Virus record (IMG/VR): IMGVR_UViG_3300025018_000059
Span: 1 to 38,385 of that record
Direction: 5' to 3' (one strand)
DNA: 38,385 nucleotides
Source: a virus
Taxonomy: Duplodnaviria > Caudoviricetes
Part shown: positions 1 through 38,385 of the stretch, piece by piece
Layout: each line of letters opens with the position of its first letter
Numbering within the stretch: the first letter of the stretch is position 1
Made by a program: the position numbers and the translations under genes
Notes under the pieces: model-generated
What the model was told of the DNA's origin: nothing
The model's database searches: none
The model's input: the letters and a program-made list of their open reading frames with translations, nothing else

Positions 1-127
1 GGAAACGGGTTGCAGTAGATGAAGATGGAAGAGTGCATGCTTTCACAAATAAGGCGTGTATAAAGGATATTATGAATGAGTGGTATTGCATGGGTCAATC
101 TATGACAATTGGTCAACTTCCATCCTA
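1..127. repeat. 127-bp terminal direct repeat, identical to 38259..38385 (assembly overlap of a circular contig)
   Basis: GGAAACGGGTTGCAG...CTTCCATCCTA occurs at both ends; 127 is a common assembler k-mer length; an ORF reads in frame across the junction. Confidence 0.95.
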
Positions 128-203
128 TATGCTCATAGACGGCAAGTATCCTGAATGGAAAAACTCACTGCGAAAAGCACGACATTATAAAGGGGAGGAA
201 TGA
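1..203 (+). CDS. C-terminal part of a hypothetical protein that starts at 38021 and spans the circular junction
   Basis: Frame from ATG 38021 continues ...WKRVAVDEDGRVHAFTNK...WKNSLRKARHYKGEE* to TGA 201-203. Confidence 0.85.
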   Translation, partial: KRVAVDEDGRVHAFTNKACIKDIMNEWYCMGQSMTIGQLPSYMLIDGKYPEWKNSLRKARHYKGEE

Positions 204-204
204 G

Positions 205-477
205 ATGATATGGCAAACAGTTAAAGAGTGGGAAAAAATTAATCAAAAAGATTATCCTGAATGGGCTTGTGTGTGGCATTATGATGCTTACGGAGAATGT
301 TGGGAATCCATTTATTGGTGTGAAATAAAAGATTATTATGAGCAGGAGAGAAAACAAAAAAAGGGTAATGCATTATGGGATTATCCATCTGAACCTATGG
401 TATGCGATCCTACTTTATCAGCCCCTAAATGGGGCGATGGTATGTCTTTAAAGAGAAAGGAGGAATTAGATGGATAA
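205..477 (+). CDS. hypothetical phage protein
   Basis: 90-aa ORF with GGAGG RBS, tightly coupled to neighbours. Confidence 0.75.
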   Translation: MIWQTVKEWEKINQKDYPEWACVWHYDAYGECWESIYWCEIKDYYEQERKQKKGNALWDYPSEPMVCDPTLSAPKWGDGMSLKRKEELDG

Positions 478-637
478 AAAATACTGTAAATGGACAGAGA
501 AATCTAATATAGATACACGTATTAGAAGATTTCAAACAGGCTGTAAATATACACATCATTTCATAGGGATGCTGCATAATGTAATATGCCCTTATTGTAG
601 CAAAGAAATAAAATTAATTAAGGGAGAAATGAGATGA
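470..637 (+). CDS. small putative Zn-ribbon protein (55 aa, not in ORF track)
   Basis: AGGAGG RBS; MDKKYCKW...QTGCK...ICPYCSKEIK; ATGA overlap with the next gene. Confidence 0.7.
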   Translation: MDKKYCKWTEKSNIDTRIRRFQTGCKYTHHFIGMLHNVICPYCSKEIKLIKGEMR

Positions 638-954
638 TAAGATATGAAATGACACATAGATTAGGAGAAGCCCCTGTACCTATTGAATCAGAGAATGGTG
701 AATGGGTGCAGTATGAAGATGTAAAAAATAATTTGATTACCTGGCATCCTGTGAGTGAGGGACTACCGGAAAGAGAAGGTGTGTTTATTGTAACATTAAA
801 GAATCAGTGTACAGATACTGAATTATGTGTTACAACTTTAAGATGTGATAAAAGGGGTTTTTGGGGTTATGGAACAGAATATTATGAGCAGATAGATTAT
901 ACACCGATAGTCACAGCATGGGCTGAAATGCCTAAACCCTGGGAGGGACAATGA
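634..954 (+). CDS. DUF551-like phage protein
   Basis: WHPVSEGLPE...VTAWAEMPKPW pattern typical of DUF551. Confidence 0.7.
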   Translation: MIRYEMTHRLGEAPVPIESENGEWVQYEDVKNNLITWHPVSEGLPEREGVFIVTLKNQCTDTELCVTTLRCDKRGFWGYGTEYYEQIDYTPIVTAWAEMPKPWEGQ

Positions 955-1094
955 AACTAATATGGGTAAAAACAGAATTCAAACTAATCGACGGCAAGTT
1001 TATCAGGTACTTTAAAACCCGCCAAGAGGCACGTGATTATATGGAGCTGTACAGTCAGCAAAAAAAGGAGGCTGTAAAATGTCCACTAATTTGA
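951..1094 (+). CDS. small hypothetical protein (47 aa)
   Basis: GGAGG RBS, ATGA overlap; MKLIWVKTEFKLIDGKFIRYFKTRQEA... Confidence 0.55.
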   Translation: MKLIWVKTEFKLIDGKFIRYFKTRQEARDYMELYSQQKKEAVKCPLI

Positions 1095-1252
1095 GGCACT
1101 TTATAATTACACTCATTGCAATGACAGTATTCTGTGTAGCGCACTCACTTGTGCTCAATCCTAAAGTGTCAATACAAAATGCGGGTGTTATCCTGGCTAT
1201 AGTGTCCAGTGTGGGGATAGTACTGTATGCTATGGCATTTATTTTAGTTTAA
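1079..1252 (+). CDS. small two-TM membrane protein (57 aa)
   Basis: AGGAGG RBS; MSTNLRHFIITLIAMTVFCVA...VILAIVSSVGIVLYAMAFILV. Confidence 0.6.
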   Translation: MSTNLRHFIITLIAMTVFCVAHSLVLNPKVSIQNAGVILAIVSSVGIVLYAMAFILV

Positions 1253-1255
1253 CTA

Positions 1256-1284
1256 TTGACAGGTAAAGGAATATATGATACAAT
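1256..1284 (+). promoter_or_regulatory. sigma70-type promoter driving leader RNA copy A
   Basis: TTGACA-17 nt-TACAAT with extended -10 TG. Confidence 0.8.
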
Positions 1285-1290
1285 AAGTGA

Positions 1291-1393
1291 ACATGTGCAG
1301 CCTGATCACTGCATTGTGTAGAAAAATGACCTGTTTTAGTTTACTCCTGATCAGCACCTAGACGGTGGGGGTAAATGATGACAGGTCTTTTTA
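1291..1393 (+). ncRNA. structured leader RNA, copy A (loop-pairing attenuator-like motif)
   Basis: Hairpin TGCAG-CCTGATCA-CTGCA; long hairpin GACCTGT...ACAGGTC+TTTTT containing TGATCAG (1348-1354) and sub-hairpin CACC/GGTG; same architecture at three other loci. Confidence 0.8.
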
Positions 1394-1417
1394 TTGCAGT
1401 AATGCGAGGGGAAAATA

Positions 1418-1639
1418 ATGTCTGATAAAACAAGAATGTACGAGGGATATATTCACAGTAATGGTCAATTACAAATGAAATGTATAGATTTCACTGGTCC
1501 AAATGTAGATAGAAGTAGCCCGTATGTAAAAAAATATTTAGGGATAATCGAAAGTGAAACGTGGAATGATGCAGAAAAATATTTTATGCAAAAGAACAAA
1601 GAGGGGAAAAATGAATATTACTGCAATGATATTAATTAG
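1418..1639 (+). CDS. hypothetical protein downstream of leader copy A
   Basis: 73-aa ORF, GAGGGG RBS. Confidence 0.7.
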   Translation: MSDKTRMYEGYIHSNGQLQMKCIDFTGPNVDRSSPYVKKYLGIIESETWNDAEKYFMQKNKEGKNEYYCNDIN

Positions 1640-1700
1640 CAAAATGGTTATACCATTATTTTTAATTATCATTATTGTAGTATTAATTATAAATAGTTAA
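1611..1700 (+). CDS. 29-aa single-TM peptide
   Basis: GAGGGG RBS; MNITAMILISKMVIPLFLIIIIVVLIINS. Confidence 0.4.
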   Translation: MNITAMILISKMVIPLFLIIIIVVLIINS

Positions 1701-1834
1701 GTCCGGGTGGCTGAATAGGTAAAGCATAGCTGGCGCGACACGGGATATAAATGCTTGATGGATGTGTTCAAGTATCCGCCCCCACAGTTATGATTTCACA
1801 AATCAATGCAGGGCGCAAATCCCTGCCCCGGACA
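1701..1834 (+). ncRNA. tRNA-like RNA with a long structured insert in place of the anticodon arm
   Basis: Acceptor GTCCGGG/CCCGGAC+A; D-arm-like TGGCTGAATAGGTAAAGC; T-arm-like GCAGGG-CGCAAAT-CCCTGC; no canonical anticodon loop. Confidence 0.7.
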
Positions 1835-1860
1835 ATTGATGAGCCTAAAAGCAGTCGCTT

Positions 1861-1971
1861 AGTGGTGAAGTAATAGGGCAATAGCACTTTGAACGGCTAA
1901 CGCACGCAGTGCAAAAAGTACTGAAACCACTTACCGAGCCGTCGGGGAATCAGGCGGCACCCCTTCGGGGG
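1861..1971 (+). ncRNA. GC-rich structured RNA of unknown class
   Basis: Nested stems AGTGGT/ACCACT, AGTA/TACT, GCACT/AGTGC; GCCGTC/GGCGGC; CCCC-TTCG-GGGG tetraloop. Confidence 0.5.
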
Positions 1972-1984
1972 AAGGAGTAGACAG

Positions 1985-2209
1985 ATGATTAAAGTTACAG
2001 AAAAGAATGAGAGAGCAAAAAGCGAAATTACTTACCCATGTTTAGGGACATATCCAGGCGTACAATCAATTATATTATTTACAGAAGAAAAAAGTGGAAC
2101 AGCTATAACAGCTTATATGCAATATAATATAGGGTATCATTCCAACAATTGGAATCCAGCATGGGAATTATATACAGGTGAAATTACATTATCAAACGAG
2201 GAGGCATAA
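1985..2209 (+). CDS. hypothetical phage protein
   Basis: 74-aa ORF, AAGGAG RBS. Confidence 0.75.
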   Translation: MIKVTEKNERAKSEITYPCLGTYPGVQSIILFTEEKSGTAITAYMQYNIGYHSNNWNPAWELYTGEITLSNEEA

Positions 2210-2210
2210 G

Positions 2211-2391
2211 ATGGATATTAACAACGTTACATTAATCGGGAGACTCACAAAAGACCCCGATACGAGGTACAGCGCAGACGGCAAGGCAATAGCTAAAATA
2301 GGCGTAGCAGTAAATGGCTACAAAAAAGAAGATGTGAACTTTATCACTTGTACAGCATTCGGCCTTTGATGAAGCTGGAATACCGTTTTAA
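2211..2391 (+). pseudogene. ssb: single-stranded DNA-binding protein, internally deleted and frameshifted
   Basis: MDINNVTLIGRLTKDPDTRY...FITCTAFG is the SSB OB-fold N-half, stopping at 2369; acidic tail FDEAGIPF* follows in the +1 frame (to 2391). Confidence 0.85.
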
Positions 2392-2406
2392 TCAGGAGGC
2401 AATAGA

Positions 2407-2700
2407 ATGAATCAAAAGGAATTGTTGCATAAATTAAACACATTTGTGATTGAACATCCTGAGTATGAAATACACTTCTTAGTAAATTCTGATGAATTAA
2501 GTGACTACACTTGGACAGCTCATCAAATGCAAAAAGTAGAATTAGGGTATTGGTATGTCCATGATGAAACTGTATTTACAAACCCTGATGATTACATAGA
2601 AGTTTTAATGGATGAGTGTGAAGATATCACAGAAGATGAAGGCGAGATAATGGCTTATGATAAAATGGATAAGTGTATTTTGGTATACACTGGAGCATAG
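2407..2700 (+). CDS. acidic hypothetical protein
   Basis: 97-aa ORF, AGGAGG RBS. Confidence 0.75.
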   Translation: MNQKELLHKLNTFVIEHPEYEIHFLVNSDELSDYTWTAHQMQKVELGYWYVHDETVFTNPDDYIEVLMDECEDITEDEGEIMAYDKMDKCILVYTGA

Positions 2701-2711
2701 GAGGCATTTGA

Positions 2712-2858
2712 ATGATTATGACAGAACAAGAAATATCAGAAAGAAACGAAGAGTTAAAAATTAAATCCAATAAAATAGAAAAAGACCAGATTATAGAAAT
2801 TAAAACAACTGGTAGAATTAGAGGGAAGTTAAGCGGTATTAAGGAGAGACTAAAATGA
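2712..2858 (+). CDS. small hypothetical protein (48 aa)
   Basis: AGGAGG RBS; MIMTEQEISERNEELK...; ATGA overlap with the next gene. Confidence 0.5.
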   Translation: MIMTEQEISERNEELKIKSNKIEKDQIIEIKTTGRIRGKLSGIKERLK

Positions 2859-3265
2859 CAAAACAAGAGGCACTGGAAAGAATCGAAGAGCTAAAAAGGT
2901 TTATTGAGCAGGATGACACTAAAGGAAAGTTGTGTATTGGTCAATGGGTTATGCAGTTTGATAATAGGGAAATTGCGTATAAAATCATGGATGACAAAGA
3001 GGTGGAACAATATAATAATAACAAACTTGTAACCCTCAAAGATTTTATCTGGAATCTTGCTCCCGATGATGCTGCGGGTTATGCGGTGGATAATGATGGA
3101 GGACTTTATTTTTATACAGAAAAACCAGAAGAAGAAGGTGGATTTTATGCCGGTATACACGCATGTAACAATAACGATGATATATATAAAATATACACAC
3201 CCGAAACAATAGAAATGGCTAAAGACTGGCAGAATTCCTGGACTCCACGACCGGACGGTGAATAA
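2855..3265 (+). CDS. hypothetical phage protein, apparent paralog of the junction-spanning ORF
   Basis: Shared pattern W...AVD.DG...F...K...W.NS. Confidence 0.75.
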   Translation: MTKQEALERIEELKRFIEQDDTKGKLCIGQWVMQFDNREIAYKIMDDKEVEQYNNNKLVTLKDFIWNLAPDDAAGYAVDNDGGLYFYTEKPEEEGGFYAGIHACNNNDDIYKIYTPETIEMAKDWQNSWTPRPDGE

Positions 3266-3522
3266 TGGCAGCTTATAACTGGGAGATAGTATCAAATAAG
3301 CTGATTGATGCTGACACTGAGAACAAGATATTGAGCATGACACGATATAGTCAGGCAGTCGAGAAAGAGAACAAGCTGAATACAAAGCAGATTGCAGAAT
3401 TATTTAACATCGACATGGAAGTTATAGTGATACTTGACAGAGCCTGGCAGAATGCAACAACAAGCTTGTTCACTGATAAGCAGCTAAAGGAATATGTAAA
3501 AAGTTTAGGAGTGACACAATGA
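3265..3522 (+). CDS. hypothetical protein
   Basis: 85-aa ORF, TAATG coupling. Confidence 0.7.
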   Translation: MAAYNWEIVSNKLIDADTENKILSMTRYSQAVEKENKLNTKQIAELFNIDMEVIVILDRAWQNATTSLFTDKQLKEYVKSLGVTQ

Positions 3523-3749
3523 TTGGAAAAATAAATAAATATGGTTATTTAGAGCTAAAGCGTGGTAAAGAGTGGGAAGATCAATTATGTCCATACACAG
3601 AAGATGCACATTGCGGGGACCATTGCCCACTATTAAATGAGCCGAAAAATAAAATCATGAGTTTTTCAGACAGTCATCAAAGGGAATACACTGAGCTTAA
3701 AATTTGTAATGGACAGCAATTTAATATGGAATTGAAAATAATAGAATAA
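3519..3749 (+). CDS. Cys-rich hypothetical protein
   Basis: LCPY...HCGDHCPL motif; ATGA overlap. Confidence 0.7.
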   Translation: MIGKINKYGYLELKRGKEWEDQLCPYTEDAHCGDHCPLLNEPKNKIMSFSDSHQREYTELKICNGQQFNMELKIIE

Positions 3750-3765
3750 ATTAGGAGGTGATAGA

Positions 3766-4140
3766 ATGATAGGATTAATAATAATAGGGGTTTTGTTGGT
3801 ATTGAGTGTAGTGTTAATTGTAATACACCGGAACACTAAATATGATGTGGAAGATATAGGCACAGTGATTATGATTATATTTGCTGTAATATTAGTCGCT
3901 TGGAGTTTAGTATTTGCAATTGAAAGAATAGAATCTACAGAATTATGTAGACAATATCCAGCTAAAAAAGCAATGTTTGAAAATATCGACAGGTCAAAAA
4001 ATGATGCAACGGCAATGCAGATAAAACTTATTGAGTACAATGAGAAAATTATAAGTGCACAATCTTATAGACAACATTGGAGTTATGGTATATACTATAA
4101 TCCTAAAGTGATGGAATTGAAAATCATAAATCACAAATAA
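3766..4140 (+). CDS. membrane protein with two N-terminal TM helices
   Basis: AGGAGGT RBS; two hydrophobic segments. Confidence 0.75.
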   Translation: MIGLIIIGVLLVLSVVLIVIHRNTKYDVEDIGTVIMIIFAVILVAWSLVFAIERIESTELCRQYPAKKAMFENIDRSKNDATAMQIKLIEYNEKIISAQSYRQHWSYGIYYNPKVMELKIINHK

Positions 4141-4273
4141 TTATGTTTTAGTGTATTGGGATGACCAAAGTACAAAGGTAAATACAAGAGGCTTACCACG
4201 AGATCAAATGGGAGCAATTGAAATAGCAAAACATGGCATACTGAATAAATAAAAAATGAGAGGTGATTAAATC

Positions 4274-4522
4274 ATGAAGATAACACTTGATTTTAAAAAT
4301 GTGGTTGGTGAAGATGTGGATATAGACATAGATAATGACAGAGATGCTATGTTACTTTCAGTCTACAAAAATAAAGTTATAAAGCACTTTACCCACGGAG
4401 ATAGTATGTTATTTATGGGCATGGCAACTGATTTTTTAAATAACCACGAATTAATTCAGAAAATAATAAAGACATATTACATTAGATTGCTTGAATCGTC
4501 GCCACGATTAGATCAGGAATAA
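4274..4522 (+). CDS. hypothetical protein
   Basis: 82-aa ORF, GAGGTG RBS. Confidence 0.7.
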   Translation: MKITLDFKNVVGEDVDIDIDNDRDAMLLSVYKNKVIKHFTHGDSMLFMGMATDFLNNHELIQKIIKTYYIRLLESSPRLDQE

Positions 4523-4550
4523 AATTTCCATTTAGATGCCTCCAATCATC

Positions 4551-4590
4551 GCAGAGAGTCAGGGAATAAAATCCCTGGCTTTTCTGTTTA
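4551..4590 (+). terminator. intrinsic terminator ending the accessory operon
   Basis: AGAGAGTCAGGGA-ATAAAA-TCCCTGGCTTTTCT hairpin with T tract. Confidence 0.65.
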
Positions 4591-4621
4591 TAAAGTGTGT
4601 AAAAAATAAACAAAATAATAC

Positions 4622-4650
4622 TTGACAAAACTGTGTAAATAGTATACACT
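4622..4650 (+). promoter_or_regulatory. promoter upstream of the packaging/structural operon
   Basis: A-rich UP element then TTGACA-17 nt-TACACT. Confidence 0.6.
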
Positions 4651-4771
4651 ACCTTATGAATGTGTATAAGAAATATACAAGCGGAAGGCAGGGAACAGAT
4701 GCACGGAAACTTGAGGAAGTAAGCCAGAGTACTATCATAGCGCTCTGGCTTATTGCATTTAGGGGGATAGT

Positions 4772-5242
4772 GTGAGTAAGACAGTAGACAGTGAACACAG
4801 GACAAAGCATTATAAGGACATGATAGAACCTAAACTTAAAGATATTGAAAAATGGTGTGATGAAGGTGCTATAGATGTGGAAATAGCAAAGAGGTTAGGA
4901 ATATCGGTAAAAACACTTTATGAGTATAAAAAATATAGTGAGTTTTTACAGGCGATAAAAAAGGGAAAAGAAAACGCAGATTACAAAGTTGAGAACTCAC
5001 TATATAAAAGAGCAATGGGTTATAGGGTACTAGAGAAAACTATAATCAGAAATGCAGATGGTGAGATAATCAAAGAACAAATACAAGAAAAGCACATCGC
5101 ACCTGACACCACAGCACAGATATTCTGGCTTAAAAACAGAATGAGAGAGAATTGGAATGATAAACAACAAATAGACCTGAACGTAATAAACGTAAACATA
5201 CCAGGGATTACAGACAAAGAGCCTGACAATCCCGATAACTAG
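4772..5242 (+). CDS. terS: terminase small subunit (HTH-type)
   Basis: EIAKRLGISVKTLYEYK HTH; VENSLYKRAMG and PDTTAQIFWLKNR motifs; directly upstream of the large subunit; GTG start. Confidence 0.85.
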   Translation: MSKTVDSEHRTKHYKDMIEPKLKDIEKWCDEGAIDVEIAKRLGISVKTLYEYKKYSEFLQAIKKGKENADYKVENSLYKRAMGYRVLEKTIIRNADGEIIKEQIQEKHIAPDTTAQIFWLKNRMRENWNDKQQIDLNVINVNIPGITDKEPDNPDN

Positions 5243-5253
5243 GTAATAGGACA

Positions 5254-6510
5254 ATGGGTACAATCACAGTTAATTTTCCTGAGTTGACCACAATCATGAA
5301 TGACTGTTATATCCCGCTCATAGACTCTAAAGATGAAAACCTTATCTTCTATGGCGGTTATGGATCTGGCAAGTCGTACTTCATTGCTCAAAGATGGGTG
5401 ATGAATTATCTCCGTTTCCCTGGTCGTAATCTATTAGCAGTAAGAAAAGCTGCTACACATGCAAGGCGGTCAATCTACAATCTATTCAAGCAAATCATAT
5501 CAGAATGGGATTTATACAGACACTTTGATTTTCGTGAGCAAGAGATGACAGTCATATTTCCCAATGGGAACAGGATAGTAGTAGCAGGAGTCGACGACCC
5601 TGAGAACTTGAAATCTATCACACTTCCTAGCGGCGACTTCACGGACGGCTGGGCTGAAGAGGTCACAGAGTTAACATTTGACGAATACACAAAGTTTTCT
5701 CTCAGGGTAAGAGGTAAGAACACGCCTGGCGTTTGGTATCAAAAGATAATGAGCTTTAACCCTATATCAATTAGCCACTGGATTAAAAGAGAGTTTTTCG
5801 ACAATCCCTCTGAGCATGTCGCAGGTAACACAATAGCTATTCATACAACTTATCAAGATAACAAATTTTTGAATGATGATTATAGACGGACTCTTGAGGA
5901 CTTAAAGAACACTAATCCTGATTTATACATGATCGCTTGTATCGGAGAGTGGGGTACAACTGGTAAACAAATATATGAGAATGTAGATTTTGTTGACTCA
6001 ATACCAGAAGGACCTAAAAAAGTATACTACGGTATAGATTGGGGATATTCAATCGACCCTGCCTGTATTGTGCGGGTTACTGAGATGGGAGACGATTTCT
6101 ATTTAGAGTGTATGATATACGAGGAAGGACTTACCAACGATGATTTAGTCAAAATGGGGCTTGCTCTTGGCATTGACCCTTATGCTGAAATATACGCAGA
6201 CTCAGCAGAACCGAAAAGCATAGAGGAAGCTGCAAGAGCTGGATTTAAGGGAATCAGGGAATGTAGAAAAGGACCTGGAAGCGTAAAGACTGGGATTGAC
6301 CTATTGAAGAGTTTGAGATTGCACATTGTAAAAGTATTTGAATGGCAATCTGCAAAAAGAGAAAAAGAGATGTATCAATGGAAAAAGGATAGAAACGGGG
6401 AATATATGCCGGTACCGATTGACATGTTTAATCACTTCTGGGATGGCGCTAGGTACCCGATATTCACACGGAGACAGGGAACAGGCAGTTTAAAGATGCT
6501 GAAATTTTAA
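5254..6510 (+). CDS. terL: terminase large subunit, PBSX family
   Basis: Walker A GGYGSGKS, Walker B WAEE, SFNP motif, nuclease GIDWGYSIDP, ADSAEPKSI, NHFWDGARY. Confidence 0.95.
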   Translation: MGTITVNFPELTTIMNDCYIPLIDSKDENLIFYGGYGSGKSYFIAQRWVMNYLRFPGRNLLAVRKAATHARRSIYNLFKQIISEWDLYRHFDFREQEMTVIFPNGNRIVVAGVDDPENLKSITLPSGDFTDGWAEEVTELTFDEYTKFSLRVRGKNTPGVWYQKIMSFNPISISHWIKREFFDNPSEHVAGNTIAIHTTYQDNKFLNDDYRRTLEDLKNTNPDLYMIACIGEWGTTGKQIYENVDFVDSIPEGPKKVYYGIDWGYSIDPACIVRVTEMGDDFYLECMIYEEGLTNDDLVKMGLALGIDPYAEIYADSAEPKSIEEAARAGFKGIRECRKGPGSVKTGIDLLKSLRLHIVKVFEWQSAKREKEMYQWKKDRNGEYMPVPIDMFNHFWDGARYPIFTRRQGTGSLKMLKF

Positions 6511-6519
6511 GGGGATAAT

Positions 6520-7995
6520 ATGAGTACATTAGTAACAACAATAAACCCGAACGGAATAAACACATTTCAATATGAATCTCTTAATGTTTTCTCTCAATCT
6601 GAAATGACAGCAGATGAAAATACCGCTGCTATGAATGCTTATGTATCATTGTTCAGTCAGAAACGCACAGAGATAACAAAACGATTAAACAACTATCTGA
6701 GATATACAACTGAGAAACTCCCGATTGACGACAAGACCCCGGTCAATGCATTATCAAATAACAACAAAATCAAGAATTCTTATGAGTCTGTCATTGTAGA
6801 CGGCAAAGTAGGCTACATGTTTGGTGAGCCTGTATCAATCAATCTCAATAAAGATAACTACATGACTGAGAGCGGTGATATTAATCCTGTCTATGATGAA
6901 CACGTGAAAATGATTAATGATTACAAGATCATGAGCGCATGGGATGATACAAGCGCAGAAATAGGCAAGATGGCAGCTATCACAGGAGTCGGTGCAAAAC
7001 TGTTATGGATTGATGAAGAGCTTAATGTAAGATCAAAAAAGATTGACCCCTGGGAGTGTGTATGGATTGGAGAGAGTATTGAGGACATTGTTCTGGCTAT
7101 TAGACAATATCCGATACAGTACATTACAGACACAGGTGATGCAAAAGTAAAGCAGATTTATGAGATATATGATAAAAACTTTTACACTAAGTTTGAGTAT
7201 GACACTGATAAGAACACTAAGACAGTCAGTGAAACTATTCAACACTTTTTCGGCATTGTGCCGTTAATCCCATTTCCGAACAATGAGGAACGCATAAGCG
7301 ACTTTGAGAAAATCAAAACTATCATTGACTCTTACAATAACTGTACATCCTACATGGATGATGATAACGAAAATATAGCACGTACTATTCTCAAAATAAT
7401 GGGCATTGAAGTTGACGACGACATAAGAGAAAAGCTCAGAGAGTCCGGCATACTACAAATGAACTCAATCGGCATGGATAAAGTTGACGCCGAATTTTTG
7501 CAGAAGCTTGTACAGACAGACTTCTATAAACTTCTCTTGGACCAAAAGAATGAACAGATATTCAGAATTAGCTCATCTATAGATTGGTACTCCGATAAAA
7601 TGGTGGGTGATATTTCCGGCATTGCACTTAAAAGGCGAATGCTGCCTATGGAGTCAAAATGTAAAAGCACTGAGAGAAAAATTAATCGGTCAATAATGCA
7701 GGAGTTTAAGGGCGTATTCAATATCTGGAAACTACGAAACATTATAATTAATTACATGGACTTATCTATAATCTGGACACGTAACCTGCCTATCGACAAG
7801 CTAGAAGAAATTCAATTTCTTACTCAATCTAAAGGTGTTATTTCAAAACAGTCTGCAATGGGAATAAGCCCACTAGTTAGCAATCCAGAAAAAGAGATAG
7901 CACAAATGGAAAATGAGGACACGATTGAAGAGATAGACATTGAAGAAGAAGACTTGGAAGATGATAACGAAATAGAAAACGGTGATGATGAATAG
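6520..7995 (+). CDS. portal protein, SPP1 Gp6-like
   Basis: IVDGKVGYMFGEP, PLIPFPNNEERISDFE, SGIALK, WTRNLP motifs; position after terL. Confidence 0.93.
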   Translation: MSTLVTTINPNGINTFQYESLNVFSQSEMTADENTAAMNAYVSLFSQKRTEITKRLNNYLRYTTEKLPIDDKTPVNALSNNNKIKNSYESVIVDGKVGYMFGEPVSINLNKDNYMTESGDINPVYDEHVKMINDYKIMSAWDDTSAEIGKMAAITGVGAKLLWIDEELNVRSKKIDPWECVWIGESIEDIVLAIRQYPIQYITDTGDAKVKQIYEIYDKNFYTKFEYDTDKNTKTVSETIQHFFGIVPLIPFPNNEERISDFEKIKTIIDSYNNCTSYMDDDNENIARTILKIMGIEVDDDIREKLRESGILQMNSIGMDKVDAEFLQKLVQTDFYKLLLDQKNEQIFRISSSIDWYSDKMVGDISGIALKRRMLPMESKCKSTERKINRSIMQEFKGVFNIWKLRNIIINYMDLSIIWTRNLPIDKLEEIQFLTQSKGVISKQSAMGISPLVSNPEKEIAQMENEDTIEEIDIEEEDLEDDNEIENGDDE

Positions 7996-8006
7996 GGTGG
8001 AAAATA

Positions 8007-8207
8007 ATGTTTTTAAAGACACTAAATTATATTATTTGTAAAAGAATAAAAAGGAAAACACAAGTATTTAAAAAATTAGATATGGACTATATGAAAAAAA
8101 TATGGGACAATCAGTATAAATGGGAAACAGGAATATATGCAAAAGGTGGAAAGGATAGATTTGACAAAGCAATGATAAATATATTAAATAATAAAAAAGT
8201 GATATAA
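8007..8207 (+). CDS. small basic hypothetical protein inserted in the head module
   Basis: 66-aa AT-rich ORF filling the gap. Confidence 0.5.
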   Translation: MFLKTLNYIICKRIKRKTQVFKKLDMDYMKKIWDNQYKWETGIYAKGGKDRFDKAMINILNNKKVI

Positions 8208-8210
8208 CTA

Positions 8211-9161
8211 ATGAGTTTAAGAAAAGATTTTGATAAAGTTGATAAGATAATCGATAGGGTAATAGGACTAGGTGAACGTGGGCTTAAAGCAAATTATAAA
8301 GCAGCATTGAAAGAGATTAATAGTCTTATGATGACTGCTTACAGTAAATATGCTAAAGAGGGAGTATTAACTTTTGCTGAAATGCAGAAGTTTAAACGCT
8401 ATCAGAAGCTTATGAATACAATCACTAAGCAATTAAACGCAATGATGGCAAAAAGCAATAGGGTGATAAAAGGCTACACAAAAGCTGGATTCTCTCAGTC
8501 ATACTTCAGATACGGTTGGGCAATGGAGAGAAACTTGACAGTAAAGCTTGGCTATAATCTAGCTCCAATAAGAGCAATAAAAGCAAGTGTTAATGAGCTT
8601 ATCGGCGGGGCTACACTTGAACAGCGATTAGAGATACAGAAAAGAGAAGTCAATATACAGATTAGACAGGAAATTACAAGGGGGCTGACTAGCGGGGACT
8701 CATTGCCAAATATGGTAAAGCGTATTAATAATAAAATGAGTGTGTCCCTGGATAACATGAAAACTATTGTCAGGACTGAGACGGCACGTAACGCAAATGC
8801 AGGGATATTGGAATCGTACAAAGAGGCAGAAGATGCTGGAGTCGAATTGGTCAAAGTGTGGGTTGCATCCCTGGACACAAGAACCCGCCCCTCACACGGG
8901 GTACTAGACGGAGAGAAAGCTAATGAGGACGGCTTATTTGATACTGCATGGGGAATGGTAGAGGGGCCGTATAAAGATGCTCCAGTGGAAGAGGCTGTAC
9001 ATTGCCGATGTAGAACAATAGCAGAGATAGAGGACATGAAGCCTATGCTCAGGAGACAGGAAGGGGAAGTAACTGAAAATATTACCTTCAATGAGTGGAG
9101 AGAGCAAAAAGGATTAAAGCAAAATCAGTATGGACAATTATATAAAAGGGAGGCAGCATGA
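8211..9161 (+). CDS. minor head morphogenesis protein (SPP1 gp7 / Mu F family)
   Basis: IVRTETAR, KVWVASLDTRTRPSHGVLDG, HCRCR motifs. Confidence 0.9.
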   Translation: MSLRKDFDKVDKIIDRVIGLGERGLKANYKAALKEINSLMMTAYSKYAKEGVLTFAEMQKFKRYQKLMNTITKQLNAMMAKSNRVIKGYTKAGFSQSYFRYGWAMERNLTVKLGYNLAPIRAIKASVNELIGGATLEQRLEIQKREVNIQIRQEITRGLTSGDSLPNMVKRINNKMSVSLDNMKTIVRTETARNANAGILESYKEAEDAGVELVKVWVASLDTRTRPSHGVLDGEKANEDGLFDTAWGMVEGPYKDAPVEEAVHCRCRTIAEIEDMKPMLRRQEGEVTENITFNEWREQKGLKQNQYGQLYKREAA

Positions 9162-9349
9162 GTTATAGATTGAAAAAAGATATTGTTATTCCAGCAGGCA
9201 CAATTTTAAATGAAGCGCCTGGAGCAGTTGAAAATTTTGGAGAAGACCATTTTATTGTAGATATTGGATTAACTAATAATACATGCGGTGGGTTCACTTA
9301 TTGTATTGATGAACTAGAAGAGCTTAATGAATGGTTTGAGGAAGTATAA
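9158..9349 (+). CDS. hypothetical protein
   Basis: 63-aa ORF, GGAGG RBS, ATGA overlap. Confidence 0.65.
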   Translation: MSYRLKKDIVIPAGTILNEAPGAVENFGEDHFIVDIGLTNNTCGGFTYCIDELEELNEWFEEV

Positions 9350-9525
9350 TGAGTTATTTTCAAACGACATGGCCACAATGGGCTGTTATATTTTTATGGA
9401 TTATTAAGTTTGCTCTTATTGCAAAAGAGAATAAAAAGAATGTGATTATATGGGTTATAAATCTGCTTATGATTATAGGAATGGCAACGTTACTATATTT
9501 CGGCGGGTTTTGGAAAGTGTTGTAA
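9349..9525 (+). CDS. small membrane protein (58 aa, not in ORF track)
   Basis: MSYFQTTWPQWAVIFLWII...LLYFGGFWKVL; TAATG coupling. Confidence 0.6.
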   Translation: MSYFQTTWPQWAVIFLWIIKFALIAKENKKNVIIWVINLLMIIGMATLLYFGGFWKVL

Positions 9526-9610
9526 AATCCCTTGAATGGATGACCGACCGGAAGAGGGAAATGTAAATCACTGCCTGGCACGTACAGACAGGGAAATAGG
9601 AGTAAAAGAG

Positions 9611-10303
9611 ATGGCTATTACAATCGATGAAGTGAAAAGTTTTCTAACTGAAAATGCAACGGATGAAACTGTTAAAGGGTTTGTGTCTGAATTATCAAAG
9701 CCTAGTTTTGAGAGTGTTAGTGCATTTATTGAAACCGAAGAGGGTAAGAAATTAATGCAACCGATGTTTGATAGACGGGTAACTCAGGGCATAGACAGCT
9801 ATAAACAGAATCATGGTGCAAAGACTCAGACTGAAATCAATGAAATGCTGAAAGCAAAAGAGGAAGAGGTACGTAACAAGTATGCGCCAAAAGAAACACC
9901 GGAACAGATCAAGATTAGAGAACTTGAGGAAAGGCTGAATAACTCAGAATTTCAAAAGACTCAAGCTGAATTAAAAAATAATCTGGTATCGGCACTTACT
10001 GACAACGGACTCTCTAAAGAATTAGCCGGCTATGTATCGGTACAAAATGTCGATGAAATCCCCGCTAAAATATCAGAGCTAAAAAGCATCATTGATAATC
10101 AAGTGAAGCTTGGAATAGAAAGCAAGTTGAGCGGGTCGAGAGTAAAGCCTGGTAATAGTAACATCCCTGCTAATAAGGGAAGTATTGAAACTCTTGAAGC
10201 TGAATATAAACAGTTGGCAAGTAAGAAAGGTGATCCTTTCGCAGGAGCTAGAATGATAGCATTGCAAAGGGACATACAGGAACTAAAACAAAAAGGAGAA
10301 TAA
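9611..10303 (+). CDS. capsid scaffolding protein (DUF4355-like)
   Basis: FDRRVTQGI and PKETPEQ.KIRELEE coiled coil; precedes the capsid gene; AGGAG RBS supports a start at 9611 rather than 9536. Confidence 0.85.
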   Translation: MAITIDEVKSFLTENATDETVKGFVSELSKPSFESVSAFIETEEGKKLMQPMFDRRVTQGIDSYKQNHGAKTQTEINEMLKAKEEEVRNKYAPKETPEQIKIRELEERLNNSEFQKTQAELKNNLVSALTDNGLSKELAGYVSVQNVDEIPAKISELKSIIDNQVKLGIESKLSGSRVKPGNSNIPANKGSIETLEAEYKQLASKKGDPFAGARMIALQRDIQELKQKGE

Positions 10304-10304
10304 T

Positions 10305-11243
10305 ATGGCACAAGTATCTGGACAGGGGACAATTTGGAATCTACCTAATTATAGCGGAATGCTTTATACAGCGGATGCAATACGTACACCGTTTTTCAGT
10401 AACATGGGAATGCCTACACGTAAGACTGGAAACTTTGAATTTCCCACCGCATCGTTATATGACCACAGCGCAGCAGCACAGCCTGCTATTACTGAGACCG
10501 CATCGTTGACAGCACCCACAGCTACAGAGGCAATCAGAACTCAGGAAAAGAATGTTACTGAAATACACCAGAAAGCCGTAAAACTTTCTTACGTTAAGCA
10601 GTCTAACTCTGCAAGACTTTCTGGAATCAATACGGCTGGCGCAACTAATAACGCTGTGTCTGAGATGGACTTTCAGAGATTTGTTAAAATACAGGAAATG
10701 GCACGGGACATTGAATACAGCTTTTTAAATGGAGCTTATCAGATATCAACTTCCGCAGCCGTAGCTAATAAGACCCGTGGTATGTTTGAACTTTGCGCAA
10801 GTACCACCACTGTGAATGCAGCCGGAGCCGCTATTAGTAAAGTGTTGATAAATTCCTTACTTAAATCAATGGCAGATGCGGGCGCTTATTTTAATGACAT
10901 GTTCATGTTTGTAAATAGCTTTAACAAACAGGGAATAACTGACATTTATGAATATGTACCTACTGATAGAAATATCGGCGGAGCTAATATTCAGATGATA
11001 GAAACAGACTTTGGGCCCATCAGTGTTGTTTACAACCGTTTTGTACCAGCCGCTTCATTAGGTATCTTTGATATGAGTGCAGTCGGTGCAGTAGAGCAGG
11101 ATGTAAACGGAAAAGGTAACTTCTTTGAAGAGCCTTTAACTAAAAGTGGAGCATCCGATGACGTTATGATCTTTGGGCAGATTGGATTAGATCATGGCCC
11201 TGGATTTATGCACGGTAGTATCACATCTTTAGCAACATCATAA
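10305..11243 (+). CDS. major capsid protein (DUF5309/SU10-like)
   Basis: WNLPNYSG.L, NVTEIHQ, RDIEYSFLNG, ETDFG, GQIGLDHGP...HG motifs; size and position. Confidence 0.9.
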   Translation: MAQVSGQGTIWNLPNYSGMLYTADAIRTPFFSNMGMPTRKTGNFEFPTASLYDHSAAAQPAITETASLTAPTATEAIRTQEKNVTEIHQKAVKLSYVKQSNSARLSGINTAGATNNAVSEMDFQRFVKIQEMARDIEYSFLNGAYQISTSAAVANKTRGMFELCASTTTVNAAGAAISKVLINSLLKSMADAGAYFNDMFMFVNSFNKQGITDIYEYVPTDRNIGGANIQMIETDFGPISVVYNRFVPAASLGIFDMSAVGAVEQDVNGKGNFFEEPLTKSGASDDVMIFGQIGLDHGPGFMHGSITSLATS

Positions 11244-11253
11244 GGGGGGTATA

Positions 11254-11682
11254 ATGAGCAAAATATTAAAAAGGGAAGGGATAGCCCCACGGATAAGAGC
11301 TGAGATTGCACTCAGAGATAAGGCGTTATCCGGTGATATAGTTATGGTCATTGACCCTGAGACCGTTGCGCCTGTACCTACCGCAGCAGCATGGACAAGA
11401 AATGTTAAAATCAGCTTACAGACAGCCGCAGGGGAAGTGCATAATTGGCTTGACCATGCATATGCAACTACCGCAAGTATTGCAAATGACTCCACAGCAG
11501 GGACAGCAACTATCCCATCAACTACATTAACACTTGTAAATGGTGAAGCGACTATAGTTGTATCGGGGGATGCAGCAGCCTGGCTTGACACTGAGACAGA
11601 TACATTGACTATCGGTAATATTACAGTACTTGGCTATACAGTAACAGGCGGAACGTCAGTCGAGACGTTTACAGCTCTATAA
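11254..11682 (+). CDS. putative capsid decoration protein (Ig-like, T/A-rich)
   Basis: Beta-strand T/A/V-rich composition; directly after the major capsid gene. Confidence 0.55.
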   Translation: MSKILKREGIAPRIRAEIALRDKALSGDIVMVIDPETVAPVPTAAAWTRNVKISLQTAAGEVHNWLDHAYATTASIANDSTAGTATIPSTTLTLVNGEATIVVSGDAAAWLDTETDTLTIGNITVLGYTVTGGTSVETFTAL

Positions 11683-11692
11683 GGGGGACAAT

Positions 11693-12415
11693 ATGATTTT
11701 CAGTAAAGTATTGACTTCCACAGTGTTAGTAGATGATACTTATTCTTTTCGATGGCATGATGCTTGGGGAAGTGTGTCAAAGTATAAATCAGGCGTTAAT
11801 TTTCCAATTGATGACACAACCGGATATCCGGTAGAGGGAGTATTAACTGTTGTAAGTGCCGGCACAGGTGATTCAATAATTAGTCCTGATGTTACTGGTA
11901 ATAACTGGGCTAAGATAACTAATGCAGCTAATGAGTATGACGGAGTTAATTATCAGATTAACGGAGAAGCTTTTCTCTTAGCAACTAATAAGCCTTTCTA
12001 CTTTGGAGCTAGACTGTCAATCAGTGATGCAACACAAAGTGACCTGCTTATTGGACTGGCAGAAACCGACACTACTTTGATGGCAGTTGACACAGCTCAT
12101 GCTATCGCAGTAGGTGGAGACGGGTTGTTTTTCAGTAAGTTAGATGGTGTAACTTCCACAATAGCTAATGTGTATGATGGCGGGGCAGCCGTTGCATCCG
12201 TAGCGTGTGGCACAATGGACACTGACAAGCATACTTATGAGATTTATTTTGACGGTCAATTTGTGAACTTTTATATTGATGGAGTATTACAGACTAAGAC
12301 AGCCGATAGCCTGCCTAATGCAGCAATGACTCCCAGTATTAACTTTAGAGCAGGGGCAGCCGCTGCTAAGACATGTACTATTGAGTGGATGCGCTGTATT
12401 CAGATTTACGCATAA
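11693..12415 (+). CDS. putative virion protein with a concanavalin/LamG-like beta-sandwich
   Basis: HTYEIYFDGQFVNFYIDG pattern typical of ConA-like folds. Confidence 0.55.
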   Translation: MIFSKVLTSTVLVDDTYSFRWHDAWGSVSKYKSGVNFPIDDTTGYPVEGVLTVVSAGTGDSIISPDVTGNNWAKITNAANEYDGVNYQINGEAFLLATNKPFYFGARLSISDATQSDLLIGLAETDTTLMAVDTAHAIAVGGDGLFFSKLDGVTSTIANVYDGGAAVASVACGTMDTDKHTYEIYFDGQFVNFYIDGVLQTKTADSLPNAAMTPSINFRAGAAAAKTCTIEWMRCIQIYA

Positions 12416-12420
12416 GATTA

Positions 12421-12455
12421 GCCAGGGTGTAATATCCCTGGCACGTATTTATTTT
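12421..12455 (+). terminator. hairpin/terminator after the capsid genes
   Basis: GCCAGGG-TGTAATAT-CCCTGGC followed by ACGTATTTATTTT. Confidence 0.55.
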
Positions 12456-12469
12456 AGAGGAGAGATAAC

Positions 12470-12820
12470 ATGGCAAAAATTACAAAGATAAGCGCAAAGG
12501 GTAAAGAGACTTTAGCAACTAATGACGCTGAAATCAAAGAGGTACTTGATAGCATAGAGCCTGAGATTATAATCAAAGAACCTGTGATCGCTGAATTGAC
12601 AGACTCAGAGAAAGAAGCGGATAAACAAGCAGAACTTGCACGGGAAGAGATTAAAGCAAAATTAGAATCTGGTAGTGTTACTTTTTCAGGTCCTAAAAAT
12701 GGTATTGTCTGGTATCAGGGAAAAGGGAAAATCAAATTTGTCAATGGCGAATACACTACTAGCGATAAAGAAATAATTAAGTTTATGGAAAAATACGATT
12801 ATAAAAGGAAACAAAAATGA
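12470..12820 (+). CDS. hypothetical virion-associated protein
   Basis: 116 aa; KFVNGEYTTSD motif seen in head-module small proteins. Confidence 0.7.
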   Translation: MAKITKISAKGKETLATNDAEIKEVLDSIEPEIIIKEPVIAELTDSEKEADKQAELAREEIKAKLESGSVTFSGPKNGIVWYQGKGKIKFVNGEYTTSDKEIIKFMEKYDYKRKQK

Positions 12821-13074
12821 GTGTAAACAGACAGACTGAAATATCAGAATTAGAAATAGGTAATGTAGAAAAAGACATTATACAAGACACTAATGCTCAT
12901 GCCGGAACATGGCGCAAAATATATATAATCACTAATACAGTGTTTACTACTTTGACAGACTCAAAACTGAAAACAGGAGCTTACACAGTAGTGACCTTTG
13001 CAGCCGGACAAATATTATACGGTGATTTTTCTGTTATTCAATTAGCATCAGGTGCGGTAATCGCTTACAGATAG
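12817..13074 (+). CDS. hypothetical structural protein
   Basis: 85 aa; N-terminus MSVNRQTEI shared with 13642..14205. Confidence 0.7.
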   Translation: MSVNRQTEISELEIGNVEKDIIQDTNAHAGTWRKIYIITNTVFTTLTDSKLKTGAYTVVTFAAGQILYGDFSVIQLASGAVIAYR

Positions 13075-13084
13075 GAGGTGATAA

Positions 13085-13633
13085 ATGCATAAAGAAGCGC
13101 AAGTTTTAGAGCAATATCATTATGGCAATACCGGAGGCTTAGTTATTTTGACAGCAGACCAACATGATATACATCAGGGTAGGATGTTTAGAGCAACTAT
13201 TGTCACAGGTGAAATAGCAGCAGGTGATGAGATAAATATTAGCCTTAAAACACCGGATAGCGGACATGTGCATTTAAGACCCGTTTCAATATCATCGACC
13301 GAAAACATATTAGAATTATCACTCATTGAATCTGACGGTGTACCTGGAGGCGGCAATGCTGTCCCAGTTTATAACATGAATAGACATATTACAGACTTGG
13401 GGAAATTAGAAATTAAATTTAATGTTACTCATTTAGGTGGTGTTTATTTAGAGCAGATTATATCAGGCACAAATGGCGGGCAAACTACACGAAACGGCGG
13501 AGAGTCTAACAACAGATATAATGAGTACATATTGAAAGAAAATAATTACTATATCTTGAAAGTGAAAAATATAGGCACAATAGCCGGCACAACCGGATAT
13601 ATAAATATGCAGTGGGTTGAATATGAAATTTAG
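13085..13633 (+). CDS. hypothetical structural protein, paralog of 13642..14205
   Basis: H..IHQG..F, TP, H.RP..IS, V...N.NR, GG....E..L.....Y shared. Confidence 0.75.
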   Translation: MHKEAQVLEQYHYGNTGGLVILTADQHDIHQGRMFRATIVTGEIAAGDEINISLKTPDSGHVHLRPVSISSTENILELSLIESDGVPGGGNAVPVYNMNRHITDLGKLEIKFNVTHLGGVYLEQIISGTNGGQTTRNGGESNNRYNEYILKENNYYILKVKNIGTIAGTTGYINMQWVEYEI

Positions 13634-13641
13634 AGGTAAGC

Positions 13642-14205
13642 ATGAGCATTAACAGACAGACAGAGATAATGGAGCAAGAGCAAGAAGGATTAACAAAATA
13701 TAAAGGTATTATTAGCTCAGATCATGCGTATATACATCAGGGTAAAGCCTTCACTGCTATCATTAATACCGGCTCAATAGATGCCGCTTATGATATCGGT
13801 TTTCACACTCCTACTCTTAACGATGGAAAATTCATACATTGGAGACCTACATTAATATCTATTAGTGCGGATTATGTAGATTATGGATTATATGAAAATA
13901 ACGCATATACAGACGGCTCAGCAGTCACTCCGTTTAATCGCAATAGAAATTTAAAATCTACTCACTTAACAAAAATGACAAATATTGTAAAAGGTGCGAC
14001 TGCAACACCTGCAGGAATACTTATACAAAGTTTAGGTGTAGGGTCGACAGGAGTACCAACGGCAAAATCAGGTGGTGATACTGGTGCTGAAAATGAAATA
14101 GTATTATTACCTGACACCGATTATGTAATCACATTAACACCGACAGGGGCAACCACTGTTATTATAGAGCTATTTTGGTACGAGGAAGAGGGATATAAGG
14201 GGTAA
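13642..14205 (+). CDS. hypothetical structural protein, paralog of 13085..13633
   Basis: Same shared motifs. Confidence 0.75.
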   Translation: MSINRQTEIMEQEQEGLTKYKGIISSDHAYIHQGKAFTAIINTGSIDAAYDIGFHTPTLNDGKFIHWRPTLISISADYVDYGLYENNAYTDGSAVTPFNRNRNLKSTHLTKMTNIVKGATATPAGILIQSLGVGSTGVPTAKSGGDTGAENEIVLLPDTDYVITLTPTGATTVIIELFWYEEEGYKG

Positions 14206-14233
14206 GTATGATAAGAGCAAATAGGGGGATGAT

Positions 14234-14818
14234 ATGGCAGTCGTAACATTGGCAGAAGTCAAAACATTGAAGCAGATAACAGTATCAACTTATGATACAT
14301 TAATAACTACACTTATTCCCATTGTGCAGAATGAGATTAACGACATATGCCATAATTATTTTCTATCCAGCTCAGTGGAATATGAAGCCGACACTATTGC
14401 ATTTCTGGACACTGACCCTGATACAATTACAGATAGTGCAGAATTATTTGTTGACTCAAATTTTGCAGATGGCATGGAAATATATGTATCTGGAAGTATC
14501 AATAATGATGGCTATTATACAGTAGACACAGCAGCAGCCGGAACGCTTACACTAGCATCGGCTAACACATTGATCGCAGAAGCGGCAGGGGAAACGATTA
14601 CAATTAACAGGGTTATATGGCCTCAGGCGTTAAAACTTGTCTCTGCGAATATGATATGGCAGCAAGTCAGCAGAGGTCAAAACCCTGGCTTTAAATCTGA
14701 GCGGTTGGGTGATTATTCTTACACACTAGACACCGGGTCTGGATCTGGCGGGTTTGCTGGATATAGTGCGGAATCGATTGCAGGACTCAGACCTTATATT
14801 AAGGTGGTCTACAAATGA
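14234..14818 (+). CDS. head-tail connector/adaptor with an inserted beta domain
   Basis: VTLAEVK N-terminus, KSERLGDYSYT and LRPY C-terminus; central GSINNDGYYTV insertion. Confidence 0.8.
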   Translation: MAVVTLAEVKTLKQITVSTYDTLITTLIPIVQNEINDICHNYFLSSSVEYEADTIAFLDTDPDTITDSAELFVDSNFADGMEIYVSGSINNDGYYTVDTAAAGTLTLASANTLIAEAAGETITINRVIWPQALKLVSANMIWQQVSRGQNPGFKSERLGDYSYTLDTGSGSGGFAGYSAESIAGLRPYIKVVYK

Positions 14819-15132
14819 ATATTTCCCACCTGTACAATACAACCGTGATAATTGAACGAGACACATTGACTCAAGGCACATCAGGAGAAGCCGTACACAC
14901 ATGGGCTACATTTGCAACCGTGAAAGCGGCACTAAGACAAATAACAGGTGATGAGAGAATATTAAATAATAGGGACTCTGTAATTTCTACACATAGGTTG
15001 TATATTGATACACTGGCAATCACAGAAAAAGACCGTGTAAATATTAGTAGTGTTATATATCAGATAGTGAATGTGAACCCTATGCAGATTAATAATAATT
15101 TCATGCAGTTAGATTTAAGGATTGTGAAATGA
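14815..15132 (+). CDS. head closure protein (SPP1 gp16-like)
   Basis: W.TFATVKA, THRLY, ITEKDRV motifs; position. Confidence 0.8.
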   Translation: MNISHLYNTTVIIERDTLTQGTSGEAVHTWATFATVKAALRQITGDERILNNRDSVISTHRLYIDTLAITEKDRVNISSVIYQIVNVNPMQINNNFMQLDLRIVK

Positions 15133-15575
15133 GCAAGTACAGTTATAGCGGTCAAGGTTTTGAGATAAAAACAAATTTCTCATTCAAAGATATTGAGACA
15201 GCCGGAAAGCCGGCCGCCAAGAAATCTATAACTAAACTTGCTATAGCAATAGAGGGGCAAGCTGTATTATTATCACCATGGAAAGAAGGACGATTAAGGG
15301 ACAGTATAACATATTCAATTGAAGGGCAAACAAGTGATACAAAGGGAAAAGCTCAGGCAGGGGACGGCGTGCACACAAGTTTAGAACCTCTAACAGCTGT
15401 AATAGGTACTAATGTAGAATATGCCCCTTATCAAGAGTTTGGAACTTCAAGACAGGGTTATGCGCAGCCATTTCTAAGACCTGCATTTGATTTGATGACA
15501 GGCTCAAGAACTAAAAGAGAAGTCAGTCAAGCCATGAATGAAGAACTAAGAAAAAAGGGGATTAAATCAAAATGA
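15129..15575 (+). CDS. HK97 gp10-family neck protein
   Basis: GRLRDSI, GTNVEYAPYQEFGT, AQPFLRPA. Confidence 0.88.
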   Translation: MSKYSYSGQGFEIKTNFSFKDIETAGKPAAKKSITKLAIAIEGQAVLLSPWKEGRLRDSITYSIEGQTSDTKGKAQAGDGVHTSLEPLTAVIGTNVEYAPYQEFGTSRQGYAQPFLRPAFDLMTGSRTKREVSQAMNEELRKKGIKSK

Positions 15576-15964
15576 ATATAAGAGACGTTATTTATTCAAC
15601 CCTTAAAAATGACTCGGTAGTAGGACCTGCCGTATTATCAGGCTCTATATACAAAATATGCCCTATTCCTTTTGTACAACAATATACAGCCCCTTATATT
15701 ACTTATCAACAAATTGGTGAACCTATTGGAAATGTACCACAGGCAAAAATCCCCCGTTTTCAAATATCTGTATTTCATACCACAGCCGTACTTGCTGACA
15801 GCTTAGCCGAAAGTGTAAGGCTTGCTATGATGGGGATTAATGGAGATTATACAGGGATATCAGTAGCCTATGCGCAATTTGAAAATAAGATTGAGCTTTA
15901 TGAAGAGTTAGCAAAAATAAATTATTTTGTTTTAGATTACAGAATATTATATAAGGAGTCTTAA
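15572..15964 (+). CDS. tail completion/terminator protein (DUF3168-like)
   Basis: PYITYQQI and RFQISVF motifs; position. Confidence 0.75.
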   Translation: MNIRDVIYSTLKNDSVVGPAVLSGSIYKICPIPFVQQYTAPYITYQQIGEPIGNVPQAKIPRFQISVFHTTAVLADSLAESVRLAMMGINGDYTGISVAYAQFENKIELYEELAKINYFVLDYRILYKES

Positions 15965-15966
15965 AA

Positions 15967-16230
15967 ATGTTTGATGAAAAAAAGATGGAAATTGAGATAG
16001 AAGATAAGCAGGAAAAAAAGGCTTTTAAGAAAAAATCTGAGTCTGTACGGTCACAGACTTATGTTATCAAAGGATCTAAAAAGATGCTTGGTAATGAGAC
16101 TATAATCTTGAAATATGACTTTTTACCTGTTAAATCCTTCAAGTTACCTGCAGCCCTCACGGTCGAGTTAAGCAGGGAGCAGTATGATATTCTCAAAAGT
16201 AATCCATCAATAATTTTAGAGAAGGAGTAA
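15967..16230 (+). CDS. hypothetical protein
   Basis: 87-aa ORF, AAGGAG RBS. Confidence 0.7.
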   Translation: MFDEKKMEIEIEDKQEKKAFKKKSESVRSQTYVIKGSKKMLGNETIILKYDFLPVKSFKLPAALTVELSREQYDILKSNPSIILEKE

Positions 16231-16234
16231 AATA

Positions 16235-17341
16235 ATGGCACAAGACATAACACAAGTTGAACTCGGTGCGGGTAGGATGTTTAGAGATGTCGGCGGAGTG
16301 TGGGTCGATTTGGGTTACACTATCGAAGGCACCACATTTAATTATGCGGCTACTTTAAGAGACCAGGTGTTAGACCAGACAGGCACAGAACCAGCCTATA
16401 AAACTTTGCAGGGAGAAACAGCAAGTCTTGAATTTACGCTTGTACAAAAAGACACCCTTGCAATGCAGACAGCTTTTCCATATTCCAATACTTACGCATC
16501 AGGAGATGCAAGAGCCTACGGATTTGGTGTTAATCCTGGACTGAAATCAAACAGCACTGACATTGCAGCTAAGTATAAATTTCACCCTATTAACGCATTA
16601 GGTACAAGTCGTACAGACGATTTAGACGAAAAAGGCGACGACATTATATTCTGGACAGCAACCGGATCCGGAGAAGTAAACCGTGAGTATAGTAATGATG
16701 CTGAAAGAGCCTTAAACGTTGTATTGATGGCCAACAGAGACACAAGCAGAACTACCGACCAGCTCGGTATTATCGGCGATGAGGATTTGATTACTACTCA
16801 AGTCGCTCCTACTATCCTGGGTACATATCCTTCTAATACTGACACTGATATTGCTGTAACTGATAACATTGAAATTGCAGTATCTCAGCAGTTACTCGGA
16901 GGCGTGCTGAATGGTGATGCTGAACTGTATGCAGCTAATGTTAAAATTGCATCGGCTGTGACCTATGCCGACAATCTTAGCGGTACAGCTCAGAGCGCAA
17001 CTGCCACAACTATAGTACTGGAAGCTGCTCAGACCACATTGCCAAATGATGCATTGAATGGACTGTATATCAAGATTGTATCCGGAACCGGCTCAGGCTC
17101 AGACTTAGTAGCTATTACTGATTATGTGAAAGCCACATTAACAGCGACAGTGGCAGCATGGGCAAACGGTACACCTGATAATACCTCGGTGTATGAGATT
17201 TACGGCGGGTTTATTACTATTAACCCCACAGCTTCACTTGACGCATCAACTGTTTATCAGATTGTTGTTGCTCATGTACAGGCAGAGAATACTCTGTATT
17301 TAGCTGACCCTGTATTGGCATCGTTTACGACCGCAGCATAA
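16235..17341 (+). CDS. major tail tube protein with a C-terminal Ig-like extension
   Basis: LGAG...DLGYT.EG tube motif; APTILGTYP...ITINPTASL..STVYQI...FTT Big_5-like Ig pattern. Confidence 0.8.
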   Translation: MAQDITQVELGAGRMFRDVGGVWVDLGYTIEGTTFNYAATLRDQVLDQTGTEPAYKTLQGETASLEFTLVQKDTLAMQTAFPYSNTYASGDARAYGFGVNPGLKSNSTDIAAKYKFHPINALGTSRTDDLDEKGDDIIFWTATGSGEVNREYSNDAERALNVVLMANRDTSRTTDQLGIIGDEDLITTQVAPTILGTYPSNTDTDIAVTDNIEIAVSQQLLGGVLNGDAELYAANVKIASAVTYADNLSGTAQSATATTIVLEAAQTTLPNDALNGLYIKIVSGTGSGSDLVAITDYVKATLTATVAAWANGTPDNTSVYEIYGGFITINPTASLDASTVYQIVVAHVQAENTLYLADPVLASFTTAA

Positions 17342-17346
17342 ATTAA

Positions 17347-17376
17347 GCCGGGTGTAATGCCCGGCATGTTTTTTTA
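17347..17376 (+). terminator. intrinsic terminator after the tail tube gene
   Basis: GCCGGG-TGTAATG-CCCGGC followed by ATGTTTTTTT. Confidence 0.7.
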
Positions 17377-17387
17377 AGGAATTATTT

Positions 17388-18068
17388 ATGAATGAATTTA
17401 AATCTTTTTCCCGTAACAAGCTTATAAGAATATCGCATAAAAGATATGTCTCTGTGAAAGTATTAAACATCGGGGAATCAATTATATTCAATTCTAATTT
17501 TGTAGAATGGAAAAAATGCGAACTCATTGAGATAAAATATAAAGTGATGATTAGAGGACGTGAAAAAAGAAAGTTTAGAAAGCAACACATGGAAAATGTA
17601 AGAGGCTTAAAAAAATATTTAGTGAGTGAATTGATCGATATAGCTCTGGAAAAGAAGCCACGCTATTTAAATAAAAAAGACATTGATTATATTATTAGTG
17701 AAACTATGGCAATAAACAAACAAGAAGATAGTGAAAAAGATAAAAAACCTAGTGGTAAAAAATCAAAGGTTGTTGAAAATCCTATACAGGAATTGATTGG
17801 TAAAATAGTTATAAATACAGGTTGGACAAAAAAAGATATCTTTGAGTTATACCCAGACGAACTAATGTTAATCATGGAATCAATCAACAATGCAGAAGAT
17901 CTAAAATTCATAGAACTTGAAATAATGACCTTGAATGCATCAAATCCTACTAAGGAATATTTGAATAAGTTGAAAGGCAAATTAAGAGCAGTACAATCGG
18001 GTGTAAAGAAAGGGCAACCGTTTAGAGATGAGGAAGCCTGGCAGAAATTAAAACATGGGGGCTTGTAA
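17388..18068 (+). CDS. putative tail assembly chaperone
   Basis: Position between tube and tape measure; GWTKKDIFEL pattern typical of chaperone C-terminal halves. Confidence 0.55.
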   Translation: MNEFKSFSRNKLIRISHKRYVSVKVLNIGESIIFNSNFVEWKKCELIEIKYKVMIRGREKRKFRKQHMENVRGLKKYLVSELIDIALEKKPRYLNKKDIDYIISETMAINKQEDSEKDKKPSGKKSKVVENPIQELIGKIVINTGWTKKDIFELYPDELMLIMESINNAEDLKFIELEIMTLNASNPTKEYLNKLKGKLRAVQSGVKKGQPFRDEEAWQKLKHGGL

Positions 18069-20377
18069 TGGGAATTACTGTCAATGAATTAGACGTCGTG
18101 CTAAAAGCCCAAACAGGACAATATGAGCAGGGAATAAGAAAAGCCGCCTCAAGTACTTCCACATTTGGCAGAAGTGCAGGGAAATCTTTTGCACTAGTAA
18201 CCGCAGCCGTACAGGGTTTAGGATTTCTTATAGGTAAAGTTATCAATCAGATAGGGGCATCAATCAAAGGGGCAATCAAACAGAGAAAGGCTTTTTTAGG
18301 TCTTGCCCAAGGTCTCAGGAATACAGGAGATGCAACAAAAGAAACATTAAACGAATTCAAAAGCCTTACAGCAGAATTACAAGCTAAAACTGGAGTCGGT
18401 GATGAACTACAATTTCAGGCAGCAAGGGTATTAACTACATTCAAATTAAGTGGAAAAGAAATACAAGCAGCATTGCCGGCACTGTTAGACATACAAGCTG
18501 TGGTCGGTGACATGGACGGAGACTTGACTAGTTTAGCTAATCAATTTGGAAAGGTATTGGCAGAACCGGAAAAGTTTGCCTCCTCAATGGCCAGACAAGG
18601 GATTATAATCAATAAAGAATTGCTAAAAGGCAAAACAATCGAACAGCAAAGAGCAATTATACTGAAAGAAATTAAAGAGCAATACGGCGGGCAAGCAGAA
18701 GCGATTAATAAAGCTACTTTTGGAATTGCTAACTTAAAAGCTACTATCGGGGATTTACAAGAGACTTTCGGGGAAGGTTTGCTGGAAGGTTTAGAGCCTT
18801 TTATTAAAGGTTTGCAGGCTATATTAAACTCAGGTGATGGATTTAAAAAATTTGGCTTAGTAGTAGGTAAATCAGTAGCTATAATTGGACAAATAGCATT
18901 AGTAGCTGTTCAGGGTATTAGTCAATTGATTAATGCATTCAAAGAGGCTCAAGCAATAATATCAGGAAAAAGCAAAGGTAATGTATTACAATTACAAAAA
19001 GAATTGCTGAAAGTACAAGAAGATTATTTTAAATTTGAACAAGGAAATAAGGGTGTAAGTGGAGATAAAAAAATAGGCTCTTTGAGTAAAGAGGGAGAGA
19101 TAACTGTAAGAACTGTTAAACAAGTCAGAGAAGCTTTTATAAATAAAATTAATATAATGACAAAAGAACAAGATAAATTACTTGGAAAAATGAACGGTAA
19201 AGTAAATTCATCGGCTGAATCATTGAGACTACTTAATGAAATGATTAAAGACTTTGGCAATGATCCTAGCGATGGAGATGTTTTGGATTTATTCGACTCA
19301 GTAAGTGATAAAACAATTAAAATAAATGAAAACGTAAGCGATTTAAATGAAGAAATTAAAGAAGTAGAATATTCTGCCGATGAGCTTTTAGGTATATTCG
19401 CTGATTTAGCATCAGAAATGTTGGGCGGCAATAAAGAGGCTAAAATATTAGTAGACACGATAAGCGGATTATTAAAATCTATAGTCACAGGTAATGTCCT
19501 TGGCATAATAACTACATTAATATCAGGTATTGTATCTTACTTCTCTTCTTTGCAGGATAGTACTGATGAAGTAGCTGATCAGGTCGGTTTATGGGAATCA
19601 CTCAAAGACAACATATCACTAGTGAATGATAAACTTACAGCAACATCGGCTTTAATGTCTGCATTTAGAGGAGACGAAGAACAGATATTAAGACTCACAG
19701 AAAAACAGTTAAAAATATATGAAAAACAGAATAAACTATTAGTAAGTCGATTGCAAATAGATAAAGGCGCAGCACAAAAGAATATTGACTATTTGCAAAG
19801 ATTAAATAAATTATCTCAAGGAAATATAGAATATTTAGAGTCAATTAACATTTTAGGTGTTAATAATAAAAATATACGGGCAATTAAAAGAGAGATTAAA
19901 GCACGTGAAACTTTGATAGAACAAAACCAGAAATTATTAGATAGCGCTGCTGGAATAACAGAAGCCACAGAATTAAATGCCGATGGCACTATTAAAAACC
20001 TTGAGGCTTTTGAGAAATTACTTGATGCAGAAAATGATCCAGATCGCAGGTCTGTACTGCAAGAAATACTAGACAACAATAATTTAATCCTGGACTCCAA
20101 AGAAAAAGAGCTGGAAGTGGAAGAGACTATAAACGATGCTATTAAAGAGCGGATTAGATTGACACGTGAGCTTGCCGGATTTGTTGACGTTCAAAATGTG
20201 AGTAGACAACGACAGATAGAAAATGAGTTAAGAGCCTCTGGACTATCTGGATCCGCACTTAATACAGAATTACAAAGTGCCGGGGTAGTGGGGGGCAGTG
20301 TGGGCGATAGCATCGGCACAATAATTAATAGTTACTACATAACGACTGCGGATAACATCGCAGATGCAAACGATTAA
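18068..20377 (+). CDS. tape measure protein
   Basis: 769 aa, helical; ELDVVLKA N-terminus; LQAKTGVGDE and YGGQAEA motifs. Confidence 0.88.
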   Translation: MGITVNELDVVLKAQTGQYEQGIRKAASSTSTFGRSAGKSFALVTAAVQGLGFLIGKVINQIGASIKGAIKQRKAFLGLAQGLRNTGDATKETLNEFKSLTAELQAKTGVGDELQFQAARVLTTFKLSGKEIQAALPALLDIQAVVGDMDGDLTSLANQFGKVLAEPEKFASSMARQGIIINKELLKGKTIEQQRAIILKEIKEQYGGQAEAINKATFGIANLKATIGDLQETFGEGLLEGLEPFIKGLQAILNSGDGFKKFGLVVGKSVAIIGQIALVAVQGISQLINAFKEAQAIISGKSKGNVLQLQKELLKVQEDYFKFEQGNKGVSGDKKIGSLSKEGEITVRTVKQVREAFINKINIMTKEQDKLLGKMNGKVNSSAESLRLLNEMIKDFGNDPSDGDVLDLFDSVSDKTIKINENVSDLNEEIKEVEYSADELLGIFADLASEMLGGNKEAKILVDTISGLLKSIVTGNVLGIITTLISGIVSYFSSLQDSTDEVADQVGLWESLKDNISLVNDKLTATSALMSAFRGDEEQILRLTEKQLKIYEKQNKLLVSRLQIDKGAAQKNIDYLQRLNKLSQGNIEYLESINILGVNNKNIRAIKREIKARETLIEQNQKLLDSAAGITEATELNADGTIKNLEAFEKLLDAENDPDRRSVLQEILDNNNLILDSKEKELEVEETINDAIKERIRLTRELAGFVDVQNVSRQRQIENELRASGLSGSALNTELQSAGVVGGSVGDSIGTIINSYYITTADNIADAND

Positions 20378-20388
20378 GGAGAGATAGA

Positions 20389-21906
20389 ATGGCAACTGTA
20401 CACGGATTTGACGTTAACAGCACTACGATAGCAAAAGCATGGAATGTGAAACGGTCTGACTTTTTGACAAGAGAATTAAGAACTACAAACAATCAAATAC
20501 AAAACTACATTAATGATCTTATTACAGATGGATATAGTTTAGTTGATGCGCCGGCAAATGGAACAATTAATCTTACTGCATTATCAAATTCAGCGCATAA
20601 ATATCTTGTAGTATGGCAAACAAATAGCCCAACAAATACACTTAATGTTACTCTTTCAGAAACCATGACAGATACAGGCGGGTCAATTATAACTAATAAT
20701 GGACATGTAATTATCTTAGGTGTAAAACTCAATGCTGAATATGTGGTAACTGATTATGATTTATCACTAACTATTGTGTTTGATACGGCAGGGGATTATG
20801 GCCACATCTTGCTATTAAAAAACGTTAATTATTTTAGCTCAGGCACTTTAAGTGCTGTAAAATTAGATTGGATTAACAGCACAATAAATGCGAATGACCA
20901 CACGGTAGGTGGTGCAGTATCTAACTGGCAGATTGATAATACAATAATTCATGCATCAGGAGTATTTTCTTTTACTTATACAGAATCATTAACAATGAAT
21001 AATAATAGATATGAAGTAGATCAACGTCTTGATCATACAGTGGACACTACGCACATATTGACATTTACAAATTGTATATTCAGTCCTGAAATAGTAATAG
21101 GTGATTTAAATAGTGATTATAGATTTATTGATGGTGGTACAGGAACAAATTATATAAATTTTAATAATTCTTTAGTAGAAAATATGATATTAGTTTGTAC
21201 AAGTCAAACAAATGAAGGGTCAATTATATATTATAATAATATTACTCCTAGTTTTAATAGCAGTTCAAATTATAATATTAAATCATCTAATAATAATAGG
21301 CATACATTTTTACCTAAAGATGTGACAGAATGGACTATACCAATTATCGACATAATAAATAATGCTAATTATAGCTCTGTGGACGTCCGGAAAACAACTG
21401 TACTGGAAAATATTAGAGTGGCAGGTAATGAATTTAATCGCCGCTATTATGTTTTGGATTTTGGCAGAATGGTAAATGTTGACAGGTCAATGAAAACTAT
21501 GTTTGCTCAAGAGCAAGCATTATTTGTAATCAAAAGAGATGACATTAATACTGATTTAGTGACTACGGGAAAAGTAGTTAATAATCTATCTCTGTATGAC
21601 TCAGACGGGACAACACTATTTGACTATCGAAATAATGAAAATTTCTTTTTAGTTTTGCAGGACTCAGACGATAATTATAGCGTTGTCGGCTGGTGGGGTG
21701 GCTTATTGTACCCTACTGTATTTGCCGATTACTACGATAACAGAGAATACGCAATAATTACAGCCTTTCAAATATTGGAGCCTCCTGCGAATAACTCATG
21801 GAGAAATGCGCCCACAGACGGGGATTATGATAACTATAATGCTAATATTGAACATAGCAATCAATATCAGGACATGACAAGCATATTTATTGACAGAAAT
21901 GCATAG
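20389..21906 (+). CDS. tail tip protein with a possible beta-helix region
   Basis: 505 aa after the tape measure; N/T/I-rich repeats (FTNCIF, FNNSLV). Confidence 0.55.
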   Translation: MATVHGFDVNSTTIAKAWNVKRSDFLTRELRTTNNQIQNYINDLITDGYSLVDAPANGTINLTALSNSAHKYLVVWQTNSPTNTLNVTLSETMTDTGGSIITNNGHVIILGVKLNAEYVVTDYDLSLTIVFDTAGDYGHILLLKNVNYFSSGTLSAVKLDWINSTINANDHTVGGAVSNWQIDNTIIHASGVFSFTYTESLTMNNNRYEVDQRLDHTVDTTHILTFTNCIFSPEIVIGDLNSDYRFIDGGTGTNYINFNNSLVENMILVCTSQTNEGSIIYYNNITPSFNSSSNYNIKSSNNNRHTFLPKDVTEWTIPIIDIINNANYSSVDVRKTTVLENIRVAGNEFNRRYYVLDFGRMVNVDRSMKTMFAQEQALFVIKRDDINTDLVTTGKVVNNLSLYDSDGTTLFDYRNNENFFLVLQDSDDNYSVVGWWGGLLYPTVFADYYDNREYAIITAFQILEPPANNSWRNAPTDGDYDNYNANIEHSNQYQDMTSIFIDRNA

Positions 21907-21914
21907 GGGGCAAA

Positions 21915-23180
21915 ATGTTTATTTGTTTTGAAGTTGAAAAAGTAAAGCAATCAAAAAATAGACTACTTAAAGAGCAGGTATTTTATCAAATTCCCGATAC
22001 TAATCAAACAGAGGTCGAGGGTATTGAGAATGATGGCGACACTGGGATATACACTAAGCTCTATGAGCAAGACCAATTAACGCCACGGAAACTTGAGAAT
22101 AAAAGCGTGTTCACTAAAGTGCCTCAATATCTTGGCAGTTTTCCACTCACAGGGACACTAAAATCTATTGCAGACATGGAGACATTGACAGGGATAAACA
22201 TAGAGCAGAATTTTGTTAATACCGATGACTTCCACATAAGAGCTGAAAAGTACACTGATATCTTATCATCGTTTTGGTACACTGTATTCACTTCTAGCGG
22301 GCTTGAATTTATCACTCCGGATGCAAGCGGGGCGGATAAAGGACAGGTGTTCAAAGATGACATTATCTCCAGTGTTCAAACTGACAAGATTTTCAACTAC
22401 ACCGGGGAAACTGGAGCTGACATATTAATTAGTGCCAGTTCGGGCGTACTGCCTGAGCTAATTACAGACGTTTATAAAAATATGGCGGTATCAAAAGAAA
22501 TATCCAGAAATAATTATATTATATTCCGGTCCAATGAAATCATGGAGCCTGGAGATTATGTCCGATTGTATGAGTCAGTCCGGTATTATAACGGAACTGC
22601 TTATCAGTATGAAACTAGGCATATCGTATTATCAGGTCGTAAAATTGACGCAATGACTTATGAATATACGGCTGTTTTAGTAGTCTCATTTGATGCTACA
22701 TACGTTGGTGCAGATGTTACGCCTGAAAGGATACTTGTGGGTGGCACAGCGAGAACAATTATTGATGCCTGGCAAGATAGCGGGGTTATTTATGCAAATA
22801 ATGTAGCGGCAGGAACTGTTATTATATTTGACCAAGAGGTCACAGATACCAATTCCGAGTATAATCCAGCTACAGGGGTGTTTACGCCAAATGCAACAAA
22901 ACTAGTATCTATATCCGCAAAATTAAGTTTTAATTCTGTTGTTGACCAAAAAGTGATAAGATTAACGTTATGTAATGGTGCGACTGGCGCAATACTAACC
23001 GTATCCGATCAATACGCAAGTGGGACTGTACACCATGCAGTTTTTAAAGAGGTTTATAAAGTCGAATTGGGTACAACATACGCAATTAGAATCAGACAGA
23101 TAAATGGTAAAAGTATTACCAGTTACAATCCAGGAACAGACCCATATTTTAACCAGTTGTTAATATATGAATTATTATAA
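21915..23180 (+). CDS. tail/receptor-binding protein with a C-terminal C1q-like domain
   Basis: IIFDQEVTDTNSEYNPATGVFTP pattern matches C1q-like domains; last gene before lysis. Confidence 0.6.
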   Translation: MFICFEVEKVKQSKNRLLKEQVFYQIPDTNQTEVEGIENDGDTGIYTKLYEQDQLTPRKLENKSVFTKVPQYLGSFPLTGTLKSIADMETLTGINIEQNFVNTDDFHIRAEKYTDILSSFWYTVFTSSGLEFITPDASGADKGQVFKDDIISSVQTDKIFNYTGETGADILISASSGVLPELITDVYKNMAVSKEISRNNYIIFRSNEIMEPGDYVRLYESVRYYNGTAYQYETRHIVLSGRKIDAMTYEYTAVLVVSFDATYVGADVTPERILVGGTARTIIDAWQDSGVIYANNVAAGTVIIFDQEVTDTNSEYNPATGVFTPNATKLVSISAKLSFNSVVDQKVIRLTLCNGATGAILTVSDQYASGTVHHAVFKEVYKVELGTTYAIRIRQINGKSITSYNPGTDPYFNQLLIYELL

Positions 23181-23218
23181 TGACATAGTATATTCAAATA
23201 TAATATAGGGGTTTATAA

Positions 23219-23608
23219 ATGGCACAGGATAACAATGAGCTAAATTTAATTTTATCGAAAATACAAGATACTAATAGTAAAATTGATGATTTGTCTAGCT
23301 ACGTAAAAAATAATTTTCAAGAGCTGTATGGTAAACACGATAAACTCACTGATAAAATAAGCAATCTAGTGACAAAATATGAATTGCTTAAAATGGAGCT
23401 GGATAATCATAAAGCCGATGAAAAAGAGAGTATTAAAAAACAGGGTGAGCGCATCGGGGCTATAGAGGGAAATTCAGTGCTTAAAAATGACGACCGTTTT
23501 AAATGGCTCAAACAATTGATTACTACAATGGCTATAGTGTTGACATCATTAGGCATATTGATCGCAGCCGGATATAAATTATTTTTATCAATGGGAGTTA
23601 TAAAATGA
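23219..23608 (+). CDS. coiled-coil protein with a C-terminal TM helix (holin/XhlA-like)
   Basis: Coiled coil then KWLKQLITTMAIVLTSLGILIAAG; lysis module. Confidence 0.6.
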   Translation: MAQDNNELNLILSKIQDTNSKIDDLSSYVKNNFQELYGKHDKLTDKISNLVTKYELLKMELDNHKADEKESIKKQGERIGAIEGNSVLKNDDRFKWLKQLITTMAIVLTSLGILIAAGYKLFLSMGVIK

Positions 23609-23856
23609 AAAAACTTGAGAGTAAAAAATTTATGATAGTTTTGCTAGTCATCGGAATTTTGACGCTATTGATTATAATGAGCTTTATACTTTCAAACAGC
23701 ACTAAGATAGCAGATAAAGTATATGGATTTGTTTCAATGGCTCAGAGCATCGGGCTAGTGCTAGCGGGTGGAATTGTAACCTATTTTATCGGTCAATCCT
23801 ATATTGACGGTCGAAAAGAGTACAAAAATATAGTAAAAATTGACGATAACAAATAG
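23605..23856 (+). CDS. putative holin (2 TM)
   Basis: KLESKKF N-terminus, two TM segments, YFIGQSYID. Confidence 0.65.
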   Translation: MKKLESKKFMIVLLVIGILTLLIIMSFILSNSTKIADKVYGFVSMAQSIGLVLAGGIVTYFIGQSYIDGRKEYKNIVKIDDNK

Positions 23857-23982
23857 AGTTAAATGTATATATAGCAGTAACATAGATTTGCCATACAGAG
23901 GCTTATTTTATCGCTATATGTATAAATACAGTATTTAAAGCAAAATAGAGGCTTGTAGGGCAATAAATAGAGGAGTATAAAG

Positions 23983-24441
23983 ATGCCAGGTTTTTCAAAG
24001 TTAAGTAGAAGTAGACTAATGACATGTCACCCTGACTTGATAACAATAGCAGAAACAGCTATAAAATATTATGACTTCTCAGTGATATGCGGTAAGAGGG
24101 AAAAAATAGAACAGGAAGCTGCTTACAAAAAAGGCTACTCAAAACTGCATTATCCAGACTCCCGGCATAATCAATCAGTGATAATGAAAGACGACTCTAT
24201 AAGCGATGCTATGGACTTAGCTCCATATAGCAATAAATTAAAAGCGGTCGACTGGGATAATTTAGAGGCCTTTAGATTTTTAGGCGGGTTGATAATTGGC
24301 ATATCAGAAATGCTATACTCAGAAGGAAAAATACACCACCGTGTAAGATGGGGCGGGGACTGGAATGGCTACAAAGATTACTACAATGATTTTAAGGATC
24401 AGAAATTTATTGACCTGCCACATTTTGAACTAATACCATAG
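23983..24441 (+). CDS. endolysin, peptidase M15 (L-Ala-D-Glu peptidase, T5-like)
   Basis: FSK.S..RL..CHPDL, G.R...EQ, SRH, A.DLAPY, RWGGDW, DLPHFEL. Confidence 0.92.
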   Translation: MPGFSKLSRSRLMTCHPDLITIAETAIKYYDFSVICGKREKIEQEAAYKKGYSKLHYPDSRHNQSVIMKDDSISDAMDLAPYSNKLKAVDWDNLEAFRFLGGLIIGISEMLYSEGKIHHRVRWGGDWNGYKDYYNDFKDQKFIDLPHFELIP

Positions 24442-24449
24442 GGGGATAT

Positions 24450-24737
24450 ATGACATTGAAATGCCCGATTTGGATTATAATAATTACTGTCATCGTATCA
24501 ATGGGCGGCGGGTTTGCAATCGGCAAGATGACGCAGCCTATTACTGTCAACAACATATCTACAGCGACTAGCATCAGCCAAGCTAACTCTTATGCAGTAT
24601 CCGGGACTATTACAATCAGGGATAAAAACGCAACGGGTCTTGTGATGCTGTCTATCAAGGGATTGACTAATATCAATGCCTATACAGTGATTAATGGAGT
24701 AACTAACATAGTCACAAATATGATTATAATAAAATAA
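24450..24737 (+). CDS. membrane-anchored protein of the lysis cassette
   Basis: N-terminal TM helix; follows the endolysin. Confidence 0.55.
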   Translation: MTLKCPIWIIIITVIVSMGGGFAIGKMTQPITVNNISTATSISQANSYAVSGTITIRDKNATGLVMLSIKGLTNINAYTVINGVTNIVTNMIIIK

Positions 24738-24761
24738 GCCTCCTCACTTCATTCTGTACTA

Positions 24762-24794
24762 ATGCCCCCGACTTGTCATCGGGGGTTATTTATT
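24762..24794. terminator. terminator between convergent operons
   Basis: CCCCCGA-CTTGTCA-TCGGGGG followed by TTATTTATT. Confidence 0.7.
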
Positions 24795-25086
24795 CAGCAA
24801 TCCACTCTAAATATGTTTCCTTTCTGTTTTGAGAATCACCTCTCCAACATCTAAGTGTTGCAAATTCAAAACTCTCGTTATTTTCATCCCATATATCAAT
24901 CTCATTGCCTTGCTGGTCAATAATGTAGTCGATATAATCAAATTCATCGCAGTCATAAAATAGACCAAATATCCAGCCATTCTTTGATTTAAAATCTACT
25001 GTCATTCCCCAAAACTCCATAGATGTCTCAGGATAAATAAGAGAGTCGGCTTCATCTAATATTAAAAATAATAATTCTTTATTCAT
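24790..25086 (-). CDS. acidic hypothetical protein
   Basis: 98 aa, AGGAGGT RBS. Confidence 0.75.
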   Translation of the reverse strand: MNKELLFLILDEADSLIYPETSMEFWGMTVDFKSKNGWIFGLFYDCDEFDYIDYIIDQQGNEIDIWDENNESFEFATLRCWRGDSQNRKETYLEWIAE

Positions 25087-25087
25087 G

Positions 25088-25252
25088 CTACCTCCTATAA
25101 TCTTCTGTCTTGCGATTTCTTAAAAATATCTCAATAAAGTCATTGATCGCTTTATCTGTCATTTCGGTGTAAATATCAGCATCGACAAAATCATGATTAT
25201 ATAGATACACATTCCACTCTGAGATCATGCTGTATAGGTCTGCTTTATTCAT
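25088..25252 (-). CDS. small hypothetical protein (54 aa, not in ORF track)
   Basis: AGGAGG RBS; MNKADLYSMISEWNVYLYNHDFVD... Confidence 0.55.
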   Translation of the reverse strand: MNKADLYSMISEWNVYLYNHDFVDADIYTEMTDKAINDFIEIFLRNRKTEDYRR

Positions 25253-25901
25253 TATTACCCTCCTGAAATCTGTTTTTAAGTACTTGTATTCTAGTGTCTT
25301 TATCCATACCGCTTAGAATTAAATCACCGTTAAGCCTTTCGGCATTATTTAAATCAAGTAATTTTGAATTGACAACTGCATCCCTTGTATTTACACAATC
25401 ATTTACTGCTTGAAAATCTTTTGCAGTCATACCTAAGATTATTTTATTTACCATATCAGCCTCATTAGCATAATCTATAGGACGAGCTTGCGGGTTCATT
25501 TTACATATAGCCGATGTTTGATGTTTATAACCCTCTTTTGCTAATACTCTTGTTGTTATTAAAGTGTTCATTGCTTCAAAGGCTTCTATGTAGGCTTGTT
25601 TAAACTGGATAGCTTTTTTTCCTGTAAAACTCATTATTATCATTGTGATTGATTTTCTATTAAGTAAATAAGCTTTTCTATCTTCACCTTTAGCATCTTT
25701 TATTTTAACGGGCTTAAAATTAAGCCGGTCAAAATTATCTACTACATGAGGGAGTATTTCTTTTTCAATTTTAGCAATAACATTTTTATGATCTTTTTCA
25801 AAAAGCTTAGATATATCTTTAGTGCTTACCCAAGCATCACCACCTTTTTCAAATATCCCAAGTTCAGCAATCCCATCTCTAATACTAACATCGTACTCCA
25901 T
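25245..25901 (-). CDS. rha: Rha-family phage regulatory protein
   Basis: VST.DISKLFEKDHKNVI..I, KDAKGE.RKAYLL, MSFTGKKA.QFK.AYIEAF..M; AGGAG RBS before ATG 25901. Confidence 0.9.
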   Translation of the reverse strand: MEYDVSIRDGIAELGIFEKGGDAWVSTKDISKLFEKDHKNVIAKIEKEILPHVVDNFDRLNFKPVKIKDAKGEDRKAYLLNRKSITMIIMSFTGKKAIQFKQAYIEAFEAMNTLITTRVLAKEGYKHQTSAICKMNPQARPIDYANEADMVNKIILGMTAKDFQAVNDCVNTRDAVVNSKLLDLNNAERLNGDLILSGMDKDTRIQVLKNRFQEGNNE

Positions 25902-25916
25902 ACTATACTCTCCTGA

Positions 25917-26018
25917 TAAAAAAAAGAGTACACTTTTACAACCCATCCCGAAGGATTCACCCGGATTATAATCATGTACTCTTTTTACAACATTGATAAG
26001 GGGTGAACTAATCATGTC
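25917..26018 (-). ncRNA. structured leader RNA, copy B
   Basis: Hairpin loop TTCACCC; long hairpin AAAAAGAGTACA...TGTACTCTTTTT containing GGGTGAA and sub-hairpin TCC-TTCG-GGA. Confidence 0.8.
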
Positions 26019-26023
26019 AAATA

Positions 26024-26052
26024 ATTATACCACGGCACAGGTAAAAAGTCAA
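26024..26052 (-). promoter_or_regulatory. leftward sigma70-type promoter
   Basis: TTGACT-17 nt-TATAAT with extended -10 TG. Confidence 0.8.
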
Positions 26053-26244
26053 GTGCAAAAAATAAATGCTAAAATATCACTTTCCAGCTCAATTTTAAAG
26101 CGTATTTCTCACCCCTCACACCCCTAAATAATCCCCTACAGCCCTCCACAGCGGGCAGTTTAGCCTTAATAGTGTAGATTGTATGAAAACGATAAAAACA
26201 GACGATATTTTGAAAAATAAATAAAAATAAATATTACAAAACAC

Positions 26245-26273
26245 TTGACATGTTTTACACGGCGTGTTATAAT
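26245..26273 (+). promoter_or_regulatory. rightward early promoter
   Basis: A-rich UP element, TTGACA-17 nt-TATAAT, extended -10 TG. Confidence 0.85.
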
Positions 26274-26308
26274 ATGTATGTAAGTGAGAGAAAAAAACGG
26301 AGGCAATT

Positions 26309-26539
26309 ATGAATTACTATTTGAACAATGATGAAAGGTTAGGTGGAAAATGGTTAATATCTGAAACAAATAAATCTATGCAAATTAACCCCGATGAACC
26401 CATTACAGTAGCAGAAGCATTTGAATCTGGAGAATACAAAATTGAAAAATTTAGCTCTGTTATTGGATTAATGCGCTATATTCTGAGTGAAGAGCGTGAC
26501 CCAAAAAAAACATGGAATATATTAAAACAAGAATTATAA
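26309..26539 (+). CDS. hypothetical early protein
   Basis: 76 aa, GGAGG RBS. Confidence 0.75.
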   Translation: MNYYLNNDERLGGKWLISETNKSMQINPDEPITVAEAFESGEYKIEKFSSVIGLMRYILSEERDPKKTWNILKQEL

Positions 26540-26595
26540 CCGAAACGGGGGAAACCCCGTCCGCCGGATACCCGCCCGGCGCTGATGAGGTAGGG
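26539..26595 (+). ncRNA. hammerhead ribozyme, type II topology
   Basis: ACC-GAAA-[CGGGG GAAA CCCCG]-TC-[CGCCGG ATACCCGC CCGGCG]-CTGATGA-GGT; full catalytic core and GUC cleavage triplet (26559-26561). Confidence 0.9.
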
Positions 26596-26948
26596 AAATA
26601 ACAGGAGGCAAGTATGAAAAGAGCATTGAAACAGGCAGAAAGTAAAGTAGTAGGATTACATGCAGGTATTACAGGAGATGTTTCTGACCTGTGGGGAAAA
26701 ATATCTTCTGACCTGTGTGGAAATGTTTCTGACCTGTGTGGAAAAATATCTTCTGGAATGAGTGGAAATGTTACTGGACTGCGGGGAGATGTTACTGGAC
26801 TGCGTGGAAAAATTTCTTCTGGACTGAGTGGAGATGTTTCTGGACTGAGTGGAGATGTAGATGAGTGTGAAATCACAGATGATGAGAGAGTGAACGGCAT
26901 AGATATTTCTGAGTTGATTATACTACCCACTGATGAGGTAGGGAAATA
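26582..26948 (+). repeat. 19-bp direct repeat CTGATGAGGTAGGGAAATA at 26582-26600 and 26930-26948
   Basis: Exact match; both copies are followed by a GGAGGCA RBS. Confidence 0.9.
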
Positions 26949-26949
26949 G
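26614..26949 (+). CDS. short-repeat protein (GDVSGLx heptads, probable beta-solenoid)
   Basis: Tandem 21/24-nt units encoding GDVSDLW/GKISSDLC/GNVTGLR/GDVSGLS. Confidence 0.8.
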   Translation: MKRALKQAESKVVGLHAGITGDVSDLWGKISSDLCGNVSDLCGKISSGMSGNVTGLRGDVTGLRGKISSGLSGDVSGLSGDVDECEITDDERVNGIDISELIILPTDEVGK

Positions 26950-26959
26950 GAGGCAGAAA

Positions 26960-27172
26960 ATGAATATTTACAAAAACAAAGATAAGGCTTTACAGATAAT
27001 GAGAAATACAAACAGGATATTCAGGGCAGCAGAGAAAAATTCTAAAAAGAATAGCAAAAAATCATGTTATGAAATTACAGTTTTAGTTGACGGCCCTATA
27101 AATAATACATGGGTACTAATGACAATTAGCGAAGCCATAGACAACGGGTTTAGTTATAGAATTGAATATTAA
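26960..27172 (+). CDS. hypothetical protein
   Basis: 70 aa, AGGAGG RBS. Confidence 0.7.
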   Translation: MNIYKNKDKALQIMRNTNRIFRAAEKNSKKNSKKSCYEITVLVDGPINNTWVLMTISEAIDNGFSYRIEY

Positions 27173-27193
27173 GAAAAATCAGGAGGCAAGAAA

Positions 27194-27412
27194 ATGGAAA
27201 GTATTTTATTTAACGGCAAGCTGACAGCGTGGGGCAAGTGCGAGATCGCTACAATGTGCAAAGAGATCAATCTCGACTTTGGCACAGTTTGCCAAGAGAT
27301 CAATAAGCGCAATTTTCAGAATGAGCACATGTTATTGCACTACTGCAAGGGGTTGATTAGTGTGCAAGTATTGCTCAAAGAGTTAGCAAATAAACAGGAG
27401 GGACATAGATGA
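27194..27412 (+). CDS. hypothetical protein
   Basis: 72 aa, AGGAGG RBS. Confidence 0.7.
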   Translation: MESILFNGKLTAWGKCEIATMCKEINLDFGTVCQEINKRNFQNEHMLLHYCKGLISVQVLLKELANKQEGHR

Positions 27413-27634
27413 CACACGAAGAAAGAAGAGCGGTAATTTTCGGAGTTAAAATAAGGGACACTAGATATCCAGACGTACCAGGAGAATCAGTATTAGAAAT
27501 TACCCATAATGGTTATCAATGGGATATTGTCTCCATGACTAAAGAGGAAGCTATAAAAATTGTTGAAACTATAAGCACACATTTTGGATTATAGTTTAGT
27601 AACTCAAGAGAAATAAACAGGAGGGACATAGATG
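27388..27634 (+). repeat. 24-bp direct repeat AAATAAACAGGAGGGACATAGATG at 27388-27411 and 27611-27634
   Basis: Exact match flanking the 61-aa gene; partial copy at 31811. Confidence 0.9.
27409..27594 (+). CDS. hypothetical protein
   Basis: 61 aa; LEITHNGYQW. Confidence 0.7.
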   Translation: MTHEERRAVIFGVKIRDTRYPDVPGESVLEITHNGYQWDIVSMTKEEAIKIVETISTHFGL

Positions 27635-27850
27635 TTAATACCAGAAAAGACACGTAAAAAAGCAGTCAGGTATGAGAGAACTATCTGGCTAGGCAAGGAA
27701 CTAAAGCGACGTATTGAGAAAGCGGAAATAGTCATCCGTAATGAAAAGATCAATACTAACACTAATTTAGTGATTAGAACACTAATCGAAAGCTGGCTAG
27801 ATGAATTCGAGATAGAATTTAAAAAGCACTATAAGGAGGGTGGCAAATGA
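27632..27850 (+). CDS. putative ribbon-helix-helix DNA-binding protein
   Basis: RTIWL strand, ELKRRIEK helix, NLVIRTLIESWL helix. Confidence 0.5.
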   Translation: MLIPEKTRKKAVRYERTIWLGKELKRRIEKAEIVIRNEKINTNTNLVIRTLIESWLDEFEIEFKKHYKEGGK

Positions 27851-28599
27851 CTGTACAGGAAATTCAAGAGGCGTTAAAAAAACCTTTCACAGAGGACGAA
27901 ATAGAATGGCGTGTAAGTCAATCAGGCTTAAAATCTGATAAAAAAACGCCGTGGGCTAAAGTTGTCCCTTACATACAAAATCGTGCTATTATGAATCGGC
28001 TTGATGATATCATGGGAATTGCAGACTGGAAAAATGAATTCACACGATGGGGAGATAAAAGCCAGCTATGTACATTATGGCTAAAACTTGAGGGCACATG
28101 GATAGGCAAAACAGACGGCGCAGATAATACAAATATTGAATCGACAAAAGGCGGCTTATCTGACTCTATGAAACGTGCAGCCGTTCAATGGGGGATTGGC
28201 AGATATCTTTATGAGTATGGCGAATTCTTTGCAATTATCTCAGATAAAGGTCAGCATTATGTGAAAGCATCTAATAACACACCCGCATTTAACTGGGATG
28301 CTCCAAAACTTAACTCAAAAAAAGTAGACAACTATCAAACAGAAAAACCCGCCGGCTGGGATAAAAAAGCTTCCCGACCTATCACACAAAAAGAGGTTGA
28401 ACTTAATCAAGTAGAAGCTGCTAGATTTGTGCAGGCACTTAGTGATAAGCTTAACCCTGAGACAAAATTAAAAATAGAGCAGGCAGTGAGCACAACAGCT
28501 CCAGCTCTGTATAAATCAAAGCTATTGACTACAATAAACAAAATCACAGGTAATGAATATTCAGACTTAGAAGTCTACTATGAGGAGGTGTTCAAATGA
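27847..28599 (+). CDS. sak: Rad52/Rad22-family single-strand annealing protein (Sak)
   Basis: L..PF...EIEWR, YIQNRAIMNRLD, KGGLSDSMKRAAVQWGIGRYLY. Confidence 0.92.
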   Translation: MTVQEIQEALKKPFTEDEIEWRVSQSGLKSDKKTPWAKVVPYIQNRAIMNRLDDIMGIADWKNEFTRWGDKSQLCTLWLKLEGTWIGKTDGADNTNIESTKGGLSDSMKRAAVQWGIGRYLYEYGEFFAIISDKGQHYVKASNNTPAFNWDAPKLNSKKVDNYQTEKPAGWDKKASRPITQKEVELNQVEAARFVQALSDKLNPETKLKIEQAVSTTAPALYKSKLLTTINKITGNEYSDLEVYYEEVFK

Positions 28600-28808
28600 C
28601 AAGCGTTCAGCAACATGGAATAGATCATAGATTATTATCACAGATGCCTGGCGTTAAATTGAGAAAACATGCTAAAGAATATGGAGAGTCATATTATTTA
28701 GTGTGTAGTATTGGAAATTATGAAATCGGAGAAGTGACATTTTTCTCTAATAATTTCAATAAGTACACGGCTGATTTTTATAAAGCCGTCGGAATAAAGA
28801 AGGGATAG
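28596..28808 (+). CDS. hypothetical protein
   Basis: 70 aa, GGAGGT RBS, ATGA overlap. Confidence 0.65.
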   Translation: MTSVQQHGIDHRLLSQMPGVKLRKHAKEYGESYYLVCSIGNYEIGEVTFFSNNFNKYTADFYKAVGIKKG

Positions 28809-28809
28809 A

Positions 28810-29313
28810 ATGGGACGACTAAGCACACAGATTAATTCAGAGCTGGAAATGATACAGCTATATGAGAGCATGGATGATATGGACCTGGAAGAGAGAGAGC
28901 AATTTCAAGAGGCTTTAGCTGCTAACATTATCGAGAGCAAAAACACCTTGATAAATAACATTGAGTTTATTGACTCTTTGGAGGCAAGAATTGAAAAGAT
29001 CAAAGAGTATGAAAGTGAACTAAAAACACGTAAGCATCAAATACAGAGAATCATTGACCATATCAAGTATGTGTTCAAAAATTACATGGAGGCTAAAGAC
29101 CTAAAAAAGCTTGAGCTTAATGAGTTGCATCACATAACACGGGTCAACACTGAGAGCACTGAGATTATTAATGAGTTTGAAATTCCCGATTCTTTTTGTG
29201 ATATTGTAGTCACAAGAAAGCCGAAAAAGGCAGAAATTAAAAAGGCAATTAAAGAGGGTCAAATAGTGCCTGGAGCTGAAATCCAGACAAATAGTTATAT
29301 CAGGATTAAATAA
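28810..29313 (+). CDS. siphovirus Gp157-family protein
   Basis: Coiled coil, IP..F, K.EIKKAIKEG..VPGAEI...Y.RIK. Confidence 0.88.
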   Translation: MGRLSTQINSELEMIQLYESMDDMDLEEREQFQEALAANIIESKNTLINNIEFIDSLEARIEKIKEYESELKTRKHQIQRIIDHIKYVFKNYMEAKDLKKLELNELHHITRVNTESTEIINEFEIPDSFCDIVVTRKPKKAEIKKAIKEGQIVPGAEIQTNSYIRIK

Positions 29314-29337
29314 TCGCTTCTCACAAAGCAAAGGGGA

Positions 29338-29375
29338 TGCCCTGGATACTCCGGGGCACGTATTTATAATTTTAA
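29338..29375 (+). terminator. hairpin/terminator
   Basis: TGCCCTGGA-TAC-TCCGGGGCA followed by CGTATTTAT. Confidence 0.5.
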
Positions 29376-29384
29376 GAGGTAAAC

Positions 29385-29849
29385 ATGACAGGTCAAATAA
29401 TTGAGATAACCGATAAGAGTATGACAATATCTGGCACTGATAAGAAGCTAAAAATTAATCAGATTGTGAAAGTGATTGCAGAAGATGAGCACATGGCCCG
29501 CATGCACAATTTTTACCACGTCATTATCGGGCATATCTCAAAAATCACAGGACTAAAAGACGACCACGTCCATGCCCTGGCACGGTTGCAAATTGGCTTT
29601 TATGACTTTATCGAAAACCCAGAGACAGGCGACGACATGATAATACTAAGAAGTACGGCCGTTTCTAAAATGGATTATTACAAGTGGATTGACTTACTTG
29701 ACAATCTTTGGTATAGTCTAGTTACAAATGGCTTAACGGTAGATCATGATACAGTTATTCCCCCTGGATACCTTGAGCTTGATTATATATTGAGACAACG
29801 GGACAAATATATAGAGCACAGAAAATTATTAATGGAGGCTAAAAAATGA
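29385..29849 (+). CDS. hypothetical protein, possibly NinB/DUF1367-like recombination accessory
   Basis: HNFYH.II..I...TG....VH and LRST...KM pattern; recombination module context. Confidence 0.5.
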   Translation: MTGQIIEITDKSMTISGTDKKLKINQIVKVIAEDEHMARMHNFYHVIIGHISKITGLKDDHVHALARLQIGFYDFIENPETGDDMIILRSTAVSKMDYYKWIDLLDNLWYSLVTNGLTVDHDTVIPPGYLELDYILRQRDKYIEHRKLLMEAKK

Positions 29850-31045
29850 TTATTTTATCTTGTTTTGACGGTATGAGCTGCGGGCAAATTGCTTTTGAGC
29901 GTGTAGGGATTAAAGTTGATAAATACTACGCAAGTGAGATAGACAAATACGCTATGAAAGTTACACAAGAAAATTATCCCGATACTATTCAGCTTGGCAG
30001 TATTGAGAACTGGAAAGACTGGAATATTGAAACGCCTGATATTATTATAGGTGGCAGTCCATGTCAGGGGTTTAGCTTTGCTGGAAAAGGCTTAAATTTT
30101 AATGACCCACGAAGCCGGTTATTTTTCACCTTTGTTGATATTATTAAGCATTATAAGCCTAAATATTTCTTACTCGAAAACGTCCGCATGAAAGCAGAAC
30201 ATGAATCAATCATAACGCAATATATGGGAATAAGCCCCGTAATGATTAATTCCTCTTTGGTCTCTGCACAAAATAGGGAGCGGCTTTACTGGACAAACAT
30301 CGGAGCGCATGAAAAAGATTTATTTGGCAATCTACAACCTGGTATTAAACAACCAGAGGACAAGGAAATTTTGCTAAAAGATATTATCGAAAGTGGACAA
30401 GCATTTATAAATCAAAATGGAGAGCATAAAAACATAGATAATAAATCAACCTGCATTGATGCTAATTATTGGAAAGGAATTGATAATCAAGGAATTGATA
30501 ATCATAGACAAAGGACATGCATCCGTATAGGTAGTATAAAAGATGGTGGATATAAGATGAGCAATGCTATCTATAGTGTAGAAGGAAAAAGTCCGACATT
30601 AATAGCTATCAAAGGCGGGAATAAAGAGCCAAAAATAGGAGCATTTAGAGGTAGATATATTGATAACCCCACGTCCCTTAAAATTGGATTAGAAACTGAA
30701 CAACGCCTTGAACTCAGAGAAGATTATAAGTCAAATACTTTGACTACGGTGCAGAAAGATAATGTGATAGTATTCCCAGAAGCTACAAAAAAAGGTTACA
30801 TTGAAGCGAAACCTGTAGACGGTGTTGACCGCACTTATCCAAATAGTAAAACAAATGAATATGGAATTATACAGCCAGATTTAACCTGGAGAAAATTAAC
30901 ACCTTTGGAGTGCGAGAGATTGCAGACAGTGCCAGAAGGATATACAGCTCATGTAAGTAATTCACAACGCTACAAACTTTTAGGCAACGGCTGGACTTGT
31001 GACGTGATAGTCCACATATTAAAACACATGGAGGCTAAGAAATGA
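29846..31045 (+). CDS. DNA (cytosine-5) methyltransferase
   Basis: LSCFDGMSCG, GGSPCQGFS, LLENV, AQNRERLYW, LTPLECERLQ, RYKLLGNGW. Confidence 0.95.
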   Translation: MIILSCFDGMSCGQIAFERVGIKVDKYYASEIDKYAMKVTQENYPDTIQLGSIENWKDWNIETPDIIIGGSPCQGFSFAGKGLNFNDPRSRLFFTFVDIIKHYKPKYFLLENVRMKAEHESIITQYMGISPVMINSSLVSAQNRERLYWTNIGAHEKDLFGNLQPGIKQPEDKEILLKDIIESGQAFINQNGEHKNIDNKSTCIDANYWKGIDNQGIDNHRQRTCIRIGSIKDGGYKMSNAIYSVEGKSPTLIAIKGGNKEPKIGAFRGRYIDNPTSLKIGLETEQRLELREDYKSNTLTTVQKDNVIVFPEATKKGYIEAKPVDGVDRTYPNSKTNEYGIIQPDLTWRKLTPLECERLQTVPEGYTAHVSNSQRYKLLGNGWTCDVIVHILKHMEAKK

Positions 31046-31497
31046 ATAATTACGTTTACAAAATGCGTACCTTACTCTGGATGCAACGCCGAACCTGCTC
31101 AGAAGGTTATGAGACTTACTGCGCAATCTCAGGAGCTAAGATATTACCTGTAATGCGGGGCGATGTATTCTACGATGTACTCACTAACTCAAAACTAGAC
31201 TTCTGCCACGTGCTCAGTAATACTCACTCTAATCGCAAACACTACCCGCACTTTATAGACTCAATACTTAACGGTGTGGTAGGCTTACACAATGCGCACC
31301 TGTCAAGCTCATGCTCTAACTACCCGCCTGAAAATTTGTACACTGACAGAGAGATATATAAAATTGAATTTTATCTTAGTGCTGATATTGCAGAAAATCA
31401 AATGGTGCGTGCTGTACTCAATGGAGAGATGCACACTAATGATTTGATGATTAAGCATTATATTGACAAAGTGCATAAATATATAGGGAGGGAGTGA
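31042..31497 (+). CDS. hypothetical protein, possible degenerate HNH-like fold
   Basis: CAISG...LDFCHVLS...ILNGV..LH..H. Confidence 0.5.
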   Translation: MNNYVYKMRTLLWMQRRTCSEGYETYCAISGAKILPVMRGDVFYDVLTNSKLDFCHVLSNTHSNRKHYPHFIDSILNGVVGLHNAHLSSSCSNYPPENLYTDREIYKIEFYLSADIAENQMVRAVLNGEMHTNDLMIKHYIDKVHKYIGRE

Positions 31498-31498
31498 A

Positions 31499-31807
31499 AT
31501 GAGAATAGCAGTAAATGATTGTTGGGGTGGGTTTAGTGTATCACATGCAATATACGATATACTAGGAATAAAATGGGATGGTTACGGGTTTTTGAGTAAT
31601 AAAGATTTAGGTATTGAATCAAATAATTGTGATGCCTATAGAGCAGATGCTAGATTAATTGCAGCTATAGAGAAAATAGGTTGTGATGCTGCAAGTGGAG
31701 AGTATGCAGAAATAACAATTATTGAAGTCCCTGATGATATAGAATGGTACATAGATAATTATGATGGCAAGGAAAGTGTACACGAAGAACATCGGTCATG
31801 GTATTAA
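31499..31807 (+). CDS. conserved phage hypothetical protein
   Basis: N.CWGGFS.S, R.D..LI..IE..G, WYIDNYDGKE.V.E.HR.W. Confidence 0.8.
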   Translation: MRIAVNDCWGGFSVSHAIYDILGIKWDGYGFLSNKDLGIESNNCDAYRADARLIAAIEKIGCDAASGEYAEITIIEVPDDIEWYIDNYDGKESVHEEHRSWY

Positions 31808-31831
31808 TATAAATAAACAGGAGGCAATGAA

Positions 31832-31966
31832 ATGAGAGGAGCAATGACAGGATTATTAATCTACATCGGGGCTGTAATTATCACGATTATCGTAGGTTAC
31901 ATTGTGAGAAATGATGACATGAGCATAAGCCGTGAGACTCTGAAAAAATACAGGGGGAAAAGATGA
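31832..31966 (+). CDS. small single-TM protein (44 aa)
   Basis: AGGAGG RBS; MRGAMTGLLIYIGAVIITIIVGYIV... Confidence 0.5.
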   Translation: MRGAMTGLLIYIGAVIITIIVGYIVRNDDMSISRETLKKYRGKR

Positions 31967-32196
31967 ACGATAATTACCCAGCCGGCGTAAGCGATAATCA
32001 CCCCTATTTCAATCCAGATAATATTAGAGAAAAAAAAGCTGATTTTATCATCGAAGAGTTAAGAATGAAACACGGCGATAATCTCGTCAAGGCCTGTACA
32101 GACTATACACAAATAGCCTTTGATGACTTGCGATATCCGCCGAAAACATGGGAAGACCTGTACAAAATAATACTTGATGATCAGGAGTACACATGA
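31963..32196 (+). CDS. hypothetical protein
   Basis: 77 aa; NYPAG...HPYFN. Confidence 0.7.
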   Translation: MNDNYPAGVSDNHPYFNPDNIREKKADFIIEELRMKHGDNLVKACTDYTQIAFDDLRYPPKTWEDLYKIILDDQEYT

Positions 32197-32483
32197 CAAA
32201 ATCAGAGACAAGTGAAAATTTTAAAACTTTAGAGAGACTTACTGGAATCAGAGTTTATACTTTTAACTCAAATCGTCGTATGCCCCCAGGCTCTATTGGA
32301 TGGATGGACCGTGTAATAATCACCCGTTCACACATTATCTGCATAGAGGACAAAATAGGACGGGACGTACTGAGCGATAAGCAAAAAGAGGTAGGGAAGT
32401 CACTAAAAGCACTTTCCCGTTTCCCTGGCAGCCGTGTTGTATATTATCTCAATTACAGAGTAGACGCTGTATTGTGTAGTTAA
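32193..32483 (+). CDS. VRR-NUC-like PD-(D/E)xK nuclease, C-terminus possibly truncated
   Basis: GWMD...IEDK...LSDKQK; 3' end runs into leader RNA copy C. Confidence 0.65.
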   Translation: MTKSETSENFKTLERLTGIRVYTFNSNRRMPPGSIGWMDRVIITRSHIICIEDKIGRDVLSDKQKEVGKSLKALSRFPGSRVVYYLNYRVDAVLCS

Positions 32484-32553
32484 AAGTCACTTTTTGAGAG
32501 CGCACGTCTACCCCTATTCATAGGGAAGTGCTCTTTGAGAAGTGGCTTTTTTT
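32450..32553 (+). ncRNA. structured leader RNA, copy C
   Basis: TACAG-AGTAGACG-CTGTA; long hairpin AAAAGTCACTTTT...GAGAAGTGGCTTTT containing CGTCTAC and sub-hairpin CCCTA-TTCA-TAGGG. Confidence 0.8.
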
Positions 32554-32573
32554 ATTCATAAAATGAGGTAAAA

Positions 32574-35075
32574 ATGAATTATCAAGAATTTCTAAAATCT
32601 AAAATTGAGCTTGCAAAAGATACGGGGATACAAGTCAACCCTGATGATCTTTGCAAATATTTAAAGCCTCATCAAAGGGACTCTGTTATATGGGCACTGA
32701 AAGGCGGGAAGCGTGCTATATTCTCAAGTTTTGGACTTGGCAAAACATTAACACAAATCGAGATATTAAGACAGTTATTATTGCATGAAGGCGGCAAAGC
32801 CTTGATAGTATGCCCGCTAGGTGTTAAACAGGAATTTACAAGGGATGCTAAAAAATTTGTAAACATGGAAATAAAATATATAAAGCATCTTAGTGAGGCC
32901 ACAGAAGATAATGCAATATATATTACTAATTATGAGCGTGTAAGAGATGGTGATATTGACCCGAAAGAATTTACAGCTACTACACTGGATGAAGCGGCAG
33001 TATTGAGATCATTTGGAAGTAAAACATTTCAAACCTTTTTGGATAAATTTAAGGGTGTAAAATATAAATATGTGGCCACTGCCACACCTTCACCTAACAA
33101 ATATAAAGAGCTTATCCATTATGCTGGTTATTTAGAGATCATGGATACCGGACAGGCTCTGACTAGATTTTTCCAGAGGGATAGCACTCAAGCAAATAAG
33201 TTGACACTATACCCACATAAAGAGGCTGAATTTTGGCTATGGATGTCATCATGGGCTTTATATATAACTAAGCCAAGCGACTTAGGTTACAGTGATGAAG
33301 GCTATGACTTACCACCTTTACAAGTGCATTATCATGAGCTGCCTGTGAATCACTTAGACAATAACTTTGATAAATACGGAGAAAAAGCATTATTCAGAGA
33401 TGCTGCTATATCATTAGCCGATGCATCCAGAGAGAAAAGGGATAGTATTAATGATCGTGTAAATAAAGCTATGGAAATAATCGGAGATAGCCCTGATGAT
33501 AGCTTTATTATTTGGCATGATTTAGAAGCTGAAAGACACGCTATTAAAAAAGTACTCCCGGAAAGTAAAGATGTTTATGGAAGTCAAGACATAGAGCTAA
33601 GGGAAAAAAGGATTATTGATTTTTCAGAGGGTGAATATAAATATTTGTCCACTAAACCTGTTATAGCTGGATCTGGATGTAACTTTCAGCATTATTGTAA
33701 TAAAGCTATATTTCTAGGAATAGGCTATAAATTTGCCGACTTCATACAGGCTGTACATAGAATCTATCGCTTTATGCAAGGTGAGCAAGTAGAAATCCAC
33801 ATTATCTACATGGAATCAGAAGACGAAATACTAAGGACACTACAAAAGAAATGGAGTCAACACAATTATTTAGTTGAAAAAATGACTAAGATAATTCAAG
33901 AAGAGGGATTAAGCAATACAAATATGGAGGCAAAACTAATGCGGTCAATAGGATGTAAAAGAGAGGAGTTGAAAGGTAAATTATATACGGCTGTATATAA
34001 TGACTGTATACAGGAAGCTGAGACAATGGAAAGTAATAGCATTGATTTAATACATACTTCAATCCCATTTAGCAATCATTATGAATATAGCCCTAGCTAT
34101 AATGACCTTGGACATAATACAGACAATGAGAAGTTTTTCGAACAGATGGACTTTTTAACGCCTGAGCTTTACAGGATTTTAAAGCCTGGCCGTGTAGCAG
34201 CGATACATGTAAAAGACCGTGTATTATTTGGAAACGCAACTGGAACAGGGATGCCTACTATTGACCCATTTAGTGATATGACCACGGCTCACTACATGAA
34301 ACACGGCTTCCAGTATTTTGGTCGTATAACTATTATTACTGATGTGGTAAGAGAGAATAATCAAACATATCGGCTTGGCTGGACTGAGAACTCAAAAGAC
34401 GGTACTAAAATGGGCGTAGGATGTCCAGAATATATTTTGCTATTCAGAAAGTTACCCACTGACACTAGCAAGGCTTATGCAGATACGAAAGTGGCAAAAT
34501 CAAAAGAAGATTATACAAGAGCAAACTGGCAGATAGATGCGCATGCTTTTTGGAGATCATCAGGAGATAGACCTATTACCACAGAGGAACTTATGAATAG
34601 CACTATTGAGAGATTACAAGCTGTTTACACAAAATACAGCCGTGCTACAATCTACAATCACAAAGACCATGTTATGATAGCTGATAATTTAGATAAGCAA
34701 AATAAATTGCCCTCTACTTTCATGGTAGTAGCTCCAGGGTCTTGGCATCCTGAGGTATGGGATGATATTAACCGCATGAACACAATGAACGGTAAACAAG
34801 CTAAGAAAAATCTTGCTTACCATATTTGCCCTTTGCAGTTTGATATTGTTGAAAGGGTAATAAACAGATATAGTAATAAAGGTGATTTAGTATTAGATCC
34901 ATTTGCAGGTTTGTTCACAGTACCTTACCAGGCTGTAAAAATGGGTCGTAAAGGATATGGAATTGAACTGAATAGAGATTATTGGATTGACGGCTGCGGT
35001 TACATGAGACTAATCGAGGAGCAGATTGAAACACCGACACTGTTTGATATAGTCGAACCTGAAATGTTAAAGTAA
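32574..35075 (+). CDS. SNF2-like helicase fused to an N4/N6 DNA methyltransferase
   Basis: GLGKT, ITNYER, LDEA, TATP, QAVHRIYRF; C-terminal TSIPF catalytic-like motif, HICPLQ, VLDPFAG SAM motif. Confidence 0.9.
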   Translation: MNYQEFLKSKIELAKDTGIQVNPDDLCKYLKPHQRDSVIWALKGGKRAIFSSFGLGKTLTQIEILRQLLLHEGGKALIVCPLGVKQEFTRDAKKFVNMEIKYIKHLSEATEDNAIYITNYERVRDGDIDPKEFTATTLDEAAVLRSFGSKTFQTFLDKFKGVKYKYVATATPSPNKYKELIHYAGYLEIMDTGQALTRFFQRDSTQANKLTLYPHKEAEFWLWMSSWALYITKPSDLGYSDEGYDLPPLQVHYHELPVNHLDNNFDKYGEKALFRDAAISLADASREKRDSINDRVNKAMEIIGDSPDDSFIIWHDLEAERHAIKKVLPESKDVYGSQDIELREKRIIDFSEGEYKYLSTKPVIAGSGCNFQHYCNKAIFLGIGYKFADFIQAVHRIYRFMQGEQVEIHIIYMESEDEILRTLQKKWSQHNYLVEKMTKIIQEEGLSNTNMEAKLMRSIGCKREELKGKLYTAVYNDCIQEAETMESNSIDLIHTSIPFSNHYEYSPSYNDLGHNTDNEKFFEQMDFLTPELYRILKPGRVAAIHVKDRVLFGNATGTGMPTIDPFSDMTTAHYMKHGFQYFGRITIITDVVRENNQTYRLGWTENSKDGTKMGVGCPEYILLFRKLPTDTSKAYADTKVAKSKEDYTRANWQIDAHAFWRSSGDRPITTEELMNSTIERLQAVYTKYSRATIYNHKDHVMIADNLDKQNKLPSTFMVVAPGSWHPEVWDDINRMNTMNGKQAKKNLAYHICPLQFDIVERVINRYSNKGDLVLDPFAGLFTVPYQAVKMGRKGYGIELNRDYWIDGCGYMRLIEEQIETPTLFDIVEPEMLK

Positions 35076-35167
35076 AAGAGTATAGGCGGATACGTCATAC
35101 TTGGAGGGGAATAATTTTTAATACTTTTTATATCCCCTCCACTATTTTAAATACTTGGAGGGATAAA

Positions 35168-35386
35168 ATGCAAGTAGATATGTTTACCGAAATCAGACTT
35201 AACGATGGTCGAAAAGTGCTAGCAGATGATTATATTGAAGAAAAAACAAAAAACCTGATAGAAAAATATGGATATCCAACACTGACAAAGGAAGAGGTCA
35301 AAGATCGAATACAGAAAATATTAAATGGGGAATCCTTAAATGTTATTGGAATGCTGATGAAAGACGATATTGAAATAAAGGATTAA
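35168..35386 (+). CDS. hypothetical protein
   Basis: 72 aa, GGAGG RBS. Confidence 0.7.
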   Translation: MQVDMFTEIRLNDGRKVLADDYIEEKTKNLIEKYGYPTLTKEEVKDRIQKILNGESLNVIGMLMKDDIEIKD

Positions 35387-35390
35387 CCTA

Positions 35391-35419
35391 TTGACAATAC
35401 AGTGAAATTAATGTATAAT
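35391..35419 (+). promoter_or_regulatory. consensus sigma70 promoter driving leader RNA copy D
   Basis: TTGACA-17 nt-TATAAT. Confidence 0.85.
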
Positions 35420-35425
35420 AATTAA

Positions 35426-35527
35426 ACATGTGCAGAGTCGAAACTGCCCGATGTAGTAAAAGCCATTTCTTGAAAGGTTGTTTTTCGACCCTGATTAATC
35501 AGGAACCTTTTTGAGAGATGGCTTTTT
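35426..35527 (+). ncRNA. structured leader RNA, copy D
   Basis: GCAG-AGTCGAAA-CTGC; long hairpin AAAAGCCATTTCT...AGAGATGGCTTTT containing TTTCGAC and sub-hairpin CCTGAT/ATCAGG. Confidence 0.8.
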
Positions 35528-35553
35528 ATATTGCAGAAATGCGAGGGAAATTC

Positions 35554-36078
35554 ATGACAGTAAAAGAAATGAGTCAATTGTTTAATGTATCAGAAGAAAC
35601 AGTAAAGAGATCAATTAGGGATACGTACCCTGATAAAATGCAAAATGGGAAAAGAACTGTATTGACAAAAGATGAAGCTATTTTAATAGGTGAAAATATT
35701 AGAAAAAAGGGATACATACAACCTACACAAAACGTGCAGCTACCTACACAAAATGAGCAGGTAGACAGAATAGACCGTATAGAAAATATGCTTAATAAAC
35801 TTATCTCAGTAATAGCTACACAAGTGGAAACAACTAATAAACTCTTAGAATCAACAAATCAAAAACAACTGGAAATAATTCAAGATTATTACACTATCAA
35901 AGGTTATGCATCAAAGCTCAAAGTACAGTTAGTTTATTCAGAGGCTTTAAAGCTTGGCAGGGAAGCGGCTAAAATGTCCAGAGAGAAAGGAATTGAAATA
36001 CAGAAAATTCCCGATGCTAATTATGATTTTGTGAATAGCTACCATGTTTCAGTGCTTGAAGAAATATTTAGAATATAG
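35554..36078 (+). CDS. antirepressor-like DNA-binding protein
   Basis: N-terminal HTH MTVKEMSQLFNVSEETVKR; C-terminal YYTIKGYA...LGREA.K.SR..G...IPD..Y..VNSYH domain seen on phage antirepressor-type proteins; GAGG RBS supports a start at 35554. Confidence 0.7.
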   Translation: MTVKEMSQLFNVSEETVKRSIRDTYPDKMQNGKRTVLTKDEAILIGENIRKKGYIQPTQNVQLPTQNEQVDRIDRIENMLNKLISVIATQVETTNKLLESTNQKQLEIIQDYYTIKGYASKLKVQLVYSEALKLGREAAKMSREKGIEIQKIPDANYDFVNSYHVSVLEEIFRI

Positions 36079-36089
36079 GACGGTAAACA

Positions 36090-36260
36090 ATGACAACAGA
36101 AATATTCACAAAAGATGTATTAAAAGAGATTGAAAATGAAAATCCTAACATATTTATAAATTTTGATTTACAGTTTAGTAAATATAATATTATTGGACAT
36201 GAATAAATATTCAGTGTTGACAAATTAAAAAAGATTATTGAAATAATGGAAGGTGAATAA
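36090..36260 (+). pseudogene. small ORF with one in-frame TAA (36204-36206)
   Basis: MTTEIFTK...IIGHE*IFSVDKLKKIIEIMEGE*; the second stop couples to the next ATG. Confidence 0.35.
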
Positions 36261-37126
36261 TGGCGCAAAGAAGAATGTTCTCAATGCACATTATAGACAG
36301 TGATGCATTTCTTGATATGCCACAATCTACTCAAAATTTATATTTTCACATGTCAATGCGGGCTGATGATGATGGATTTGTATCAAACCCTAAAAAGATA
36401 ATGAAAATATTAGGATCCTCAGACGATGATTTAAAACTTCTTATCGGTAAGCGGTTTATTATTGGATTTGAAAGCGGTATAGTGGTTATTAAACATTGGA
36501 AAATACACAACTATATTGCAAAAGATAGGTACAATAAAACTAGATATGAAGAAGAATTAAATCAATTACAAATTAAAGATAATGGCTCGTATACAGAATG
36601 TATACAAAGTGTTGACACAGGTAAGGTAAGGTTAGTCAAGGTAAGTCAAGTTAAGGAAAGTAAAGAATGTATATCTGATAAATCAGATAAAGACATACAC
36701 CTTGAAACTTCTTTTAATAAATTATGGGATATTGAACAAAACAAGGAATCAAAAGCCAGAGCATTAAAGAACTACAAGAAAGCATTAAAACTTATACCTC
36801 ATGACACTATCCTAAACCGATGGCAATTGTATTATGATAACGCCCTCATAAAATACAGCGATAAGAAATATATAACCCGCCTTGCTAACTGGTTAGGAGA
36901 GAAAGCTGGATACTTAGACGACCCTGAGACTATCAAACAATACACACTATCAGAGATCATGAAAGAGAGAGAAAATTATAGGATAATCAAGGGCCACATT
37001 GCACCGGATAACTGGGCACCTCCTGCCGGCTGGGATGACTATGTCAATGATAATCAATCTGTAATAGATCAGTACTGGAAAGTATACAATGATAATCAAG
37101 AGAGAATGAGAAGGGAGGGAATATGA
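36260..37126 (+). CDS. phage replisome organizer / replication initiator
   Basis: MAQRRMFS..IIDSDAFLDMPQSTQNLYFH.SMRADDDGFV, VIKHWKIHNYI.KDRY. Confidence 0.92.
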   Translation: MAQRRMFSMHIIDSDAFLDMPQSTQNLYFHMSMRADDDGFVSNPKKIMKILGSSDDDLKLLIGKRFIIGFESGIVVIKHWKIHNYIAKDRYNKTRYEEELNQLQIKDNGSYTECIQSVDTGKVRLVKVSQVKESKECISDKSDKDIHLETSFNKLWDIEQNKESKARALKNYKKALKLIPHDTILNRWQLYYDNALIKYSDKKYITRLANWLGEKAGYLDDPETIKQYTLSEIMKERENYRIIKGHIAPDNWAPPAGWDDYVNDNQSVIDQYWKVYNDNQERMRREGI

Positions 37127-37659
37127 CACACATCGAAAAGCTAAAAGCGAAAATTACAGAGATGATACATGATTACTACACTAACCCATCCGGGTCAATG
37201 ATTGAGAGAAAAGAGATGCTTATCAATGATGTTCAGTACCCAGATGATAAAAAATACTTTGCTCTGAAATCATGGCATGATAACCCTGATAACAAAACTT
37301 TCCCCACAACTGCACAGATCAAGCAACTCTGCAGGGCTGTCACTCATAACTCAGAGATGGATTATTATAACTTGAATAAACATGCCTGGCTGCACTCATT
37401 AGTGATTGACGAAGAGAGAGAGCACGGGCTAGCACTGCACTACAAAAAGCAAGGAGTTAGCTATACACCGATGCACTTAGCTTGGATAGGTTTTTTCCAG
37501 CACTTAAAGCCACATGAGAGAGTTGACTTTAATCAAGAGAGGGAGAGGCTAGGCAATAGACCGTTCAGAGAGTACCAAAAAATAGAGCTGAAACTTTATT
37601 ATGTAGACGTTGACGTGAAGGGCATTAATAATCTGCCTAAACCGATAAAGACAATTTAG
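37123..37659 (+). CDS. hypothetical replication-module protein (possible helicase loader-like)
   Basis: Follows the initiator; KTFPTTAQIK motif. Confidence 0.55.
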   Translation: MTHIEKLKAKITEMIHDYYTNPSGSMIERKEMLINDVQYPDDKKYFALKSWHDNPDNKTFPTTAQIKQLCRAVTHNSEMDYYNLNKHAWLHSLVIDEEREHGLALHYKKQGVSYTPMHLAWIGFFQHLKPHERVDFNQERERLGNRPFREYQKIELKLYYVDVDVKGINNLPKPIKTI

Positions 37660-37670
37660 GAGGCAATAGA

Positions 37671-38024
37671 ATGTTATTAGAAGTGGGAACGGTATTGTAT
37701 TATACTCTAGGGTATAGTAGTCAATCAAATTGCAAAATAATTATTGATCGTGTAACTGAAAAGAGAGCGTTTGCAGGCAAAACACAATTTAAAAGAGATA
37801 TTGGAAATAATACTCATGTGACAGCCATAGGGGATGATCACTGGAAACAAACCTGGTATTATTTAGAGACAGAAAAAACTAAACAACAATATGCCAGATC
37901 ATTACAAGAAAGAAATTATTATGCTTTAATTAAAAAAATAAATATTAAAGATATGCCGGATGTAAAACTATCGGATGCAAAACTAAATGATATGGTCAGA
38001 TATTTAAGGGAGGCAATAGAATGA
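37671..38024 (+). CDS. hypothetical protein
   Basis: 117 aa, AGGAGG RBS. Confidence 0.75.
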   Translation: MLLEVGTVLYYTLGYSSQSNCKIIIDRVTEKRAFAGKTQFKRDIGNNTHVTAIGDDHWKQTWYYLETEKTKQQYARSLQERNYYALIKKINIKDMPDVKLSDAKLNDMVRYLREAIE

Positions 38025-38385
38025 CAGAAGTAGACATGAATGAGATTGTAGAAAAGTATACCCAGTTTTCAAAAGAGCAGATTAAGGAGATACTTTCTAA
38101 GTATATGGAGAAAAAACCTGAGCCTGAGTATTTTGAAGGTCAATTGGTTTTATCAACAATTACTGGTCTATGCCATACATTAGAAAATGGGTTTAATCAG
38201 CAACATATATGCCCCCTATCAATCCTTGATGTATGGGACAGTGTGTATGATAGAAAGTGGAAACGGGTTGCAGTAGATGAAGATGGAAGAGTGCATGCTT
38301 TCACAAATAAGGCGTGTATAAAGGATATTATGAATGAGTGGTATTGCATGGGTCAATCTATGACAATTGGTCAACTTCCATCCTA
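38021..38385 (+). CDS. N-terminal part of the junction-spanning hypothetical protein
   Basis: GGAGG RBS, ATG 38021, open to the contig end and continuing to TGA 201-203. Confidence 0.85.
   Translation, partial: MTEVDMNEIVEKYTQFSKEQIKEILSKYMEKKPEPEYFEGQLVLSTITGLCHTLENGFNQQHICPLSILDVWDSVYDRKWKRVAVDEDGRVHAFTNKACIKDIMNEWYCMGQSMTIGQLPS
38259..38385. repeat. second copy of the 127-bp terminal overlap
   Basis: Identical to 1..127. Confidence 0.95.

What the first reader, a model, noticed from the sequence alone, without database searches (positions are those of the whole stretch)
1256..1417. Family of four leader RNAs, each with its own 7-nt loop/target pair (copy A; others at 25917-26018 minus, 32450-32553, 35426-35527)
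Seen: four loci with little primary-sequence identity share one layout: hairpin 1 with a 7-8 nt loop, a TGTA(G) linker, then a long interrupted hairpin opened by an A-tract and closed by a T-tract, then an RBS and gene. Three have a near-consensus promoter just upstream. The long hairpin is capped by a 7-nt single strand immediately followed by a small sub-hairpin. In every copy that strand is the exact reverse complement of the hairpin-1 loop, and the word differs each time: A CTGATCA(1302-1308)/TGATCAG(1348-1354); B TTCACCC/GGGTGAA; C GTAGACG/CGTCTAC; D GTCGAAA/TTTCGAC. Four fully compensatory 7-bp pairs in the same structural slot are very unlikely by chance. Established: P1/P7 C4 RNA and P4 CI RNA are small RNAs cut from their own leader that pair with short leader sites and silence antirepressor/lytic operons, with specificity set by the short words. 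Inference: this is either a cis pseudoknot attenuator or a trans-acting guide/target switch, used as four non-cross-reacting channels controlling Rha, an antirepressor-like gene, the helicase-methylase and the accessory operon. It could act as RNA-based immunity or timing in a phage with no recognisable CI. Copy A's word contains the palindrome TGATCA, so it could also self-dimerise. I cannot tell whether the motif is already in Rfam.
Basis: partly seen in the sequence, partly recalled or inferred. Interest (0 to 1): 0.92.

Follow-up and report, generated by a model that had tools for sequence, protein, structure and literature searches.

The report
Four lock-and-key phage leader RNAs
An uncultured phage puts four folded RNA leaders in front of four gene sets, each ending in a predicted transcription stop hairpin that carries the exact 7-letter mirror of a loop upstream, with a different word each time; related phage DNA keeps the design with other words, so it likely is an RNA on/off switch with its own code per gene set.

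Summary
Four ~100-nt leaders (A–D) in a complete 38-kb phage share one layout: 5' hairpin, long stem ending in a U-tract, then RBS and gene. Each hairpin loop pairs 7 of 7 Watson–Crick with a strand in the stem's cap, and the four words differ. One correction: the "TGTA(G) linker" is mostly the base of hairpin 1. A scan blind to complementarity found the design in related loci: 18 of 20 promoter-linked long terminator hairpins carry a cognate word of 7 nt or more (1.1 expected), mostly before antirepressor-type genes. Near-identical leaders differ mainly at the words. One subfamily has an internal promoter that would make the key hairpin alone. There is no Rfam hit. The second downstream target that defines C4 and CI is absent. 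Likely mechanism (untested): the word pairs in the nascent RNA and delays terminator zipping, so transcription reads through; accumulated terminated RNA then binds new leaders in trans and shuts them. No CI or integrase was found, and no RNA data exist. It works like P4 CI, P1 C4 or the pT181 attenuator but belongs to none of these families.

The parts
1256..1284 (+). Copy A sigma70-type promoter, 11/12 with extended -10
1291..1319 (+). Copy A hairpin 1 (lock); loop word CTGATCA at 1302-1308; predicted start at 1291
1323..1392 (+). Copy A long hairpin (predicted terminator): A-tract, stem, anti-word 1348-1354, sub-hairpin 1355-1367, U5 tract
1418..1639 (+). 73-aa ORF of no known family behind copy A
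26024..26052 (-). Copy B promoter, 11/12 with extended -10, divergent from the 12/12 promoter at 26245-26273
25990..26017 (-). Copy B hairpin 1; loop word TTCACCC at 26007-26001
25918..25986 (-). Copy B long hairpin: anti-word 25962-25956, UUCG sub-hairpin 25955-25946, U8 tract
25245..25901 (-). Rha-family regulator (218 aa) behind copy B
   Evidence: PF09669 E 1.4e-22
32440..32445 (+). Copy C -10-like hexamer without a good -35; C may also be reached by read-through from upstream
   Evidence: 8/12
32450..32478 (+). Copy C hairpin 1; loop word GTAGACG at 32460-32466; overlaps the last codons of ORF 32193-32483
32482..32553 (+). Copy C long hairpin: anti-word 32505-32511, sub-hairpin 32512-32525, U7 tract
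32574..35075 (+). SNF2-helicase / N6-N4 methyltransferase fusion behind copy C
35391..35419 (+). Copy D promoter, 12/12
35426..35453 (+). Copy D hairpin 1; loop word GTCGAAA at 35437-35443
35458..35527 (+). Copy D long hairpin: anti-word 35483-35489, sub-hairpin 35490-35503, U5 tract
35554..36078 (+). 174-aa HTH / antirepressor-like ORF behind copy D, followed by a DnaD-like replication gene (36260-37126)
   Evidence: PHROG 4936 E 1.2e-9; PHROG 8489

Best explanation
Each leader is likely a self-controlled transcription attenuator: its first hairpin loop and the cap of its downstream stop hairpin carry exactly matching 7-letter words, this pairing would let transcription run on, and finished leader RNA would later block it and switch the genes off. 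Steps. (1) Shown in sequence: promoter, hairpin 1, long stem with U-tract, RBS 10-15 nt further on and outside the stem. (2) Predicted by folding: while the RNA is about 62-90 nt long the word pairs with the anti-word, closing the 5' arm of the stem into a loop. (3) Inferred: the 3' arm, still held by RNA polymerase, must wind about two turns around that closed arm, so terminator formation is delayed and the polymerase escapes. This gives ON in a cell with no leader RNA. (4) Inferred: terminated ~100-nt leaders, or in one subfamily a hairpin-only RNA from an internal promoter, accumulate and pair with the hairpin-1 loop of new transcripts before the cis anti-word emerges. The terminator then forms and makes more small RNA, a positive-feedback OFF state. 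(5) Inferred: the word sets specificity, giving separate channels within a genome and exclusion or timing between phages.
For: Pairing is perfect and word-specific: cognate duplexes -6.9 to -9.7 kcal/mol, non-cognate 0.7 to -2.3 (B's target was off by one base). Blind scan of 355,836 bases: 38 long hairpins, 18 of 20 promoter-linked ones with a word of 7 nt or more (15 of 17 outside the window), 1.1 expected; 6 of 18 without a promoter. Erf loci: 3 of 7 promoter-linked vs 0.59 expected. Control helicase loci, 1.28 Mb: 25 hairpins, none with both promoter and word. 24 distinct words in 25 leaders that were selected for having a word. Near-identical leaders differ chiefly by compensatory changes in the words: L194/L202 and the two L188 paralogues. 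L200 and L201 are identical over about 880 nt except one SNP and the hairpin cap. The word helix has probability 0.5-1.0 at intermediate lengths and 0 once the 3' arm is made. An internal TTGACA-18-(-10) promoter, 11/12, starting at the hairpin base occurs in 5 of 25 leaders (shuffle rate 0.0026), with TTGACA invariant in 7 of 7 aligned members. In 4 of 25 leaders the word cannot reach its partner on an intact stem even fully extended. 16 of 89 long-hairpin pairs are G-U on the transcribed strand.
Against: No transcript, termination or binding data. In the four window copies a cis pseudoknot on an intact stem is not excluded by distance (18-19 nt vs 17-18 bp). The folding model cannot represent pseudoknots or kinetics, and A's helix reaches only 0.48. 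The window copies lack a good internal promoter (scores 0-4 of 12), and the five leaders that have one are close relatives, so they count as about one event. No integrase (0 hits at E<=1) and no CI were found among the 58 and 40 ORFs scanned, so a lysogenic state needing immunity is not shown. L201 lacks cognate pairing, and L207 and L230 have only 6 pairs. The closest Rha relative (L246, 54%) has no leader, and 5 of 26 upstream regions had no such hairpin. A covariance model of A-D finds 0 hits in 47 related loci, so homology with the other leaders rests on layout and shared downstream gene family, not on sequence.
Confidence: 0.5

Rival explanations
1. Cis-only kinetic attenuator. The word pairing sets a fixed or protein-modulated read-through rate (for example by Rha, Nus factors or ribosomes), no RNA acts in trans, and the words drift by compensatory change.
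For: Co-transcriptional folding supports a cis helix. Window copies have no clear internal promoter. No temperate-phage markers were found. G001 paralogues are not fully orthogonal.
Against: Words change faster than their flanks in near-identical leaders, which drift alone does not predict. An internal promoter that would make key-only RNA makes little sense for a cis-only device.
Confidence: 0.22
2. The product is a stable ~100-nt structured small RNA with a compact pseudoknot fold, or an RNase III or RNase P processing substrate. The pairing is tertiary structure, not a switch.
For: Loop 1 nt, helix 7 bp and no gap to the hairpin-1 3' strand in A, C and D fit classical H-type pseudoknot geometry (seen in sequence; geometry rule recalled). 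The pseudoknot on an intact stem is not excluded for A-D. A stem of about 20 bp suits RNase III (recalled).
Against: Layouts vary widely (anti-word before or after the sub-hairpin, apical, or two words), invariant core bases are few, the cis contact is out of reach in 4 of 25, and the leaders sit directly before an RBS.
Confidence: 0.15
3. Opposite sign, IsrK-like: termination is the default and cognate RNA in trans activates downstream expression.
For: IsrK is a terminated phage leader that acts in trans to activate its own read-through mRNA ahead of an antirepressor cascade (PMC4825925, section 21 read).
Against: IsrK acts on translation through RBS access, whereas here the RBS is outside the hairpin. 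The stems are -22 to -26 kcal/mol with U5-U8 tracts and should terminate without help. A trans partner bound to the lock would free, not block, the terminator (inference).
Confidence: 0.11
4. Ordinary bidirectional terminators with chance complementarity.
For: A 7-nt match arises in about 7% of non-cognate pairs (99 of 1406) and in 4 of 25 control hairpins.
Against: 4 of 4 copies in the same structural slot; 18 of 20 vs 1.1 expected; compensatory changes.
Confidence: 0.02

Closest known systems
Satellite phage P4 immunity: CI RNA with seqA and seqC (as described in PMC4825925 section 21; further detail recalled)
   Same: A small RNA from the phage's own leader pairs with a complementary site upstream in the same leader and causes premature termination before early or replication genes.
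   Different: No seqC-like second site downstream. The key lies on the cap of a predicted intrinsic terminator. No processing is evident. Four parallel words occur in one genome. No Rfam or sequence match.
P1/P7 C4 antisense RNA (Rfam RF01695) with c4-a1b1 and c4-2 motifs (PMC12197685 passage; PMC2864571 table and supplement passages; PMC5737381 passage)
   Same: Three-way-junction RNA with short single-stranded words, placed before antirepressor genes; word changes define heteroimmunity. The two-word relatives mirror an a/b pair upstream and a'/b' in the cloverleaf.
   Different: C4 blocks translation around the ant RBS; here the word is not repeated near the RBS and control looks transcriptional. 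No cmscan hit at E<=1 in the window or E<=5 in 20 related loci.
IsrK of Salmonella Gifsy-1 (PMC4825925)
   Same: A terminated leader RNA acting in trans on its own read-through transcript ahead of antirepressor genes.
   Different: IsrK activates translation; here repression of read-through is predicted. No Rfam hit.
pT181-type antisense transcription attenuator (PMC3753616 passages)
   Same: A loop pairing with an RNA in trans decides whether an intrinsic terminator forms, and loop changes give orthogonal pairs.
   Different: pT181 uses a counter-transcript from the opposite strand (recalled). Here the key is on the same strand, inside the terminator itself, and only 7 nt (or 7+6 nt) long.
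Pistol ribozyme (recalled topology)
   Same: The hairpin-1 loop pairs with a junction strand next to a small hairpin.
   Different: No Rfam hit, the recalled catalytic bases are not seen, the stem is far longer and it ends in a U-tract.
Uncharacterised candidate RNAs of Fremin et al. 2023 (PMC10690425, supplementary file 5: e.g. DNAVirus_2595, 2873, 3515, 8737 upstream of AntA, Rha, Bro-N or KilA genes)
   Same: Structured RNAs within 25 bp upstream of antirepressor-type genes.
   Different: In the passages seen no pairing code or mechanism is described. The three rows read come from human-gut phages and are flagged as not terminators. Their alignments could not be read, so overlap is untested.

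Membership tests
C4 antisense RNA / c4-a1b1 / c4-2 | Match to the Rfam covariance models | tested here: not met
   No such hit
C4 antisense RNA / c4-a1b1 / c4-2 | Target repeated downstream around the antirepressor RBS | tested here: not met
   2 of 25 cognate vs 44 of 600 non-cognate within 200 nt; genome-wide word positions
C4 antisense RNA / c4-a1b1 / c4-2 | Three-way junction with short single-stranded words matching upstream sites | tested here: met
   One word in window copies, two words in many relatives
C4 antisense RNA / c4-a1b1 / c4-2 | Located before an antirepressor operon | tested here: inconclusive
   B (Rha), D (antirepressor-like) and several relatives yes; A and C no
C4 / P4 CI RNA | Released by RNase P processing (recalled) | not testable with these tools
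   No RNA run listed
P4 CI RNA | Complementary site upstream in the same leader (seqA) | tested here: met
   7 of 7 pairs in all four copies
P4 CI RNA | Second complementary site downstream (seqC) | tested here: not met
P4 CI RNA | Trans action that gives superinfection immunity | not testable with these tools
   Indirect hints only
IsrK | Rfam match | tested here: not met
pT181-type attenuator | Antisense RNA from an opposite-strand promoter over the leader | tested here: inconclusive
   No strong opposite-strand promoter next to the leaders in the list of sites at 11/12, or 10/12 with TG; one 9/12 site on the minus strand at 1299-1270
Self-cleaving ribozymes (pistol and others) | Rfam match and invariant catalytic core | tested here: not met
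   Only a separate hammerhead at 26538-26599; 7 invariant columns in six leaders of this layout
Intrinsic terminator | GC-closed stem followed by a U-tract | tested here: met
   U5, U8, U7, U5 after stems of -22 to -26 kcal/mol; not listed by the short-loop scanner because the cap exceeds 8 nt
Intrinsic terminator | Transcripts actually end at the U-tract | not testable with these tools
   No RNA data

The most novel reading that the evidence does not exclude
A repressor-free, all-RNA regulatory system: a widespread, undescribed class of phage attenuators in which the terminator hairpin is its own trans-acting repressor, antitermination is a topological lock on a two-turn stem, and swappable 7-nt (or 7+6-nt) word cassettes give several orthogonal channels per genome and immunity groups between phages. 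Here four such channels would replace a CI protein.
Probability: 0.3. Interest if true: 0.87.

Novelty: new variant of a known kind. Interest (0 to 1): 0.67.

Why it matters
RNA-based phage immunity is known from a few enterobacterial systems (P1/P7 C4, P4 CI, IsrK). If the reading holds, a much more compact version (about 100 nt, promoter to terminator) is spread over environmental phages, occurs several times per genome with different codes, and gates antirepressor, Rha, methylase and replication genes. That would explain how phages with no recognisable CI time or shut their early genes. It would also supply natural orthogonal transcription attenuators, which PMC3753616 calls scarce. The near-consensus sigma70 promoters make it directly testable with purified E. 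coli polymerase.

Tried and rejected
Pattern scans of viral contigs. A hairpin-1 pattern gave 106 loci that looked like chance: longest match 0 in 32, 4 in 38, 5 in 27, 6 in 6 and 9 in 3, and in the rows seen (output partly cut) none had the layout. Two stricter patterns gave 0. blastn of leader D and of L194 against cultured phages found nothing useful. Rha as a single query found no viral locus. Three Rha-bearing phage records from the annotated collection (L257-L259) showed no such hairpin. The covariance model of A-D found no relatives. No RNA holder was listed for the stretch, which is no evidence either way. TD-1/TD-2 of Treponema was considered from memory of A/U-rich stems; the passages of PMC1950547 give no sequence, so it could not be compared. 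Pistol ribozyme was rejected (no Rfam hit). A special role for A's palindrome was rejected, since it is seen in one copy only. A counter-transcript was not supported. The host could not be fixed: the nearest named Rha relative is from a Spirochaetota MAG (48%), and capsid relatives are Bacillota (59-60%) and Spirochaetia (56%). Literature searches for this design: searches returned 1 paper each; searches returned 0; one search returned 6 general attenuator papers; one search returned C4 mentions; led to PMC10690425. None of the listings described it, but most classic P1, P4 and N15 papers are not in the library. The supplement of PMC5737381 and the alignment files of PMC10690425 could not be read and may hold a related motif.

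Full report
Setting. The window is a complete phage record with a 127-bp terminal overlap and 36.7% GC. It is held by one aquifer-metagenome run and has no close relative (best capsid relative 63%). It encodes siphovirus-type head genes, Erf, Gam, methylases, an SNF2-methylase fusion, a DnaD-like protein and Rha (58 of the 131 listed ORFs scanned; 40 ORFs). No CI repressor or integrase was recognised (PF00589 0 hits at E<=1), though many small ORFs have no family. The host is unknown; hints point to Spirochaetota or Bacillota.

Observation. All four leaders are as described. In A, B and D the predicted start lies 7 nt after the -10 box and begins with the same five bases. The word starts 10-11 nt later, the anti-word lies 23-26 nt after the A-tract, and the RNA is 100-104 nt to the end of a U5-U8 run. 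All 28 word pairs are Watson-Crick, whereas 16 of 89 pairs in the long hairpins are G-U; the G-U pairs point to RNA on the transcribed strand. A descriptor blind to complementarity singles out exactly these four among 5 window hits. Folding z-scores are -3.9 to -5.2, and there is no fifth copy. Cognate duplexes are -6.9 to -9.7 kcal/mol and non-cognate 0.7 to -2.3. Rfam gives no hit on the leaders, only a separate type II hammerhead.

Relatives. DNA patterns failed, so I followed the protein behind copy D (48 loci, one of them the window itself). Of 26 upstream regions examined, 5 had no U-tract or closing hairpin and were dropped. Of the other 21, 16 had a cognate match of 7 nt or more, against 10 of 420 non-cognate pairings; B was missed there by a mis-fold, and L201, L207, L209 and L230 fell short. 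A fold-based scan blind to complementarity covered the window, L188-L229 and five fuller records (355,836 bases). It found 38 long hairpins: 18 of the 20 with an upstream promoter (at least 9/12) had such a word, 15 of 17 outside the window, against 1.1 expected from shuffled 5' regions; 6 of 18 without a promoter did. The same scan gave 3 of 7 (0.59 expected) in 80 Erf loci and 0 with both features among 25 hairpins in 80 helicase loci. Downstream genes of several relatives are AntA, Rha or antirepressor types. L188, G001 and G002 carry two or three leaders each. Layouts vary: anti-word before the sub-hairpin as here (L213, L230, L273, L284), after it, apical, or two words. None matched Rfam. 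Against generality: the closest Rha relative lacks a leader, and a model of A-D does not detect the relatives, so common descent is inferred from layout and gene context only.

Evidence on specificity. Among 25 leaders chosen for having a word, 24 primary words are distinct. L194 and L202 are nearly identical yet differ by compensatory changes in one word pair. The two L188 paralogues keep promoter and stems but change their word with compensation. A and D share the hairpin-1 stem but not the loop. L200 and L201 are identical over about 880 nt apart from one SNP and the inner cap, which in L201 carries the L194-type anti-word. This is either a real lock/key mismatch or two cassette alleles mis-phased in assembly; the far end of L201 also looks chimeric by eye. 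Either reading means caps are exchanged in otherwise identical DNA. Orthogonality is good in the window (at most 6 nt) but imperfect in G001.

Mechanism. The RBS is outside the hairpin and the word is not repeated downstream (2 of 25 vs 44 of 600), so control looks transcriptional. Equilibrium folding of growing transcripts puts the word helix at probability 0.9-1.0 (B, C), about 0.8 (D) and 0.5 (A) between about 62 and 90 nt, and at 0 once the 3' arm is complete (a nested model without pseudoknots or kinetics). That helix closes the 5' arm of a 17-18-bp core stem, plus its A/U arms, into a loop. Zipping would need about two turns of a strand still held by polymerase (inference from A-form geometry), which suggests kinetic antitermination. 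In 4 of 25 leaders the contact is out of reach on an intact stem, but in A-D it is not excluded. The best hint of trans action is a subfamily (L189, L191, L194, L200, L202, plus L201 and L210 by alignment) with an 11/12 promoter inside the lock hairpins whose start falls at the hairpin base. It would make a key-only RNA that always terminates. These are related sequences, and the window copies lack such a promoter (B shows a perfect -35 with a weak -10 by eye). I therefore favour cis antitermination opposed by cognate RNA in trans (0.5) over cis-only (0.22), structural RNA or processing site (0.15), trans activation (0.11) and chance (0.02).

Comparison. It works like P4 CI and P1/P7 C4 (a leader-derived RNA with short words before antirepressor genes) and like pT181 (pairing decides termination). 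It fails membership: no Rfam match, no downstream second target, and the key is part of the terminator on the same strand. What I saw of papers: PMC4825925, one section in full and passages; PMC12197685, PMC8201110, PMC3753616, PMC1950547 and PMC5737381, passages; PMC2864571, passages and supplement passages; PMC10690425, passages and rows of two supplementary tables. RNase P processing, the pistol topology, pseudoknot geometry rules and the pT181 counter-transcript are recalled. Ten literature searches showed no description of this design, but the classic P1, P4 and N15 papers are mostly absent from the library. PMC10690425 lists uncharacterised candidates before AntA and Rha genes whose alignments I could not read. 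Earlier notes of this scan report similar kissing-loop terminator leaders in other phages. They are unchecked leads, not support, but they suggest the class is recurrent rather than unique to this genome.

Verdict. The feature is real, non-random and apparently undescribed as a family: a new variant of RNA-based phage gene control, with the mechanism untested. Interest 0.67.

Noticed in passing
window 26538-26599 (+): Type II hammerhead ribozyme (39.6 bits, above the gathering score) between the first two genes of the rightward early operon. G001 (L232:3298-3361), which has three lock/key leaders, also carries a type II hammerhead upstream of its recombination genes.
   Followed up: partly
window 1701-1834 (+): tRNA-like ends (acceptor stem, D-arm-like and T-arm-like parts) enclosing an insert of about 90 nt, downstream of the ORF gated by leader A. 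ARAGORN and Rfam give nothing; z -0.93. A second non-coding stretch follows at 1836-1980.
   Followed up: partly
window 4622-4775 (+): Promoter-like site and strongly folded leader (z -5.15) before the terminase small subunit. The long hairpin reaches the RBS, and its loop could pair 6-7 nt with the spacer between RBS and start codon (seen by eye). Possibly a translational switch.
   Followed up: partly
window 32193-32483 (+): 96-aa ORF that looks VRR-NUC-like by eye (no Pfam or PHROG hit). Its last codons overlap hairpin 1 of copy C and its stop sits at the A-tract, so translation could affect copy C.
   Followed up: no
L200:741-808 and L201:216-281: Otherwise identical loci with the inner cap of the terminator hairpin swapped for one of another specificity.
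   Followed up: partly
L252:11206 and L256:890: Two-word leaders with 10+9-nt and 7+7-nt matches in more distant Rha-bearing phage loci; no Rfam hit.
   Followed up: no
L222:3936-3963 (G002): A CRISPR-DR4 repeat match (50.1 bits) in a phage record that also has three lock/key leaders.
   Followed up: no
window 26024-26273: Divergent strong promoters (11/12 and 12/12) in a lambda-like switch position, with Rha behind an RNA leader where a CI gene would usually sit.
   Followed up: partly

Follow-up and report, generated by a model that had tools for sequence, protein, structure and literature searches.

A predicted loop-to-junction pseudoknot in a phage leader RNA that probably attenuates transcription in cis

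Leader D precedes an antirepressor-like gene of a phage and holds a 7-letter word in a hairpin loop together with the exact complement of this word further downstream. Three other leaders in the same genome (copies A, B, and C) show the same arrangement, each with a word of its own. This raises the question whether the word is an address, by which each RNA recognizes partners of its own kind, or whether it is the pairing as such that matters. The first-pass annotation inclined to the former: it described D as a close relative of A with a fully switched word, and took conserved flanks around a diversified pairing word to suggest selection for specificity, as in immunity or incompatibility groups.

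The window, i.e., the whole stretch of DNA that was analysed, is a complete phage record of 38,385 bases with direct terminal repeats. Its sequence was found in one aquifer metagenome run, a DNA run that may be the source of the window and shows no variants; no RNA run with this sequence was listed. Its genes specify terminase, portal, capsid, and tail proteins, an Erf-like annealer and methyltransferases, as well as a Rha protein and a DnaD-like replisome organiser. None of the 72 ORFs scanned matched an integrase or repressor family in PHROGs, many of them being without any family. Searches bearing on the host returned only distant phages, and among cultured phages D produced nothing beyond short chance matches in blastn. 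D was said to precede both an antirepressor-like gene and the replication initiator. The former does come next, with an N-terminal HTH and a C-terminal part common to KilA-N/Bro-N proteins (antirepressor-like), although it falls in no curated family, while the initiator lies two ORFs further on (Table 1). Several other features of the window may be recorded here. A Type II hammerhead ribozyme (26538-26599, plus strand), above the Rfam gathering score, is located between two early ORFs, and the letters of its 3′ end recur at approximately 26930-26950, after a repeat-rich ORF (26614-26949). A tRNA-shaped sequence (1701-1834, plus strand; fold z -1.25) has a 7-bp closing stem, a T-arm-like hairpin, and a long insert, and was called by neither ARAGORN nor Rfam. 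An apparently truncated 52-aa single-strand-binding-protein-like ORF occupies 2211-2369, an ordinary strong terminator 4551-4587 (z -5.2), and a promoter with a two-hairpin leader 4622-4775, before the terminase operon; the hairpin at 4655-4775 was considered as copy B and dropped, as it has no knot.

Table 1. Features of leader D, of its counterparts in the window, and (last three rows) of related leaders elsewhere.
Feature	Position	Strand	Remarks
D leader	35426-35530	+	~105 bases
D promoter	35391..35419	+	sigma-70-type TTGACA-17-TATAAT, 12/12 match
D transcription start (predicted)	35426	+	same 6-nt spacing from -10 to ACATG in A, B, and D
P1 hairpin (pseudoknot stem S1)	35426-35435 with 35444-35454	+	predicted fold
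P1 loop, 8 nt	35436-35443	+	first nt free, remaining 7 paired
Loop word GTCGAAA (5′ strand of knot helix S2)	35437..35443	+	
A-tract and 5′ arm of long stem P2	35458..35479	+	predicted fold
Junction word TTTCGAC (3′ strand of S2)	35483..35489	+	unpaired in MFE fold
Inner hairpin P3	35490..35503	+	begins 0 nt past junction word
P2 3′ arm and U-tract	35504..35530	+	predicted long-stem, intrinsic-terminator-like end
U-tract TTTTTATA	35523-35530	+	
GNRA-loop hairpin	35531-35544	+	small, also in A; weak alone (z -1.1)
Shine-Dalgarno-like GAGGG	35543-35547	+	overlapped by the small GNRA-loop hairpin
Gene directly after D	35554..36078	+	174-aa, N-terminal HTH
DnaD-like replisome organiser (replication initiator)	36260..37126	+	phrog_8489, E 1e-63
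Copy A	1256..1395	+	promoter 11/12; precedes 73-aa ORF at 1418
Copy A word CTGATCA	1302-1308	+	partner 1348-1354
Copy B	25914..26052	-	promoter 11/12; precedes Rha-family gene
Copy B word TTCACCC	26007-26001	-	partner 25962-25956; P3 with UUCG loop
Copy C	32449..32554	+	no consensus promoter; precedes SNF2-helicase/methyltransferase gene
Copy C word GTAGACG	32460-32466	+	partner 32505-32511
L285 (G007), two-word leaders	9849-10001, 10611-10765, 13003-13160		two have one word in common but not the second
L042 leader	5486-5630		9-nt 5′ word repeated over ribosome-binding site past stem; c4/CI-like arrangement
L264 leader	400-560		two-word, upstream of replication initiator; short contig in Moraniibacteriota MAG

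In its MFE fold leader D consists of P1, a 3-nt linker, and a 22-bp P2 that encloses a 10-nt junction and P3 and runs into the U-tract, with P1 and P2 standing side by side. None of 200 shuffles equals its folding energy (-35.4 kcal/mol, z -5.8). The loop word and the junction word are exact complements, and both are unpaired in this fold. A standard terminator scan reports only P3 for D. The ATG of the following gene lies 31 nt past the U-tract start and no promoter-like site was found between the U-tract and this ATG, so that the gene would depend on read-through. A role as a DNA hairpin was considered and is disfavoured by the G-U pairs, the UUCG and GNRA loops, and the better fold of the plus strand, although the minus strand folds as well (z -5.05).

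The four copies share a geometry rather than letters: their stems are unrelated and almost no letters are invariant. Word and partner are spaced by 46 nt in A and D and by 45 nt in B and C. All seven knot pairs are Watson-Crick in A-D, whereas P2 of these copies includes 3-5 G-U pairs; P2 has 22 pairs in A-D and 19 in L047 (a leader of another phage). In these five leaders P3 starts 0 nt after the partner word, and 30-35 nt separate the partner word from the U-tract. L2 is 0 in all copies and L1 is 1 (0 in the fold of B), the values of 1 and 0 being the canonical arrangement of an H-type pseudoknot. Each of A-D is positioned 20-31 nt before a start codon on the same strand. P1 of copy C falls inside the last codons of an ORF (32193-32483) that ends in the linker of C, so that translation of this ORF would run through P1. 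Copy B was found by eye and was missed by the descriptor scripts. The descriptor, i.e., a hairpin loop word, a complementary word, an inner hairpin, and a flanking duplex, found only A, C, and D in the window at <= -25 kcal/mol; on both strands of 60 dinucleotide shuffles it gave one match at this threshold and none with a 7-nt word. When C and D are compared, 75 of the 76 cells are paired and seven pairs have changed on both sides (three in the knot, two in P3, and one each in P1 and P2), figures that describe two sequences only. Further occurrences of the words in the genome, 1-3 each, are at chance level. In a longer fold of A a 3′ TGCAG pairs with P1, a pairing that C does not retain, and a promoter-like site within the P2 arm of C is absent from D; both were dropped as common elements. 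The word of A contains a 6-nt palindrome, which those of B, C, and D do not, and A loops could therefore kiss each other. The predicted transcripts of A, B, and D (starting at 1291, 26017 on the minus strand, and 35426) all begin with ACAUG, in each case exactly 7 nt past the -10 box, the AUG of B being in frame with the Rha gene.

How close D is to A bears directly on the significance of the word. All motifs and coordinates quoted in the first-pass annotation are present, including GTCGAAA at 35437-35443 and TTTCGAC at 35483-35489. The only exact occurrences of CTATTGACA are at 1253 (A) and 35388 (D); it contains the -35 box and begins 3 nt ahead of the annotated start of the feature. A and D further have AACATGTGCAG, CTGC, TGTAG, and ATTGCAG.AATGCGAGGG in common, and our results support their homology, the covariation of loop and target, and the assignment as a regulatory leader. 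The word, however, is not fully switched: five of its seven pairs differ, positions 2 and 7 being the same as in A. The kinship of D and A also proved partial. It is evident in the promoter (28/41), the first ten transcribed nucleotides (10/10), and the 3′ tail (28/37), but identity drops to the level of shuffles in the P2 arms (11/21 and 9/20), in P3 (7/14), and in the word (2/7). In several parts D is in fact nearer to C, i.e., the P2 3′ arm (15/21), P3 (9/14), and the loop (5/8). Since the P2 arms and P3 are also at shuffle level, the word is not singled out; judged by the letters, the turnover between A and D extends to all paired parts beyond P1 and is not limited to the word.

The reading that we prefer is that D is a cis-acting transcription attenuator in which the predicted pseudoknot hinders timely closure of the terminator, which we consider probable, though by no means certain, in view of the fixed geometry, the paired changes between C and D, the surveys described below, and the guanidine-IV precedent. 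The sequence order is promoter match, P1 loop word, junction word, P3, 22-bp P2, U-tract, and gene. Judging from this order of synthesis, P1 would fold first and the 7-bp knot helix next, there being room for the helix to form 12-17 nt ahead of the P2 3′ arm and 30-35 nt ahead of the U-tract. The knot, on which P3 would stack, would adopt canonical H-type geometry and close the P2 5′ arm into a ring, taking no P2 bases. The 3′ arm, held by the polymerase, would then be unable to wind its full 1.5-1.7 turns until the knot opens; with P2 open, the polymerase would pass the U-tract and the gene would be transcribed, whereas a knot that forms late or is pulled open would let P2 close and release an RNA of approximately 100 nt. 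The fraction of read-through would thus be set kinetically, with the knot presumably as the ON direction. Polymerase speed, a factor, or released RNA are candidate inputs that could shift the balance; no switching signal was found. At equilibrium the energy of the outer stem (-13 to -18 kcal/mol) exceeds that of the knot helix (-6.7 to -9.7 kcal/mol) and, by a rough reach estimate (tether 72-99 Å versus stem 50-56 Å), knot and closed stem can coexist. Simple steric exclusion is therefore unsupported and the effect would have to be kinetic or topological. Ordinary terminator stems are 7-9 bp according to PMC10325885, and by that measure the long stems of the leaders are approximately twice as long. 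Since read-through by this mechanism would need pairing and spacing and not particular letters, words would be expected to drift with compensatory change.

Related leaders were sought in loci collected via the replisome organiser (80 viral, 80 metagenome, and 80 genome loci) and via the protein encoded downstream of D, to which the remainder of ten phage records was added; the survey is biased in that its filters were set after examples had been seen and its loci were gathered through two neighbouring proteins. The 2.62 Mb of window and related loci contain 139 distinct long U-tailed stems. All ten of those with a promoter-like and a ribosome site have an upstream word of at least 6 nt that matches the interior (swap mean 2.5, maximum 6 in 300), A and D being two of the ten. 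The other 129 include 43 with a word, which is near the swap level (39/139). A promoter-anchored survey led from 2,294 sites to 29 stems, of which 14 have a word of at least 6 nt (swap mean 5.8), 11 have one of at least 7 nt (swap mean 1.6, maximum 6), and 15 have none. The exact topology of D was seen in five elements from two genomes only, which speaks against the preferred reading: one word pairs into the junction in the window copies and in L047, which has the same layout and a fifth word. A 5′ word pairs into the inner loop in L042 and a second G001 copy, and two-word leaders were encountered twice at L043, once each at L048, L190, and L264, and three times at L285. Several related leaders directly precede replication initiators or homologs of the protein downstream of D. 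Among six loci with such homologs, a word-bearing long stem lies directly upstream in two (L285 and L286) and inspection revealed no such stem in the remaining four; in the L284 genome a word-bearing stem, read by eye, precedes a later gene instead.

The covariance model derived from C and D finds A with 32 bits (E 2e-4) and gives only weak matches to B, L042, L047, and L285 (E 0.03-0.95); in the search, which covered 105 of approximately 310 loci, no match at E <= 1 was found in 100 other loci. Exact-pattern scans of viral contigs returned 1, 0, and 39 loci, in none of which inspection revealed the architecture, and scans based on the Rha and terminase proteins gave no confirmed loci. Rfam scans of six relatives revealed no non-tRNA family, and for the L043 leader nothing at E <= 1.

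An addressed control in trans, with the logic of P4 CI and P1 c4, could be built on the cis mechanism. The released leader, or a processed piece of P2, junction, and P3, would show a free junction word that binds the P1 loop of newly made transcripts whose word is identical, so that no knot forms and termination follows; each operon would have its private negative feedback and related phages with the same word could be excluded. Precedents exist in P4 CI and IsrK (PMC4825925) and in P1/P7 ImmI (PMC6906374). The finding of different words within multi-copy genomes (four in the window, two each in G001 and G002, three in G007) is consistent with such addressing, as are the L042 (9 nt) and L043 (6-7 nt) repeats of the word, which cover the ribosome site or the start codon, although such repeats in 2 of 14 leaders are not significant against the swap control (P 0.13) and in none of A-D did the junction strand match its own translation start region more closely than shuffles did (p 0.11-0.79). 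Every copy has itself as the best partner (-7.8 to -12.1 kcal/mol, versus at most -4.8 kcal/mol for cross-pairing among the four words), but random four-word sets have a median strongest cross-pairing of -4.2 kcal/mol and the A-D words are no more orthogonal than these. Between C and D, a comparison of two sequences, both-side changes are more frequent in the knot (3/7) than in P2 (1/19), with 2/5 in P3, whereas in the comparison of A with D the divergence of the word does not exceed that of P2 and P3. The diversity of words across homologs points both ways: paralogs mostly differ in words, and one G007 pair has kept its stems (15/17 and 13/17 identical) better than its words, but two G007 paralogs share TTGACC and in the G002 pair the words have diverged about as much as the stems, so that at the level of sequence the paralogs in other genomes neither prove nor exclude addressing. 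The lack of an integrase or repressor match among the 72 ORFs scanned, many of them without a family, may also count against it, and a released RNA brings along the partner of its word, with which it could form a knot of its own. A scan for consensus promoters detected no antisense promoter above chance (6 sites versus 5.3 expected); the only two promoter-like sites on the minus strand (9/12) are 360 and 730 nt downstream. The proposed selection for word specificity thus received no support from our tests of divergence, orthogonality, and downstream targets. Trans action is not the best-supported reading and seems rather doubtful to us; that the knot topologically locks a two-turn terminator open, free of protein or ligand, and that the word is also the address for shutting off the own operon in trans, is in combination unlikely.

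Two further explanations were considered. The leader could be a stable, compact small RNA, e.g., a protein decoy, with a merely leaky terminator, where the knot protects a product of approximately 100 nt after P2 has closed and downstream genes receive a fixed leak. The estimated coexistence of knot and closed stem agrees with this, and the identity of the first 10 nt in A and D would fit a bound protein. It is nevertheless quite improbable, given that every copy precedes a same-strand start codon by 20-31 nt, as expected for a cis element, that hardly any letter is invariant across the four copies, whose stems are unrelated, and that copy C lacks a consensus promoter. Alternatively, a ribosome on a near-leaderless AUG at +3 (A, B, and D) or one ending the upstream gene (C) could melt P1 and the knot and thereby set termination. 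The common ACAUG start, a 28-codon frame from the 5′ AUG of D, and the location of P1 of C within an ORF end all speak for such coupling, but the ACAUG letters are explained by ACA/UGU pairing at the base of P1, the frames differ (that of A stops in P3 and that of D in P2, and that of B enters Rha), no ribosome site is present, and the 5′ AUG is absent from most related leaders. We regard translational coupling as very improbable.

With attenuation in cis as the preferred reading, it is likely, in terms of the model, that the predicted knot delays the stop signal and meters the transcription of early regulatory and replication genes. This would add a sequence-free form of termination control, in which a knot competes with a long terminator through folding order and not through shared bases. 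In several uncultured phages the wider class lies at the head of replication and antirepressor-like genes, and neither Rfam nor a standard terminator scan detects it. The four natural words make the guanidine-IV mechanism and the specificity questions of the CI/c4 type testable in one cross matrix. Should the word prove to be an address, one phage would run RNA feedback in four separate loops, a new orthogonal switch could be made from any 7-letter word, and a ready set of orthogonal RNA switches would be at hand.

Rfam 15 yielded no match for the leaders in the whole window, the sole match at gathering score being the hammerhead elsewhere; for the D region the best hit (E 0.1) was a microRNA hairpin with 21 bits versus a gathering score of 68. 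No paper describing the leader element was found in the literature covered, which excludes most subscription journals. From the sequence evidence, the leader feature is real, well constrained, and uncatalogued in Rfam. Countertranscript attenuators of the pT181/pIP501 type use an antisense RNA from an opposite-strand promoter; D differs in having no such promoter above chance in the scan for consensus sites. The CI RNA of P4, a processed and stable RNA that acts in trans, has a stalk-bulge-hairpin shape. According to PMC4825925, it pairs with seqA and seqC, which leads to termination. CI resembles our leaders as a phage leader with internal complementary words and premature termination before early or replication genes; D, however, has one word and the upstream site only, A-D lack a seqC-like downstream copy, the stem ends in an intrinsic-terminator-like U-tract, and four paralogs reside in one genome. 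In c4 a second target, a2/b2, is located downstream, near the start region. The c4 layout of P1/P7 (RF01695, c4-a1b1), as given in PMC2864571, comprises a junction of three stems and two antisense regions, a′ and b′, and small ImmI differences underlie P1/P7 heteroimmunity (PMC6906374). As in c4, the inner single strand of the long stem matches an upstream hairpin loop, and the two-word relatives L043, L048, L190, and L285 resemble the three-stem layout. The position of c4 before an antirepressor gene may be a further similarity: B precedes a Rha gene and D the HTH protein with a KilA-N/Bro-N-associated C-terminus, whereas A and C precede no such gene. D itself differs in having two stems (P2 and P3), one word, and no a2/b2 site, and the c4 covariance model matched neither D nor the L043 relative. 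A match to the motifs in the supplement of PMC5737381 (the c4-2 motif and 224 diagrams) is excluded only so far as Rfam 15 includes them.

IsrK of Gifsy-1, upstream of an antirepressor, targets its own read-through RNA in trans (PMC4825925). It resembles our leaders in its intrinsic terminator, past which transcription partly continues into the antirepressor operon, and occurs in short and long forms; IsrK, however, pairs at length with a downstream ORF and activates its translation, whereas the word of D pairs upstream and has no downstream match. The zipper-type attenuator cATT of pLS20 (PMC13401043) is likewise a long imperfect stem in the leader of a mobile element, and its terminator immediately precedes the first gene; there the antiterminator takes bases of the terminator 5′ stem through an upstream stem-loop complementary to it, which extends a long stem, whereas the long stem of D is itself terminator-like and its competitor is a 7-bp knot. 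Closest in mechanism is the guanidine-IV riboswitch (GGAM-1/mepA motif), where a kissing loop hinders full closure of the terminator without sharing stem bases (PMC7736828; PMC11611296), and a 5′ loop pairing into the interior of the terminator hairpin is proposed to give read-through. It differs from our leaders, in which the word and nearly all letters vary, invariant columns are few, and a conserved ligand site is lacking; in which the partner of D is in the junction beside the inner hairpin and not in a tip loop; and which are followed by phage regulatory and replication genes and not by exporters (sugE, mepA). Thus, by the features tested, the leader is no member of c4, CI, or guanidine-IV, and by analogy it would work most like a ligand-free knot attenuator of the guanidine-IV type.
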